Below, piece after piece: positions 1-64,000 of a stretch of 64,000 nt of DNA (its first letter is position 1; the number at the start of each line of letters is the position of its first letter). This DNA is from Raillietiella orientalis (lineage: Eukaryota). Both the position numbers and the translations under genes were made by a program. The stretch spans positions 2,852,001 to 2,916,000 of the forward strand of contig JAYWIR010000008.1 of NCBI GenBank assembly GCA_036172245.1, in the 5' to 3' direction. The notes below the pieces were generated by a model, which saw only the letters and a list, made by a program, of their open reading frames with translations, was not told where the DNA came from and ran no database searches.

Positions 1-400
1 AAACGCTTCCCCTTTTCCCTGAAGGGTCGCTCCCCGAAGTGAGTGGCACACTTCACCCTCTGGAGAGGCATCATCAATCCAACAGCTCCATGGTACGAGA
101 CGGAGGGTCCCTCTTGAAAGGGTGGCTCCGCCCCTTTGCACAACCGGAGGGGGAACTATACACTCCTTGATTCCTGAAAGGACCGGGGGGTAGACTCCCA
201 GCCCCGTCCACTCATCGAGGGCGTCCGGTTTCAACCGCTACCGGTGCAGCACCCGAATAGAGGCCAACCAACGTCATCTTGCGGGAGGAATCCGAACCCA
301 CGACTCAGCCCCACCGTCGATTCTTTCCGAGTATTGGAGCCCGCGGCGTCCGGCGCCACGCCTTGCAGAGAGCGCGACCACATGACCTACGACGCGGACC
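1..400 (-). mobile_element. SINE family A copy A1 (5' half, runs off window edge)
   Basis: Reverse complement aligns by eye to 2860-3220 (e.g. gtaccatggagctg, cctctccagag, cccttcagggaaa.ggggaagcgt) and carries the head motifs gcgtggcgcc and gtcgtgggttcgg. Confidence 0.8.
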
Positions 401-1311
401 GTGTGGTTACGGTCCCCGGGTCCGTTCTTGAGCAAGATTCCAAAAAGGAGCCTCTCCTTCCTCCCCCCCCTCCAGCAGAAAGTGAAGGAGTCCTTTCAAA
501 GCCAAGGTCCGCCGCCGGATTTTCTCCTCCCTCGCTAGAAACGAAGACCCTCCCATGAAGAAAATACGGATGTTTGTGGGTGAGGTCACGATTCAGATAG
601 GCACGACAGCGCGCAGCTGTCCGTCCGGAACAGGCTCTCGTGTGCTCGTGGAACCGCGAAGGAATGCGGGAACAGACACCTCGGTTTCGTGAGAGTCGGA
701 AGGGGACACCACGCTCATCGCCGAGAAGGATCGGGATCGTGGTGGTGAGGACTGCAGCAGATTTGTCGTTCCGGGAAGAGCGACTGCTCGGTGGTAACAG
801 CGCTGATCCCCCCTTTGCTGCAAGGAGCCACTCGACTCAACTTTTACGTGACCTTGCCATGTGACACCTGGGACTGTACGTCACGGGAAGCGGCATCAGC
901 GTCATCTTGACGCGCGAGGCCATCGTGAATTACATCAGCCACTCTTGTGGGAGCCGGTTTCCGCGCAGCTGCGCGCCGTTGACCCCGCAGAGATACTCAC
1001 ATCCGCCTGAGCCGGCTCCCGGCAACGCGCTGCAAGTGAGTCCAGAGGCTACTACCAGTGGATGTTGACGAGTACCAGCTCCCGCAGTGACCCCGGAGTG
1101 ATGCTGGAATCGCTTCTGGAATCGCATCCCGAAGATTGCTTGTCTCGCAGCTTGCTTCGCTACGGATCGGCTCCTGCAAACGGGAAATGGCTTTGAGGAT
1201 GCAACGATGACGCGCCAAGTGCCGAACCCAGTGGTGTGGGCGGAGCCATGTTGCATCCACGCTGAATCAGGTGGCTCCAAGGAATGAATACATAGGGGTG
1301 CGCATAGGCAT

Positions 1312-1830
1312 TGCAACCCGGTCGCATCCGGGGCGTTCATTAATGAAAATAGACTCACAATTATCGTGGCGGGGTGCGAAGTCCCACCACAGCCAATTAC
1401 ACAGTTGACCTGCCGGTTCGCCGGAATACAGATCAACGGGCTCACCTCGGCAGCGGAGGAGGGGAGGTAAATAGATAAATAAAGAATAAATAGAAATAGG
1501 CGCATAGGCAAAAAGCTGAAAACTGACCTCATGACCCTTAAACGAGTATTTGGAAAAATTTCCCATTGCCCATGCCTGCGGAGTCTGGGCGGTGCGCGAG
1601 CAGATCACCATCAAACCAGCAAAGTGGGCTTTTGCTGACGGGAATGCCTCCCCTATTCATTCGGCTGAGAGCTTCGATCCACACTTAACAGCACAGAGGG
1701 GATCCGGCCTCTGAATCGCCCGAGGGACTGTGACCTCGATCTTTCTGATGAAACAAGTCCTTGCCTCCGTGCAGAAGCAGCAGTGGGTGCTGCAGCCCAA
1801 TTTGGTCACTCAGGGACTCCGGCGAACTTC
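1312..1830 (-). mobile_element. LINE family T (L1/Tx1-like) 3' remnant T1
   Basis: Minus strand has a U-rich tract then cctccgctgccgagg...cggcagg, a long hairpin and terminal cccgg/ccggg hairpin, matching the 3' UTR at 20900-21065; a degenerate CxxC (HCCFC) lies upstream. Confidence 0.65.
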
Positions 1831-2119
1831 GCCTGAGAGGAAAACACGGCCTGAATCATCGCAGCGACACCTCCTGGGTGAGATGGGCTGCAGGGGGGGT
1901 ATATAGCCCAAGGGAGATGGATTGTGTTGGCAAGGGAACTACTCCCACTGCCCGTGTCATCTGTCACGAGCAGTTTATAACGAACAAAAAAAAAATCAGC
2001 AAGCTTTGTTTACAATGCATGCTGATGGAAAATCATGATCATTTCTATGAAGCTGTTACCTTCCGCTGTTCCCAGGAACCTCAGCGCGAGCGATTCGGGA
2101 TTTCCTACTCCCGCGATCC

Positions 2120-2850
2120 CCACTGCAGGTCCGCGCAAGAACACTAATGGAATTCCGGACGCAAACCGCCGTGGGCAGGTCTTTCCGAGTGTGGAACACG
2201 CGGTCCAAGCCCTTGTTCCCAGCTCCTAGAGCGTCGCCTGGAAGGTCGCAGGATTTGAATTCAAGTTCGAAGTCCAGGATGGATGTCCAGGGCGTCCCTC
2301 TCCGGACACGAGTCGATCCACGGAAGTCTGTGCCGTGAGCAAGCCGAGAACTGGGACGCCTTCTGCGCGAGCTTCTGGGTAGGAGAGACGAAGGGGGTCA
2401 GGGGTCGCAGGTCCCTCCGGCAGGGTCGCGTGGGTCTGCTCCGCTCGTTTCGACGGGAGATGGCCGTGGCAACACGCTCGCTCCTACTATTTCAGTCATC
2501 CTTTCGAGCTTCCCCGGGCGGACGTCTCCTGGCTCCTGACGCCCTGCTCCCTTCCAGCACTTCCTGGAAGGTCGCGGAAGGCGAGACGTTGATTTCACGG
2601 TACTCGCGAGCTCGTCGGGATAATGGGTTGCGCCTCTTTGACGAGATGCCGGATTCTATTTTCTCGACCCGGGGACGCCGCCGGAACAAAGGCCTCTTGA
2701 TGAGCTGCCAAGGGAGGTCTCGCGTGCAGAGGAGCCAAACGCTCCGATTTGGACGCGACCCACTGTCGCGAGCAGCCCCCACAGTTTCCAGCTCGTACAT
2801 CACATCTGAACACCGGGAAATCGTTTGGCGAGAGCCGCGGAGTAGATTTT
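2120..2850 (-). mobile_element. Degenerate non-LTR reverse transcriptase remnant, interrupted by SINE A2 (may continue at ~3560-4030)
   Basis: Minus-strand frames give collinear RT-like motifs: EYREINVSPS (cf. YRPISL), LAQKASQF (cf. xxKAFD), ASGIPLVFLRGP (cf. SGVPQGSxLGP). Confidence 0.5.
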
Positions 2851-2857
2851 CTGCTCC

Positions 2858-3556
2858 TTCGTTGGCATCCGTGTGACTGCGGTCTCCGGGCGTGGCGCCA
2901 CGTGGAGGATCGAGACCGATGTGGGGAGTGCGTCGTGGTTTCGGGTTCCTCCCCACAGGATGCGACTGCGGTTGCGGCACTCGTGCAAGCCGGAAACCCT
3001 CGGATGCCCCCGTTGACTGGCCGGGATTGGAAGTGGGATTGCACCCCGGAGGGTCAAGGAGCCCTTCGAGGGTTCCCCTCCGGTCGTGCAAATGGAGTCC
3101 CTCGGGGGACGGCCCTCCATCGCGTACCATGGAACTGGCGGGTTCACACCTCTCCAGAGTGTGAAGGAGCGCGCTGCTCCCTTCGAGGAGCGCCCTTCAG
3201 GGAAATGGGGAAGCGTCCCTTTGGTGTTCCATTCAGAGGAGGAGGCAAGAAGCAGGTCCTTTCCGGAGTGTCCCTCCGTAAGAGGAACGGATTCCTTCCT
3301 GTGAAGCCTTCCTGGATTCATGGAGTGGTCCCTCCAGAAGCACCCTCTAACTTGAAGGAGTTACACGCACCCTGGGATGGCGCGGGCAGCGTCAAAGAGC
3401 TTCTCGATCCTCCCCCCCTCCCCCCTCCAAGGGGGCGAACGGTTCTTCAGCATTCAGCCAGCCAAGAAAAAAGAAAGAAAAACCCGAAAGGAGGAAAGAA
3501 AAAAAAAGAGCTGCGGGAAGGAAAGCAGCGAAAACAGAAAACAACACGAAAGGATT
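2858..3556 (+). mobile_element. SINE family A copy A2 (near full length, A-rich tail)
   Basis: Degenerate tRNA-like head, ~600-bp body shared with six other copies, A-rich tail; about 10 substitutions versus the inverted copy at 14447-15075. Confidence 0.9.
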
Positions 3557-4967
3557 CCCCAGCACCTTCCTCTTTGCAGGAAACTGATCCCTCCAGGTCA
3601 GCCAGCGAGGATGACCCAGGCACTTACCCCCCAAGCAGGATTGGCCTCGAAGCCGAAGTCCGCGTGGAACGGAGTAACGCGCCGTCGTCTCTCTCTCGAC
3701 AGGGAAGGGAGAACGCGAGCCGCGCCAGGTGTTCCGGCACCACACGTTCCGAGAGGAGCTCGGATTATCCCCTCCCCACTCCTCCCTCAGTTCCCTCAGC
3801 TCAGCAGCAGCGCTTCGCGTGTTGACCGCCGCTGTGGTTGGCAGTTCCCCTCAACTCCGGGATTGAGGCATCTTTGCCTGAGGAGGGGTGCGTTGCGTGG
3901 GATCCCCTGCAAGTGCACATCCAGCAGACGCGCGAACTCCAGATGCTTCTCGCCCTGCATCGCGATCTGTCGGATGCCGAGGGTGCTTTCAATCTCGAAG
4001 CTTCATCCTCCAAAACAGCTGGATGATCTTCGTGAATGATGCGCTTCCGCTCTTTTACAGTCGGTCGTCGATGGTAGTTTTTTTCTTTTTTTTCCTTTCG
4101 ATTAAACGATAATCCGAGAGCTTTCTAGTTCCCTCCCCCCTCCTCCCCATAGATTTTTCGTCTCAGGCTGCGCGTCTGTTGCGGAAGGCACTTGTTTGCT
4201 GACCCCGTTCGAGGTCTGGTCTCCATTTTTCTCGTTCAACCACGGGAAAATGTGCAGTGCTGCTAGTGGGAAACACCGCCCTTCTGCTCCGCCTTCTTCC
4301 GCGTCTGCCCTCCCACCCACCTTCCCCACCTTCCACTTTCTCAGCAAGTCAGGAGCCCCAGGTGGTTGCTCCTCTTTCGAAGCCTCTGGACAAGGTTCGT
4401 CCAGGTCTTAAATGGTCTGCAATGGCGGAAGAAACGCGCGGACTCCGTTCCATCGTCTGCATCGTTTGCGGAAAGGGTCCAGCCTCTGCATCATTCGTTG
4501 CCAACAATCTCCTGCGTTTCCTCGTTCCATCCTGTTCTTCTTCCTGACATTTGTCTTGATTCGCGAAGATTCGGCGGGGGGAGGGGGAGATCCACTGCAA
4601 GTTTAACCACTAGTCACGGCGAGGAAGCTCAGAAGACGCTTGCGGAACAGACGAGGCAACGACCAAACACCTCGGTGACCGCTGCTCCTCAGATGGAACC
4701 ACAGTGCAGATGTCCCTGGATCTGCCCACCGGACTCTTGCTTCTCCCGTTTCCCTCCGAGCAGGACAAGCAGCGGGTTGGGATCCCAGAGCCGCCCGTGC
4801 CCCATTCTCGGTTTGGGAGGAGCGCGCAGGATGCTTTCACACTCCGGTGGGATCCCACGACGGATTCTGCCTCTCAGATCCCGAGAGAATCCGAGGTTCG
4901 TCTCCATCGACAAGTTGGAGCTCCTCGAACGGGAGCGTTGGGAACCCCGGCTGACAGAAGTTCAGAG

Positions 4968-5900
4968 TTTTTTCCTTTCACCAGGATTTGCTGGGCATTC
5001 GTTATAAAAAATAATAAATTGGCATTCCTGTGGTCCACTTCTTGGTGCTACCAGCACGTCCTTGGAGGGAAGGAAAACTAAACTTGGACTCGCCCGATTT
5101 TTCCGGTGCGCAGACCGGCGCGGTCCGCTTTGGCGGCGGTGGAGGAGGGAGAAACGAAAACGAAAGTAAACAAACAAACAAATAAAAAAAAGGACGGAAG
5201 AGTTCTCATCGTGGAAGGGGAGGAATTTCGAGGAAGGGATCACGGTACGTTGCCCAGAGTCTTCTGCATCCTGCTGAGGATGCTGGCAAGTTCCGCCCGT
5301 ATATCGCCCAGATGGATCATCTCGTGGCGGTCCTCGGAAAGATGCGCGCAGTGGATGGAGTATCTGTCATTCCGGCCTCTTCTTCTGACGTTCCAGGCCG
5401 ACACCATCCTGCAAAGACAGGAAGAGGAAACTGTGAGGGAACGCAGGTGGAGGCAGTGGGGCATGCGCGAAGAGGCGTCTGAAGATGTCCTTGGGCCGCA
5501 CACCGGGATTCCTAGGGTGGCCGCTAGACGATCCCGAGGGGATCGGAGGGCAGCAGTCTAGAAGCAGGTGGGGGAGGGTCTCCTTCTCCCCGCACCTGTC
5601 TTACCTCGTGCCCGCCCTTCCCCGGGTCCAGAGATGAAGGCGTGCTTTGCACGGGATCCCCCAATGTGAGACCAGCAACTCCAACTCCTGTCACGTGGGA
5701 AGGAGGATGCCGCTGTTTCAGCTCGCTGGGGGTCACTTGAGGTCCTCCGGAGGGATGGCGAGCAGCTCCTCCCGGCGCAGAAATCCTTTGGGTGGGACAC
5801 TCGCGGTCGCAGAGTTCGTGAGTTCCACTGCTGTCCACACACCCAGAAGAATGTTCAGAGGGGGGGCGAACAGCGGTCGCGCGACGATCTCACCCTCTCC
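4968..5900 (-). mobile_element. LINE family T 3' remnant T2
   Basis: Minus translation gives DRCGEKETLPHLLLDC (zf-RVT-like, first Cys lost to a stop) and HLGDIRAELASILSRMQKT, homologous to HLGDARMELAGILERMQRT at 20790-20850; 3' UTR hairpin ccggt-ctgcgc-accgg. Confidence 0.85.
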
Positions 5901-6119
5901 TGAAAGATGATGGACCTCGCTCCCGGTTCCGATGGACGCTCTTGTCTTTCTTCGTTTGCTGCTGCTGTAGGCGCTGTGCAACGGCTCCGTCTGATGCTTT
6001 GCAAGGCTAATGCCGCCCAGAGGAATGTCGCATGGAGAGTAGCACACGAGGTCCCAACAGACGAAGGACGGAGCTGCAAGAGAGGCAGATGCTTCAGATG
6101 GAGTCCTAACTAAGGAATA

Positions 6120-8150
6120 TCTTGCTCAGCAGCAAGGCATGAGTGAGTTGCCTCTCGCCCTTCTTTTCTTTTCCTTTTCGTTGGATTTTTCTGGAAGGTC
6201 TCTTGGAGAGGAATTCCACGGACTTTACCGGATGCAGTGTCGCGATCTCATTTGAGCGGAACTCCGAGTAAAGATTCGCTTCTGTATCGGAACGTGATAC
6301 CAAGATACCTCGGACGGGACTACCGCTGGTATCGGTTGGTTTCTTCCTGTTGGCGAAGGCCAGAGCTTTCCCGGAATTGCCCCTTAAGGATGGCACAAAC
6401 CGCCTAACGTTCCATTTCCCGTGAAGGTCTTTTTCCTCCTTTTCCTTTGAATTGCGGATTCTTTGAGCAATACCTTTGGGGTGCTCGTCCTCCATGGAAT
6501 CAAACGGTTCGAAGACTGAAGAGTCATCGGGGTAGCTGAAAACAACTCATGATCTCATGCTGGTACTTTCCTAACGGATTTGTGAGCTGATTTGCGTTTC
6601 CCCCGTCCGGGATCGGATCCTACGCGTATCTTACGCGGCGAGCGGTTCTTCAGCACTCAGAGAACCAAGGTCATCTGTTGATGCAAAATGGTAAGCATCT
6701 GCGGATGCTGGAGTATGCAACTCTGAGTTCTTAGCAACCCATTGTATAACAGGGAGCGGAACAGAGGGGACCTGGCTGAAAATCCGATTGAGCACGGAGC
6801 GACGAATAGAGCGCCGTAAACTCAGGGAACCGAACAAGAAGCGCTCCCAGATGATTCATTTGTCCTCCCCTTCTTTGCTCACTGAGAAAGAGAGTGCGTC
6901 ACAGGTGTTGATTCTGGATTTGTTGATCTTCGTTCTCGAGCAGATCCGTTGGGCTAGAGTTCTGACGATCTCAGTCTCGCCTTCTAGGTAACGGAAACCA
7001 TGCAGGAGCCTGATTCTGTAACTTGACCATTAAGACACCCGTGTTCCCCTCGTGTCAGCTCTTGGCTCATTCGAACATCCGAGTGCCTTGAGCGCTCTCA
7101 TCAATGCAAACCACACAATTGGCTTGGTAAAAGCTGAATGACTGTAGGAAATCAGCACATAATTTTCCCATTCGGAAGGAGGAGAAGCAGTCAAAGGATT
7201 GCTGCATCTTCGAAGGTGCATAACGTCTTTAATGCCGGCTGTGGATGATCGTAATCGAATAGTATCATATGCATGACAATTTCCATTATGCTATGGTTGC
7301 CTGCAGTTCCCGAGAACACTCTCGAGAGGCCAAATTACAGGTCGCCGATCAATGGGTAACACGGAATAGTTGATAGAGTTTCTGCAGCTCAGGAAGAGTG
7401 GGCGATTCCACGGATTCCGACAGGGAATATCGACGTCTGAAATAAGCCAAGGCCCTGAGTGGAAGAAGCAGTTCTCGGGAAAGCGAGAGCTGCTGGATGC
7501 TGCAATGGCAGCGCTCGGGAAAATGCTTTCCACTGTTTCTCCAAGGCTGCGAGAGCTTCGTGGTAAGCTCACTGTATCAAAGATGATTCCTGATGAACCT
7601 GGTGCAGAGCTCCAGTGATTCCAGCATCCGGAACACTGCTGTGCTATCGATGATCTGAATTGAGAGGTCTCTGGTGCTGATACCTCTCCAGGCAAGCGTT
7701 TGCTTCTGATCAACGCGGAAATCCGCCGAAGTGAGCTCTGCTGCGACTTTCCATCTCGTTCCTCCACCACCCTGCAGCGTTCAAGCTGCCACTGCTCGTT
7801 GCGAAGCGCTTCTCAGAGCATTATAAGGACGGGGGACTTCTGGACTCGTTTGCAGGGGAGCGTTGCTGAGCCACTCGACGTGCTGAAGAGAGCTGATTCT
7901 GATTGCATGGGGTCACATTACACCTGCTGGGCACGCTTGAAAAAAAAAAAAAAAACATTTCCAAGTCGTCCGTTGATCCTGCTTCCTTGAATGACACCGC
8001 TGAATTTCTGGTCGTTTCAGCAGCGATTCCAGAGGAAAATAAAACATCTTCATCCTCGAAAGCGTCGTGCCGTTTCTTCAGCGGTCTTCGAATGTGCTGC
8101 TTACTGGAAGAGATGGTTAAAATCATCTCTGAAATCATCTCGAGTACAGT
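6120..8150 (-). mobile_element. Degenerate BEL/Pao LTR retrotransposon gag-protease remnant
   Basis: Frameshifted minus-strand motifs in expected order: PTLPELQKLYQL, ALMRALKALG (BEL/Pao gag DUF1759-like), VRGILVSRSD (cf. vRaLLDsGS protease). Locally lower GC. No LTR pair recognised. Confidence 0.5.
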
Positions 8151-8883
8151 TACCTCACGGGAATGAATTTAGTTGGGAAATGAATGGAGTGTCCAGGAGG
8201 TTGCCTTCTTTTCTTGCCTATATTTTGTGTGTCTCCTATTCGAAAGACGGCGAGTGCCCACTCGTCTCTGAAATCCTGCAGCCTTGCCGGAGTCTCTTCT
8301 TTTTTTCCTATCAAACCCAAACAAGAAGCGAACTGAGTGCAGCTGCAGCGCTTGCATTTTTTAACGTGCTGTTTTTCTACACAGAATGGGCAAAGAGGAA
8401 TCGAAGACTGGGGCTCTTCTGAGCAGGACAATGGGCTTGTCTGCACGTGCCAGCTCCCAAGTACATGATCAATCTATCCGGTTGGGCTCATGTAGTGTGC
8501 GGAACTTACGGATGGAAATTCACAGCAAAATTTATGTGCTGCTGCCTCTTTGTTCGAGACCACCGCAGTGTAGGATATTCGCGTGATGGAGTCGACGACC
8601 GGATTAATTATTAATAAACTGGTACTCATTTGAGTGCCCATGTCCTGGAAAGGCATTCACGAGCAGCGCAGGATCGTTTCTCCTTGGTTTTCTGTTTTGC
8701 CTACTCGAATTCTTCACTCTTCGGTTCGCTAACGAAGGAAGCGCCGATGTTCGGAAGGACTGCCCAGTCTCTTCATCTTTTCTTTTTTTTTTGAAAGGAC
8801 AGTAGCAACTTCACGGGGAGATCCTTCTGGATGATGGAAACTTCTTTTGGGTTCTTCTGTTTTCTCTGTTTCCCTTCCAGTCC

Positions 8884-9642
8884 GCGATGGCGACTCCGTG
8901 GAAGCGTTCACCTCGCGCGGCACCAAGCGTTGCGGGTTCGAATCCCACCCGAGGAAGGAGAAACTCCAAGAAATGGGTGCATCGGAGTCCCCACGTAGGA
9001 TGACGCTGGTTTAAGCCTGCAAGTGTGGCACTGATAAAAGCCAGAAAACCCCGGATGCTCCCGTTGACCGGTCGGGATCCTTCCAGGAACCAAAAAGCCG
9101 GTTGCCTTCGAGGTTCTCCCTCCGGTTGTGAAGATGGGAGCCCTCCATCGAGTACCATGGAGCTGGTTGATGCTTCCCTCGGGGGTTGCCTGTCCAGAGT
9201 GTCAAGAAGAGTGCTGCCCCCTTCTGGGAGTGGACCCTTCAGAGAAATTGGGAAGTGTCCCTTCGGGGTTCTCTTCAGAGGAGGAGGAAACAAGGAGCAG
9301 ATCCTTTCCAGATTCTCTCCGAAAAAGAAATAATGGAGTTCCCCACACCAAAGGGTTCCTGCGGAGAGGAAAAGGAAGAGGTTCCCTTCAGAGGATTCCC
9401 TTTGGAGACAAACAGGACCCTCACGCTGGTTCGTTCCCTTCGAAGGTTCTCTTCGGGGCTCCCCTACCAAGCGTAAGAGGAATGGATAGTCTTCCTGAAT
9501 TCATAGTGTGGTTCTTGATTCTTCAAGTTAGGGGGTACCTTAACTTGAAGACGCACCCCCGGGTGACCTAGATACTGTCAAGAAGCTCTCCTCTAAGGAA
9601 GTGGACGGTCCTTTGGCACTTAACGAACTAAAGAAAGGAAAA
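8884..9642 (+). mobile_element. SINE family A copy A3 (diverged, internal insertion ~9330-9480)
   Basis: B-box GGTTCGAATCC at 8935-8945; body homologous to A2; short A-rich tail. Confidence 0.85.
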
Positions 9643-9649
9643 GCTTCTT

Positions 9650-11480
9650 CGTTTCTTAGGAGCGGTCTGGCTACGAGGTGAGGATTTCCGCGACGGCCAG
9701 TTTGACTGAGCACGTGTGGTGCGCAAGAAGCAACAAAAAGCTCGGAAGGAGACATGAAGGTCGCTCGAGACTCGTCTGACCGAAGTTTCAGGGTTGCACG
9801 CGTCTTGGAGACTACCCTGCATCGTACGCTTCTGTCGGAACGCATGCCTAACTCTCTCTTGCACGCTGCTTCGAGCTTGCAAACCAACTGGATGAGGGTT
9901 CGCGCTTCCGGCTCAGGATGTGCGAGCGGCAAACAGGTGTTTTGCACGAGGAGAACACCCTCCAGCTGCCTGTGGTTCGAATACATCAGCAGATAGCGAA
10001 GCTCTCAGTGTTCCTGTTTTTTTTTTTTTTTTTTGTTGTTGTTCGGAGAAGAATTAGAAGTGCATTGGTTTGCCTCTGTGAGGATGCGAATCCCTCGGTC
10101 TGGTCCAGAATCCACATGGCTCTGGCCTCCACAACGGGCACGCATCAGACTCCACGAGTGTGAAGGGCAAGTCGTAGGAAGCGGTCGGACTGCTGCCACT
10201 TAACGCAAAGCATCTCTTCGGTTTAGCGACGACCAGTACCGGGAAGGTGCGTTTGGAAAACATTCCGACCTCTGTCTTCCTCGAAGACCCAAGCGAGACT
10301 GCGTCTTCTCTTTCTCAAGGAGGAAAACTGCTGCTGCTATTATTTTCCGGCTGGGCGTGGTTAGGTAAAAGAGTGTCTTGCCAGTGAGTTGCAGCGGCTG
10401 AAGGTGGACATGTGCTTCCTTGCTCATTTATGGTTCTTATGATCGGTTGCACTGCTGGAATTCGAGATTGGCGGTTTTTCGTTCGGGCATCACATCAAGC
10501 TAAGGACTCAAGAACCGTTCACCTGAACTGAGCCATCACGGAAGAAGTTTCAAGGTCGCTTCCTTCTAAGAGATGCAAGGATTTGAGGAGCATGTTGCTG
10601 AGAAAGGGGCCTGGAGAGAGAGACCTCGATTTCAGTAAGGAATGGAGGTAGGATGATGCCTAGAGCTCTCCTCAGGTTCCGAATGCACGGATTTGCTTGC
10701 GCCCCATACAGCCTCTTCCTTGCAGTAGTGACAGTCGGGAAGAAACGGGCTGAACCTCGTGACTTCTGTGGAAATTTTTCGCGGTGGCTCCCTGACCGGC
10801 CTAAACAGAAAAAGAAGCGTAGACTTGTGCTCCCTTGCCTCAGAACGGTTATAATGTAGGTGCAAGAACTCTTGGGCCGCAGACGGCTGGTTCGACGTAT
10901 CTTTGAATTCTGCCGACTCTCCTGACCTCTCAGTAGAGAGCAGCTGTCTCAAGAGTTCGCCCCGCGCACCGACTTCGACAAATCCCTTGTTAAGGAGCTG
11001 TAGGAGATGCCAACCGATGTGAGAACACTGGAGGAAGATGGAGCCTTCCAGCCTGGCTGCAGAAGAACGCAGCGAGGCTGGAAGCGAGCTCCGTTCAGAG
11101 AGGTTCACCCTGTACAAGGAACCGGGGTACCAACTTCTTCGCCGTCTGCTCAGCCTGTCTTTTGTGGCTGATTCTCTCTCGGAAGGCGAGTCCGCGCCAA
11201 GGAGCCAAATGGAGCGGACGGGGGAAAGCGCCTTGTACGGAGCGAGCCAGCCTCGCTACATTCCGCCGGGCACGAGCAGGGCTGCCCATTAAGTCTCCCG
11301 CCCTGATGCTGTTCGATTGCATTGCTGGACGCCATGCGGATCGTGAGAGCCGATTTCACACCGTAAAGGTGCTAAGAGTTCTGGAAGGGAGGGGAGGGGA
11401 CGCTTTTAAGCCGCTCCTCCTGCAGAAAGAAGATAGAAGATGAATTTTTGTGAGGACGAAATCCAGGACCAGATAGACAG
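9650..11480 (+). mobile_element. Degenerate hAT (Buster/SPIN-like) transposase remnant
   Basis: Collinear broken motifs: FELANQLDEG (cf. FsLqlDEstD), STGKVRLE (cf. WLSRGkvL), DMCFLAHL (cf. dLaFLxD), QEFAPRTDF (cf. eFxxRFxDF), RESRFHTVKVLR (cf. CEsxFSxmk). Multiple stops; TIRs not found. Confidence 0.5.
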
Positions 11481-12759
11481 AGGTGCACCTCTGATATTCT
11501 CAGAGGTGCTACTGGGTCAAGCTCCCAGCCAGTTTTTTTGAACGCAGAACGTGGAAGGACTCGGGAAAATTCCTCGTTTCACACTTGACATGCCCGACGG
11601 GAAGCACGCAGAGTCCGTCTTTGCAAAAGCATCCTCCAGAAGATTTTGAACCTTCCACTCGAGTCCACTGCTTGGTGTCGGTGTGGATTTTCCCCCGCAT
11701 CCACTCCTGGACTAAACGACATCAGTTTATGTCGTGGCATGAGGAGACCCCCGTCTCCTGTTCAGCTGCACTGCAAGGAGGACCCAGGAATGCAGAATCC
11801 TCACGAGGCAGCCCTGCAGACTATCGTCGAGGGAGCAGCCATCAGACTGCTCCTCCAACATGGAGCAGTTCTGGAAGCTGCGAGTCTTCTCTTTCCACTT
11901 CCACGTTTAGCTGACGGTGTCAACTGTGGGAAGAATGCATGGCTGGAAGCGTTTCGGAAGGCCAGCCGAGCTTTTGACCCCCAGGGGCGGAGGACGCTGG
12001 GGCGAAGGTTACGTCCGCGATTCCCATCCTTCCTTCCGGTCATCAACTCAAGAAGCCCAGCGGGTGAGTCACGTGACTGGGCGTCATTGATTTTCGAATG
12101 GCAATTGCTTGAAAGTGTCCTTTAGAAATTCAACTCGCTCTTTTATAAAAAAGGATTTGCCTGCCTCCGGATGGAAGCGGGCAGATCGATTGGTCCGCTT
12201 ACGGCGAGAGGCGCTTCATCTTTCGCACAGCCCGAATCCATGCCTTTCAGGATCCGTCTGCCTGGATTTTCTTAGGGTTCTGGCCATGTTGATTCCCATG
12301 ATTGATGAGAAAATCATTCAGGGTTGCGCCTTTTTCCCTCTTCTCTCTCCTTCTTCTTCCTTTCTCCTCTTCGTCCTAATTTCGGGATTTCCGAGAGAGC
12401 ATTCGTGGAGTGCATACCCCTATCCTGCCTGCCTGGTTTACATGAAGATCCTCTGCCCCTTCTTGATGCAGAAGTCGACGAAAACCTATAAAACAGTACC
12501 AGACCCTTGCGGGATGGGGTGGTAGAAGTCACCACGGAACACATCCGCCTTTATAAGACCAAAACCTGGAGCAGTGCCACCAATAGATCCATCCGTTGCT
12601 TTGGCCACTGCAGATCCCTTCGCACAGCGCCCTGGACGGAAGGACACGGCATCTTGCTGTTTCCGATGCTTGCTCGATCGAACCTGTCAGACCATCTGCA
12701 AGAAATTCCGCCCAGGCAAACCTGGTCATTGCCTTCTCATCCGGGGTCGCTGGACCATT

Positions 12760-13410
12760 CCAGCATTCTTGGGACTTTGGCAGGATCCACTCTGCATTTT
12801 TTTGCCATTCTTTGGCTTCCTCACCCGACGTGACCGCTCCATCCCGGATTGCCGGGCCCTTGCTCCAGAAGGAATAGACGGAATCTGCCGACTGGAAACG
12901 AAGAAGCCGGAAAGGGGGAGGAGGAGGGAGAAGAGAACTGAGGAGCAGGCAGTGATCAAATGAGGAGTGGGGATGGACGGGTCTCAAGGTGTTCGACACG
13001 GTTCCCGAGGGCCTGCTTCGGGCAGGGAAGCGATGGGAGGGAAGGCGCGCGCAGTTGCGTCGGGCCGGTCTGCCCACGATCGGTCGAAGGTCCCCTCGCA
13101 CCCCGCATTCCGGATTGGACCGTTTCGCGCTGGCACTGGGGCGATCGTGGACTCTTCCTCGGGCCGATGGCGGCAGCTCTCTTCTCCCATCTTGGAGAGC
13201 GCCGCTGCTCGCCCCCGGCAGAGGATGTCAGAGGAGGAGGCAACTGTGGGAGCGGCCTTTTCTCCGAACATATCCCATGGGGCCGGCAAGGGGGAAGCGG
13301 GGTGCTTCGCCCTATCACCATCCACCCCTGCCACCGCCGTTATCTCTGCGCACGCGGCAGGGTTCCCACTGACCTCCCCCCAGCGGGCAGAACTCCCGCT
13401 GAAGCATGAC
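12760..13410 (+). repeat. Unclassified dispersed repeat family B, copy B1
   Basis: 12867-13391 matches 35559-36083 almost perfectly; diverged inverted copy at ~40600-41290. Strand is arbitrary. Confidence 0.9.
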
Positions 13411-14446
13411 GAGTGGAAATCATTGAGGATCAGCCCTGCTCTTTCGAATCTGCACGAGCCAACTGACTGCTACTCGCGTCTTTCTTTGGCATTACGTCAG
13501 CGCTGCCATCAACTTTGCTCCCCTGCCGATAGTGGCGCACGGCTTTTTTTTTTCCTTCTTCGATCGAAGTTCCCTTGCGACGGTTGCCTCGCGCCCCGTG
13601 CGCGCGCGTCATTGAGAAATACGGTCAAGTGAAGAATCCTCCACTTTGTCCTCGTAATTTCATGCTCCCTGGGTCCAGGCGGCGGTGTCACCCTTCCGGC
13701 GTTCCGCGAAAGATAAAACACGAGCGCTGCTGCTTCTCAGGGCGTCGCAGCACGTCGTCGGGACGCTTTCGTTCCGGCCGCGTGCAGGAAGCGTGCAGAA
13801 TTCGTTCCCTCCGCGTCGGGCAGGTCCGTTTTTCATTCCGCGACGAAAGTGGCAAAGTTCAACGAAATCCGGAGAATCCTGATGGGGGGGGGGGAGAACG
13901 AGCCTTGCTTGAGCACCGCATGCCGCGGCTACCTTGGGGACGAATGTACAGTACGGTGTACTCTCGTGTAGAGGACACGAGGGAACGAGGCGCACCCACT
14001 CTCTCTCTCTCTCTCTCACCCGCCTGCCCGCGCGCTGCGATGACGTCGGAGCGGTGGGAGGAACGGAAAGCAGCACGCAGGAAATAAAGGACGCGCAGTA
14101 AATAAACACCGGGATTCCATCCACATTTCTAGGGGGTGGATCCTCGCAAATCCCCAGCGTTTCTGTAAACACGGAGCCTGCCGCCCTCGCTCCGAAGCCC
14201 GAGGCTCAAGTCTGGAAATGAAAGAGGGGGTCCTGCGGAGTGGCGGCGTAGCTGAGGGGCATCGCAGTCGGAGAGCCTCTTGGCAGAAGCAATCGAAGGA
14301 GGAATAATAAAAAAGGAAAGGTGAGAGTCAAGAGAAGAAGAGCCTCGTCGGGAAAAAAAAGCGTCTGGAAGCCAACGCGATTCATGGGTGGTCAAAGGAC
14401 ACTCGAAAATCGCCACGCATGAAGTTCCGAAAGCACCTGATGGAAA

Positions 14447-15142
14447 AATCCTTTCGTGTTGTTTTCTGTTTTCGCTGCTTTCCTTCCCGCAGCTCTTTTT
14501 TTTTCTTTCTTCCTTTCGGGTTTTTCTTTCTTTTTTATTGGCTGGCTGAATGCTGAAGAACCGTTCGCCCCCTTGGAGGGGGGAGGGGGGGAGGATCGAG
14601 AAGCTCTTTGACGCTGCCCGCGCCATCCCAGGGTGCGTGTAACTCCTTCAAGTTAAAGGGTGCTTCTGGAGGGACCACTCCATGAATCCAGGAAGGCTTC
14701 ACAGGAAGGAGTCCGTTCCTCTTACGGAAGGACCCTCCGGAAAGGACCTGCTTCTTGCCTCCTCCTCTGAATGGAACGCCGAAGGGACGCTTCCCCATTT
14801 CCCTGAAGGGCGCTCCTCGAAGGGAGCAGCGCGCTTCTTCACACTCTGGAGAGGTGTGAACCCGCCAGTTCCATGGTACGCGATGGAGGGCCGTCCCCCG
14901 AGGGACTCCATTTGCACGACCGGAGGGGAACCCTCGAAGGGCTGCTTGACCCTCCGGGGTGCAATCCCACTTCCAATCCCGGCCAGTCAACGGGGGCATC
15001 CGAGGGTTTCCGGCTTGCACGAGTGCCGCAACCGCAGTCTCATCCTGTGGGGAGGAACCCGAAACCCACGACGCACTCCCTGCTCTCGGCGTCGATTCTA
15101 CCCGGTACGCGACGCTTGGCGCCACGCACGGCCGCCAACGCG
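14447..15142 (-). mobile_element. SINE family A copy A4
   Basis: Inverted, near-identical to A2 including the complex tail ...gaaaacagaaaacaacacgaaaggatt; head region differs from A2. Confidence 0.9.
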
Positions 15143-15699
15143 GGCCACCAGCACCTGTTGCGGTTGTTCAAGGCCGCAGCGGCTACCTCGAACAGCGCGG
15201 GATGCACTCGCCAGTGTATCGAAATCCGGGACTTTTGGTCCAGGCAGTGCGGTGCTACTCTTCGACTGGGGCGGGAGGGGGCTAAGCGTGCTGCAAGAGC
15301 AGTCGGTCACATTCTCACCTGCCACGCCTCGAGGGCGGCGCCACACCCGCCGGAATAGCGGAAAGCAAGATGCTAAAGCAGGAAGCCCTCCCGTCTTCGA
15401 CCATCGCGCGCACGAGGACGCAAACGCGCTCTGGAACTTTTGCAAACGGGAGCACTGGGGCCGGCGCAGAGTTTTTGTTTCCAAGTCATTTCATCTTGTC
15501 GTCGTCATAAATCATCTCCTTAGCTGCTCGGTGGAGAGACGACTTGCTCGGATCAGGTCTGGCCCCGCGGCGGACGTATCCGATTCCCTTCAAGTCGAAA
15601 GGACGTTTTTGGATTGCTCGAAAGATCTCGAAACGGCCGAGGTTCGAGAAGGAAAGAAAAAAAAAGGAGAACTCGTGATACAACAGCAACTGTGGTGGT

Positions 15700-16730
15700 A
15701 GGGATCGAATGGGGAATTTAGATAATGGTCCTGAAACCATCTCGCGTCTCGTGAGCGCTCCTCGATGTGGGAGGTCATGGAATGGTCGCTGCACTAGCTG
15801 GTACGCCGGCCTTTTTTTCCATTTGGGGCTGGACGCGTTGGTCTCGAAGCTCCGTGATGGGGAGACCGGCGAACGATCGAAGGAGTGGGCCCTGTCGCTC
15901 ATGGTCCCTCTGTGCACCTCTGATTGCCACCTTAACTCCACCGAAATGGTTCGCATCAGTGAGGAACGATGGCGCGGTGATCTTTGTCGTTCTGACCATT
16001 TGCCTTTGCCTTCAACCATCCTGCTTCGGTGCTACGATCAATAAACTGCGGTCGATGATTCGTGTTGCGTGTTTGTGTGGAGGTCTGCCCGATAATTTCT
16101 GCATGTTGATTTAGAAGATCCCTTGAATGCAAGAGTGGGTGACGTCGTCGACGCTGAATGTCAGATCCCCACTGTTGAAACTTTGGCCCAACACTGAAGT
16201 CCTTTTCCCGCCGCCGCGAGGGATCTTGACCCCGCTTCTGCGGAAGCGCGCGATGGTGGTCACCCTGCCAGAGTGGGGGTCTTTCCACCGCTTGTTGGGA
16301 GGCGCGCGGTCGCTGACGACCGTAGCGGCTCTCGATGTCCACCAGGTTGTCTTCTGCGGGCTGCAGCAGGAGGAGCACCGGGTCACTTCCGCTGCCGTAG
16401 CTGTCCTCCGGGCAGGAGCGACGACGAAGAGCTGACTCCATCGCACACCCTCTGCTTAGGGTCTTCCGGATGAGCTGCATCAACGATCGCTCGTGCCCCA
16501 CTCGCTGTGCACAGCCCGCGGGGGAAGGCGCCGGGAAAGTTGCTCGTATGCGCGCCTGCATGGTCTCCAGCCAGCTCTTCTGTTCCTTCGTCTTGGGTTT
16601 CTCCTTGGTTTGGAAGTCCGGCTTACTTCCAAGGGACTGCTGCTGCTCGGACGCTATGGTCCTGCGGTCCCGCGCGAGGCAGGGGCGGGAGAACCGGCAG
16701 TTGTCGCATCGGTATTTTCCCTCGTGACCT
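15700..16730 (-). mobile_element. Degenerate non-LTR element, N-terminal region and RT start (R2/NeSL-like)
   Basis: Minus strand: KYRCDNCRF (Zn-finger-like), then LIVAPKQDG...DHRAI (cf. LIPKxG...dyRPI), SSLMRTIS, KWKKRPAY..RPFHDLPH (cf. kAFDsvpH). Confidence 0.55.
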
Positions 16731-16732
16731 GT

Positions 16733-17290
16733 CTTTCCACCCGGGTTCGTCGGGAAGTTTATTTATATGGAACAAACTAACAAGTCGGTGGCAGAACGTT
16801 TCGTTCTGCCACGTTACAAATGTAACCATGGGAACCTGCCGAGAACCGTCACGCAGACTGGCGAGGTTCGCCTCGGCAGCAAAGGGGGAGGGGGACAAAT
16901 AAAAATAAAAATAAAATAAAAACACAAATATATATAAAAAATCTGGAGGGTTCAAAAAGGGATCACTGGGTGCTGGAAGGTGTCCTCTGCATCCTTCCCG
17001 GGATGCCAGCTGGTTCCTGTTCCATAATTCCCAGATGGAGCCATCTTGACGTTGTCCTCCAGAAGAGATCAGCGAAATCTGGATGGCGTCCCCGTCGTCC
17101 TGGCCTCCTTTGGCGCTGCTCCAAGCCGTCACGATCCCGCGAGTAGCAGAGTCCTGCTAGGGATGCAGTCGGCGCGGGGGGTGTTGCGTAAGAGGAGGAG
17201 CTTTAAAAACTCGTCGCCTGGCTGACTTCTCGTTCGTCGCGCCACCATCACTTGGTCTCTCGACGGTGATGAGGGCTCAGCGCGGTGGCC
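16733..17290 (-). mobile_element. LINE family T 3' remnant T3
   Basis: Minus strand homologous to 20600-21065 (DEFLKLLLLRN...GIVTAWSSAKGG); 3' UTR gctgccgaggcgaacctc...ctcggcaggttcc. Confidence 0.85.
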
Positions 17291-18480
17291 CTCTGCAAGG
17301 CGCCTTGGCGAGGGGGGGAAGGACAGAGGAGGAGCGAGCGACTCTCTGGCGGCGATCGCTTCCTCCCCTTCTTCCTCTTGTCGCAGTCGCTCTTTTGCTA
17401 GTTGTTGTTGCCGCCGTGGTCGTCGCACGTCCGTGGCAGCCATCGCACTCCAGGAAGCGCGCATGCCATTCACCACCCGCTCCTTCTTGGCGGGCAGGGC
17501 GAGGAGGAAAAGGAGGAGGAGGCGATGCGGCTGCAATCGAACTCCCTCCTCTCTCTCCATTCCCGGCGCTCACGGGATCCGAAGGATCCGCGTTTCCAGG
17601 TCAAGTCGCAGAGCCGTGGTCCCGCGTGATGCTGCACCGCGCAGCGCGCCTCGAACATCTTCGGGCCTCAAATCGATGCCCTCCGCCGCGTCGATAATTT
17701 AAACATCGGAATAGAAAGGTTTTGTCCAAGGGGCTCACCATTCCGGCTCGTGTGTGCTTCCGCGTCAAGACACGGCGGATTAAATCCCCTCCTGATTGAT
17801 CTCGACGGAAGAATGATGTTTCCTGAGGGACAGGAATCCTGGAAGGAAAAATCTCACCCCGTGCGAGCCGCTTTCGCGCATCCCGCTCCGCTCCGCTTCT
17901 TGGATGGGAACCGCTCTGCGCTTTCCTTGCGACTTCGGATACCTCAGCTTCTTAGTTTTTCGGATAAGCTCTCTCTCTTTTTTCCTCCTCTCCACGGAAA
18001 ATCTTCCTGGTTCTTCTTCCGGGCGTTCCATCGATTTCGCCCGTCCTCGGGGCTCGGGGAGCGCCGTTCTCCGAGGCGGATTCCGCCGGACGAGCAGAGC
18101 GCGCGCGCAGGAAGTGGCGAAAACAACCTCACCGGATGGACTAATTGGGTGATTTCGCGCGAGTGCAACATCGCTTCCCGCAGAAACCCCTCGAGGAGAC
18201 AAAGGGAGGAACAGGACCCGAGAGTTTCTCAGTCTCCCGTAGAGAGAGTTGCGTCCACAGAACCCGCGACGCGACCCTGGATTCATCTTGTCTTGTCTGC
18301 AGCCGTGGTGAAGCGAGAGGGAGGGGAGGTTGAAAGAATGAAGGGAGAAGGTTCCCGCCACTTCCCTGCAGCCCGGCTGCTGCTCAGCGTCGGCTGCTCA
18401 GCGTTATTGAGGGATGTTTGCAGCATCGGCGGATTTGACCCATTCGACACCTCGGATACCACCCGGTCCGACTGGATGTG

Positions 18481-19260
18481 TTTTTTCTTGGTTTGTACCG
18501 AAGTACTGAAGAACCATTCGCCTCGGAGCTCACGAAGCTCTTTAGCACGGTTCCATGCTACCCGGAGGTGAGTGTTAACTTTTCAAGTTAGGGGGTGGGC
18601 ATCCTGGGAGAAGACCACCCTATGAATCCTGGAAGGCTCAGGACGAAGGAGTCTGTTCCTCTCACGCTTGGGAGGGAACCCCGAAGGGACGCTTCCCTGA
18701 ATTTCCTTAAAGGACTCTGCCCCAAAGGGAGCAGCGCGCTTCCGAGACTCCGGAGAGGCAACCATCCGGGGAAGTATCAACCAGCTCCATGGTACGGCTT
18801 CATTTTCACTACTGGAGGGGAGGACCCGAAAAGAACTGGCTCTTCTTGATTCCTGGAAGGACCCTCGCATGGTCAACTTCCAATCCTGTTTAGTCAATGG
18901 GGGCATCCGGTGGTTTTCGGATTCCACCGGAGCCCGTGGGTCATCCAGAGGAAGGAGACTTGAAAACGACGACGCACTCCCCATTTCCCGTCGTCGATCC
19001 TTCCCTGGGCGGGATTCTAACCCGCAGCTCTTGGTGCCACGCGCAGAGACCTCTGCAGCCACACGGCCGCCAACGCGAACTGAGATGGTAGGGCAGCTTG
19101 GGATTGGAGTTTGCGGTACGTGAAGGTCAGCGTCATCCTGCGGGTGGCGCATTCTCCGGTTTCTCGGCGTCGATCCTTCCTTCTCCGGGTGGGATTTGAA
19201 CCACCTCCTGGTGCCATGCGCGGAGACCGCCACCACACGTCCTCTGACGCGGGCATGCCA
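18481..19260 (-). mobile_element. SINE family A copy A5 with two tandem tRNA-like heads
   Basis: Body and tail homologous to A2; B-box-like motifs at 19011-19023 and 19191-19202, each preceded by gtctc.gcgc.tggcacca and followed by gaaggatcgacg. Confidence 0.85.
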
Positions 19261-19309
19261 TCCGTCCTCTGACTTGGGAATCTTCGACTCCTTCAACACT
19301 TCGTGGTCT

Positions 19310-21070
19310 CTGGAATCCTAAGGTTTCAGGAGTGCTGCAACGAACGCATCTTTTCTCGCGGACATTCCTTTGGGCATCACGAGGGAGGGGAGAGAGAGAA
19401 CAAGTCTCTCTGTGTGCCTTGCCACTTCCAGGGCTGTTGTCCAACACTCAAGGAGTCACGTGGCCAAGCGGAGCGCGTGGCAGCCCTGAACGGGAGCGCG
19501 AAGATTTGGATTTGAATCTGCCCTCCGGGATAGGCTGCTGCTCGCAAGGCCAGCAACCCACCTCGTGCTTCCAGGGCGTGTCTCAGGAATCTTGCGGCTT
19601 CGATAGCACCGTTTACCTGCTGGCGTGCTCCGACCATCTCCTTGGCTACCCGACTTTTCTCGCTAGGCCGCCGTTTAGCGGTTTACCAGCTCAGGTGCTC
19701 CTCTGGTGGCAGTGTGGAGAGCTTTCCTTGCCTCTACCAGTGCCCTGGACGTTGGAACACGTAAAGCCCAGAAAGACCTGTTCTTGCTGGAGCTCGAGGT
19801 CTGGTCTGCTCGAGTCTGTCCCGGAGGCAGGCTGGTCGCACACCACCAGCTCTCGATGTTCCTCTTGATCTGAAATACCAGTTCATCGAGTCTTCCAGAG
19901 ATCATGCTTGCTGACCCGGATGTGCCTCAAAGAGGATTCTTTTCGCCCCACATGCCACCGGGCATGTGATCGATGCCACTTTCCACGGGTGACGGCCGCG
20001 CAGGCAGCGTACCAGGTCGCCACGGAAGCCGAAAATGTCCTGCGTGTATCAATCTGTTGTCCGCAGACCGGGGATCTCCTCCCTTGGACCAGAAAATAAG
20101 CGATGCTGGCTCCGAAATGGCTCCACGACCATTTCCTCGATTCGGACTTCTTGCGATGAGGGACCTCCGTGTACGGTTCCACGCATAGGCACAGCGTGGG
20201 CAACTCCAATCGCGGAACGAAGAGTGAAGGAATTGGATGATTGGACCACAGAGTCCATGAACTGATCACGGACCAACCCACGGGAGTTGTAGCCCCAAGT
20301 GCCCCACCGGAAGCACTACTGCTATAGGGTGAGCTGCTGGGAATCCTACAAGAAGACCTCGAATGCCCCCCAGCGCTGAAGAACCACCAGGCCTTCCCCC
20401 TGAAGTGACAGGAGTCGGCACTTCTGCTGTTGCACTGGGACCTCCTGTGCAGCGACCGCCGCTCTCACTGGACCCAGGGGGCTGTGTACCCCAACTGCTA
20501 CAGATGCAGGGAGAGGGAATCCTATGTCCCGCACCTGCCCATTGACTGTGCTGCCCTCCGGCCCCTGTGGTTGCGTTACGCGACGACCCTTGGTGCATCG
20601 ACGGACAATCCCAGGGACGTCATGAAGCGCCTCTTCGTGCGCGATGCCCTTTCGCCTGCCGCATCCCCAGCGGCCCTTTGTTGCCTACGAGGGATTGTGG
20701 TGGCCCAGAGCTACGCGAGGGGAGGGCGGCGCGGTAGAGACGCCTTCTGCTTCTCCCTGAGCTCCCTGCGGACGGCAGAAAGATGGGCCCACCTGGGGGA
20801 TGCTCGGATGGAACTTGCCGGCATCCTGGAAAGGATGCAGAGAACGCCCTCCAGCTATCGGTGATTCCTTCCCTAACCCTCTCAATTTTTTTGTATAAAT
20901 TTTTTGTCTGTCCCCTCCCCTCCGCTGCCGAGGCGAACCTCCCCGGTCTGCGTGCCGGCCACTTGGCAGGTTCCGAACATTTTCGGACGTTGTAGGGCCG
21001 ATGGCCCTACACTTATCTGTTTATTACTTTCATGCAATGAACACCTCTGCATTACCGGGTGTTAAACCAA
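19310..21070 (+). mobile_element. LINE family T (L1/Tx1-like), 5'-truncated copy T4 with ORF2 C-terminus and complete 3' UTR
   Basis: ORF 20430-20864 contains CYRCRERESYVPHLPIDCAALRPLW (CxxC..H..C zf-RVT pattern); upstream ERVAALNGSAKIW resembles the post-RT motif of L1/Tx1; stops and frameshifts upstream. Confidence 0.85.
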
Positions 21071-22699
21071 ACCAATCGCGGAACGCGCGCGCGACGACGA
21101 CCGATAGTCCCTCCGCGGAGATGGTCACGGAGGGGGCGTCCCGAGGCAACCGGCGTCTGGAAGGAGCAGCAGCCAGACAGAGTGGCAGCGGATTCCGCCT
21201 CAAGTTGGGATGCGTCCGCGAGAGACTTCCGCAACTCCTCGAGTCTGGGCAGGAAGAGCATCCGGCGTGCGATAGGAGAGATCTCGGGCATCGAGCTCAG
21301 CCCCGCCGCTCCGCGAAGGAGAGCCCTCGGATGCGCGCGCACACGCGGAGTCAAAAAAAAATGCTGCGGATGCTGGGAGGAGGAAGAGGAGAATAAGAAT
21401 AAGAAGAAGAACAAGAAGAAGAAGAAAGAAAGAAAGAATGAAAAAAAGGAGATGACAAGTCAAAAGGGGGTTTGCCTTTTGCCGCCGCGAAGAAGATGGA
21501 GTGGCTGGAAGCGCTGATTTTTTTTGCAACCGGTAATTTTTCCGGTTGGAACTGCGCTTCAACTGCCAGCGTGGGACCGACCATCACTGCGTTCTCACCT
21601 GTCACGTAGATGCGCGCGAGAGACGGGCGGAGGGAGGGAGATAGGCCGGGTGGTTCTCGCGGACGGACAGCTGGTGCGGCCCGGCGCACGCGCTCGGTCG
21701 CGGGAAAGAGGGAAGAGTGCGGATGGACTCGAAGATGCCGTCCGTCCGCGCCCGCCGCGGTTCCGTGCTTTCAGCGGGATGGGGGCGCCCCCGCGCCGGT
21801 CTCTCGCTGCGAGGAACGCCCTTAATGGAGAATTTCCTCAGTGATGGATCGGACGGGACGCGTCGATCATTCGGCCACCGGGATCTCCTGGATTTAAACC
21901 CGGCTGACGCTTTTTCTGTGGGAAATTCGTGGGGCTGGGCTTTCCGCGTGCAGCCTCGCCGCCCCACGGGGATCGCCGGCAGTGCCCTTTCCGCAGGTCG
22001 TGGGGAACGCGCGCGCCAGTGGAGTGGATCGTTGCCTGGGACGCTGCCGGGGCGACCGGGGAGGGAAGGGTGGCTGGTATGCTGGGAGTGTTCCTACCTG
22101 AGCGCGCGTGGAGAGGGAAGCCGTGCGGGTGGAGGAGCAGCTTTCGGAACTTTTCTCGGATCCCCGCCAACGGCGTTCGACGCTCCGGGCGTGAAATCCC
22201 AACGGTGCAATTAGGCGGATGAAGGGTCAGACGGGAAGCGAACCCGCTCCGGCGCACGGCCGGGATCATCTTCCCGCAGCTTCGATTCTTTCGTTTCCCG
22301 CTCGCCTCGCGCCCTTCTGCCGAACGAAAGGCGGCAGCGAGGTTTTTCGGTCGCGCGCGCCCTCTCGAGGCACCCCGAGATCTCAGAGCTTCCAGGGCGC
22401 TGCTGCTCCGCCTACAGGGACTCCTGACCCTCCATCCCATCGGGGCGACGCGGTTCCCAAGGCGCGAGGCGGTTCGCCGAGCTCGCCATCCGAATCTGCG
22501 AAAACGGCAGAGTTGGCACGCATCCCACAGCTTCGCGTCCATCCCTCCCCCATGTCCCCCCTTTTTTGCGTCTCTTCCGAAGGTTTGACAGACGGATGAC
22601 CCCTTCCTCCTAGCACCGCCCAGAGGGTCTTCTTCGTTCTCATCTTACTGATTGTACCCGCGAAAAGAAAGGAGCTGCAAACAAATGGAGGGTGCTCTC

Positions 22700-23560
22700 G
22701 GTAGGGGGTGCTGACGACCCGTCCGATGCTCCCAGCGCGTATCCAGACAGTGCAGAATGTACGAGCCCACCATCTCTCCTGTGGTGAGCTCTGCTTGTCT
22801 CTTCGAGATGTTCGACGCTTCGCCGTATCCATCAGACGATGCCGACGCGGGCACCCGGCAATTTTCTGGCGCCGAAAACCGCTGCAGCTGCCTCGTCCCA
22901 CCTCCACACAGGTGTGGCTGGTGGCTACCGAATCCCGAAGTTCGGAGGCAGCCCGTTCGAGCTGTGTTGCCGGCTCTTGGCGGCTCCCCGTGGTCTGGCC
23001 CCGTTCCTGGGGTAGACGGCTGCTTCTCTTGGGGACAAGCGACTGTCCGCTGCTGCGCGCATATTTGACGTCATCCTACCGGGGCGAAATCGAATGAGAG
23101 GAAGGGGTGCAGAGGGACGTGAATCTTTGCGAAAGACGGAACGGGAGGACGCGCGATGCCACAGTCAGTTTCATCCTCCTCTGGTTGCGGTTTGCACATC
23201 CGGCGAGCTTCACGAAGGATGCACGGCAACCGAAGAAACTGCACTCTGTAGCCGGCTCGTGAAAAGTCGCCGGAGACTTTTGGTGAAAGATGCAGTCTCT
23301 GAATCCAAACAGTTCTTCCGCATGGAATATCCCGCGCAGCAACAGCCAAGCCAGTTGTCAGTAAAGAGGTGGACAGCTCTGGACGGCTGGGGATTACGCC
23401 AGCAGTAGTCGATGACCGTCAGAGAAGCACGACGGACTGCATCAGAGTTCCCATGGAGATAAAAATCGAATGAAAAACAGGGTCCGGGGGATGCGCATCT
23501 TGCAGGAAGACGGGATGGGCGATAAAAGATGCTCAAGAGTTCCAGATGTTGCGAAAGCTC
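22700..23560 (-). mobile_element. Degenerate piggyBac transposase remnant
   Basis: Minus strand in order: FDFYLHGN, AVHLFTDNW (cf. hlyxDNyfts), CAGYSMRKNC (cf. GTvRkNr), RWWARTF/HCLD (cf. krWwxriFxxllD). Confidence 0.6.
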
Positions 23561-24389
23561 CTCCATTTCCTCCGACTTGCTCCGGTGACAAAGACGCGAC
23601 TCTCGAGGATTCCCCACCACCGTCTGTGGCCCTCCTGGTTGGCGTCCTGGGAACGCGCCGCCTCTCCTGTGGCGCTCCCTGCCCGTGGCCTCCCGAAGAC
23701 CTCGGTCTCTCTCCCGCCTACGTCGCTGTCCGTCGCACCGCGGGGCCCAGGTCGGCCCTCCTCCGTCTGACTCGCCTCTTCCAGGGCCGCTGCCGGAGAC
23801 GGACTCGGAGGCATCCAGCGGGACCATCTCCTCGCCTTTTCCCGAAGCTCTCTGTCCGGCTTCCGTGCGGCTCGCGAGGTCGGTGGACAACCTCGCGCTT
23901 CCAGCGCGCGTCCCATGGGTGCCGCGGCTCCGATGCCACCGTTCGTCCCACGGGGTGCCCCGACCTCCCCGACCTGATCGTTGCGCCGATGTTTTCCCGG
24001 ACCCTCCCACGGACCCAGGGGTACCGCTACCCTCACTCACACCCCTCTGACGGAAAAGCGAAGGAACGGTGGTTGCTGTCCTCCGTCTCACAAATCTGCC
24101 ACCAGACGAGCCGTGGGGGCGAGTGACCCCCTGTTTTTCTCCATCCGCTCCTGAGCACTGGGGCCCGGCCTCGGCTTCCAGCCCGTCCTTGGGACAAACC
24201 TCTTGGAGACCGCCCACTCAGGGCTGCGGCGGTAGCCCTCCTGAACCGATACCTCGTCGACCGCGGCCCTGGATGTCAACGCGCCTGCTGAAGATGCGGC
24301 CCGGCGGTCCTTCCCGTCTTCCTCGCCTTCCTGATAGGCGGCGTCTGGCAGGCCCGCCAAATGGTGGTCTCATCGACCGATGAAGAGAA

Positions 24390-24632
24390 CTGGAAGGACC
24401 TGGAAGGACCCGGAGTTCGACTCCCATTGTGCCGACCACCCATCGGGGGCATCTGGTTTGAACTGCTACCAGTTCTGCACCCGAATAACCAGCGTTCATC
24501 TCGCAGGGGGAGCTCGAACCCACGAAGCACCCTTCTCTCTGCGTCGATTCCTGCTGAGTATTCGAACCCGCGACGTCTCTTGCCATGCCATGTGGAGACT
24601 CCAGCAGCCACATGGCCTCCGACGCGGACGTG
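24390..24632 (-). mobile_element. SINE family A copy A6 (5' fragment)
   Basis: Head with gcgggttcgaatac (24558-24572) and a second gggttcgagctc (24510-24521), then gatgcccccg as in A2. Confidence 0.8.
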
Positions 24633-26304
24633 CTCTCGCCTCATTCTTTAGGCGGCGACGGGCGCCATTTCTGGAAAGCATCTGCAAGCAGCAGAAGGTT
24701 AGAGGGTCGGCGGAGCGGCGACGTCTTCCTCAGAACCCTCCCCCAAGGTAGGATGATGTTCCGGAACTTCCTCCTCCTCCTCTCCCTCCACTTCCAGGAG
24801 AAGTACCGCATATGTCCAGGGATTGGTCGCCGAAGTAGGTGCTGGAACGCGTGGGAAGGGGAGTCAAAAAGTCCCTACTTTGCTCGAAGAATGCGGAAGA
24901 GGAACGGGCGGGGACTTCGTGAAGGGACGGTGCGAGTGCCCCTCGTGGGTCCATCTTCCGCTTTCCGCTTTCCGACGGCGCTGCAACCTCTCCTCGTGAG
25001 ATGTCACGGACGGCGAAGCGCCAGCAGTCCGGCTGAAAGCGCCGCCGTCGCTGCGTTGCAGCGGAGGGGAAAGGAGCGTGAGACGAACGTTCCCGACCAC
25101 GAAGACGCTGGGACGCATCCAGGAGGAAGATCTCCGGCCGGCGGAACCTTGCCCTCCGTCTCGAAGAGAGGCAGGGATCGCGGACGCGGGACCCCTCTCG
25201 CTGCTGGGCTGCGTGAGGCGCAGTCTTCGCTGAGGGGCGACCGGAGGAATTTTCCCGCCGGAGGGCGGCGGGAAAGAAAATTCTCCAGTGATTCCGCCTG
25301 CGGTTGCCATGGTTTCCTTCCCCCCCCCCCCGTCCTCCTCCCTACGACGCAGCCAGCCGCGCGAGCGAGGGGTCTAGAAGCGGGAATTTCGTGCTGTCCA
25401 CACGAGACCGTGACCTCCTCCCGGGGAGGAAGGGGGGACGTGCTCCCCTTCGGGAGGAGACCTGGCACGCGGCTCCTACCTCCCTCTAGGCCGAGCCAGA
25501 GCGGAAGGGGCCGCGTGCTCCAGCAAGTTCGAGGGGGTCCTCTCTGGCAGGAAAGGGCGGGAACGGGACGATCCGATTAGCTCGCGGCCAGGGGAACGGA
25601 TGGGGGAGCGGTCTACTCCCGGGCGGAAACAACTTGTGGATGCGGATGCTGTAAATCAGCGCAAGCGAGTAGCCCGGATCTTCCTAGCGGCCTCTTTCGT
25701 CTCCGCGCGCCTCATCCATCACCACCCGGCCGCAGCGGCGGCGACGAATTGCGCGAGAGCTTTCCTCGGGATGGTACTCGCGCTCACCACTCGGACCGGT
25801 GAAGCACAATCGAGAGCTTTCCTTCCCCCCCGCACCTTCCTCTCGCTCTCTCCTCTGCGAATCTGGCGAAACGCAGCTTCGGTGTTACGCTCCGCTTTGG
25901 ACCCAAGTGGACTCGCCGATCCCGCCGGTTACAGCCGGGAGATTTATCGCGCGCATAAATTGGATTCCATCGAAGGAAGAAGAGAGGGGAGGCATCCTGC
26001 TCAAATAATAAAATAAAGGGGGAGAGAGAGAGCGGATTTATTACTATTATTCTCGAGGAGAAACCGGGGAGGAGGGGGAGACCAGAGAATACGCGGCGGG
26101 CAGCGGACGAAAGGAGAGCGAGCGCACGCGCGCGCGCTCTCAAAGGCAGCGCCGCAGAGCGTGGAAAGGAGGAAGTTCGGAGCGCTCGAGGGATCGGCGG
26201 CGCGCGCGCGAGGCCTGCCGGCGCGGCAACTCCTTTCCCAGGGCCCCTTCAAGGTCGGATGGAACTCCGGGAAAAGCACCGCCTGACCCCGGGGGAAGGA
26301 AAGC

Positions 26305-26630
26305 GGTCGCCGAAGTAGGTGCCGGAACACGTGGGTCGGGACGCCCCAATTCACTCCTTCCCCTTTCCCCAATGTTTGAGGCATCCAGAAAAGGGAGTGG
26401 GGGGCTTTGCAAGGTTCTGTCCCTGGACAGAGGACGGTTCGCTGCGTCATTCGGAAGTGCGCCGGACCCCGCATCCTCGTGGGGCGTTCCGCTGGGCCGC
26501 CGTCGCCCCGTGCCATCCGCCGAGAGGATCCTCTGTCGTCCCCCATTTTGCTCCCCTCTTCCCCTTCTTGCGCCGAAGGGTGGTCTCTCAGGAGACCGCA
26601 GGAAAGTATCTCCTCCAGGAGAGAGAAACG
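26305..26630 (+). repeat. Old dispersed repeat fragments (family C)
   Basis: ggtcgccgaagtaggtgcYggaacRcgtggg shared with 24825-24855; gccgaaRggYggtctctcagga shared with 28928-28950. Confidence 0.5.
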
Positions 26631-29600
26631 GGTGATGCTCCTGGTGCCACGCCATGGAAGGGCTGCCCACCGGGGGAGGAGCTTCTTCCCAGACCAGGAA
26701 GCAGGAACCTGGAAATGGTCAAGGGGTGGAGCACGCACATTCTCCTCCCCTTCATCCAGGGAATCGGGATTCTGCGAAAAGGACCAGCCGGAAGGATGGG
26801 TGGAGGGTCATGTCTGAGGCCCCTTCCTTGCCTTCTACCCCTTGATCCTCCAGGGGGTCTGTTGCAGCTCTGCTTGGCGGTGGGGAAGACACCCTCAGGC
26901 TTCTCCTCCTCCTTCTAACGAGGGTCAAGGAGGGGTCTCACTGCGAGAGGGAAGAACACTCGAGGGGTCGTCCGGAAAAGCCCGGAGGCCGACCTCAGAC
27001 GCGACGGGTCGCCTCTGGGTCGCTTCGACGGTTCCACGGTGAGCAGCGATGCCCGGAGCACTCGCCTCCCAGCTGCCCCGGGCTCAGCTGACCCCAAAGG
27101 GACGTCCTCCTCCGCTCGCCTGCCGAGGGGCAGTTGCGGCCCGTGCGTTCCCCCGCCGCCCCGAGTCACCGATGATGACGCTTCCGCATCACCCTTTTTC
27201 CAGTTTCTCGGGTCGAGTGAAGGGGGAGAGGAAGGAGGGGCGAACCTGGGGGGCTTCTCAGGATCGGAAGCGGCAGTCCGCAGCCGCCAACCAGGGTCCA
27301 GAAGATCCGGAGGCTGGGGAAGAGCGGGACGGGACCCTCCGGGGTTACGTCAGAGGGGCCACCCGCATCTTTCCAGAGGGTCGCGCTTGCCCCCGGAGGA
27401 GAGGGGAGAAGAGAGGGCGGGTCGGTTTCCCTCCGCGCGACGCCCTCCCTCCCGCATCCTTTGCACCCTCCCCCTCCGAAGATCCGCAATGCTGATGGGG
27501 GATTTGCGTATCTGTTGGAACTCCCAAGTAATCCGCGGAGTTCTTCCCGCGTCCCGAGGGAACGCGTCCCGTAATGAAGTTATTTGTATTCATCCGCGAG
27601 GGGAATGGGGAGATGGAGATAAGGAACAGGGGAATCCCGGAGGCGCGGGAGAGAGGAGGAAAAGGAAAAAAAAAAAAATCCAGAATTCGGGCGGTGGAAG
27701 GTGACGAAAGCGCTGCTGAGGGCGGGAGCGACGTCCGTGAGCGCCCTTCCCCTCCCCTCCTCCTCCCTGTGGGAGGAACCCGGGACTCCCGTCCGCCGTC
27801 TGCGCCGCGCTCTACGGAGACGTGAGAGGCGGCTGTTCCCCCCCTCATCCCTTGTAGGGCTCTGGGAGGGCAGGGGCTCGCCGAACCCTCTTGGTGCGCG
27901 AGCAGGGAAAGGCTTCCCCCCTCTCCTTCGATCCACCCCACCGCGCGATCGACCTTCGGGATCCTGGCGCCTCGAGGGCCCTAGGAAGAGCCCTCTGCAA
28001 GGGGGCCGACCCTCCTGAGCGCGCGGTCCGATCGAGGAGGAACCGCCAGAAGCGTCCCGCGACAGGGAACGAAACCTCGCAGGCCTCTCGCTCCCGAGGG
28101 GTTTCCTTGGGGAGCAGCTCGGAGGGGGAAAACAGGGGGAGGTGGAGGAGCAGAAAAGGAGCAGAGGATGACGAGGATGAGGATGAGAACATGAGGTAGG
28201 TGAGGATGGGGATGAGAAGCTGTAGATAAAAACGGTGGTGGGGAGATGAGGACGAGGAATACGAAAAGAAGACGGCGATTATGACAAGTCTCTCCTTTTT
28301 TTCCGCCGATTGATCCTCAGTTTCCTTGCCGGGCGTCGTCTGGCGCGCTCTCTTAGCAAGCTCCTTCGGTCGGATCGTTTCTTTGTCCCTCCTTCCCCTC
28401 GGTCCTCCAGCTTCCGGTGAGATCGCCGAAGGGTCTCGGGGCGTTCTCTCGACACTTCTGGGAGCGTCAAGAGACACAGCGAGCGGCAGCATCCGACAAG
28501 TTACCGGCAGGAGCCCTGCGTCACCGTGGAGAGGCGCTGGAAGCGATCCGCAGACTCTCTTCGAGGGAAAAGGGAAAACGGGGCCCCTCAGACAGAGTGA
28601 GGCCTTTACGAGGGGTCCTCCGTTCCTAGCACCGGGAGGAGGGCGACCATCAGCCTCCCCACCACTTCAGCCGGCAGCGCATGGCTACCGATCCTGCGGG
28701 GCGTCCGTTGGGTCGTTGCGCCTTCGCAGCTGCGCGTGCTTTCCAGTGGAATCCCTGCCCCTGCTCTGAACCCCTTCTCGACTTGGTCGACAGTGCCTGG
28801 AGCTGCCACCGAGAGCATTGCACCTCCTTCCGCGTCCCCCGACCGCTTCTTCCCTCCTCTTCCCCATCCCAGACCTCCCCACTCCCCCTTTTCCGAGGGC
28901 GCGCCACCAGGAAGACGGGACTCCGGTGCCGAAAGGCGGTCTCTCAGGAAGCCGGAGGGAAGGATCTCCCAGGGATGGAGGGATCCTCCCTCCGGAAGGG
29001 ATGCAAGCCGCCTGTGCACCACGCGTGCCTTCTCTTCCTCCTCCTTTCCTTTCTCCCTTTCCTCTTCCTCCTCCCCTTTCTCTTCCACTACCTCCTCACC
29101 CTCCTTTCCTCCTCCCCTCCTCCTCTTCTTTCGAACCAGGGCTGTGTGCTCCGCACTCTCGAAATCTCCTGCTACAGGATTTCGCCCCCTGAGGGCCCAT
29201 ACATCCACCCGTGCTCACCAGCCAGCGAAGAGCCGCCTCCAAGGCGCTTCACACATTCGGCAGGGAGAAAGGGAGAGGCCAGGAGGCGATCCTCCGTGCC
29301 CTCTTCCCTACTAGTGACCCGGAAGGGAAAGGAAGAGACTTCTGGGCATCCTCGACTCCTAAGGGTCTTCCCGGGAAAATGGCTTGCGTCTCGTCCGGCG
29401 GTGGTGCGTGAGCGAAACCCCCTTCCCGCGGCGATCTCCGGCGGGCCGCCCCACCCCCCTTCTCTGTAGCACGGCTGGCGCCCTCTGGCCGGCGACTTGC
29501 GACCCGCTGAGAACGCCACTCCGGTCTCTGCGCGGCTGCCGCCGCCGCGACATGGAGGTCGACCATGAGAGGGCGGAGGGACCCCCAGTCTGTGTCCGCC

Positions 29601-31295
29601 TGCAGTTTGCCCTCTCCGTACCCGAATGCCAGAGTGCCTCTAGAAGGAGGTTGGCGCTCATCCACTCGGGCGCGCGGAGGGTTCTCCGGGGATCGGAGGA
29701 GGGGAGAAAAGGATGAGTACTTACCTCCTCCTCCCTTTTCCCCTAGAGTGCCGGCAGAGAGTCGGCAGAGTTCGACGAAGGGACGTCCTGAAGTCAAGGA
29801 CCACCCTTCCTCAGTTCCTTTCTCCAGTCCGTCCCGGGTTCTAGAGAAGCACGCGGATAGTTACCCTGGAGGGGCCCTCCCCCGCGCCTCCTCGAGAAAG
29901 CGCCTCTGTCTCCGGGGAAGACCGCAGTCCTCGCCTTCCCCCTCCCTTCGCGCTTCTCGGCGTGGGACGGCGCCGGAGGGTCTCCGTGATCGCGCTCGGG
30001 GAAGGCGAAGACCCCGAAGCAGAGGGAGAAAGGCGAGGTCCCCGTGTCTCGTGCAGGAGCAGAGGGACATCAGAGAGTTTCCACAGAGGCGCCGGCGCGC
30101 AGCCCCGTGGCGGGGGTACCCGAGAGGGGGCGGAGAGGAAACGGAGGAGGAGAGAGGGATCTTTGTCTAGGTCCTAAGCCTCCTCCCGTCGCTCGACACC
30201 CAAGTGGAGGTGAAAGGATCCTCCTTACCTCCATCCCCCCCTTCGTCTTGGTCTCCTAAATGCGGGAGTGTGCCCTCCGCTTGCAGGAACCTCGGAGGTG
30301 CGCCGGTCGCCCAGAGATGGGGAATCTGAGAAGAAGGAACGGGGCGGGAGTTGCCCCGTGATACAAACACACGCGCGCTCCCAATGGAGGGGATAAGAGG
30401 GATCTCCCCCTTCCCTTTCAGGTGGCTGAGGCGGCCGTGGGACGCTATGTGGAGACGCGGAATGAGAGGAGAGGCGTGGGCGGAACTCTCCCGCCCTTGA
30501 ACTTCCCCTAGCATTGCCCCGGACAGTCGGTGTCCTTCGGGCCCTGCCGGGTGAGCTCTGCTCAGGCCTCCCTTGCCCTCATACGGGTAGGACAATCCGA
30601 GCCCAAGAATTCCTCCTCTCCTCCTCACTCCTGTCGCGCGCTCGTCTCCCGCCCGGGCTCCTCTGGCGCGAAATTTCCGGCCATCGCGTCTCTGAGGGAA
30701 CGCAGGCGTGCATCCCGGCGGCTGCCTCCTCCCTTCGGGCAGACGCGTCCCTTCCCCGCATCCTCCAGGTCTGCACGAGATAAACGTAATCGAGCGTTGT
30801 GATGCTGAGATAACAGAGCAGGCAGAAAGGAAATAGAACCTCCTTTCTTTGTATCTGACAGCTCCAGTTCTATCATTATCTGCTGCGAGCTGCGGAGGCT
30901 GAGTCGGGGTGGATGCTCAGGGACTCTGCGGGGTAAAGAGGATGATGCGCGCGCGCGCCGAAGGAGAAACGCTGTGCGCATGCGCGCGCGCTTGTTTATA
31001 TTTGCTATTATTTTCATTTTTTAATCACTTCCCCCCCTCCTGTTCCTCCCGACTCGCACTCTGGTTTTGTTGCTTCGAAGCCAGAAAAAAAAGGCGCGAT
31101 CCCGACCTGCGAGCCCTCAGGGGGATGACCTCGGTCGTTCTTCTATCGATCGCTAGGGACTGCGGCCGAAGGTGGCCGCAGCTGGCGAGCAGCCGTACCA
31201 CGAGAGCGTTCCTCGAAAATCGGCGGCATCCTGAGGTCTCCCGCGAGAGGAGGAGGGAGGTTGCCTTGCTGCTCTCAACAGTGAATAAAGCGCGA

Positions 31296-31588
31296 AGAAG
31301 GAGGAGGTGAAGGAGGAAGAAGATGAAGAAGAATGAGAAAAAGATGAATATAAGATGAGGAAGAAGTAGAAAGGCAATATGAAGAAGGAGGAGACGATGA
31401 AGAAGAAGGGGAAAGAGTAGGAGGGGAAGAAGAAGATGGAGAAAAAAATGAAGAAGAAGAAGAAGAAGATGAAGGAGGACAAGATGGAAGAGCAAGAGAA
31501 GGAGAAGAAGGACAAGATGAAGAAGAAGAAGAAGGAGAAGGAGGGGGAAAAAATGAAGAAGAAGAAGGAGAGGGAGGAGATGAAGAAT
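31296..31588 (+). repeat. Degenerate (GAA/GAG/GAT)n purine-rich microsatellite
   Basis: About 290 bp of almost purine-only + strand; shorter similar tracts at 21376-21450 and 28140-28270, pyrimidine-strand tract at 29030-29130. Confidence 0.95.
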
Positions 31589-33329
31589 GGTGCTCTCCAA
31601 CACAAGGCAGCAGACGAAATCGATTTCTGTAATTGAGGTACGCGCTGCTGCCATAAATAGACGGAGGAATGGTGATGGATACTTTTCCCGCTCATAAAGA
31701 CACTCGGGAGCCCCCGCAAAGGTAGGCAAATGAGCACTAAAAATGCACGTGTTTATAATTTTGCATAATTAATGGAATCTGTGTAGTGTGCACGGGCGGC
31801 CTAGCCGAACGCGCCCGGCAATGCCAGGGGAATTGCGAACGCCAGCGGAATGCTAACGGAGGAGGAGGAGGAGGAAAAGGAAGTTCCTCCTCGGCTCTCG
31901 CGGAGGCGGCGGCGGTGCCGCCGCCGCGAGCGGCGCGCGCGCTCCCGACTCGGTCGGCTCGGCAGTGGACGAGCGGCCAGTCAGCCTCCTCCTCTCTACT
32001 CCGCACCTTCCAGTCTCTCCTGCGAGGTGGACCCCGAGCATGGCGACCGCAAGAAGAGCCTCGGTCTGTTTCCTTTGCGGGAGCACGCAGGGCCCGAGTC
32101 GCACCGAGAGCTTGGCAAATCATCCCCTCCCCCACGTGGAAGAAAAGGAAAAACAGGCGCCAAGCGGAATCGAGGTGGCAACGGAAGATTCGCGGTGAGG
32201 ACGCCCTTGCTCTCCCCCACCGGGGAGTCCAAGTTTGCAGGCGAAGTCGAGGTCGTGAAGGGAACACCGGGGTCTTCGAGAAGGGGAAGCTACTGTTGGG
32301 TGCTCTCCCTGCACTCTTCCGTGCTCCGACGAAGCTTCTAGCTCTCCGGGTCCTCGAGCGGAGGAGTACTCAGTCACTCCCGGTTCTTTCCGACACCCGC
32401 CTTCTACATCCGTCATCCCCGAAATTCCGGATCGACTTCTCTGCATGTCCATCTGCTTCCTGGAGCTCAGCTCTTCCGTGCCACTGCGCGGGTTTCCGCT
32501 TTCTGGACCAGCTGGTTCTCGACTGCGACCACATGCCTGGAGAGTGGCTGCGTCTCTGACGACGAGCTTTGCTCCCTGGCGTCCGGGGCCTGGGACCATT
32601 CTCCCAAGAACGCGCGGCCCCTGGACGATGGCAAAAAGAGCAGTTTCCAGCGACAGGGCGCAGATTTCGGAGAACGCGCCCAGAACGTTGGCAAGCAGGC
32701 GAATGCCCTCAGGAAGAAGACGCGGGTTCAGAGTCCCTCACGGGGGCCTTTCGGCGAATCCGGGGGCGCTGCCGAAGTCGCTTCAAACTCGACAGCGCGC
32801 GGCCCGCTGCCTCCGCCCAGGGAACCACTGCGTCACGGGGTCCGTCACTTCGGAAATCCCCACTGTCGTCCAGGAGGGAGATCCAAGCCCGAAACGCACT
32901 CTTCGGCACGCCTCTCGGGAAGCCGCGCAGCATCCCCCTTCCCCGAGTCCAAAAACTTCCCGTCTCACCGTCCTCCGGATCTCTCCTCTGTCTCCGGGAA
33001 ATTTCCCAACCCCCTAAGAGAACTGCCCCAGGCGCACTTCGGGCCTTCGTTGCGTGCGAAAACTTGAAACGACCCGCGCCCTCGCTTTCAATCTCTCTCC
33101 TCCTTCAGACTGGAAATTGTTCTCACAGCTTCCCTAGATCGGCCACACATCCACATGATTCCGAATCAGCACATGAGGGCGCACCGAGTGCCCAACAAGC
33201 GCCTGGGGCAGCACACGGTGCGGTGCCTGGTACGCACGTCCGTGGAAACCACGGAGCTGCCCACTTCAGCAGGCTCAACAAGTGTGCACGCGAGTGTATT
33301 TGTGTTCTGATTTCGTGAACTTCCCAATA

Positions 33330-33605
33330 TGTGCTCATAGATGCACATCGCTACAAATGTGCACATAGAGACACGTGTCTGCTTGTATCATACACACGCG
33401 CTTAAGTGTTCACACGTACGCACATGCACGCGTGTATCACGCACACATGCATGCTCGATGCACACGTACTTAAACGTGCACACATACAGGGATGCTACGT
33501 ACTTCAAAGTGCACACATGTACGAATGCGCACGGACTTGAATGCACTAAATACGCACTTGCATAAATACTTATAGGTACGTATATGTGTACATACGTACG
33601 CTAAA
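33330..33605. repeat. Degenerate alternating purine-pyrimidine (CA/TG/TA/CG) tract
   Basis: Repeated tgcaca/tacaca/cacgtg/gtacg units over ~275 bp. Confidence 0.85.
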
Positions 33606-35529
33606 TGTGATTATGGATGGAAAACATGAAAGGGAGGCCATTCGCGTATTCTTCACCACAAGCGGGCGGGCATTGTTTTCTGTTTAGGAGTCAGCATTGA
33701 TCGGCTGCCGACGGAGCATCCTGCGGAGTTTGCAATAGGGAGATGGTGGTTGTCTGGGAGAAGCTGTCTTTTGCGTCGCTTAAGGAGGGGAATGGAGGGG
33801 GGGGGGGATGCAGCAAAGTCCAAGATGCGCGTCGCAGGTTGACAGCAGGGCTGCGCTTGGCAGGTCGCAACGAAAGCTACGAGCGACCTCCTGCTTCGTT
33901 CCCGAAGGGCACGATGCCGGTGCGGAGAAGCGAAAAGGTAGCTGCATCGTGCAGCTCGGAGTCGCGCCGCCAACGGGCAGGGGCGTTCTCGGCAAACCAC
34001 CGCTTCTCCTCCTCCGGGAAGAGAGGGCGTTCCCTTCCCAGGAACGCAGTTTCGTCGGCTGGAGCTTGGAACCGGAGCATTCCCCGTCCGGGCGGCGAGC
34101 GAACCAGAACTCACGGAGGTTGTTCCGGGCGGCGCGAATAAATAAATAAATAAAAATAAAACGAAAGAAAAAAAAAAGAAGAAAAAAAAAAAAAAAAAAA
34201 AGAAAAGGCAAGTTGCGAAAACGGAAGGAGAGGCGATGACAAGCGGGAGGAAGCCGAGGGCGCACCCGGCGACGTAGCTCGGTGCATCCAATTTACATTC
34301 CTGAAAGCGGATTTACCCTCAGCCTGCTGATTTACTCTTCGGCCGTAGCAGGGAAGCGCGCCGCGGAGAGCGCCCCTGGCGTCCTGCAGGCTCGTACCCA
34401 ACAGATCCATTGCAATCTGTTAGTGACAGCTACCGTGAGTCCCGCACCACGGGTATATTTCACCGGGCGATCGGGCCTCCTTCGCCCCTCTTGGGCGCCT
34501 TCCGATCAGCAACAGACTGCTGCTGCACAGATGTACGGGGCGCAGCAGGACGCAGCGGTGCACCCCATCGACCAAATTATAAGGGAGGTGCAAAGACGGA
34601 GGAATACCGGTCACTGACTGCGAATTTTTCTCCCGCCGGTCGTCCGAAACGCATCCCATTTCGGAGGGCATGCCCGGGAGCGATCCCGTAATTTGGGAAT
34701 CAGCGTCTTGGATCGGAACGGCCGGAGATGCTTTCAATTTCGGTGCTCCTCGCGCACCTGATGATTTGTTGACTCCATCCTCGTCGTGCGACTCGAAAAT
34801 CCAAGACCCCCCACCCAGCACTCCCGCCCGGAACGCACGAACGGGTGGCGACGTCCTCGGGACCAAAACAAAGCGCAGGGCGAAAGCCGGCGAGGATGCG
34901 GCAAGCCGGAGGAGCGCGTCGTCGTCCGCTTCTTCCCACAGGACCTCTTCTCCTCCTCCTTCTCCTCTGCGTCCTCTGTTTTCTTCCCGGCAGCCTCTCG
35001 AGCTGCTCCCGGACAGCGATGGCGGCACTCGAACTCGCAAGACCCGCGCGCGCTCGCGGGTTTTCCCGCGGGGGTCGCTCCCGCCATCCCTTCAGGTGAC
35101 GGGACCCACCGAATCACGACGCGCTTTTTCATGCCACGGCCACTCTCTGGCACCTCCCTCATCTCTTCAATTAGAGGTCATCTTGAAAATGGTGGTTGTC
35201 GCCGTCGACAATCCATCTCGCAGCTCCACGGTCTGCCCCCTTCCTTCCCAGTGAGCCATTGGTCTCTGCGCAGAGCCTTTCCAGGTCTTCAGGTAGGCCT
35301 CTTCATTTCTCTTCCTTGTCACATGACTCCCGCAATTAACCGAGCAACGAGTCGGGCGCAACTTCCCCTTCCATGCTCCCGGCCCAGGCGATCAGCGCCG
35401 AGATGCCACACTTCCCTCCTGCGACTTTACAGGAGAACTTTGCTTGCGGAAGCGCTGCAGATGTAGCCGCAGTAATCCGCAGTGCTTCGGGAAAGCTGGT
35501 CTTTGATTTTCTCAGCCCTTTCTGGACTT

Positions 35530-36130
35530 CTCATCCCGGATTGAGGGGCCCTTTCTCTAGAAGGAATAGACGGAATCTGCCGACTGGAAACGAAGAAGCC
35601 GGAAAGGAGGAGGAGGAGGGAGAAGAGAACTGGGGAGCAGGCAGTGATCAAATGAGGAGTGGGGATGGACGGGTCTCAAGGTGTTCGACACGGTTCCCGA
35701 GGGCCTGCTTCGGGCAGGGAAGCGATGGGAGGGAAGGCGCGCGCAGTTGCGTCGGGCCGGTCTGCCCACGATCGGTCGAAGGTCCCCTCGCACCCCGCAT
35801 TCCGGATTGGACCGTTTCGCGCTGGCACTGGGGCGATCGTGGACTCTTCCTCGGGCCGATGGCGGCAGCTCTCTTCTCCCATCTTGGAGAGCGCCGCTGC
35901 TCGCCCCCGGCAGAGGATGTCAGAGGAGGAGGCAACTGTGGGAGCGGCCTTTTCTCCGAACATATCCCATGGGGCCGGCAAGGGGGAAGCGGGGTGCTTC
36001 GCCCTATCACCATCCACCCCTGCCACCGCCGTTATCTCTGCGCACGCGGCAGGGTTCCCACTGATCTCCCCCCAGTGGGCAGACATTACTTAGGCGCTCT
36101 TCCGCTGAAGCACGGTGGCGTTCCTCGTTC
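35530..36130 (+). repeat. Repeat family B, copy B2
   Basis: Direct copy of B1 at constant offset 22692 over 525 bp. Confidence 0.9.
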
Positions 36131-36589
36131 CCACACCACCAGCAAGGTGTCCACGCGAGCAGATGGGAGCTTCAGGCTGCATCTTCCTGGAGTCGTGTAA
36201 AGCAACAGTGGGAGAAGTGACCCTGTGGACAAGGGCAAACTGTGAAGAGAGGAAGGACCGCTGCGGACTTCCCGCGTTTTCAGTTCTTCCGTTATGCCCG
36301 CTTGCCACCGACGTGGCAAGCGGGCATTGCCACCGACGTTTTTCGCTGGTGAACCCCCGTCTATCACCCAAGAAGGGATCCTCTGAGACTTGAAAGAAAT
36401 TCTCCGCTCCTCATCTTTCCGCCGCAGTTTTCAGCATCTCCAGATCCCTCTTTCTGTTCTCTCTCTTTCTTTTATCCCTCTTCTCTTCGCCCGCCTTCTC
36501 ACTCCAGGAATCAATCTCCAGGCGAAAGCACGAACGAGCTTTCCAGCAGCTTGCGGGGGAGCCGCGATGCGGCGGGGCACCATGTTCTT

Positions 36590-37250
36590 GGGAAATTCTT
36601 CCACAAAGGGACCCTATTTTAGTATATGTACAGCCGAAGCGTGCATACTATTGATGTGAACACCAATCCAGTGTCCCCGAACATCAATACGCCCTGTTGA
36701 AATCTTAGAATGAGAGGGCCCGCTGATCCTGCAGCAGTGTTTTAGGCACTCCAGAAGCTTTGACCAAGAACTCCGTCTCCGAACTTCTTCAGCGTCTTCT
36801 GCGCAGCTGCTCCAAAGAAATATCCTTTCTTTCTTTCTAGACGTCATAGGGAATGGGTTTCGTGACCTGAACACCTCTGCTCCACGGTCTGCGAGAGATG
36901 CCACCTAAGAAAAGACGCGCTGCAGTCGAAGTGGGCATGACTTCGAGATCCGCTTGCTCTCCTCTTCCCATGATGCCGGTCCCGAGGCTTCGGGCAGCAT
37001 CTGCCGTTGGCCCGAAATGTCCCGGTTAGCGGATGGATGAATCCAGGAGCCTTCGAAGGGCTTCCTCGGGCTGCAGCTTCTGAGATGCCGAAGACGCAGC
37101 CATCGCGGCGACGTTCTACGACTGCAAGCCAGCCGGGTTCCAAGGGGCGGGTCTGGGGCGCGTGTTGGGTCGCATCCCTACGATGAGAACTGCCTGGCAC
37201 GGGGCTTATCTTCGCAAAATCTGGACTTGAGGCGAATTCTCCGTTCACAC
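36590..37250 (-). mobile_element. Degenerate LINE RT core remnant (L1/Tx1-like)
   Basis: Minus strand: GFIHPL..FRANG, ISKSCPL (cf. RQGCPLS), LKHCCRISGPSHSKIS (cf. fxxxSGlxiNxxKs). Confidence 0.45.
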
Positions 37251-37289
37251 TCGGATGGACAGAGACTTTATTTATAACGAAAAAAATAA

Positions 37290-37800
37290 ATTAATAAATA
37301 AAGATACCGTTTCCTATGGAGGGGAAGGAGAAGAGAGGAAGAAGAAAAGTGGGAGGACCTTGAGAGGAGTGTGACTGGGATTCTGGCGCCCGACACAATC
37401 GTCTGGTGTATCCTTCCAGCTCCTCACCGTCCTCCCTCTCCAGCAATGCCCGCCTTCGCGTCAAACGCAGCAGTCCTTTACATGCCTGGGGGGTTTCGAC
37501 CACGCGCTTTAGGTTGCCTTTCGAGAGCGCCAGGGCATCTCTGTGGAGTGCAGGCAGCAGAGTCCCAGACGCCTTCGAGAGATACCGTCGCTGTGGAAGA
37601 GTCGCTTGAACAGGTCTTCCGAGCTAAGGCGGGGTAGGGGACAGTCTGTGTGCCTTACCACACCTCCTCCTTGCAGGTCGAGCGCTGGATCCATGAGCGA
37701 ACGCGAAAGGACCTCAGTGAAGACACCTGGAGTCCATCTGACCCTGTAGCACGTAGTGCAAGAAGAGAAGGCGGAGAAGTCTGTTCCTGTCGGGCGGAGA
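37290..37800 (-). mobile_element. Family T-related LINE 3' remnant T5
   Basis: SCTTC...EDLFKRLFHSDGISRRRLGLCCLHS...ELEGYTRRL aligns with T4 DVMKRLFVRDALS..AALCCLRG...ELAGILERM; U-rich tract follows. Confidence 0.7.
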
Positions 37801-38529
37801 AGCTCTTCTGAGGTCGAAGGTCTTGCTCGCAAAGCTGGCTGCTATCGCGCTGTGACGAGGGGGGAGCTGACGGCCCTCTGGCGTGTACGGCGGCAGAAGA
37901 GAAGCCACAGGTGTGGCAGTCACAGGAGCGAAGACCCTCCTCTCGCGGCTGATGGTCTCCAGCGGAGTGCTGAGGCCCGCCCATGGACGGCACGTTCGCT
38001 GCGTTTCCTCGGTAACACCTGGAGCCCGGAAAGATACGGAAAGAGATGAAAAATAATCCAATCGGCAGCATCCCCGCCCAGGATGGAAGATCGCTGCGTC
38101 TCTCCGTTTCTACTACCCCGGAGCGGGCGACCAAAGAAATTCTTCGCTGCTTCCACAATAGCGCGAGCAGCGGTGGCGGGGCGCAACAGAACGGAATTGC
38201 CGGAGCCACTTACATGCGTACAGTTAAGCTAAACTGGGAATAATGATTACTGTTACTGATGAAAAATGGCGAGCGGAATAAGCGAACGATACTCTTTAAT
38301 CATTGGTTCAGCAGCCGGTCCTTTTCCTCTGCAATTTCCAGAGAAAAGGAAAACTCCTGTGAGTTCATTTACAACTGTCTCAGAGTGGCAGAAGCTGCAA
38401 GTGACAATTCACGGATGCCTGCGGCGACGGTGGAGGGCAGGCGCGCATTAATCGCCAAAAGAAAAAGAAGAATAAAAGGAAGAAGGAGGGGAGGTGGAAG
38501 GGAGCAGGAGGAGGGTGCATTTTGATGGA

Positions 38530-39470
38530 AGTCGTCGGGTGCATCTTCCTCGCAGCCACCAGGCAGACTAACGGAAGCTTCCCTCTTCGCTCCGAAAGCT
38601 CAGACGAGCTTTTGGAGCGAACACGATCGTGAGAGAGCATCCATCCCGTGGCAACGGCGCAGCGAAGGAGGCATCATAGAAACTCGAAATGACGAAGCGT
38701 TTCGGAGGGAAAAGGGAGGGAAGAAACTCGAGAAATTCAAGAGCGGATCGCGGCTGTAGCCATGGGCCAGGAGGATGCCGGTTTCGTCGCTTCCCACGTG
38801 ATGCTCTCAGCTCATGCATCTTTCGTCATCCTATCTTCCTCCTGAACTCCAACACATTCGAGGTGAAGAACCGGGCGTTCTTCACCCACAGTGAGTAATA
38901 AATTAGTGACATGAGATTTCTCCCTGCAGCTTGCAAAGGATTCCAGCATCCTTGTCCAAGATTCTTCTTGTGCGTTTGGAAAATGCATCGTGAGAACGGT
39001 CGAGAACAATGGGATGTTCTCCTCCCCCACCCTCACCCCGTGATTTTGTACAGCCGTCGACTCTCGAGGAAAACGAAGCTTCTTCTTTCGCCAGGACAGA
39101 GAATTCTTCTTCATCCGAAGAAAGGTCAAACCGGAAAGGAGCACACGGTGCTGCCCGCATCTCCTCACGCTTCGGGAAATCGTCGTCTCTGATTCTAAAA
39201 GAAGTCCATCCACGTGAGAATCAGCCTCCCGCCTGGAAAGCTCCCGAAACTGCCATCGCCGAATTCACCATTCCGTGGCTGGGTCCATCGGCATTCGGCA
39301 AGCAGCGCCGTTCGTTCGGATCTCTCCGGAGGCGTCCGAAGAGAACGGAAGACTCTCGTCTGAAGACAAACGGGAGGCAGATGCTCCGTGAAAACGCAGA
39401 CCCGATCCTTCCCAGCGTTTCGGGAATTTTTTCAAACTGGAGAGCGACCCCCATCTCCGCTTTCCAGAGT
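38530..39470 (-). mobile_element. Possible highly decayed LINE RT remnant
   Basis: Weak collinear motifs IRTNG, VDGLLLES, NSLSWRKKKL, SLPGG. Confidence 0.3.
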
Positions 39471-40599
39471 CTCTGCGAGCCGCATCCTTATTCCCCGGTA
39501 GCCGCGTGACGTCGAAGCGCGCGGCCCGGCGGCCGGTGCGCAAGTTTCACGCACGGTCAGACACGGAAACACGAAAACACGTCCGTATTTCACGCCGATC
39601 TCGCTCAACACGAGGCGCGCATCGGATCTTCCGTTTCCTCGTCTCCCTCCTCCCCCTCCGCACCCCACTTTGAGCGAAGACACCTGCTGCTCCGCTGACA
39701 ATCCGCGCGCATCTCTTCCAGCAGATTTGCGAGAGCCGAAGGGTGGTCCCGAGTTTCAGCAGGGAGTAGAGGTGCTCTTCCTGCGACGATCTTAAAAAGT
39801 GGCATCTTCTCCGTTTGGATGGGACTGGGACGAACGGAAAGGGAGGCTCAGAAGTCGAACCTGTTCGCAACGGGAACCAGGAAGTCAATGCAACCATCAG
39901 AGAACAAGCTGTTTCCAAGACGATTTTCTTATTCCAAAAAAGAAAATGCCACCAGCATTTTTCCAGGAGGAGGAGGATGGCAGTTGTCCTTTTATCCTCC
40001 TGGTTCGCTTCGCCCTGTCTTACGAGCCCGCCAGCATCCTCTAATCCCAGGCTACCTGAGTATTTTTCAGAAGCTTTCCCATTTGTTCACTGACTCCTTC
40101 TTCTCCTCACTGCCCTCCTGGGGTTTTCCCAATTCAGGCTGCGGATGCTCAACAAGCCTGGAAGCATCACACGGATGTCCTGGAGATGTGCGTGGATACC
40201 GAGGTGCAGGCGGGTCCCGCTGACCGTCCGCTCTGCTCCGAGCTCTCGGGGTTTCGGGAAGACGTCCCGAGAGATCGACGCCACCTCCCGAACGGCGATG
40301 GCACGGCGGAATCGCCACCCTGCCGCAGGAGCCCTCCGCGGAGGTCCGTCGGCGCTGAAGTTGGCGCTCTGAGAGCGTGCGAATTCGTGTAGCCGCGTAC
40401 ACGTGGCGGACTATCCATTTACTGCCCGACCAATCAGCTGCACGCGTGTCGAGAGTCGAGAAAGCGAAAAGAAATTCTGCAGTGTAGTGCACTACTGATT
40501 GGTGTTCCGGAGTCTGAGGGAAACTTGAGGGGTTCACGCCCGGTCACGACGGGGTCACGTCTCCGTGCTTCCTCTACTTTACCAGCAGACGGCCATCTT

Positions 40600-41290
40600 T
40601 TCAGTGCAGAGGGGCCTCCACTGAAACGAGGAACGCCACTGAGCTTCGGAGCGGAGTGCCCAATGCGTGTGCCCATCGGAGGGAGGGAGTGGGAACCCTG
40701 CCCCGCGCGCAGGGATGGCTGCAGCGATAGGGATGGGGGTGGACGAGCATCGCTGAAACACTGCAACTCCCCCATGCCGGCCCACGGGACCTGTTCGGAG
40801 AAAGGACCGCTCCCCCAGGGTTGCCAGTTACCTCCTCGCCTGCCATCCTCTGCCATGGGCGAGCAGCGGCGGTTTCCAAGATGGGAGGAGTCTGCGATCG
40901 CCCCAGCTCTAGCGCGAAACGTCCAATCCAGGATGTGGGGTGCGAGGGGACCTTCGAGCGATCGTGGGCAGGCCGAGACGACGCAGCTGCGCGCTCCCGC
41001 CCTCACATCGCTTTCCTGCCCGAAGCATGCCCTCGGGAATCGTGTCGCTCCTCTTGAGGCCCTTCTATCTCCACTCCCCGTTTGTTCACTGCCTCCTTCC
41101 AGTTCTCCTCCCCCGGCCCTTTCGTTTCGAATAGGCAGATGCCTCTTCTTCTGCAACTGCACAGATTCCATCTTATTTCTTCTAGAGGGAGGGTCCGGCA
41201 ATCCGGGATGGGACGCAAGGTGAGGAACCCTAAAAAATGGCAACAAATGCCGAATTGGTCCTATCACAGTCCCAAGGATTCTTGTGTAGC
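40600..41290 (-). repeat. Repeat family B, diverged inverted copy B3
   Basis: Reverse complement shares catcccggattgccgg, ctgcccacgatcg.tcgaaggtcccctcgcacccc and gcagggttcccact with B1/B2, with many substitutions and indels. Confidence 0.85.
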
Positions 41291-41519
41291 CGAAGAGGAG
41301 CCAGCTGGCCGGTCGGGAAGGTCCGCGTCAGGGAAGGGGGAGGGGAGGGTTAGCGAATGGAGTAATGAGAAAATATTTGGGGTAAGGGCGGCTTGAGGGA
41401 GAGACCGCCGGTAATCTCCGGGGGCTCCTGCATCCTGTGCAGGATGCTGACACTTCCCTTCTTCAATTTCACCAGTAGGAGCCATCCCGTTTCCATCTCA
41501 AGGAGGAGGTAGTCATGGT

Positions 41520-43040
41520 GATTTTCACCAGGTGACGCCACAAGGAAAGGAAAGGAAAAAGGAAACCACAAGTCAAAGGGGGCTGCGTCCCCTGAATACA
41601 AGAGATACCCCCCAAAAAAAGTTCATTAGGAATGACCACCGGCACGCAGACCAGCTTCCCAAAAACTAAGGAATGAAGGGAGGGAACAACAAATGAATAA
41701 AAAAAGAGGGGAGGGTAGGACAGGAGTCCCGGGTTCCATTCGTCCTTTTTCTTCCTAGAAGAGGCAATGTATGCTGGTGATCTCACTGATGGCCTTTTCT
41801 GGTAGGTGAGACCGCCTTGCAGCTGTCCTCATGAAGGCGGTGGCCATGCTGGTAGCCTCCCTTCACTGAGAACGAGACTCCAACACATGGCGGGCTGTCA
41901 CCATGGTTCGGAGGAAACAGACCGTTGCGACCACAGCGCCCGCCTTGATTGAAGAAGCGCCTCAGCAGGTCCGAAGCGGAGGTGGTCATGGTGATGGCTC
42001 TTCCGCTCTGGCGTTGTGCTCTTCCGGCTGCGCCTCGCTTCGCGACGCCGCTTAGGAGGCAGCAGAGGGCTGCGATGCTCTGCTCACGAAGAGGTCTTTG
42101 GACACGCTTCAGGGATTATCCACAGGGCGGAGGAGAGCCGCTGAGCGAAATGCTTCTGTAAAGAGCTCGTAGGTCTAAAGCTGCAGGCGGCACTGAGAAA
42201 CCGAACCCACCATAGGGCATTCTTACTTTCTGCTGGAAGAATGAAAATGAAGTCACCCGACACCAAATCAAGTCTTCCGAAATGGTGAGAGGAAATGGGG
42301 CACAAGGATGGTAATAAGCCTAAGAAAGCTTAACCCTCGAGGAACTCGAAGACATTTGCAACATTCTGCAGGTGTCGTTGGCTCTCTCCTTCACATTCGC
42401 AGCTCAACCGTGGTATCCCACCGAAGCTGGAAGCGTCCTGGCAATCCGAGTTGGTTGGCTGCTTCCACGGTTTCGTGAGAACCGAAGGTATTTTATGGTC
42501 AGAAGCTTCAAGACGTTTTACGTCCAGTCCTTCCTGGAGTTCGCGGGGAAACTGTAGTGAAACTCGTCGGTCTCTTGGCTCGGTTCCCTGCCCAGTTTCG
42601 TCTTGGATCTCGCGACGAGTGGATGGAGACTGAGAAGACATCTCTCATCCCTCGCGTGGAGGCTGGACCGCAGATCTCGGGAACCGGACGGCTTCCGGAA
42701 TGACCGGATTTTTTTCTCACGCCTCGGTGATTACGGGATGGCTCGCAGCGGCGAATGGAGCCGTCGTTCCGGCGATCCCGCACGAAGACAGGATTTTTCG
42801 CGATTGGAGGCACGTCGGGGGCAAACACGGGGCGCAGAAGACCTGTGGCGCCTCTCCAGGATGCCAAGCAATGTCCACGGCTGAACCGATAAAACCTGGA
42901 GGCCCGTTCTGCCGAAGAGAGAGACGCGAAATTCGTGGGTTGGCTCCAAGCTCACCACGGAAACACTCTCTGCCTTCACCACGTGGGGATTCGGTGCAGC
43001 CACGGAAGCCCAGTGGTTTCCTGTCCCGAGCTTCAAGGAT
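41520..43040 (-). mobile_element. Family T sister LINE remnant T6 (RT core to 3' UTR)
   Basis: Minus strand in order: LLGILER, RGVRK, TIKYL, MPYGGFG, then VCFLRTMVTAR...RTAARRSHL..AISEITSI*, and 3' UTR hairpin gctggtctgcgtgccggt, ending cctggtgaaaa. Confidence 0.7.
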
Positions 43041-44034
43041 GCGCTTCCTTCCTACGTTGCCGACGTGTTTGCTCATCTGCCCCCCCCCCCCTTTCCCCTC
43101 GTCTCCTCGGGGCGGCTTCCAGAACTTCGGAGAAGCTCTCGCCCGCTTCGCCGTTGCCACTCACTTTTTTCCCCGTTCGGTGCCTCACATCCGTTCGCAA
43201 TTTTCCTGGTCCCCGCGCTTCTGACGGGAATATCTAAATTAGTTTCCGCCACGCTTCCGGTTCAAACTGCACTTTAGAAATGAAGCGCACGTAACCGCTG
43301 CCTGAAAAATCGAACAGCTCTCGAGAATTGGCGAAGCCGGAGCGGAGGGGAAAAGAATTTTCCTTTTTTTTTTTTTTTTTTTTGTCGTGTGCATGTGCGC
43401 ATGCGCGCGTCTTCTCCTTCCAGCACCGACCGGTCTTTCTCACCCGGCGTGGCAGACGTATTCGGATGGTTGGATTTTGCTCTCGGTCGCGGTTGAACAG
43501 AGGAGTCAGTAGGAAATCTCAGAGGTGTTGGATTTTTGCTGCTCGAACCATTCCACAGCTGTCCCGAGGACGCCAAGGGAGTCTTCTCGCCTTTGGAGCC
43601 GCCGAGTGTGGGACCAACGGGGCTCCGCAGAGGCAGCGGACCTGGAAGCTCACTGCACGTGCAGCGGCGCGTCCCAGATCGCAACCCTGCCGAAAGACGG
43701 TGCTCCCAAAGCCAAGGAAAGCGCACGAGCAGGAGAGCTCCATGACAGACGGTGGACAAAAGGGACAGCAGCGGAAGCGTTCCGAAGAACGCTGGATAAT
43801 TCCTGCTCTTGAGATAATCTTTTCAAACAGAGCAACAGGGAGGGCACCCAAATGTGTGCCGGAAAGCGTCTGGACCAGGAAGCGTCCCAACGATCCCTCA
43901 GGAGAGCTCCTCACCGACTCTGGAGTTCCTGTACCCCGCGTGGTGACTTCTGCTTCCTCCCTTGTTTTTCTTGCCAATAGCCCTTTCCAAGGGCGTTCCA
44001 AAACAGTCATATGAGATTTGAAATGTCTTGGTGG

Positions 44035-45650
44035 TTTTTTTTTCATGTGACCACTTCAAAAGGCGATGCCTCGGAGGCGCAGTTTCTTGTGGGCAGCTCC
44101 CCGATGAGGTCCGCACAGGAGAAGTAGGAAATGGGTGGACAAAAACACAAAAAACACCAAAGTTGAGGTAAAAAAATGTAGGGGGGTAAGGGAAGAGATC
44201 ACAGACTTCTTCCTGGCGTTCTCAGCATCCACTGGAGGATGTTGGCAAGCAACTTCCTCCTTTTGTTGGCAGAGATGTGGCCTGCCAACAAAAGGCGGAA
44301 GTAGCCTTCCTCAGGAAGGAGCAGACAACTTCGATAACCTCATCATTCGACTGGCCTCTTTCGGCATGACTTCTCGCCGCCATGATCCCTCGAAAGCAGC
44401 ACGGAGATTCAAGGGAAGCTGCAGGCGACGTCGAGTTGCGCGTGAAGAGGCTCCGCAAGATCTCCCTGCCGTTTGTCCGTCGGGAGAGGGGGGGCCGCAG
44501 AGAAGTGTTCTCAGATACTCAGGAGAGCAACAGAATCCAACGACAGGTGCGGGAAGGTTTCCCTTTCCCCATACTGGCACAATAGGGGAAGGGAACACGC
44601 TGGGGTTACACTCCCTCTTGTCCAGTGGTAAACCCGTCCGTTGCAAGTGATCTCCTAGTGCAGGAACTGCAAGACCGAGTCCCGCCATTTCAGGGGAAGC
44701 GCGGAGCTATCCACAAACACAGGGATTATCTCTGCCTCTTCAGGAGGAATGAACAGGAGTTGCACCCAGAGGCGAATTTCTTTGAGGAGGGAGGCAGGGC
44801 TACATGAGCCATCCAGTCGACACATACTTTAGCATTACAACTGCTTCTTTTTTCCCGCGATCTCTGGTGCTTTTCTTTCAGATTTTGAACTCAGCAAAGG
44901 ATAGAGCCACCATCTCACTTTAGCCTCCCTGGGTGATGATTCCCCGAATACTGACGGAAAATGGCTCTCATGCCTCTTCAAAAGGTCCATTTGCGCGGGA
45001 CGCCCGTCGGAACTTTGGATGATTTGGAATTCGCGAGCAGCTAGAGGAAGCATCTTTCATCCGAGGACCAGCCCCGCAAGGGTACCGGTCCGATCGGCGT
45101 AAAGAGTCATCTTAGCCGTCCGGGACTGGATAAAGAAGATGGGATCAGAATCTATATCAAATCTTCTACGGACGTGCGTCATCAGCCAGCCCCACAGAGC
45201 CGTTTCGAGTCGGAGGCACAGCCCGGAGTGACCCAAAGCTGCAGTGTGGCGCATTAAGGAGCGAGTGCATCTGCAAGAGGCGTCGTTCGTGATTTCGTCA
45301 TCAACTCTCTCGAATGAAAGCCCCTACCCCCTCATCGTCCTGCCATCCCTTGATTTTGAGAGTTTTCGTCACGGCCCACTTTGCAGCCATTTGGAGGTCC
45401 CTGTCGATGGAGGCCGAATCTTTCGGGGAGTCATCCCCGACAGCCACATCCCTTCATTATTTGGGCCTCCATCCAAAGTCGTGCTGCTTACTCTTTCAGC
45501 AGTTTGACTCGAGGCTCCGATCGACCGTGTTTTCTGCGTCTTCTGGCGGATGCTGTGGACTCTTCGCTGTCTCCAGAAGCTGCACTCCTCCTAGAAGAAC
45601 GCCCGTTTTCTTCCCTTCGAATCTTCGGTGTTCCACAAACCTATAAGAAA
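44035..45650 (-). mobile_element. LINE family T remnant T7 (RT fragment plus C-terminus)
   Basis: KMTLYADR (YADD relic) near 45105; LPLKWRD..LH*..YHWTRG..GERETFPHLSLD and RSLFTRNSTSPAASLESPCCFRGIMAA match T4. Confidence 0.8.
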
Positions 45651-46599
45651 TGGAATACTTTTCATTCAAACAGAGTGAAAAATAAATAAATAATAAAAGA
45701 CAAACAAGCAGCCAGGATCCACTTTTCACGCCTCCCGATTCGTTCCCGATGATCGGTCCGGAAGACTGGAACTTCCTTCCCCTTGAGGTCTGCGTCTCAG
45801 CCCTAGGGTACTCCTATGTTTCCGTTCTTAACGCTTTTTCTTCATCAGTTTACCTATGGTTTCCTTCCGGGTTCGGGCGTCGTCGTCTCAGTGATGTTGT
45901 CTCTCTCTCCTCTTCCCTTGTGCACAGTCGACCCTTGCCAAGTGTGCCAAGTAAAAAGTCTTTCGTTTTGAAGCCAGGCTCTGAAAAGGATTTCGAAGCG
46001 CCCCCTTGAAAAATGCACTTGGTCCTCGCGACAACTCTGCCATCTTTCGAAACGGAGAGTTCATTTTCCAACGAAATGAGGGTGGCTTCCCTCTTTCCTT
46101 CCTGATGTCCGCCCCTGCCTCCGATAAGCGCACGCGCATGGGGTTCTTGGCCTTCGGGGAAAACAGCAGGGGATGACGACGATGGCGAGGAAGATGAGGA
46201 GGAGGAGGAGGAAACGGAGAGCGGCACCTCTTCCCGGGCCTTAAAGAAGTGCCGCCTCCACAATGGCGGCGAGCAAAGATAGGGAAACCTCGCCTTCGGG
46301 TCCGATATTCGCTCCTGACCCCGCTGCGCCGCCGATGGAGGAGGGGGGCGGCGGCTGCCAAGTGGATCAAAAGGCCGAGAGGATGGAGGTTTTAGCAGGC
46401 AGCTCACGAACGGAGGCGTCCGCCGATGGCAGCGGGTGGTCACCAAGTTCTTCATGCCGGAAAGTGAAGGATCCCGTACTTTGGCCCCCGAGGTGGCGCC
46501 AAGGTACGGGTGCGGGAATTCAGGCCCGTGGCCGTCCCAGAACCAGGCGACCTTCTCCGCATATCGCATGCTCTAGTCCCAAACCGGAATTGGATGGTG

Positions 46600-47180
46600 G
46601 AGCAATCCCAAACTGCTCCACCATCTCAGCTGGCCTTGCCGGCCGTATGGCTGCTGTCTCCGCGCCTGGCACCGCGCGTTGCGGTTCGAATCCCGCTCGG
46701 GGAAGGAAGGAAGGATCGACGCTGAGAAATGGGCACGCCGTGGGCTTCGAGTCTCTCTGCAGGATGACGCTGGTTGGTATAGAGGCTGCGGGTGCGGCAC
46801 TGGTGGAAGCCGAAAATCAGATGCCCACGTTGATTGGACGGGGTTGAAGGTCGGCCATTCGGAGTTCTTCCAGGACGTGAAAGAACCAGTTTCCTCAGGA
46901 GACAACCCGGGAGAGGGTTCTTTCCGAAGTTCGCTACCAGATCTTAGAGAGGAACGGACTCCTTCCTCTGTGATCCTTCCTGGATTCATAGGGTAGTCCT
47001 AATAAGTAAACACGCACCCCCGGGTAACGTGGAACAGTGTGAAAGAGCTTCGTGAGTCCACCTAAGGGAGCGGACGGTTCTTCAGCACTTTGCGAACCAA
47101 AAAAAAAAAAAAAAAAAAGGAAAACTCGAAAGGAAAAAAGAAAAAAAAAAAAAAGCTGGAAGGAAAACAGAAAAACAGAA
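46600..47180 (+). mobile_element. SINE family A copy A7 (internal deletion, long A tail)
   Basis: B-box GGTTCGAATCC 46683-46693; ccttcctggattcat; tail cggttcttcagcact followed by poly(A). Confidence 0.85.
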
Positions 47181-47269
47181 AAGAGCCCAACAGGATTTAT
47201 TTCCATCATCCTAGGCCAATGGACATGCCCTCCTTCCGCTGTCGCGTGGCCTCTCGGAAGGAAATGGAT

Positions 47270-47790
47270 GCCATCAATTAGCTCCTCGAGGCGCAGAGTC
47301 AGTCTGTCACCAGGTGCTCCGCTGTGGGCCATCCTCTCCTTCTTTGGTTACAACGACCGTCACTGTCATCGATTTCTGAGCACAAGCCTTTCCAGGGACT
47401 CTCGGCCTTCCCTGTCCCGTGCTGCATAGGGCAGGAGACTCATCTGCCCCTCACCGCCCTTAGCTGTCCATCCAGCGTTAAGCAGCTCCAGAAACACCAT
47501 CCACCATCGCTCAGAATCCGTGCGCCGCTGCTTTCTGATCTTCCGTGAGCCCTCAGAAATCAACCAGGTTTCTTCTCCGAGTTTTGGTCCAGACTTCCTT
47601 TCCCTTCCTCCCCCCACAACGCAGGGAATCGATCCTCTTCGGTCCATCCCTAAGGTGAGCTGACATCCTCTTTCACTAAGCTGCTGCGTAGCACGTTCCA
47701 GCAGGTTGCCGGACCATCGCCGTAGGGACGGAACCCATATTCATCCAAGGAGACGAAATTTTGAGTGTTCAGGACAGGATGGGAACTTCG
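47270..47790 (-). mobile_element. Possible RNase H-bearing LINE remnant
   Basis: DEYGFRP (RT QyGFRp relic) then ISEGSRK, VFLELLNA, AHSGAPGDRL (cf. RNase H tDGSk, aEl, aHxGixGNe). Confidence 0.4.
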
Positions 47791-49449
47791 ATCCCCTTTT
47801 CGAAGACTCCCGCGTCCTGCCTTCCTTCTCGTCCGCTCTCCTTTGCCCCCGTCTTCCCCTGCCCGTGCCACTCACTTCATGGGATGGCGTCGCCTAATTT
47901 CTGGGCGCTGGAAGAGGGCCGGCAGCAGTCATAAGGGAAAGAAGCGCAGAGAAAACAAATCTCAATCAAAGTAACTAAGCAACAAACTTGGCAGAAAAGA
48001 TACTCGATCTGTCACGGTCCATTTCGGTTTTCCAAAAGTGAAGTGGACCATGACGTATGGATGTTCCATATGTCATGGTCAACAGGAGTCATTATTTTTT
48101 GCTCAGCAACAGATTCCGGCACGAAGACAGTGGAGGCCACATCCGACGCTCTATCTTTAGATGAGTGAGCATCATCTCGCTTGGATGCAGCGATTGCTCC
48201 CTTGTAAAGAGATACAGAGATTTATGGCGATCCATAAGTTTACACTCTTCCCACTTCCAAACGGCGTCTCCTGCTGTTTACGGTGGTCCATGCATCTCCC
48301 GAAGCACTTGGGTTGCCTGTTCTGGGGCCGGAGCACCCCAAGTTCTTTGTCGGCATCGAAAGGAGCTCTTCAGAGGAAACAGGTTCTCAGGAGCGCGCTT
48401 CCGCAGGACGCAAAGTCGAGCTCCCGGTCCTATCAAAAGATCCCCAAGCAGCCCGAGCATCCACGCTCTCGGTGGAACAAACGAGTTTGTGCCTCCAAGC
48501 CCAAGGCTCATGCAAGCATTATTCTTAGGTGCTTGCGTCGCTCCTCTTGCTGTGTCCCTGTTATTTTATGGAGCAACAGAACCAACAGAAAAAGAAAAAA
48601 AAGAGCGATGACAGTGGGTTTTAGAAATCGCCGACAAGTTAAGAAGCCTCCTTGGTTTGGCGTTTACCTAGTAAAGGGAAAGAGATCACCTATAGCCAAG
48701 TGGGTGCAAGAGCCTCATAGGAAAGTCCCTGATCCATTCTCATTCTCATTTTACACTCTTTGATTTTCACTTTTTGCGGGGGAAGAAAAGGACAGACTCC
48801 ATCTTATTTGAGGATTCATCCCCGACTTTCATTTTTCGAACATTCCTCGGACTGACGTCAAACACTGGTCTCCTCCAGAACTAGGGAGAGTTCCCGAGTT
48901 CTGGAGATTGGGAGATTCCTCAAGTTCTGTGCACGAGAGTAGGAGAGCCGCCTTCTCGTGTCGGTGAGGCATGGAGAGTCTCGAAGACTGGGGGAGAACA
49001 AGAGTTCGAGGGCCGCCTTTTCGTGTCAGTGAGACAGGACGAGTCTGGAAAAAAAGGTGGCGCTCCAAAAGGCTATGGGGCAGGGAACGAAACAGAATAC
49101 TTGACTTCGCAGTCCGTTCTGCGTTTTCTCCACATCCTTGTGACCCTCGCGTGGGAGGTCACCCCGTGAAAAGAAGGCGCAGTGTGAAGGGCTGCAACTG
49201 TGCCTGTCGCAAGGACTCAGAGGCGCCTCGCCCTTTCCACATCTCATGGATCTCCTTCCTCCGACTCGTGACACGAGTTCTTCTTGGAGGAACTCTGAGC
49301 AGCTCGAGCTTTTTTCGCCTTCTGCTGGCGTCTGTCGTTGAACAGTAAAGCAGGAGCTCGCCGTTGCGGGCAGCCGATCGGCTACCCTCGTGGTCTCTTC
49401 GGGTAGAGGCTGTGGCGAAGCACCTGAGGCGAGAGGAGTGTATGTAGAG

Positions 49450-51050
49450 GCACCTCGTTGAGCCAACGCCGACGGGCGCCTCACTCTTGGAGCTCCGAGA
49501 CTCCCGCTTGTTGTTGTTTGGAAACGAAAGCCGAGCTCATCGCCATTGCAGGGCAGCTTCCAGAAATCCAGGACGACGAACAATTCTGTGGAGAGGTGGG
49601 GGGGGGGGATCTCTGTCTACATGGCTCTCGCTTGCCTTCTTTGCAGAAGGAAAGAACCACGTAGACACAGACTCTGGGGTAGTTCCTGGAAACGCGAGTG
49701 GATGTGTTCCTGATGGGAGTGCACCCGGAATCAAGGTGGCCACTGATGAAAAAAGGAAAAAGAAGGAAGAGCTCCTGGAGATCAGGAGGGCAGCTCGGGT
49801 CTTCTAGACCTACGATTGCTCCCCGGCTGACCACTAGGGTCACTCCCGCCAGGATGCTTCGTAGATCTCTGACGCTTTTAGCCTCCGAAGGGAGTTCGCT
49901 AGGGTTATCGGGTTTGCAGGGAATCTTGCATCTCTTCCCCTGGCCCATTTCCCAAAGACATTCCTAGACAAGGAGTCCTAGATTCCCCGAGTCATTCTGA
50001 AGGAACCAGCTCTCGGAGATTCCTCTGGACGCGCGCGGCTTTTAGGTCATGCTCCTGTCTCCTCCCTCCTTCTTCGGGTGTGTTTGAGGTTTTCCGGGGA
50101 GCCACATGGACTGGAGACAGCCCTGACAAGAGGGAAACTGGGGCCGGAGTAGGCACGCCCTCGATCCCTCTTGGAGTGGTAGCGAATTTCTGGGCGCAAG
50201 CGATCGGGCGCGCCGTCCGAATGCCATGTGGACTCAGCCAGAGGGAAGGCACTCTCAAGTAAGGGTTCTGGTGCTCTTGGGCTCCTAAATGGGGTCACCC
50301 TTCCGGATGAGAAGGTGATGGGCTTCCCTTTGCCAGTGTACCCCACGAACCGCCTCCCCCTGCGGTCTGGTGGGACCGTCGCCGAGTCGCAGCAGCCATT
50401 CCACCATCTCTCCCCGACCCTACTCTCCCTGGAACCGCAGTTCTACCTCTACCCTCGACTGCCTCATTGTGGGCACTTGGGAAACCTTCCTCTGTTTCGT
50501 TGCGCCAACACGGACAAGCGCTCCACTCCTGGGGCTCCGAAACTCCTGCTTATTGTTGCTTGGAAACGAAAGAAGGCAGCCTCGGGCGTGAGCCGAATCG
50601 GTTCAGGGTGGAGTCGAAGGAAGGTCACAGGATTTTCGAAAGAGGGATGGGGTTCCGGGAAGTGCGGGGGGGGGGACAAACGCTTCCGGGGATGTACCTG
50701 CCTATCCTCCCCTATTCTTCGCGCGAAAGGGCGACCTTCAGCTTAGATCGATGCAGGTCGGAGGGCTCCCTGGGGACGCGTGGGGGGACTGACTCCAGAG
50801 GATTCCAGAAGCTTCCAGAGTGCCTCAGGGGAGTGGCTTACCCGACGTTCCTGAGGAGGGGCGCGGAGAAAGCGAGGGAGGAGGGGAAATCTCAGTCCCC
50901 AGGGATTCTACATCTGCGGAAGCGACACTCGGCGAAGGGGAGACATGGACCTTCGAGTCGCGAGAGAGTCGAGGGAGGGGGAGGGAGTAGGAGCCATGAG
51001 CTCACGCCTCCGGAGTCACGAGGATACCTCAGGGGTTTTCCCCTCGGGGA
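49450..51050. repeat. Two diverged direct copies of an unclassified element (family D), ~1.04 kb apart
   Basis: 49456-49530 aligns with 50498-50572 (cgttg.gccaac...gctccga.actcc.gctt.ttgttg.ttggaaacgaaag); both are followed by a G-run and weaker similarity. Confidence 0.65.
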
Positions 51051-54000
51051 GCTCCCGAGAAACTCTCCAGCAGAGGACATGGCTCTCCGCCTGCGCAGGG
51101 AACCAGCCGCGTCGCCTTTGCGTTTCTCCCGGTCGTCATGGAAACCAATCAGAACCTGACCTCGGGTTTTATTGGGGTCATCGCTAATTATAGGATCCGA
51201 ACAACAGATCCGACACTTGCAAATGGCTTTTGAGCGCCATCAGGCCACGCCCTCCGCTCGGTCGTCAATCTTCTTAGCCTCCGATCCGGTCGTTTGCCTG
51301 CTGGCTCGGAGATGAATCTTCACGCTCGAAGGATCCCGGCCTGTACTGGCTTCGGCCGAATAAAATTCGTCTTCCCCCGGGGCCGAAACCCCCTCGATCC
51401 CTCTCATTTTGTTGGCTTGATTCGGAGGAGGGAAAGCCGGGGGATGCCGTGAAGAAGTAAGGGAGAGAACCTTGCTGCAGCCGCTATCTACAGGGAGCCA
51501 TCGCCTGGAAGCAGCGGGAAGGAGGTCCTGCTCTCTCTCCCCCAGAAGTCAAGCGGAAGAAAGGGCGACCTCGGTACTCTTGTCGCCTGCGGGCCCCTCA
51601 CGAGAGTCCGAGGACTCCACACTCTTTTCTTTTTTTTATGTGTGTTCACACGCGAGCATGAATGCTGCTTGCGTGTAGACGGCGGCGAAGGACGCTCCTG
51701 TCCTTCTGGAACTTGACCTCTCTGAGGTGGAATAGGAGATCCCCCTGTTCGGCTGGCCTTTTCAATCGCAAGGAACGGAGAGGCCCACGTTGCCTGGGCC
51801 CTTTGACATACTCCCCTCCTCCATGACTTCCTCCTCTTATCTCCTCTCTTTGGTGCCGTTTCCTGGAGTACCGGATTGAGCCGCCGGAAGCATCCCTCGC
51901 GGAGAAAGGGGAAGTGGTTGCCATCTCCTTCCTTGCCAGGAAGAGGAAGGAAAAGCAAAGGGAGAGGAAGGGGATGGGCGAAGAGATCTGTACATTCCCC
52001 AAACACCAGCGACTCGTTTTCCTCCCACTGCCCCAAGCTAGAGCCGTTTTTCCATCTCCCCTCCTCTCTTTTCACCATTAACACGCCTTCATCCACCTAC
52101 TCGACCACTGCTGACTCCTCTTCCTTCCCCCCATCTCCTCCGTCTGTTCTTTCACGTCCACCACTGCCACAGACTCCGCGCTCTCCTCCTTCTCTACCGT
52201 TAATGAATGATTCATCTTTCGCTACCTTCTCCTCCATCATTAACACGTTCACCTCCACGTCCAGAAGCGTGCCTGTTTTCCCCTCTCCCTCCTTCGTGCT
52301 CGCATGCACGGGGTCTCGGCGGGAAACCCCTGACTGAAGCGGCAGGAAGAGGGGAGTCGATGGAGGCAGAGAAAGAACACTTTCGTAGAAATGGGTGCTA
52401 AGAGGAGGAAGAGAAGCACAGAACGGAGCAGAGGAAGAGAGGGAAGGGAGTAGTGGGTCTCGGCTGCATCCTCTCTTCTCGTTGGAACTGATATTGTCTG
52501 GTACCGTGTCCCGCGTTCGGTCTGGGACCGCCGTGGGCAGTTGCTGTCTCTCGAAAAGGACTCTTCTTCCCGCTGACTCTTAAAGGCGAGTGGGCTCTTT
52601 CCCCACCCTTCCCCCCTTCGTTTGCTGTCGACTTCACCGGGTGAAGGGGTGAAAGGGGGATGCGGAGGAAGGATCAGGGAGAAACTGTTCCGATTGCTCC
52701 ATTGCTGATTCCCATTTCTCCCTTCCCCATGTCTGCGTTCTCGCTCTTCCACCGGCCCGAGAGCTGCTCGCGGAAGCGAGGTCACAGTAGTCCTGCTCCT
52801 CCCCCCTCTGAAGGTCTTCAGGACGACTGCGTCAGGGACAGCCCTTCGTTCCTGCGCGCGAGTTCCTTCCTGCTTGTCTTCACCAGGGCTGCCTCTGTGA
52901 GGCACTGAGACGGACGGATGCTCTGGAGAACTTCCTTGCCGGCCTCCTCAGTGGCGGCTGGGGCTCGCGGAGGTGCCTCTGGGATCTTCTCCTTCCCCCT
53001 CGTCTTTTGTTCGCCCCGGGAAGGGAAGGGGGAGGGGGGGAGGGAACGAACGCAGTCGATAACCTCTAAGTGCGAGGGCCAGGGTTCTGATGCGTCCAGG
53101 AGACTCCCAGAGTCCGGGAGTGCAGTCTCGCTCCGGAAAAAAAGAGTGGCACCTGAAATCTCTCTATTCCCTGCAGGCAGGAGCCGCAACATCGATCGCC
53201 AGATCCGAGGACTCACGTGATCCTCTCGCTGCCGGCATGTTCGGTCCATTACGGTTGCTCCAAACAAAGGAAGGAAAGCTGGAAAAAGAGCGGAAGAGAA
53301 CGAGAGAGAGAAAGAGAAAAAAAAGACTCTCGCACTGCTGCTAATGGCGGAGCCGGGCGAGTCTCACCGCCTCCTTGCCATCCTCCCCGCCGCTGCCTTC
53401 CAGACTATCGAGCTGGCAGGAAGCGATCTGGAGAGCTGCTTCCCGGATCCGCAGACGATCCACAATGAGTCCCAGCAGACAGCTGGGATCCAGGCGAGGA
53501 GTCTGGAGGAGGACGGAAAGAGACGGGAGGAGGGAAGGAAAGAGGAAGAGGTGGAGAGCTCGGGAAATCCGCGACAGAAGGAAGGGGAAGAAGAAGGGCA
53601 TTTCTTCTTCCTTCTCCATCTCTTCCTCGTCTCCTTCCACGCCGTCGTCCTCTTTCGCCTCCTCTCCCTTTCCTCCTTTCAGGAGTCACCACTACTAAAG
53701 GCGACCGGAAGCAGGAAGCTGCGCAGGTCTGGAGCTAGGCATCTCCTTCCTTTTCCCGGGTAACAAGGCGTCGGGAGAGACTAGAGGGGAGCGCGGACGA
53801 ATGAGAGTCTGCCGCCCGGCGTCCTCGACCTGGCCTGGGGAACTGAGGAGGCTGGGGATCCCACGCAGCGTGGTCCACGTTGGAGGACTCCTGGAAGATC
53901 CGCCAATCTTTCGCTGCTCACGTGCGCCCTCTCTGGTGCTCAACCGCCTACCCCTTTCGATCGGGAGTGGAACTTTCTCGGTACTCCTGTGGGTATGATG

Positions 54001-57000
54001 AACGGCGCTTCTGGTTCGTCCTCCGTGCCTTTCCCTTTCCACCTCTCGAGGATGCCTCGGGCAGGAGATGACTTGGTTTTCCCATTTCCTCGTAGAGAAC
54101 TTCTGGAAGGAAACGACCAGAGGGTTTTCCCGCCTCTCCCGGCTCCTCTTTCCTGTGCACCCTGCGGTCCTCCTCGCAGCCTGCTGGGCCTCCCCCTCCC
54201 GTCCACTCGTGCGCGAAGCGACCTGCGAGGGGTATCCGCTCCTTGACGCGCCACCGCCGTAGCCGGGAGTGCTGGAGTGGAGACCTCACTCTTTCTGCCT
54301 CTCTTTGCACCGTTCCCCGGTCGCGCGCGGCGGCAAGCGCAGGGGACTGGAGTCAAGTCTGGAGGTGTGCTCGATCCTCTCCTTTCTCTTCTTTCCCGGC
54401 GCTGCCATTTGAACACTCCGCTTCCACTTCTCGAGCGCCCTGGATCTGCCCCTCTCGTACACGGAGATCGCAGGAAGCGAAGTGGAGGAAGAGGGGACAA
54501 TCGCCGCGCCCTCCGGAAACACTATTCCGGCCCGAATTTTCCCATATTTAGCTGGTGACCCGGTTCCCTCTCTCACCCTCTCCCACCCGTTTGCCTGGAT
54601 CGCATCGTTGAGACGGTGATAGCGAGAACGCACCTCAACGCGTCGCGCTGCCTGCTCGACCGCGGAATATGCGCGGCCCGCCCTCAACAGACGCCATCCC
54701 TATTGCTCTGCCCCTTCCTCTACACCCCTACTGGATTTGGCTTTGCTGTTTTGTGAGCTAACGGCGCCCTCCTTGCTGCTTCTGGCTCCTTCCCATCCCT
54801 TCAAAAGATCTTCCCCTCCCCTCCCTCCTCCTCTCTCCTCCCCAAGAATTTCGAGACACGCCCACTCATCGCTCAAGGGGAGTAACTCCCCGCGCCACGG
54901 GAAGCCCCTGACCAGCAGCCTATCGGTGTGTTTTTCCGGAACTTGTACCGGGCTCCCTTCCTCTTCGTCCGCAGCATCGGCAGCAGGGAACCCTGGAGGG
55001 CACAGCAGGAAGCACCAAGGACACCCCTGCCCCTCCGTCTGGTCATCGCCGTCCAGCTGAGACGAGCACCCCCTTTGCAGGCAAGTGGCAGGCGGCTGCC
55101 GCTCGGCGGCCCCTCGGGGCAGAGACGCCCGGAGCGCCAAGGGTCTGATCTGCGCTTCTCTCCCTGCCGGCGCGTGGCGCGGTCATCCACCTCTGCAGGC
55201 TGCTCGAAGGGGCCAGACGACCGTCTTGGTGCGTTCCCACCCAACGCTCAGGAATCTTTCCGCATCCGGAGGAGCCCAAGGTTTGTGCCGAGCGCTCCTG
55301 CCAACGCGGGCGCGCGAACTTCCGGGAGAGACCGTTCGCCCCTCACCCCCGAGTCTGGCAAGGGTGCATGAAACGTGCGCGCAATCCTTATGTTTCTGCT
55401 GTTCCGTCTTCGGCCACCGGGTGACGACGCGGGGACTGCCGCGTGACCAAGGAGTTGCCTCTCACGGGAGGCGCGCGGTCCTCCGCACCGGCGTTCCCCT
55501 TCTTTCCGTGTCGGCCTCCCGCGCTCCTGGCCAGCCCCAGAGGGTGGAGCCCGCCTCCCCCCCGCCGCCAGGCCGACCAGGTCCTGGAGTCGCTCGGGAG
55601 GGGCCTCTCGTGCTCACGGGCACGTTCTCCGCCAAGTAGGTGACCTTCCCTCCTCCCGGGCGGGTCGAAGCGTCCCGCGTTCGACAGCCGCCCCGCCAAG
55701 GCGAGAGAGCCGGCGCCCGCCCGCCCGCCCGCCCGCTTCGAGGAACGACTCCCGAGGCGAGCGGAGGACGGGCGCCCCATTTTTTCCTCCTCCTCCAGGG
55801 GGAAATGGGATTTCGGCTGTATGCGAGTGCGTGCGTGCGTGCGTGTGTATGTGTGTGTGTGAGAGCGAGAGAGCGAGAGAGTCCCGATTCAATTGCGCGC
55901 GCTCCTCCAGACGGGGTCTGCTCCTTCCCCTCTCGTCAATCCCAAACTAATTTCGAAAGTGCCACGCGCTAAAATATGTATTTTGATTGAGGATGCGGTT
56001 ATCTGCTGTAGACCGGTGACGCGCATTTTTTTTTCTTCTTCTGTGCGTGAGTGCGTGCGTGTGCGTGCGAAGGTTGACTAGCAACGCTTTTCGCGCGCGC
56101 GGGAGGTGGAGGAGGAGGTCACGCTCTCTTCGTGCGATTTTTCGGCGCGACCTGCGCGCGTGCGAATGAGTTTGCGAGCGCGAAGGAGGGGGGAGAGAGG
56201 GGAAAGCGGGAATCTTCGACTCACAGATGCCCTGCAGGCCAGCCGCCACTGCTCTTCGGTCGGCAAGGTGGCAGGAAGGAGCAGTGGTTCGGAAAATGCC
56301 GCAGAACCAAAGCCCAGGGGTGTTTTCTCGTTTCGGAGGCCCTATCCTCCGGGAAAGAGCGATCCGCCTTGGGAGACGGGAGTCCGCGGGGAGATGATTT
56401 TTCATGATGATTCTGATTCCGCAAGATGTCTCTCCTTGTCCCCTTCCCCCCCTCCTTCCCTTTTCGAGAGGGTTTGGATCCCTGCCTTCCCCTGTCCCGG
56501 ACGGATCGACGGCCCACATCGACGGTTCCACAGTGCAATTATAGAGAAAACCGATAGAATGCTACTGGTTTTCGTTTTACGATTGTAATGGGGACCTTTG
56601 CTACTAACTAATTGCTCCTGTTGCCCATTCTGGGAGCGAATGGATCCATTAATTCGTCACGAACAGTACGAGAGTGGATGGGGGGGGGAGCGGCAGTCTG
56701 CCTCATTCGAAGGCAGGCACCCCCCACTTTCGAGGACTCCTTACCTCCTCCCTCACATTCTCCTCTAACCAGGAAGACCGACGGGAAGGACGGAAGGAAT
56801 CAGTGGACGGGGAGATGCGGCGGCGGAAGATCGGAAACGCGGCGGCGGAAGCAGCAGACACGCGCGTTGTCACGTAAAGCGAGGGGTACTTCCCCATTCG
56901 AATTTGGTACATGTGATGGATGCTCGAAGGGATCTTAACGACCCCCAGCATCTGGTCATCAGGCGGAAGCTTCTCTGGGGCTGTTTATCCAGGCTTGAGA

Positions 57001-57599
57001 CGCAGAATGCTCTGTCCTGGATATGTTGAACGTGGGAGCGCACGCCTCCTCCGTAGTTTCTTTTCTTGGCTCATGAATTCTCCGGTTCTGTGAGCACCTC
57101 ATCACCCCCACCGCTGCCTCTCCAGACGGGGTGGGTACTCCTTTGTAGGGCGAAGAGAGGGGAAGCGGTTCCTGCGTTTGGTCCGCCGATGCTGAGCTCC
57201 CAAATGGACGGGCGTCGTCGAGCAGCGGGGTTCGGCTTGGATTTAGCAGCGAGACATCCGCGGCCACTTCCCCGTTCCACTCCCGCAAAGATGCTCCGTA
57301 GCATCCCAGTTCTGCAGCAGCCAGCTTCCTCTGTCTTCATTCCACCCCACCCCGCCACCCCCTCCTCGCTGCGGAGCGCGCAGAGCGCGCTCCCTTTCGG
57401 CAGTCATCTTTTCGGCGCGCACAAATGCTGAGAGTCCTCCTTGGAAATCCAGGAAGACCGGAAATTCCCGGATGGGGACGAAGCGATTCCTGGTTCTCTT
57501 CGATGACGCCACTCGGGAGCTTCCGGGAACCTGCCGCCAGCCGTGCGCTACTTTCCGCAACCTCGGGACTCCGTCGTACGAGACTCCGAAAGGTGCGCG

Positions 57600-58620
57600 G
57601 CACGCGCGTGGCAATGAGGATCCTGCGGAGGCGCGCACACGAATGTCAGAAATCATCAGCATCCTCGGGCAGAAGCAACGTCGGCGCTTATCTAGAGTCG
57701 TTTTGAAGGTCTTCCTTCGGGACTCCACTCCCGTCAGTCCGTTGTGGAAAAGAGAGCAGATGAGCAATGCAGTGGGCTCCTGGGAGTGGTCCACGCAGCT
57801 CTCGGAGGAATCCGACCTACTGGCCCGAGGCGTGCTCCCGACAAGCATCGTAGGAGCGACGAGAAGAAGCCCAGACTTTCAGCGCAAGGGATTCAGTTTC
57901 CTCCCCGACTGGAAATCCTATGGATCCAGGGCATCGGTCACGATGGGTTCCAGAAGGATCGCGAGACCTTGAGCCCCCGCAGTCGCGGCAGAGAGTGCCG
58001 TGTCTGTCCCTCTTTCAGTGGCCGAATCCTGACAGCAGCAGGCCAACCGGTTGAGGCCAGGTTCAGCGCCGCAGCCACCAGCAGCAGGGACATGCAGTTC
58101 TTCGGCGCTCCGGTTGTCCTCAGAAACTTGACCGGGGAGTTGGTGCTTCCCCGGCAGCACCCGAGAGGAGACCGCATCTTGGATTCCTTCCCAGTTTTGC
58201 GAGCTCGTCGTTTCGGGAGTCGAGGACCACTAGGGAACGTCGGTGACGGCGCTTTCCTCCTCGATGGACCCCTGGGAAGTGCAGCCAGTCCTCCGGAGCT
58301 CCCTACGTGCAGTCTGGACGCGCCCTACCTGCTTGCGCAGCCACTGAAGCACAGGACCCGCTCAAGGGGGTGTTGTGCCGCCTTCTCGCGGCCATCTTCG
58401 CGGGCACAGGGACTCTCGCCGCGCACCACGCCGCCTTGAGAGTGGACCTGGGGGGGCGTCTAGACGAAGGGGCACCTCGGTATCTCCTGGTGCAGGCCGT
58501 CGGCTGAACCTCAATTCGAGGAACCTCACTGAGGGCTCGCGGCTCCTCCCCTCCAGGAAGGACGGCATAAGGATAGCTCAAGTATGGGCAGACGAGCGCA
58601 GCAATGCAGTGACCACCAGC
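57600..58620 (+). mobile_element. Degenerate C-terminus of an RLE-type (R2/R4/NeSL-like) non-LTR element
   Basis: In order: LLARGVLPT, ECRVC, GHAVL..GCP, RGDRIL (RH relic), APYLL (PD relic), LKYG (KxxKY relic). Confidence 0.45.
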
Positions 58621-58779
58621 TAACGCAGCCAAGAAAGTTCCTAAAAATTCCTCGAAAGGTGTCTTCTGCTTTCTCCTCGGTAACCGCTCATCCTTCTGCC
58701 CTCCCCTCCCCGTGCGAAATCCCGGCGGGAGGCCACGGCGTGGACCGGTCGCCACAACAGCAGTAGCAGCAGTAGCAGA

Positions 58780-59152
58780 CAGATTCCCTCGAGAACGCCT
58801 CCGGCTGATTCCTAGCAGCCCTTTGCTGCCTATACGGGATCGTGGCGGCCTGGAGCAATACCAGTCAGAGTCAGTCATTCCGAGAAGAGCTTGCCAGCAT
58901 CCTCGGGTGAATTCAGAGGACGGCCTTCGGCAGGCTGTGATCCCTTTTCATGCCCTCCAAAGCTGCTTCAATTTTCGTTTGTTTGCTTTTCTTCATTTTT
59001 TGGTTTTCCCCTCTGCAGTCGAGGTCATCCCCCCAGTCTGTGCACCGGACGCTCGGTAAGCCGTGCCCATGCCAGGACTTGATGGGGCAGATGGCCCCAT
59101 TGTTTTTGTAAGTTTATTTTTAACAAACGACCCAGCGATCCTGGGTGAAAAC
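58780..59152 (+). mobile_element. LINE family T short 3' copy T8 (internal deletion)
   Basis: AALCCLYGIVAAWS...EELASILG*IQRT; 3' UTR with gtcgag/ctcggt, cagtctgtgcac, atggggc/gccccat and terminal acccag/ctgggt-gaaaa. Confidence 0.85.
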
Positions 59153-60949
59153 TGAGGACGTCTCCAATTCGAAGGACGCAGAGTCGGTCGTCTTGTCCAC
59201 GACGCCGTCGAGGGCCACCACCACCCTTCCAGCACGAGGTCACCGGATCCCGGTAGCGACCCGGTTCTTCTGCCGTAGGCGGAGCGGAGAAGTTTCTCAG
59301 TTGCTACACTGCTGCCGAGGCCTCAGCCCCGTGAAAGAGGCGCCTTGTCCGAGTCAGGGATCCGGAAAATCGTCGAGGACCTTTAATTACGGAATGGGAG
59401 GTAAACAGAGCAACAAGATCCCAAGAACGAAACTGAGGATGAGTGCAACTCATCTGCTACCCGAGAGAGAGAGAGAAGGAGGGAGAAAAAGTAGTTGAAA
59501 ACAAAAGGCAAAGTCCGGGTGTTCCGACCAACACCGCTGCAGCCGATTCAACGCGCGTTCCCAGCGGCTAATCTTCCGCGATCCCAATCGAGGGAAGCTG
59601 AACTTCAAGAAGAGTGGAAGGAGGAGCACGTCAGGAGTGGCCTGAAGGCGAACCACGCGGAGACGCAACCGGCCTTCCCGGATGCCGGGCGAGCAGACGG
59701 GGAAGCGCTCATTCCCTCCCCCCTTCCCTGCTTATGGCGGCGCCCGGAAAGAACACGGCTTGAACCCATCAACCCGAACCTCAAGAGCGACAGCGGAAAA
59801 AAGGCCCACCGCATTCAACACAACAACGGCGAAGGGAGGGGATTAAAGTCCCGGAAATGTGGCTGCTGAGAGCGAAGGGGGACAAGGATACCCTCTTTAA
59901 ATGGCTGGGGAGGAGCTGCGGAACGTCTCTGCCATCAGATGGTCGCCTCTTTAACCGGTCCCGTGTCTGGCATGCGCCTGGCTGTGGGGGCAACACGTGG
60001 CTTTTTGCTGGGTACGTGACGTCACGCGTTCACGACTCGAGTCGCGGCACTGTTGGGTGGGCACCGCGCGGGTCGTGTAGTTCGTGTTGCTGCTGCGCAC
60101 GCACCAACGTTCAAATACAAAATTCACGATCGCAATTACGTCGGCAGTGATGCTGAGGGCCTTCATCTGCAGCGGTGCCGAGAATGCTGACCGCGACGCC
60201 TCTCGGGGCTTTTGGCTGGAACTCCAAGCCCTGGATCAAGGACGCAGGGAGTCGGATCGCTATCCTAGTGGCACGGCGAGCGTCTGATCAAGGGGCGCCA
60301 GAGATGTCAATTGTGAGGGCCCTACCTTGTGGTGCTGGTTTGTTTCCATGCTGCTCAACGAGGTTCGGCGTGGCCTCTTCCCTTGTGGAAGCTCGTCCGC
60401 ACCAGGGAAGATTGGGACGCCGTCGCTCTCCATTTACGTTTCGCAATTTACCAAGCATGCCCAGGGGGGACACAGGAAAGAGAGGGGCGCACCCTCCCTC
60501 TCTTCCGCTGTCGGTCGCGCATCTTCATGTTTTCCTGACGAAGCTGTGGTTCTTGGGTTCTTGGACGAGAGGCTTCATTCCGGTTAGTGGTTGAACTCGC
60601 ACTCTCGGTACGTCTCCCCGTGATGGTGTGTGTTTGATCACCATTTCTTCCTGGTGAGCTTTTCGCCCGTCTCTTAAGAGCTTCTATCGTTGCATGGTCG
60701 TTTACCAGAGCTCGTGGAGCCAGGAGTCCAGCGATGATCCACCCTCATGATCAAAGCAGCCACCCCTCCAGCGGCGGAATGGAGCCCTTGCCCTATCTCT
60801 CGTTTGGAAACCCGGCTAGCGTTCCGTAGGGGCAGGTGAACTCTTTCTTTCAGTCTCCCTGTAGGATCCCGGTTCGGATCTGAGTCGCCACCTTCGGATA
60901 TTCCTTGGGGATTTTCCAGTCCCGGCTGCAGGTCATCTGCCAGCAGCCC

Positions 60950-62760
60950 CGACACTCATGCTCTGGCTGCTGGTGCCATTTCTGAGAGCGTGGTTTGGCA
61001 GTTCTCCCCACGCCAGCCTATTTCCTGAGCACGCGATCGGCGCTGCCCCTGGCGGACCTCGTTCGCACAGGTGGTAGATGAAACTGCCCCAGGGCTTCGA
61101 GTCGATTCCTTACCGGGGGAGAGAGGCCTTTGCTTTTCGGAGCTAGGGTTCGTTGCGGTCATCTTGAATTTCCTCCACGGGCGAGCAGTACAAAGAAGGG
61201 AGGGATAAGAGCGTTCCTGCGGGGCTCTGCCAGGCTGCTGCTGCGAAGACGCAATGGGGTACATTTTGGATCATCGTCTGCGGCATTTCCGTCTCTGCAT
61301 CGAGCGGTGCGATGCCTCAGTGGAGCGTCTGATGGAGACGCGCGCTGGTTTCAAGCATCCCGGAGACTGCCCTTGTGGATCCTCGCTCTCGACTTGACCT
61401 GGGTTTAGCCAAAGGCCAACTGAGCGCCATCCTAGGAGTCTGCATCACCTTTGGTCCCGGGAGAGGAAAGAGGGCGGATGTCACGCAGTGACTCTTCCCA
61501 CTTCCCTCCTATCGAGTCCACGCCACCGAGAAACCCCCTGGGACACCTCCATGTCAGGGTGTCCAGGGATCTCCGTCGCAGAGGTTTCGCGGGATTCGTA
61601 GTTGTCCTCCCACTGCATGCGGCTAGGGCGCAACCCTCGATGGCCTCTGGCCGAGCTGCGTCGAGCTTGTCGGACCTGCACATCCGACGTCCTGCTAGAG
61701 AATCGCCTCACCTGGACAGCACGGAGTGCCGGGAGGCGGTTTCGGAGCGATGGAGAACTCGAAGCTCCCTCTCTCGGCGAGCGCTGGGCATCCCTCGCAT
61801 GCACAGAGGGCTGCCGTCGATGGATCATGATGACGCCCTCATCTTCGAGGGCACGAAGATTGGGGAGCGTCGTTCCCTTTGGATTGTTTTATTGCACTCC
61901 TTTAGCGTCGGAGCAAAAATCTTCTCCCATCCAGAACCTGTGGACCGGATTCTCGCACCAACAGTTGTGTAGGACGGAATGCTACGTTCGTGGATCCCTA
62001 GACCACTGCGCCTGCGTTTTGCGAGGAACCCGGATTCAAGAGAACGCCCACAGCCTTTACGTGCTTGATCTCCGTTCTGTTCATATCGATCGCCCGGGCC
62101 CATGCCGACATGAGCTGGCAGCCTCGCCGGTTCTCGCGCCACGTTCGCCTTGGCTCCACAACCGCGGAGAGGGACGCGCGAAGAAGGCGCGATCGACGAG
62201 TCGAGGGGGATGCCGCCACGCCGCCGGCGCTCTTCTGCGAGAAGTTCGGCCGAGATGGCGCCTTTCCCGCCGGCCGCTCGTCTCCCCCCGATCCCCGAGA
62301 TCAACGAGGGTGGTGGTGCGAGGTTCCCTGTCCGGAGCAGTCTCCGCTGTCCTCCTCCCTGCTGCCGGGAGAGTGGTCGAACTTTTCAGCGCGCCTTCCC
62401 TGAGGTCGGGCTGGAGTTCCCGAAGGACGTTCGGATTCGTACACGCGTCGGGAGCTGTTATGGGCACGCGCGCGCAGCTGGTGGCGCCTTCGGCGAAGGA
62501 GAGATGCGGTGCGTGCTCAGCAGCTTCTCGGACCCTCCACGAGGAGGTGCGGTGGTCGGGTGGGGTGTTGGTAGTGGCAGCCACCACGTGGACAGTTCAG
62601 CGGTCGTGGTGAGGGGGGAGGCAGCGCCGCGCGATGTGCTGCCGCCGACACGAGTCTTCCTTTCCTCTGAGATCGGAAATAAATGGGGGGAGGGATGGGT
62701 CAACGGGAAAGCGCCGGCCTCGGATGCCAACCCGGGACTCTTGAGCCTTCCCGAAGCCAG
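60950..62760 (-). mobile_element. Degenerate RT of an R2/NeSL-like non-LTR element
   Basis: Collinear relics: VPITAP, GIPLDSSIA..RVP, KGVQ/RSPIF, NPAK, RLLG, SDAPLRHR (cf. rApLKPxQR). Confidence 0.5.
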
Positions 62761-64000
62761 GAGGGGAGATCATCGTTCTCCCTGACTTCCCGGTCTCTCA
62801 CGTTTCACCAGAGCGGTTATCTTGTCTCTCCCTCCCCTCATTCCCATTCCCGGTTTGATTTTATCCTGGATGGTCCCACAGGAAGAAGTCGGCGGGAACC
62901 TTTGGAAAGTCTGGATGTTTTCCGTTGCCGGGGGAAACCCAGGACGGGATGGCCATCAGGACTTCGCGGGAGCCACGGGAGTCGGGAGGGGGGGGAACTC
63001 TCCGTAGCGACCCTGCGGCATTTGGCACCGGTAGCTCCCAGATGGCGCGACCCCGGAGGAAGGGAGTGGGAACTACCGGAGGCGAATCGGAAAGCCATCA
63101 CGAGGAAAACCGGGAATTTGATTTTCCCGGCGCGCCTGCTCTTTCGCCCCGGGAAAGGGAAAAAAAAATAAAAGAAAAAATCATCGAATTACGGAGCTCA
63201 TGAATACGAAGCGGACCGGGAGCGCGCCGTCTGCAGGGAAACAGGAAGAGGAGCAATTCATTATCGGCAGTTTCCTTGTTCCCAGCGACTGCGGAAAAAA
63301 AGCGACCTCCTCCCCTCTCCCACCTCTTCTTCCTCCCCCCCTCCCCCCCTCACTCGAAAAAGGAAAGAAAAAAAAAAAAAAAAAAAAGGTAGACGCGAAA
63401 ATAAAAGGGAAAACTTAATTAGCCCTTCAGAGCACTCGATTTCCTGTGGAAAACAACGGAGCAAGGAGTCACGGGATTGATGATGTAATCTCCATGTTTT
63501 CGCCGGAGAGCCAGGACCACTCGAACGGGCTCGCGCCCTTGCGCGCGGGCGATAGACCTGGAGGAGGGCGGAAGGATGACGCCGGACGTCCACTTCCGCC
63601 CGCGCTCGGTAGGAACCGCGCCCATCGTCGATCGATTTTGCCGTGCGGGTTTGCGCCCCCTGGGCCGCGCGCTATGCACGCGACCTTTCTTCCGCCTTCT
63701 CGTTCTCGGTAAGGGGGAGGAGGGAGGGCAAGGGCATTCCCTATCTTTATCTTCTATCCATTTTGTTTTTTTTTTTTCTAGTAGGGGAAGGTCTCAATCC
63801 CCCCCTTTCCCTTCCTGCTGACTTTCCCGTCCACGGCTGGGTCCTCCTAGCTGAACGGAGTGACGGCGAAGGACCCTAACGGAAACCTCGGACGATCCCT
63901 TTCTAGGAGGAAGAAGAGGAGGAGGAGGAGATGGTGGTGGCGAGGATGAGGAGGGAAGCGAAGGTGCGGGCGAGGCGATGGGGTCTTGCGTGACCAGGGG

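Follow-up and report, generated by a model that had tools for sequence, protein, structure and literature searches.

LINEs of the L1 clade are usually taken to recognise poly(A). Structured 3' ends have been described in several related systems. In zebrafish, binding by the L2 ORF2 protein (ORF2p) is loop-specific and stem-general (PMC4176376). The monocot L1 lineage LINE1-1_ZM, together with ZmSINE2/3, carries covarying 3' hairpins, and Chlamydomonas L1-1_CR has a tail in common with SINEX-3_CR (PMC3472496). For A-clade R2 elements, a 3' pseudoknot-hinge-stem was shown by cryo-EM and compensatory mutants (PMC11601368), and a bulged 3' stem-loop has been proposed for human L1 RNA (PMC5135761).

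We analysed the 3' tail of T4, a 5'-truncated copy of ~0.8 kb from an abundant LINE group, found in a 64,000-nt stretch of DNA (the window), along with its relatives in the 210-Mb genome searched. An actin from this genome, which starts MCEEEVAAL, points to an invertebrate animal. With the stringent L2-clade tails (zebrafish ZfL2-1/ZfL2-2, eel UnaL2) the T4 group shares a sequence-fixed loop on an exchangeable stem and a short or absent poly(A), but it is L1/Tx1-like, comprises at least three modules over ~150 nt with AATAAA, and ends in a few A's instead of short tandem repeats, and binding of its tail by ORF2p is putative (PMC4176376). The monocot L1 lineage and the T4 group both belong to the L1 clade and have a conserved 3' hairpin with compensatory changes. 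Nevertheless, compared by description, the T4 group differs from the monocot lineage and L1-1_CR in being animal, in its larger architecture, in having no partner SINE seen, and in lacking the poly(A) in which those elements end (PMC3472496). The A-clade R2 3' UTR resembles the T4 tail as a multi-module RNA of divergent sequence with an upstream knot (a candidate in T4) and a terminal stem; R2, however, is RLE-type, while the T4 group is APE-type, its ORF2 has no recognised N-terminal zinc-finger region, and its knot is putative (PMC11601368). Human L1 copies end in long poly(A), with no cross-family covariation of the kind seen in the T4 group. Tx1 clade LINEs and the T4 group are both animal, encode APE and RT, are close to L1 and include families with fixed target sites (PMC4494074, PMC3747384).

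The modules of T4 are as follows, all coordinates in this paper being positions within the window.

20250..20864, + strand: 5'-truncated C-terminal remnant of ORF2, zinc-knuckle region (54-62% amino acid identity to the intact ORF2 of families A and B)
20862-64, + strand: ORF2 stop codon
20866..20923, + strand: U-rich tract, then C-rich run, modelled as unpaired
20924..20932, + strand: outer helix a, 5' arm, pairing with a' over 7 bp and possibly lengthened, past a bulged G, by GC at 20924-25
20933..20941, + strand: 5'-side internal loop including b (20935-39/40), complementary to b' (candidate pseudoknot pairing)
20942..20959, + strand: inner hairpin P3, loop CUGCGU at 20948-53; the module with the strongest support
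20962..20968, + strand: 3' arm a', with a private C>T at 20964 in the T4 copy
20969..20973, + strand: b', contested by b, the a/a' extension and hairpin P4
20972..20987, + strand: hairpin P4, 6 bp, lineage-specific
20991..21011, + strand: hairpin P5, 9 bp in T4; most families have 7-11 bp and numerous double changes
21012..21041, + strand: AU-rich spacer with a polyadenylation-signal-like hexamer (AATGAA in the T4 copy, AATAAA in its family)
21040..21066, + strand: terminal GC hairpin, decayed in the T4 copy; end GGGTG, then TT and three A's

All T4 modules named in the preliminary description were found where it had placed them, namely a (20927-32), b (20935-40), the CCGG hairpin (20943-58), a' (20962-67), b' (20968-73), the perfect hairpin (20991-21011), AATGAA (21036-41) and the terminal arms (21040-45/21058-63). 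Its list was incomplete, however, as the 6-bp hairpin at 20972-87, which overlaps b', had been overlooked. The a/a' helix reaches 7 bp, with A20968 common to a/a' and b'. Folding of the T4 tail gave z = -2.0, and the target of T4 shows only a 2-4 base preference. Long perfect palindromes occur in the flank directly 3' of the element end in two related T4-family copies (L157, L158).

Five further copies with tails of this type lie in the window.

16734..17175, - strand: copy T3, consisting of an ORF2 remnant and the tail, with its core at 16832-16880
4976..5846, - strand: copy T2, from a divergent subfamily, its a/a' damaged
1310..1600, - strand: tail of copy T1 (5' extent not mapped)
58780..59151, + strand: copy T8, short ORF2 remnant and tail
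41515..41955, - strand: copy T6, which keeps the P3 loop, a P5-like hairpin and the terminal hairpin and is without a/a' and b/b' (weak ORF2 link, E 0.004)

The inner-hairpin pattern matched six times in the window against 0.9 expected, a count reached in none of 100 shuffles, and five of the six matches are LINE tails, among them T6, which had gone uncited. The motifs cited earlier for T1, T2, T3 and T8 are all present. The 11-bp stem of T3, previously called unrelated, proved to be the same hairpin as P5 of T4 with compensatory changes. The claim that pairing is kept with changed sequence across copies holds between families, but several of the changes cited for it are private mutations. Among these, a' (CTTGGC) and the terminal arms of T4 deviate from the majority of its own family, whose a' is that of T3, and the cores of the T4 and T3 families are near-identical letter for letter. 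Window copies never exceeded 84% identity in their genome matches; as they are old and privately mutated, we tested pairing across families. In the T7 family (window copy 44075-44864, - strand), considered from three extra copies (L084, L126 and L130), a b-like word and the terminal hairpin are kept and the inner hairpin is remodelled; the window copy ends at a run of nine A's, before the normal family end. The window also holds two near-identical repeat pairs of other families, at 2890-3556/14447-15115 (96%, inverted) and 12840-13391/35532-36083 (99%, direct).

First-look searches of the genome returned 2104 candidates for the T4 tail, 1357 for T3, 453 for T2, 122 for T1, 62 for T8, 1163 for F, 849 for E and 269 for T6, but these sets overlap and the queries included ORF2 ends, so that the figures are not copy numbers. 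A profile search of genome loci yielded 247 matches, which were reduced to 212 distinct tails by dropping low scores, cut ends and duplicates; 207 of the 212 were assigned to 22 families, and 28 further copies were added for families F and E. The core was tested on 18 families, excluding the two-copy families H, T2w, F2 and T1c; among those tested, C2 is represented by one copy and G2 by two. Old families diverge by 12-18% from their majority sequences. CpG decay was considered and rejected as a source of apparent covariation, C>T/G>A changes at CpG being about as frequent as at other C/G in nine families (T4, 0.092 vs 0.073; T3, 0.065 vs 0.078). The lack of a clear CpG transition excess in these families suggests that repeats in the genome undergo little CpG methylation in the germ line.

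Intact relatives encode an ORF2 of ~1,200 amino acids, in which the APE endonuclease (PF03372) and RT (PF00078) score above the Pfam cut-offs; the C-terminal zinc knuckle is visible as a motif, zf-RVT (PF13966) being below cut-off at E 4e-4. An ORF1 with a CCHC knuckle lies upstream of ORF2 in two loci (L199 and L200), and a Pfam search of ORF1 from intact relatives gave no match. The closest solved relative of ORF2 is human L1 ORF2p (E 3e-46, against 6e-15 for R2), a coarse comparison because the list of solved relatives lacks other APE clades. A homolog search returned a single match, an unnamed protein at 28% identity. None of 35 long frames in the window matched Pfam, the copies there being too decayed. 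Copies of families A, B, D, T1a and F have common 3' flanks within each family, which indicates fixed target sites, a trait of Tx1 clade LINEs (PMC4494074), and for B, D and T1a the empty target sites could be identified as well. The fixed sites of these five families lie within other repeats, several of them in the ORFs of related LINEs. By these sequence features (APE, RT, zinc knuckle, upstream ORF1, an RT nearer to L1 than to R2) the T4 group is an L1/Tx1-like APE-type LINE, as the preliminary description had it; the fixed target sites make it a candidate member of the Tx1 clade proper. Directly downstream of an ORF2 C-terminus lie 196 of the 212 tails, in a sample biased by queries that included ORF2 ends.

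A sister LINE group with 25-30% ORF2 identity is without the core and has a different terminal GC hairpin followed by 2-4 A's; AATAAA stands at the matching place in 7 of its 11 tails. Young two-ORF LINEs of this group form head-to-tail arrays with a spacing of ~5.6 kb (L181-L191, L195-L198). RT elements of another kind, with long single ORFs and no APE match, are clustered in L192-L194, some near a contig end. Scans for the motif gave no match in viral contigs and one in metagenomes, a chance match inside a bacterial methyltransferase-like gene; both collections are poor in animal genomes.

The preliminary description had proposed a conserved multi-module structure for this 3' UTR, and the pairing of a/a', P3 and P5 across the 18 families bears it out. 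For a/a' (7 bp) and P3 (5 bp) together, 89.8% of cells were paired in 18 natural copies, one per family, and 7 of the 12 pairs showed double changes, a level equalled in none of 500 shuffles. RNAalifold, unprompted, returned the same nested fold. Covariation had been suggested as a check, and swapping partners among 10 lineages weakened both a/a' (energy, p 0.002; pair count, p 0.001) and P3 (energy, p <1e-5; pair count, p 0.0004), while three control pairings gave p 0.14-0.90. In family F, two a/a' pairs are altered on both sides; in family B, the P3 stem is mostly replaced and its loop kept. The loop CUGCG has an identity of 1.00 among the 10 lineage representatives (CUGAG in three small families), compared with 0.39 for the linker to P5 and 0.55 for fourfold ORF2 sites in families A and B. 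For P5, pairing is 0.85 with matched and 0.69 with swapped partners, and several double changes occur; family F has a shortened P5, and in T1a it was not anchored. Eight of the 18 families carry a mismatch at position 5 of a/a'. Folding of single sequences gave a/a' a probability of 0.00-0.55 in the eight families folded, other CCGG/CGGC pairings often being preferred; pseudoknot-free folding is ambiguous because these words recur. Two further contacts were considered and rejected: pairing of the P3 loop with GCAG in a' (0.90 canonical), since in family F that G and its partner in a have changed jointly, and loop-loop kissing between P3 and the terminal hairpin, which showed no linked changes by eye. 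Taken at the level of families, covariation supports the two-tier hairpin of a/a' and P3, as well as P5, well.

The families come from one ancestor and GC-rich words pair easily, so the palindromic words might have been conserved by common descent with no selected structure. The swap tests and double changes in a/a', P3 and P5, as well as a loop conservation well above the identity at fourfold sites, speak against such a history; covariation of P3 and P5 contradicts it, and we regard it as largely refuted and barely credible.

The order a-b-hairpin-a'-b' had been read as a pseudoknot. Of this claim, a/a' does covary, but support for b/b' is borderline and depends on the method, and T6 does without it. 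Pairing of b with b' is complete (5/5) in four of the 18 families (T4, T3, T3b and T2), reaches 4/5 in another 10 when B/C are given their sequence-best gap, and is 2-3/5 in T8a-c and A. If b and b' pair alongside an intact a/a' and P3, ORF2p might read a compact fold, much as A-clade R2 proteins read a pseudoknot-hinge-stem (PMC11601368). In favour of such a true pseudoknot, b/b' is the best of the 183 registers available to the b segment, its pairing beats letter shuffles (4/300 and 0/300; 5/500), and the swap test by pair count gives a weak signal (p 0.045, 0.026 and 0.015 for three register choices, uncorrected). Double changes are seen in T8a/b and, for T1 vs F, in the adjoining pair, and a rough energy estimate with an assumed penalty favours the knot by ~4 kcal/mol in T4, T3, T3b, T2 and T1b. 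By duplex energy, however, the swap test gives p 0.44, foreign partners pairing as well as the family's own; b/b' ranks only 14th of 887 registers in the core, and its double changes do not exceed those of shuffles (195/500 and 223/500; covariation score, 44/500). The young families A, B and D have only 3-4 of the five pairs, interrupted by a bulge or by inner mismatches. A nested extension of a/a' explains the first three b' bases at least as well: the first is bulged and the following two pair with the GC ahead of a in 17/18 and 16/18 families, which accounts for uncompensated G>A and U>C changes there. In T4, B and their relatives, a local hairpin also takes up part of b'. The geometry, with loops of 2 and 0-1 nt, would be tight. 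Moreover, a/a' and b/b' are both absent from all 17 T6 copies, 14 of which keep the P3 loop, and T6 was amplified without a/a' to at least 40 matches. A true pseudoknot is therefore doubtful. It is likely that b/b' is an ancestral, labile complementarity, serving in some families as an alternative or transient pairing and not as a required pseudoknot. A rather speculative reading is that of an ancestral pseudoknot, or a two-state switch between the a/a' extension and b/b', read by a Tx1-like ORF2; this would be an independent parallel to R2 and the first in the L1 clade, and families sharing it could cross-mobilise RNA.

The same strand order is that of P1-P2-P3 in HDV-like self-cleaving ribozymes, and the pyrimidine-led loop and the GG after a' resemble L3 and P1.1. 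Nevertheless, there is no space for P4 and the catalytic joiner, and cleavage would remove the end that is copied. A simple HDV descriptor of our own, which passed its positive control, matched 1 of 18 family majorities in sense and 1 of 18 in antisense, and the Rfam ribozymes gave no match. We thus consider a ribozyme very improbable.

At the 3' end, AATAAA is present in 17 of 22 family majorities, and in 16 of the 17 its distance to the GGGTG end is 20-21 nt. The terminal module has an identity of 0.88 among the 10 lineage representatives; its hairpin is near-invariant within the group and hence shows no covariation. The earlier observation that copies end in short A runs instead of a long poly(A) extends to the genome, with runs of at most five A's in 149 of 151 scored copy ends, the other two having 7 and 15. 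The empty target sites of B, D and T1a show that the short runs belong to the element, and the single A15 end shows that copying of poly(A) does occur. Among the 212 copies, which were collected with queries including ORF2 ends, there was no SINE with just this tail in common, so that the classic sign of stringent recognition was not seen in this sample.

Alternatively, the tail may serve mainly host 3'-end formation or RNA stability, with the RT reading only the A tail, as thought for human L1. The U-rich and C-rich tracts, AAUAAA and protective hairpins would suit such a role, as would the fixed spacing from AATAAA to the end, the terminal module common to the distant sister group, and the rarity with which L1-clade LINEs share tails with SINEs (PMC3472496). 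On the other hand, the near-universal lack of a long A tail is a poor fit to priming anywhere on poly(A), and recognition by a co-inherited protein would agree with a loop that keeps its sequence while its stem is exchanged. We therefore judge a mainly host-directed role quite unlikely.

Our preferred reading, to which we give a probability of roughly 0.6, is that the T4-type tail, whose predicted fold comprises a nested CUGCG two-tier hairpin, a second hairpin and a terminal hairpin after AATAAA, acts as a handle by which ORF2p takes its own RNA and copies it from the RNA end. The transcript would be cut and adenylated just past the terminal hairpin, as directed by AAUAAA. By analogy with zebrafish L2, ORF2p may bind the CUGCG hairpin, reading the loop by sequence and the stems by shape. 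The terminal hairpin would then fix where among the first few A's reverse transcription begins, and copies would accordingly end in GGGTG, 0-2 bases and 2-5 A's. The earlier interpretation of the tail as a structured cis-element is likely as to its role.

Rfam 15 gave no match to the T4 tail at E 10, and on seven loci it gave six matches, none over the tail core. Rfam identifies a 5.8S rRNA copy (73.9 bits; L213:3895-4039) ~300 bases downstream of where a family D element ends. In searches confined to open-access literature, neither this tail nor any Tx1 3' structure was found to be described. The novelty proposed for the motif stands in that it has no Rfam match and that these searches found none described for Tx1-like elements, but it is weaker than claimed, as structured tails of the L1 clade and the R2 pseudoknot are published.

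Without the pseudoknot, the tail is one more case of a known class. Young families with a long open ORF2 and fixed target sites offer a ready test system, and a short, defined tail would matter for gene-insertion tools built from such elements. That a structured and nearly A-less tail is kept across many animal L1/Tx1-like families speaks for an ancient origin of specific 3' recognition within the clade.
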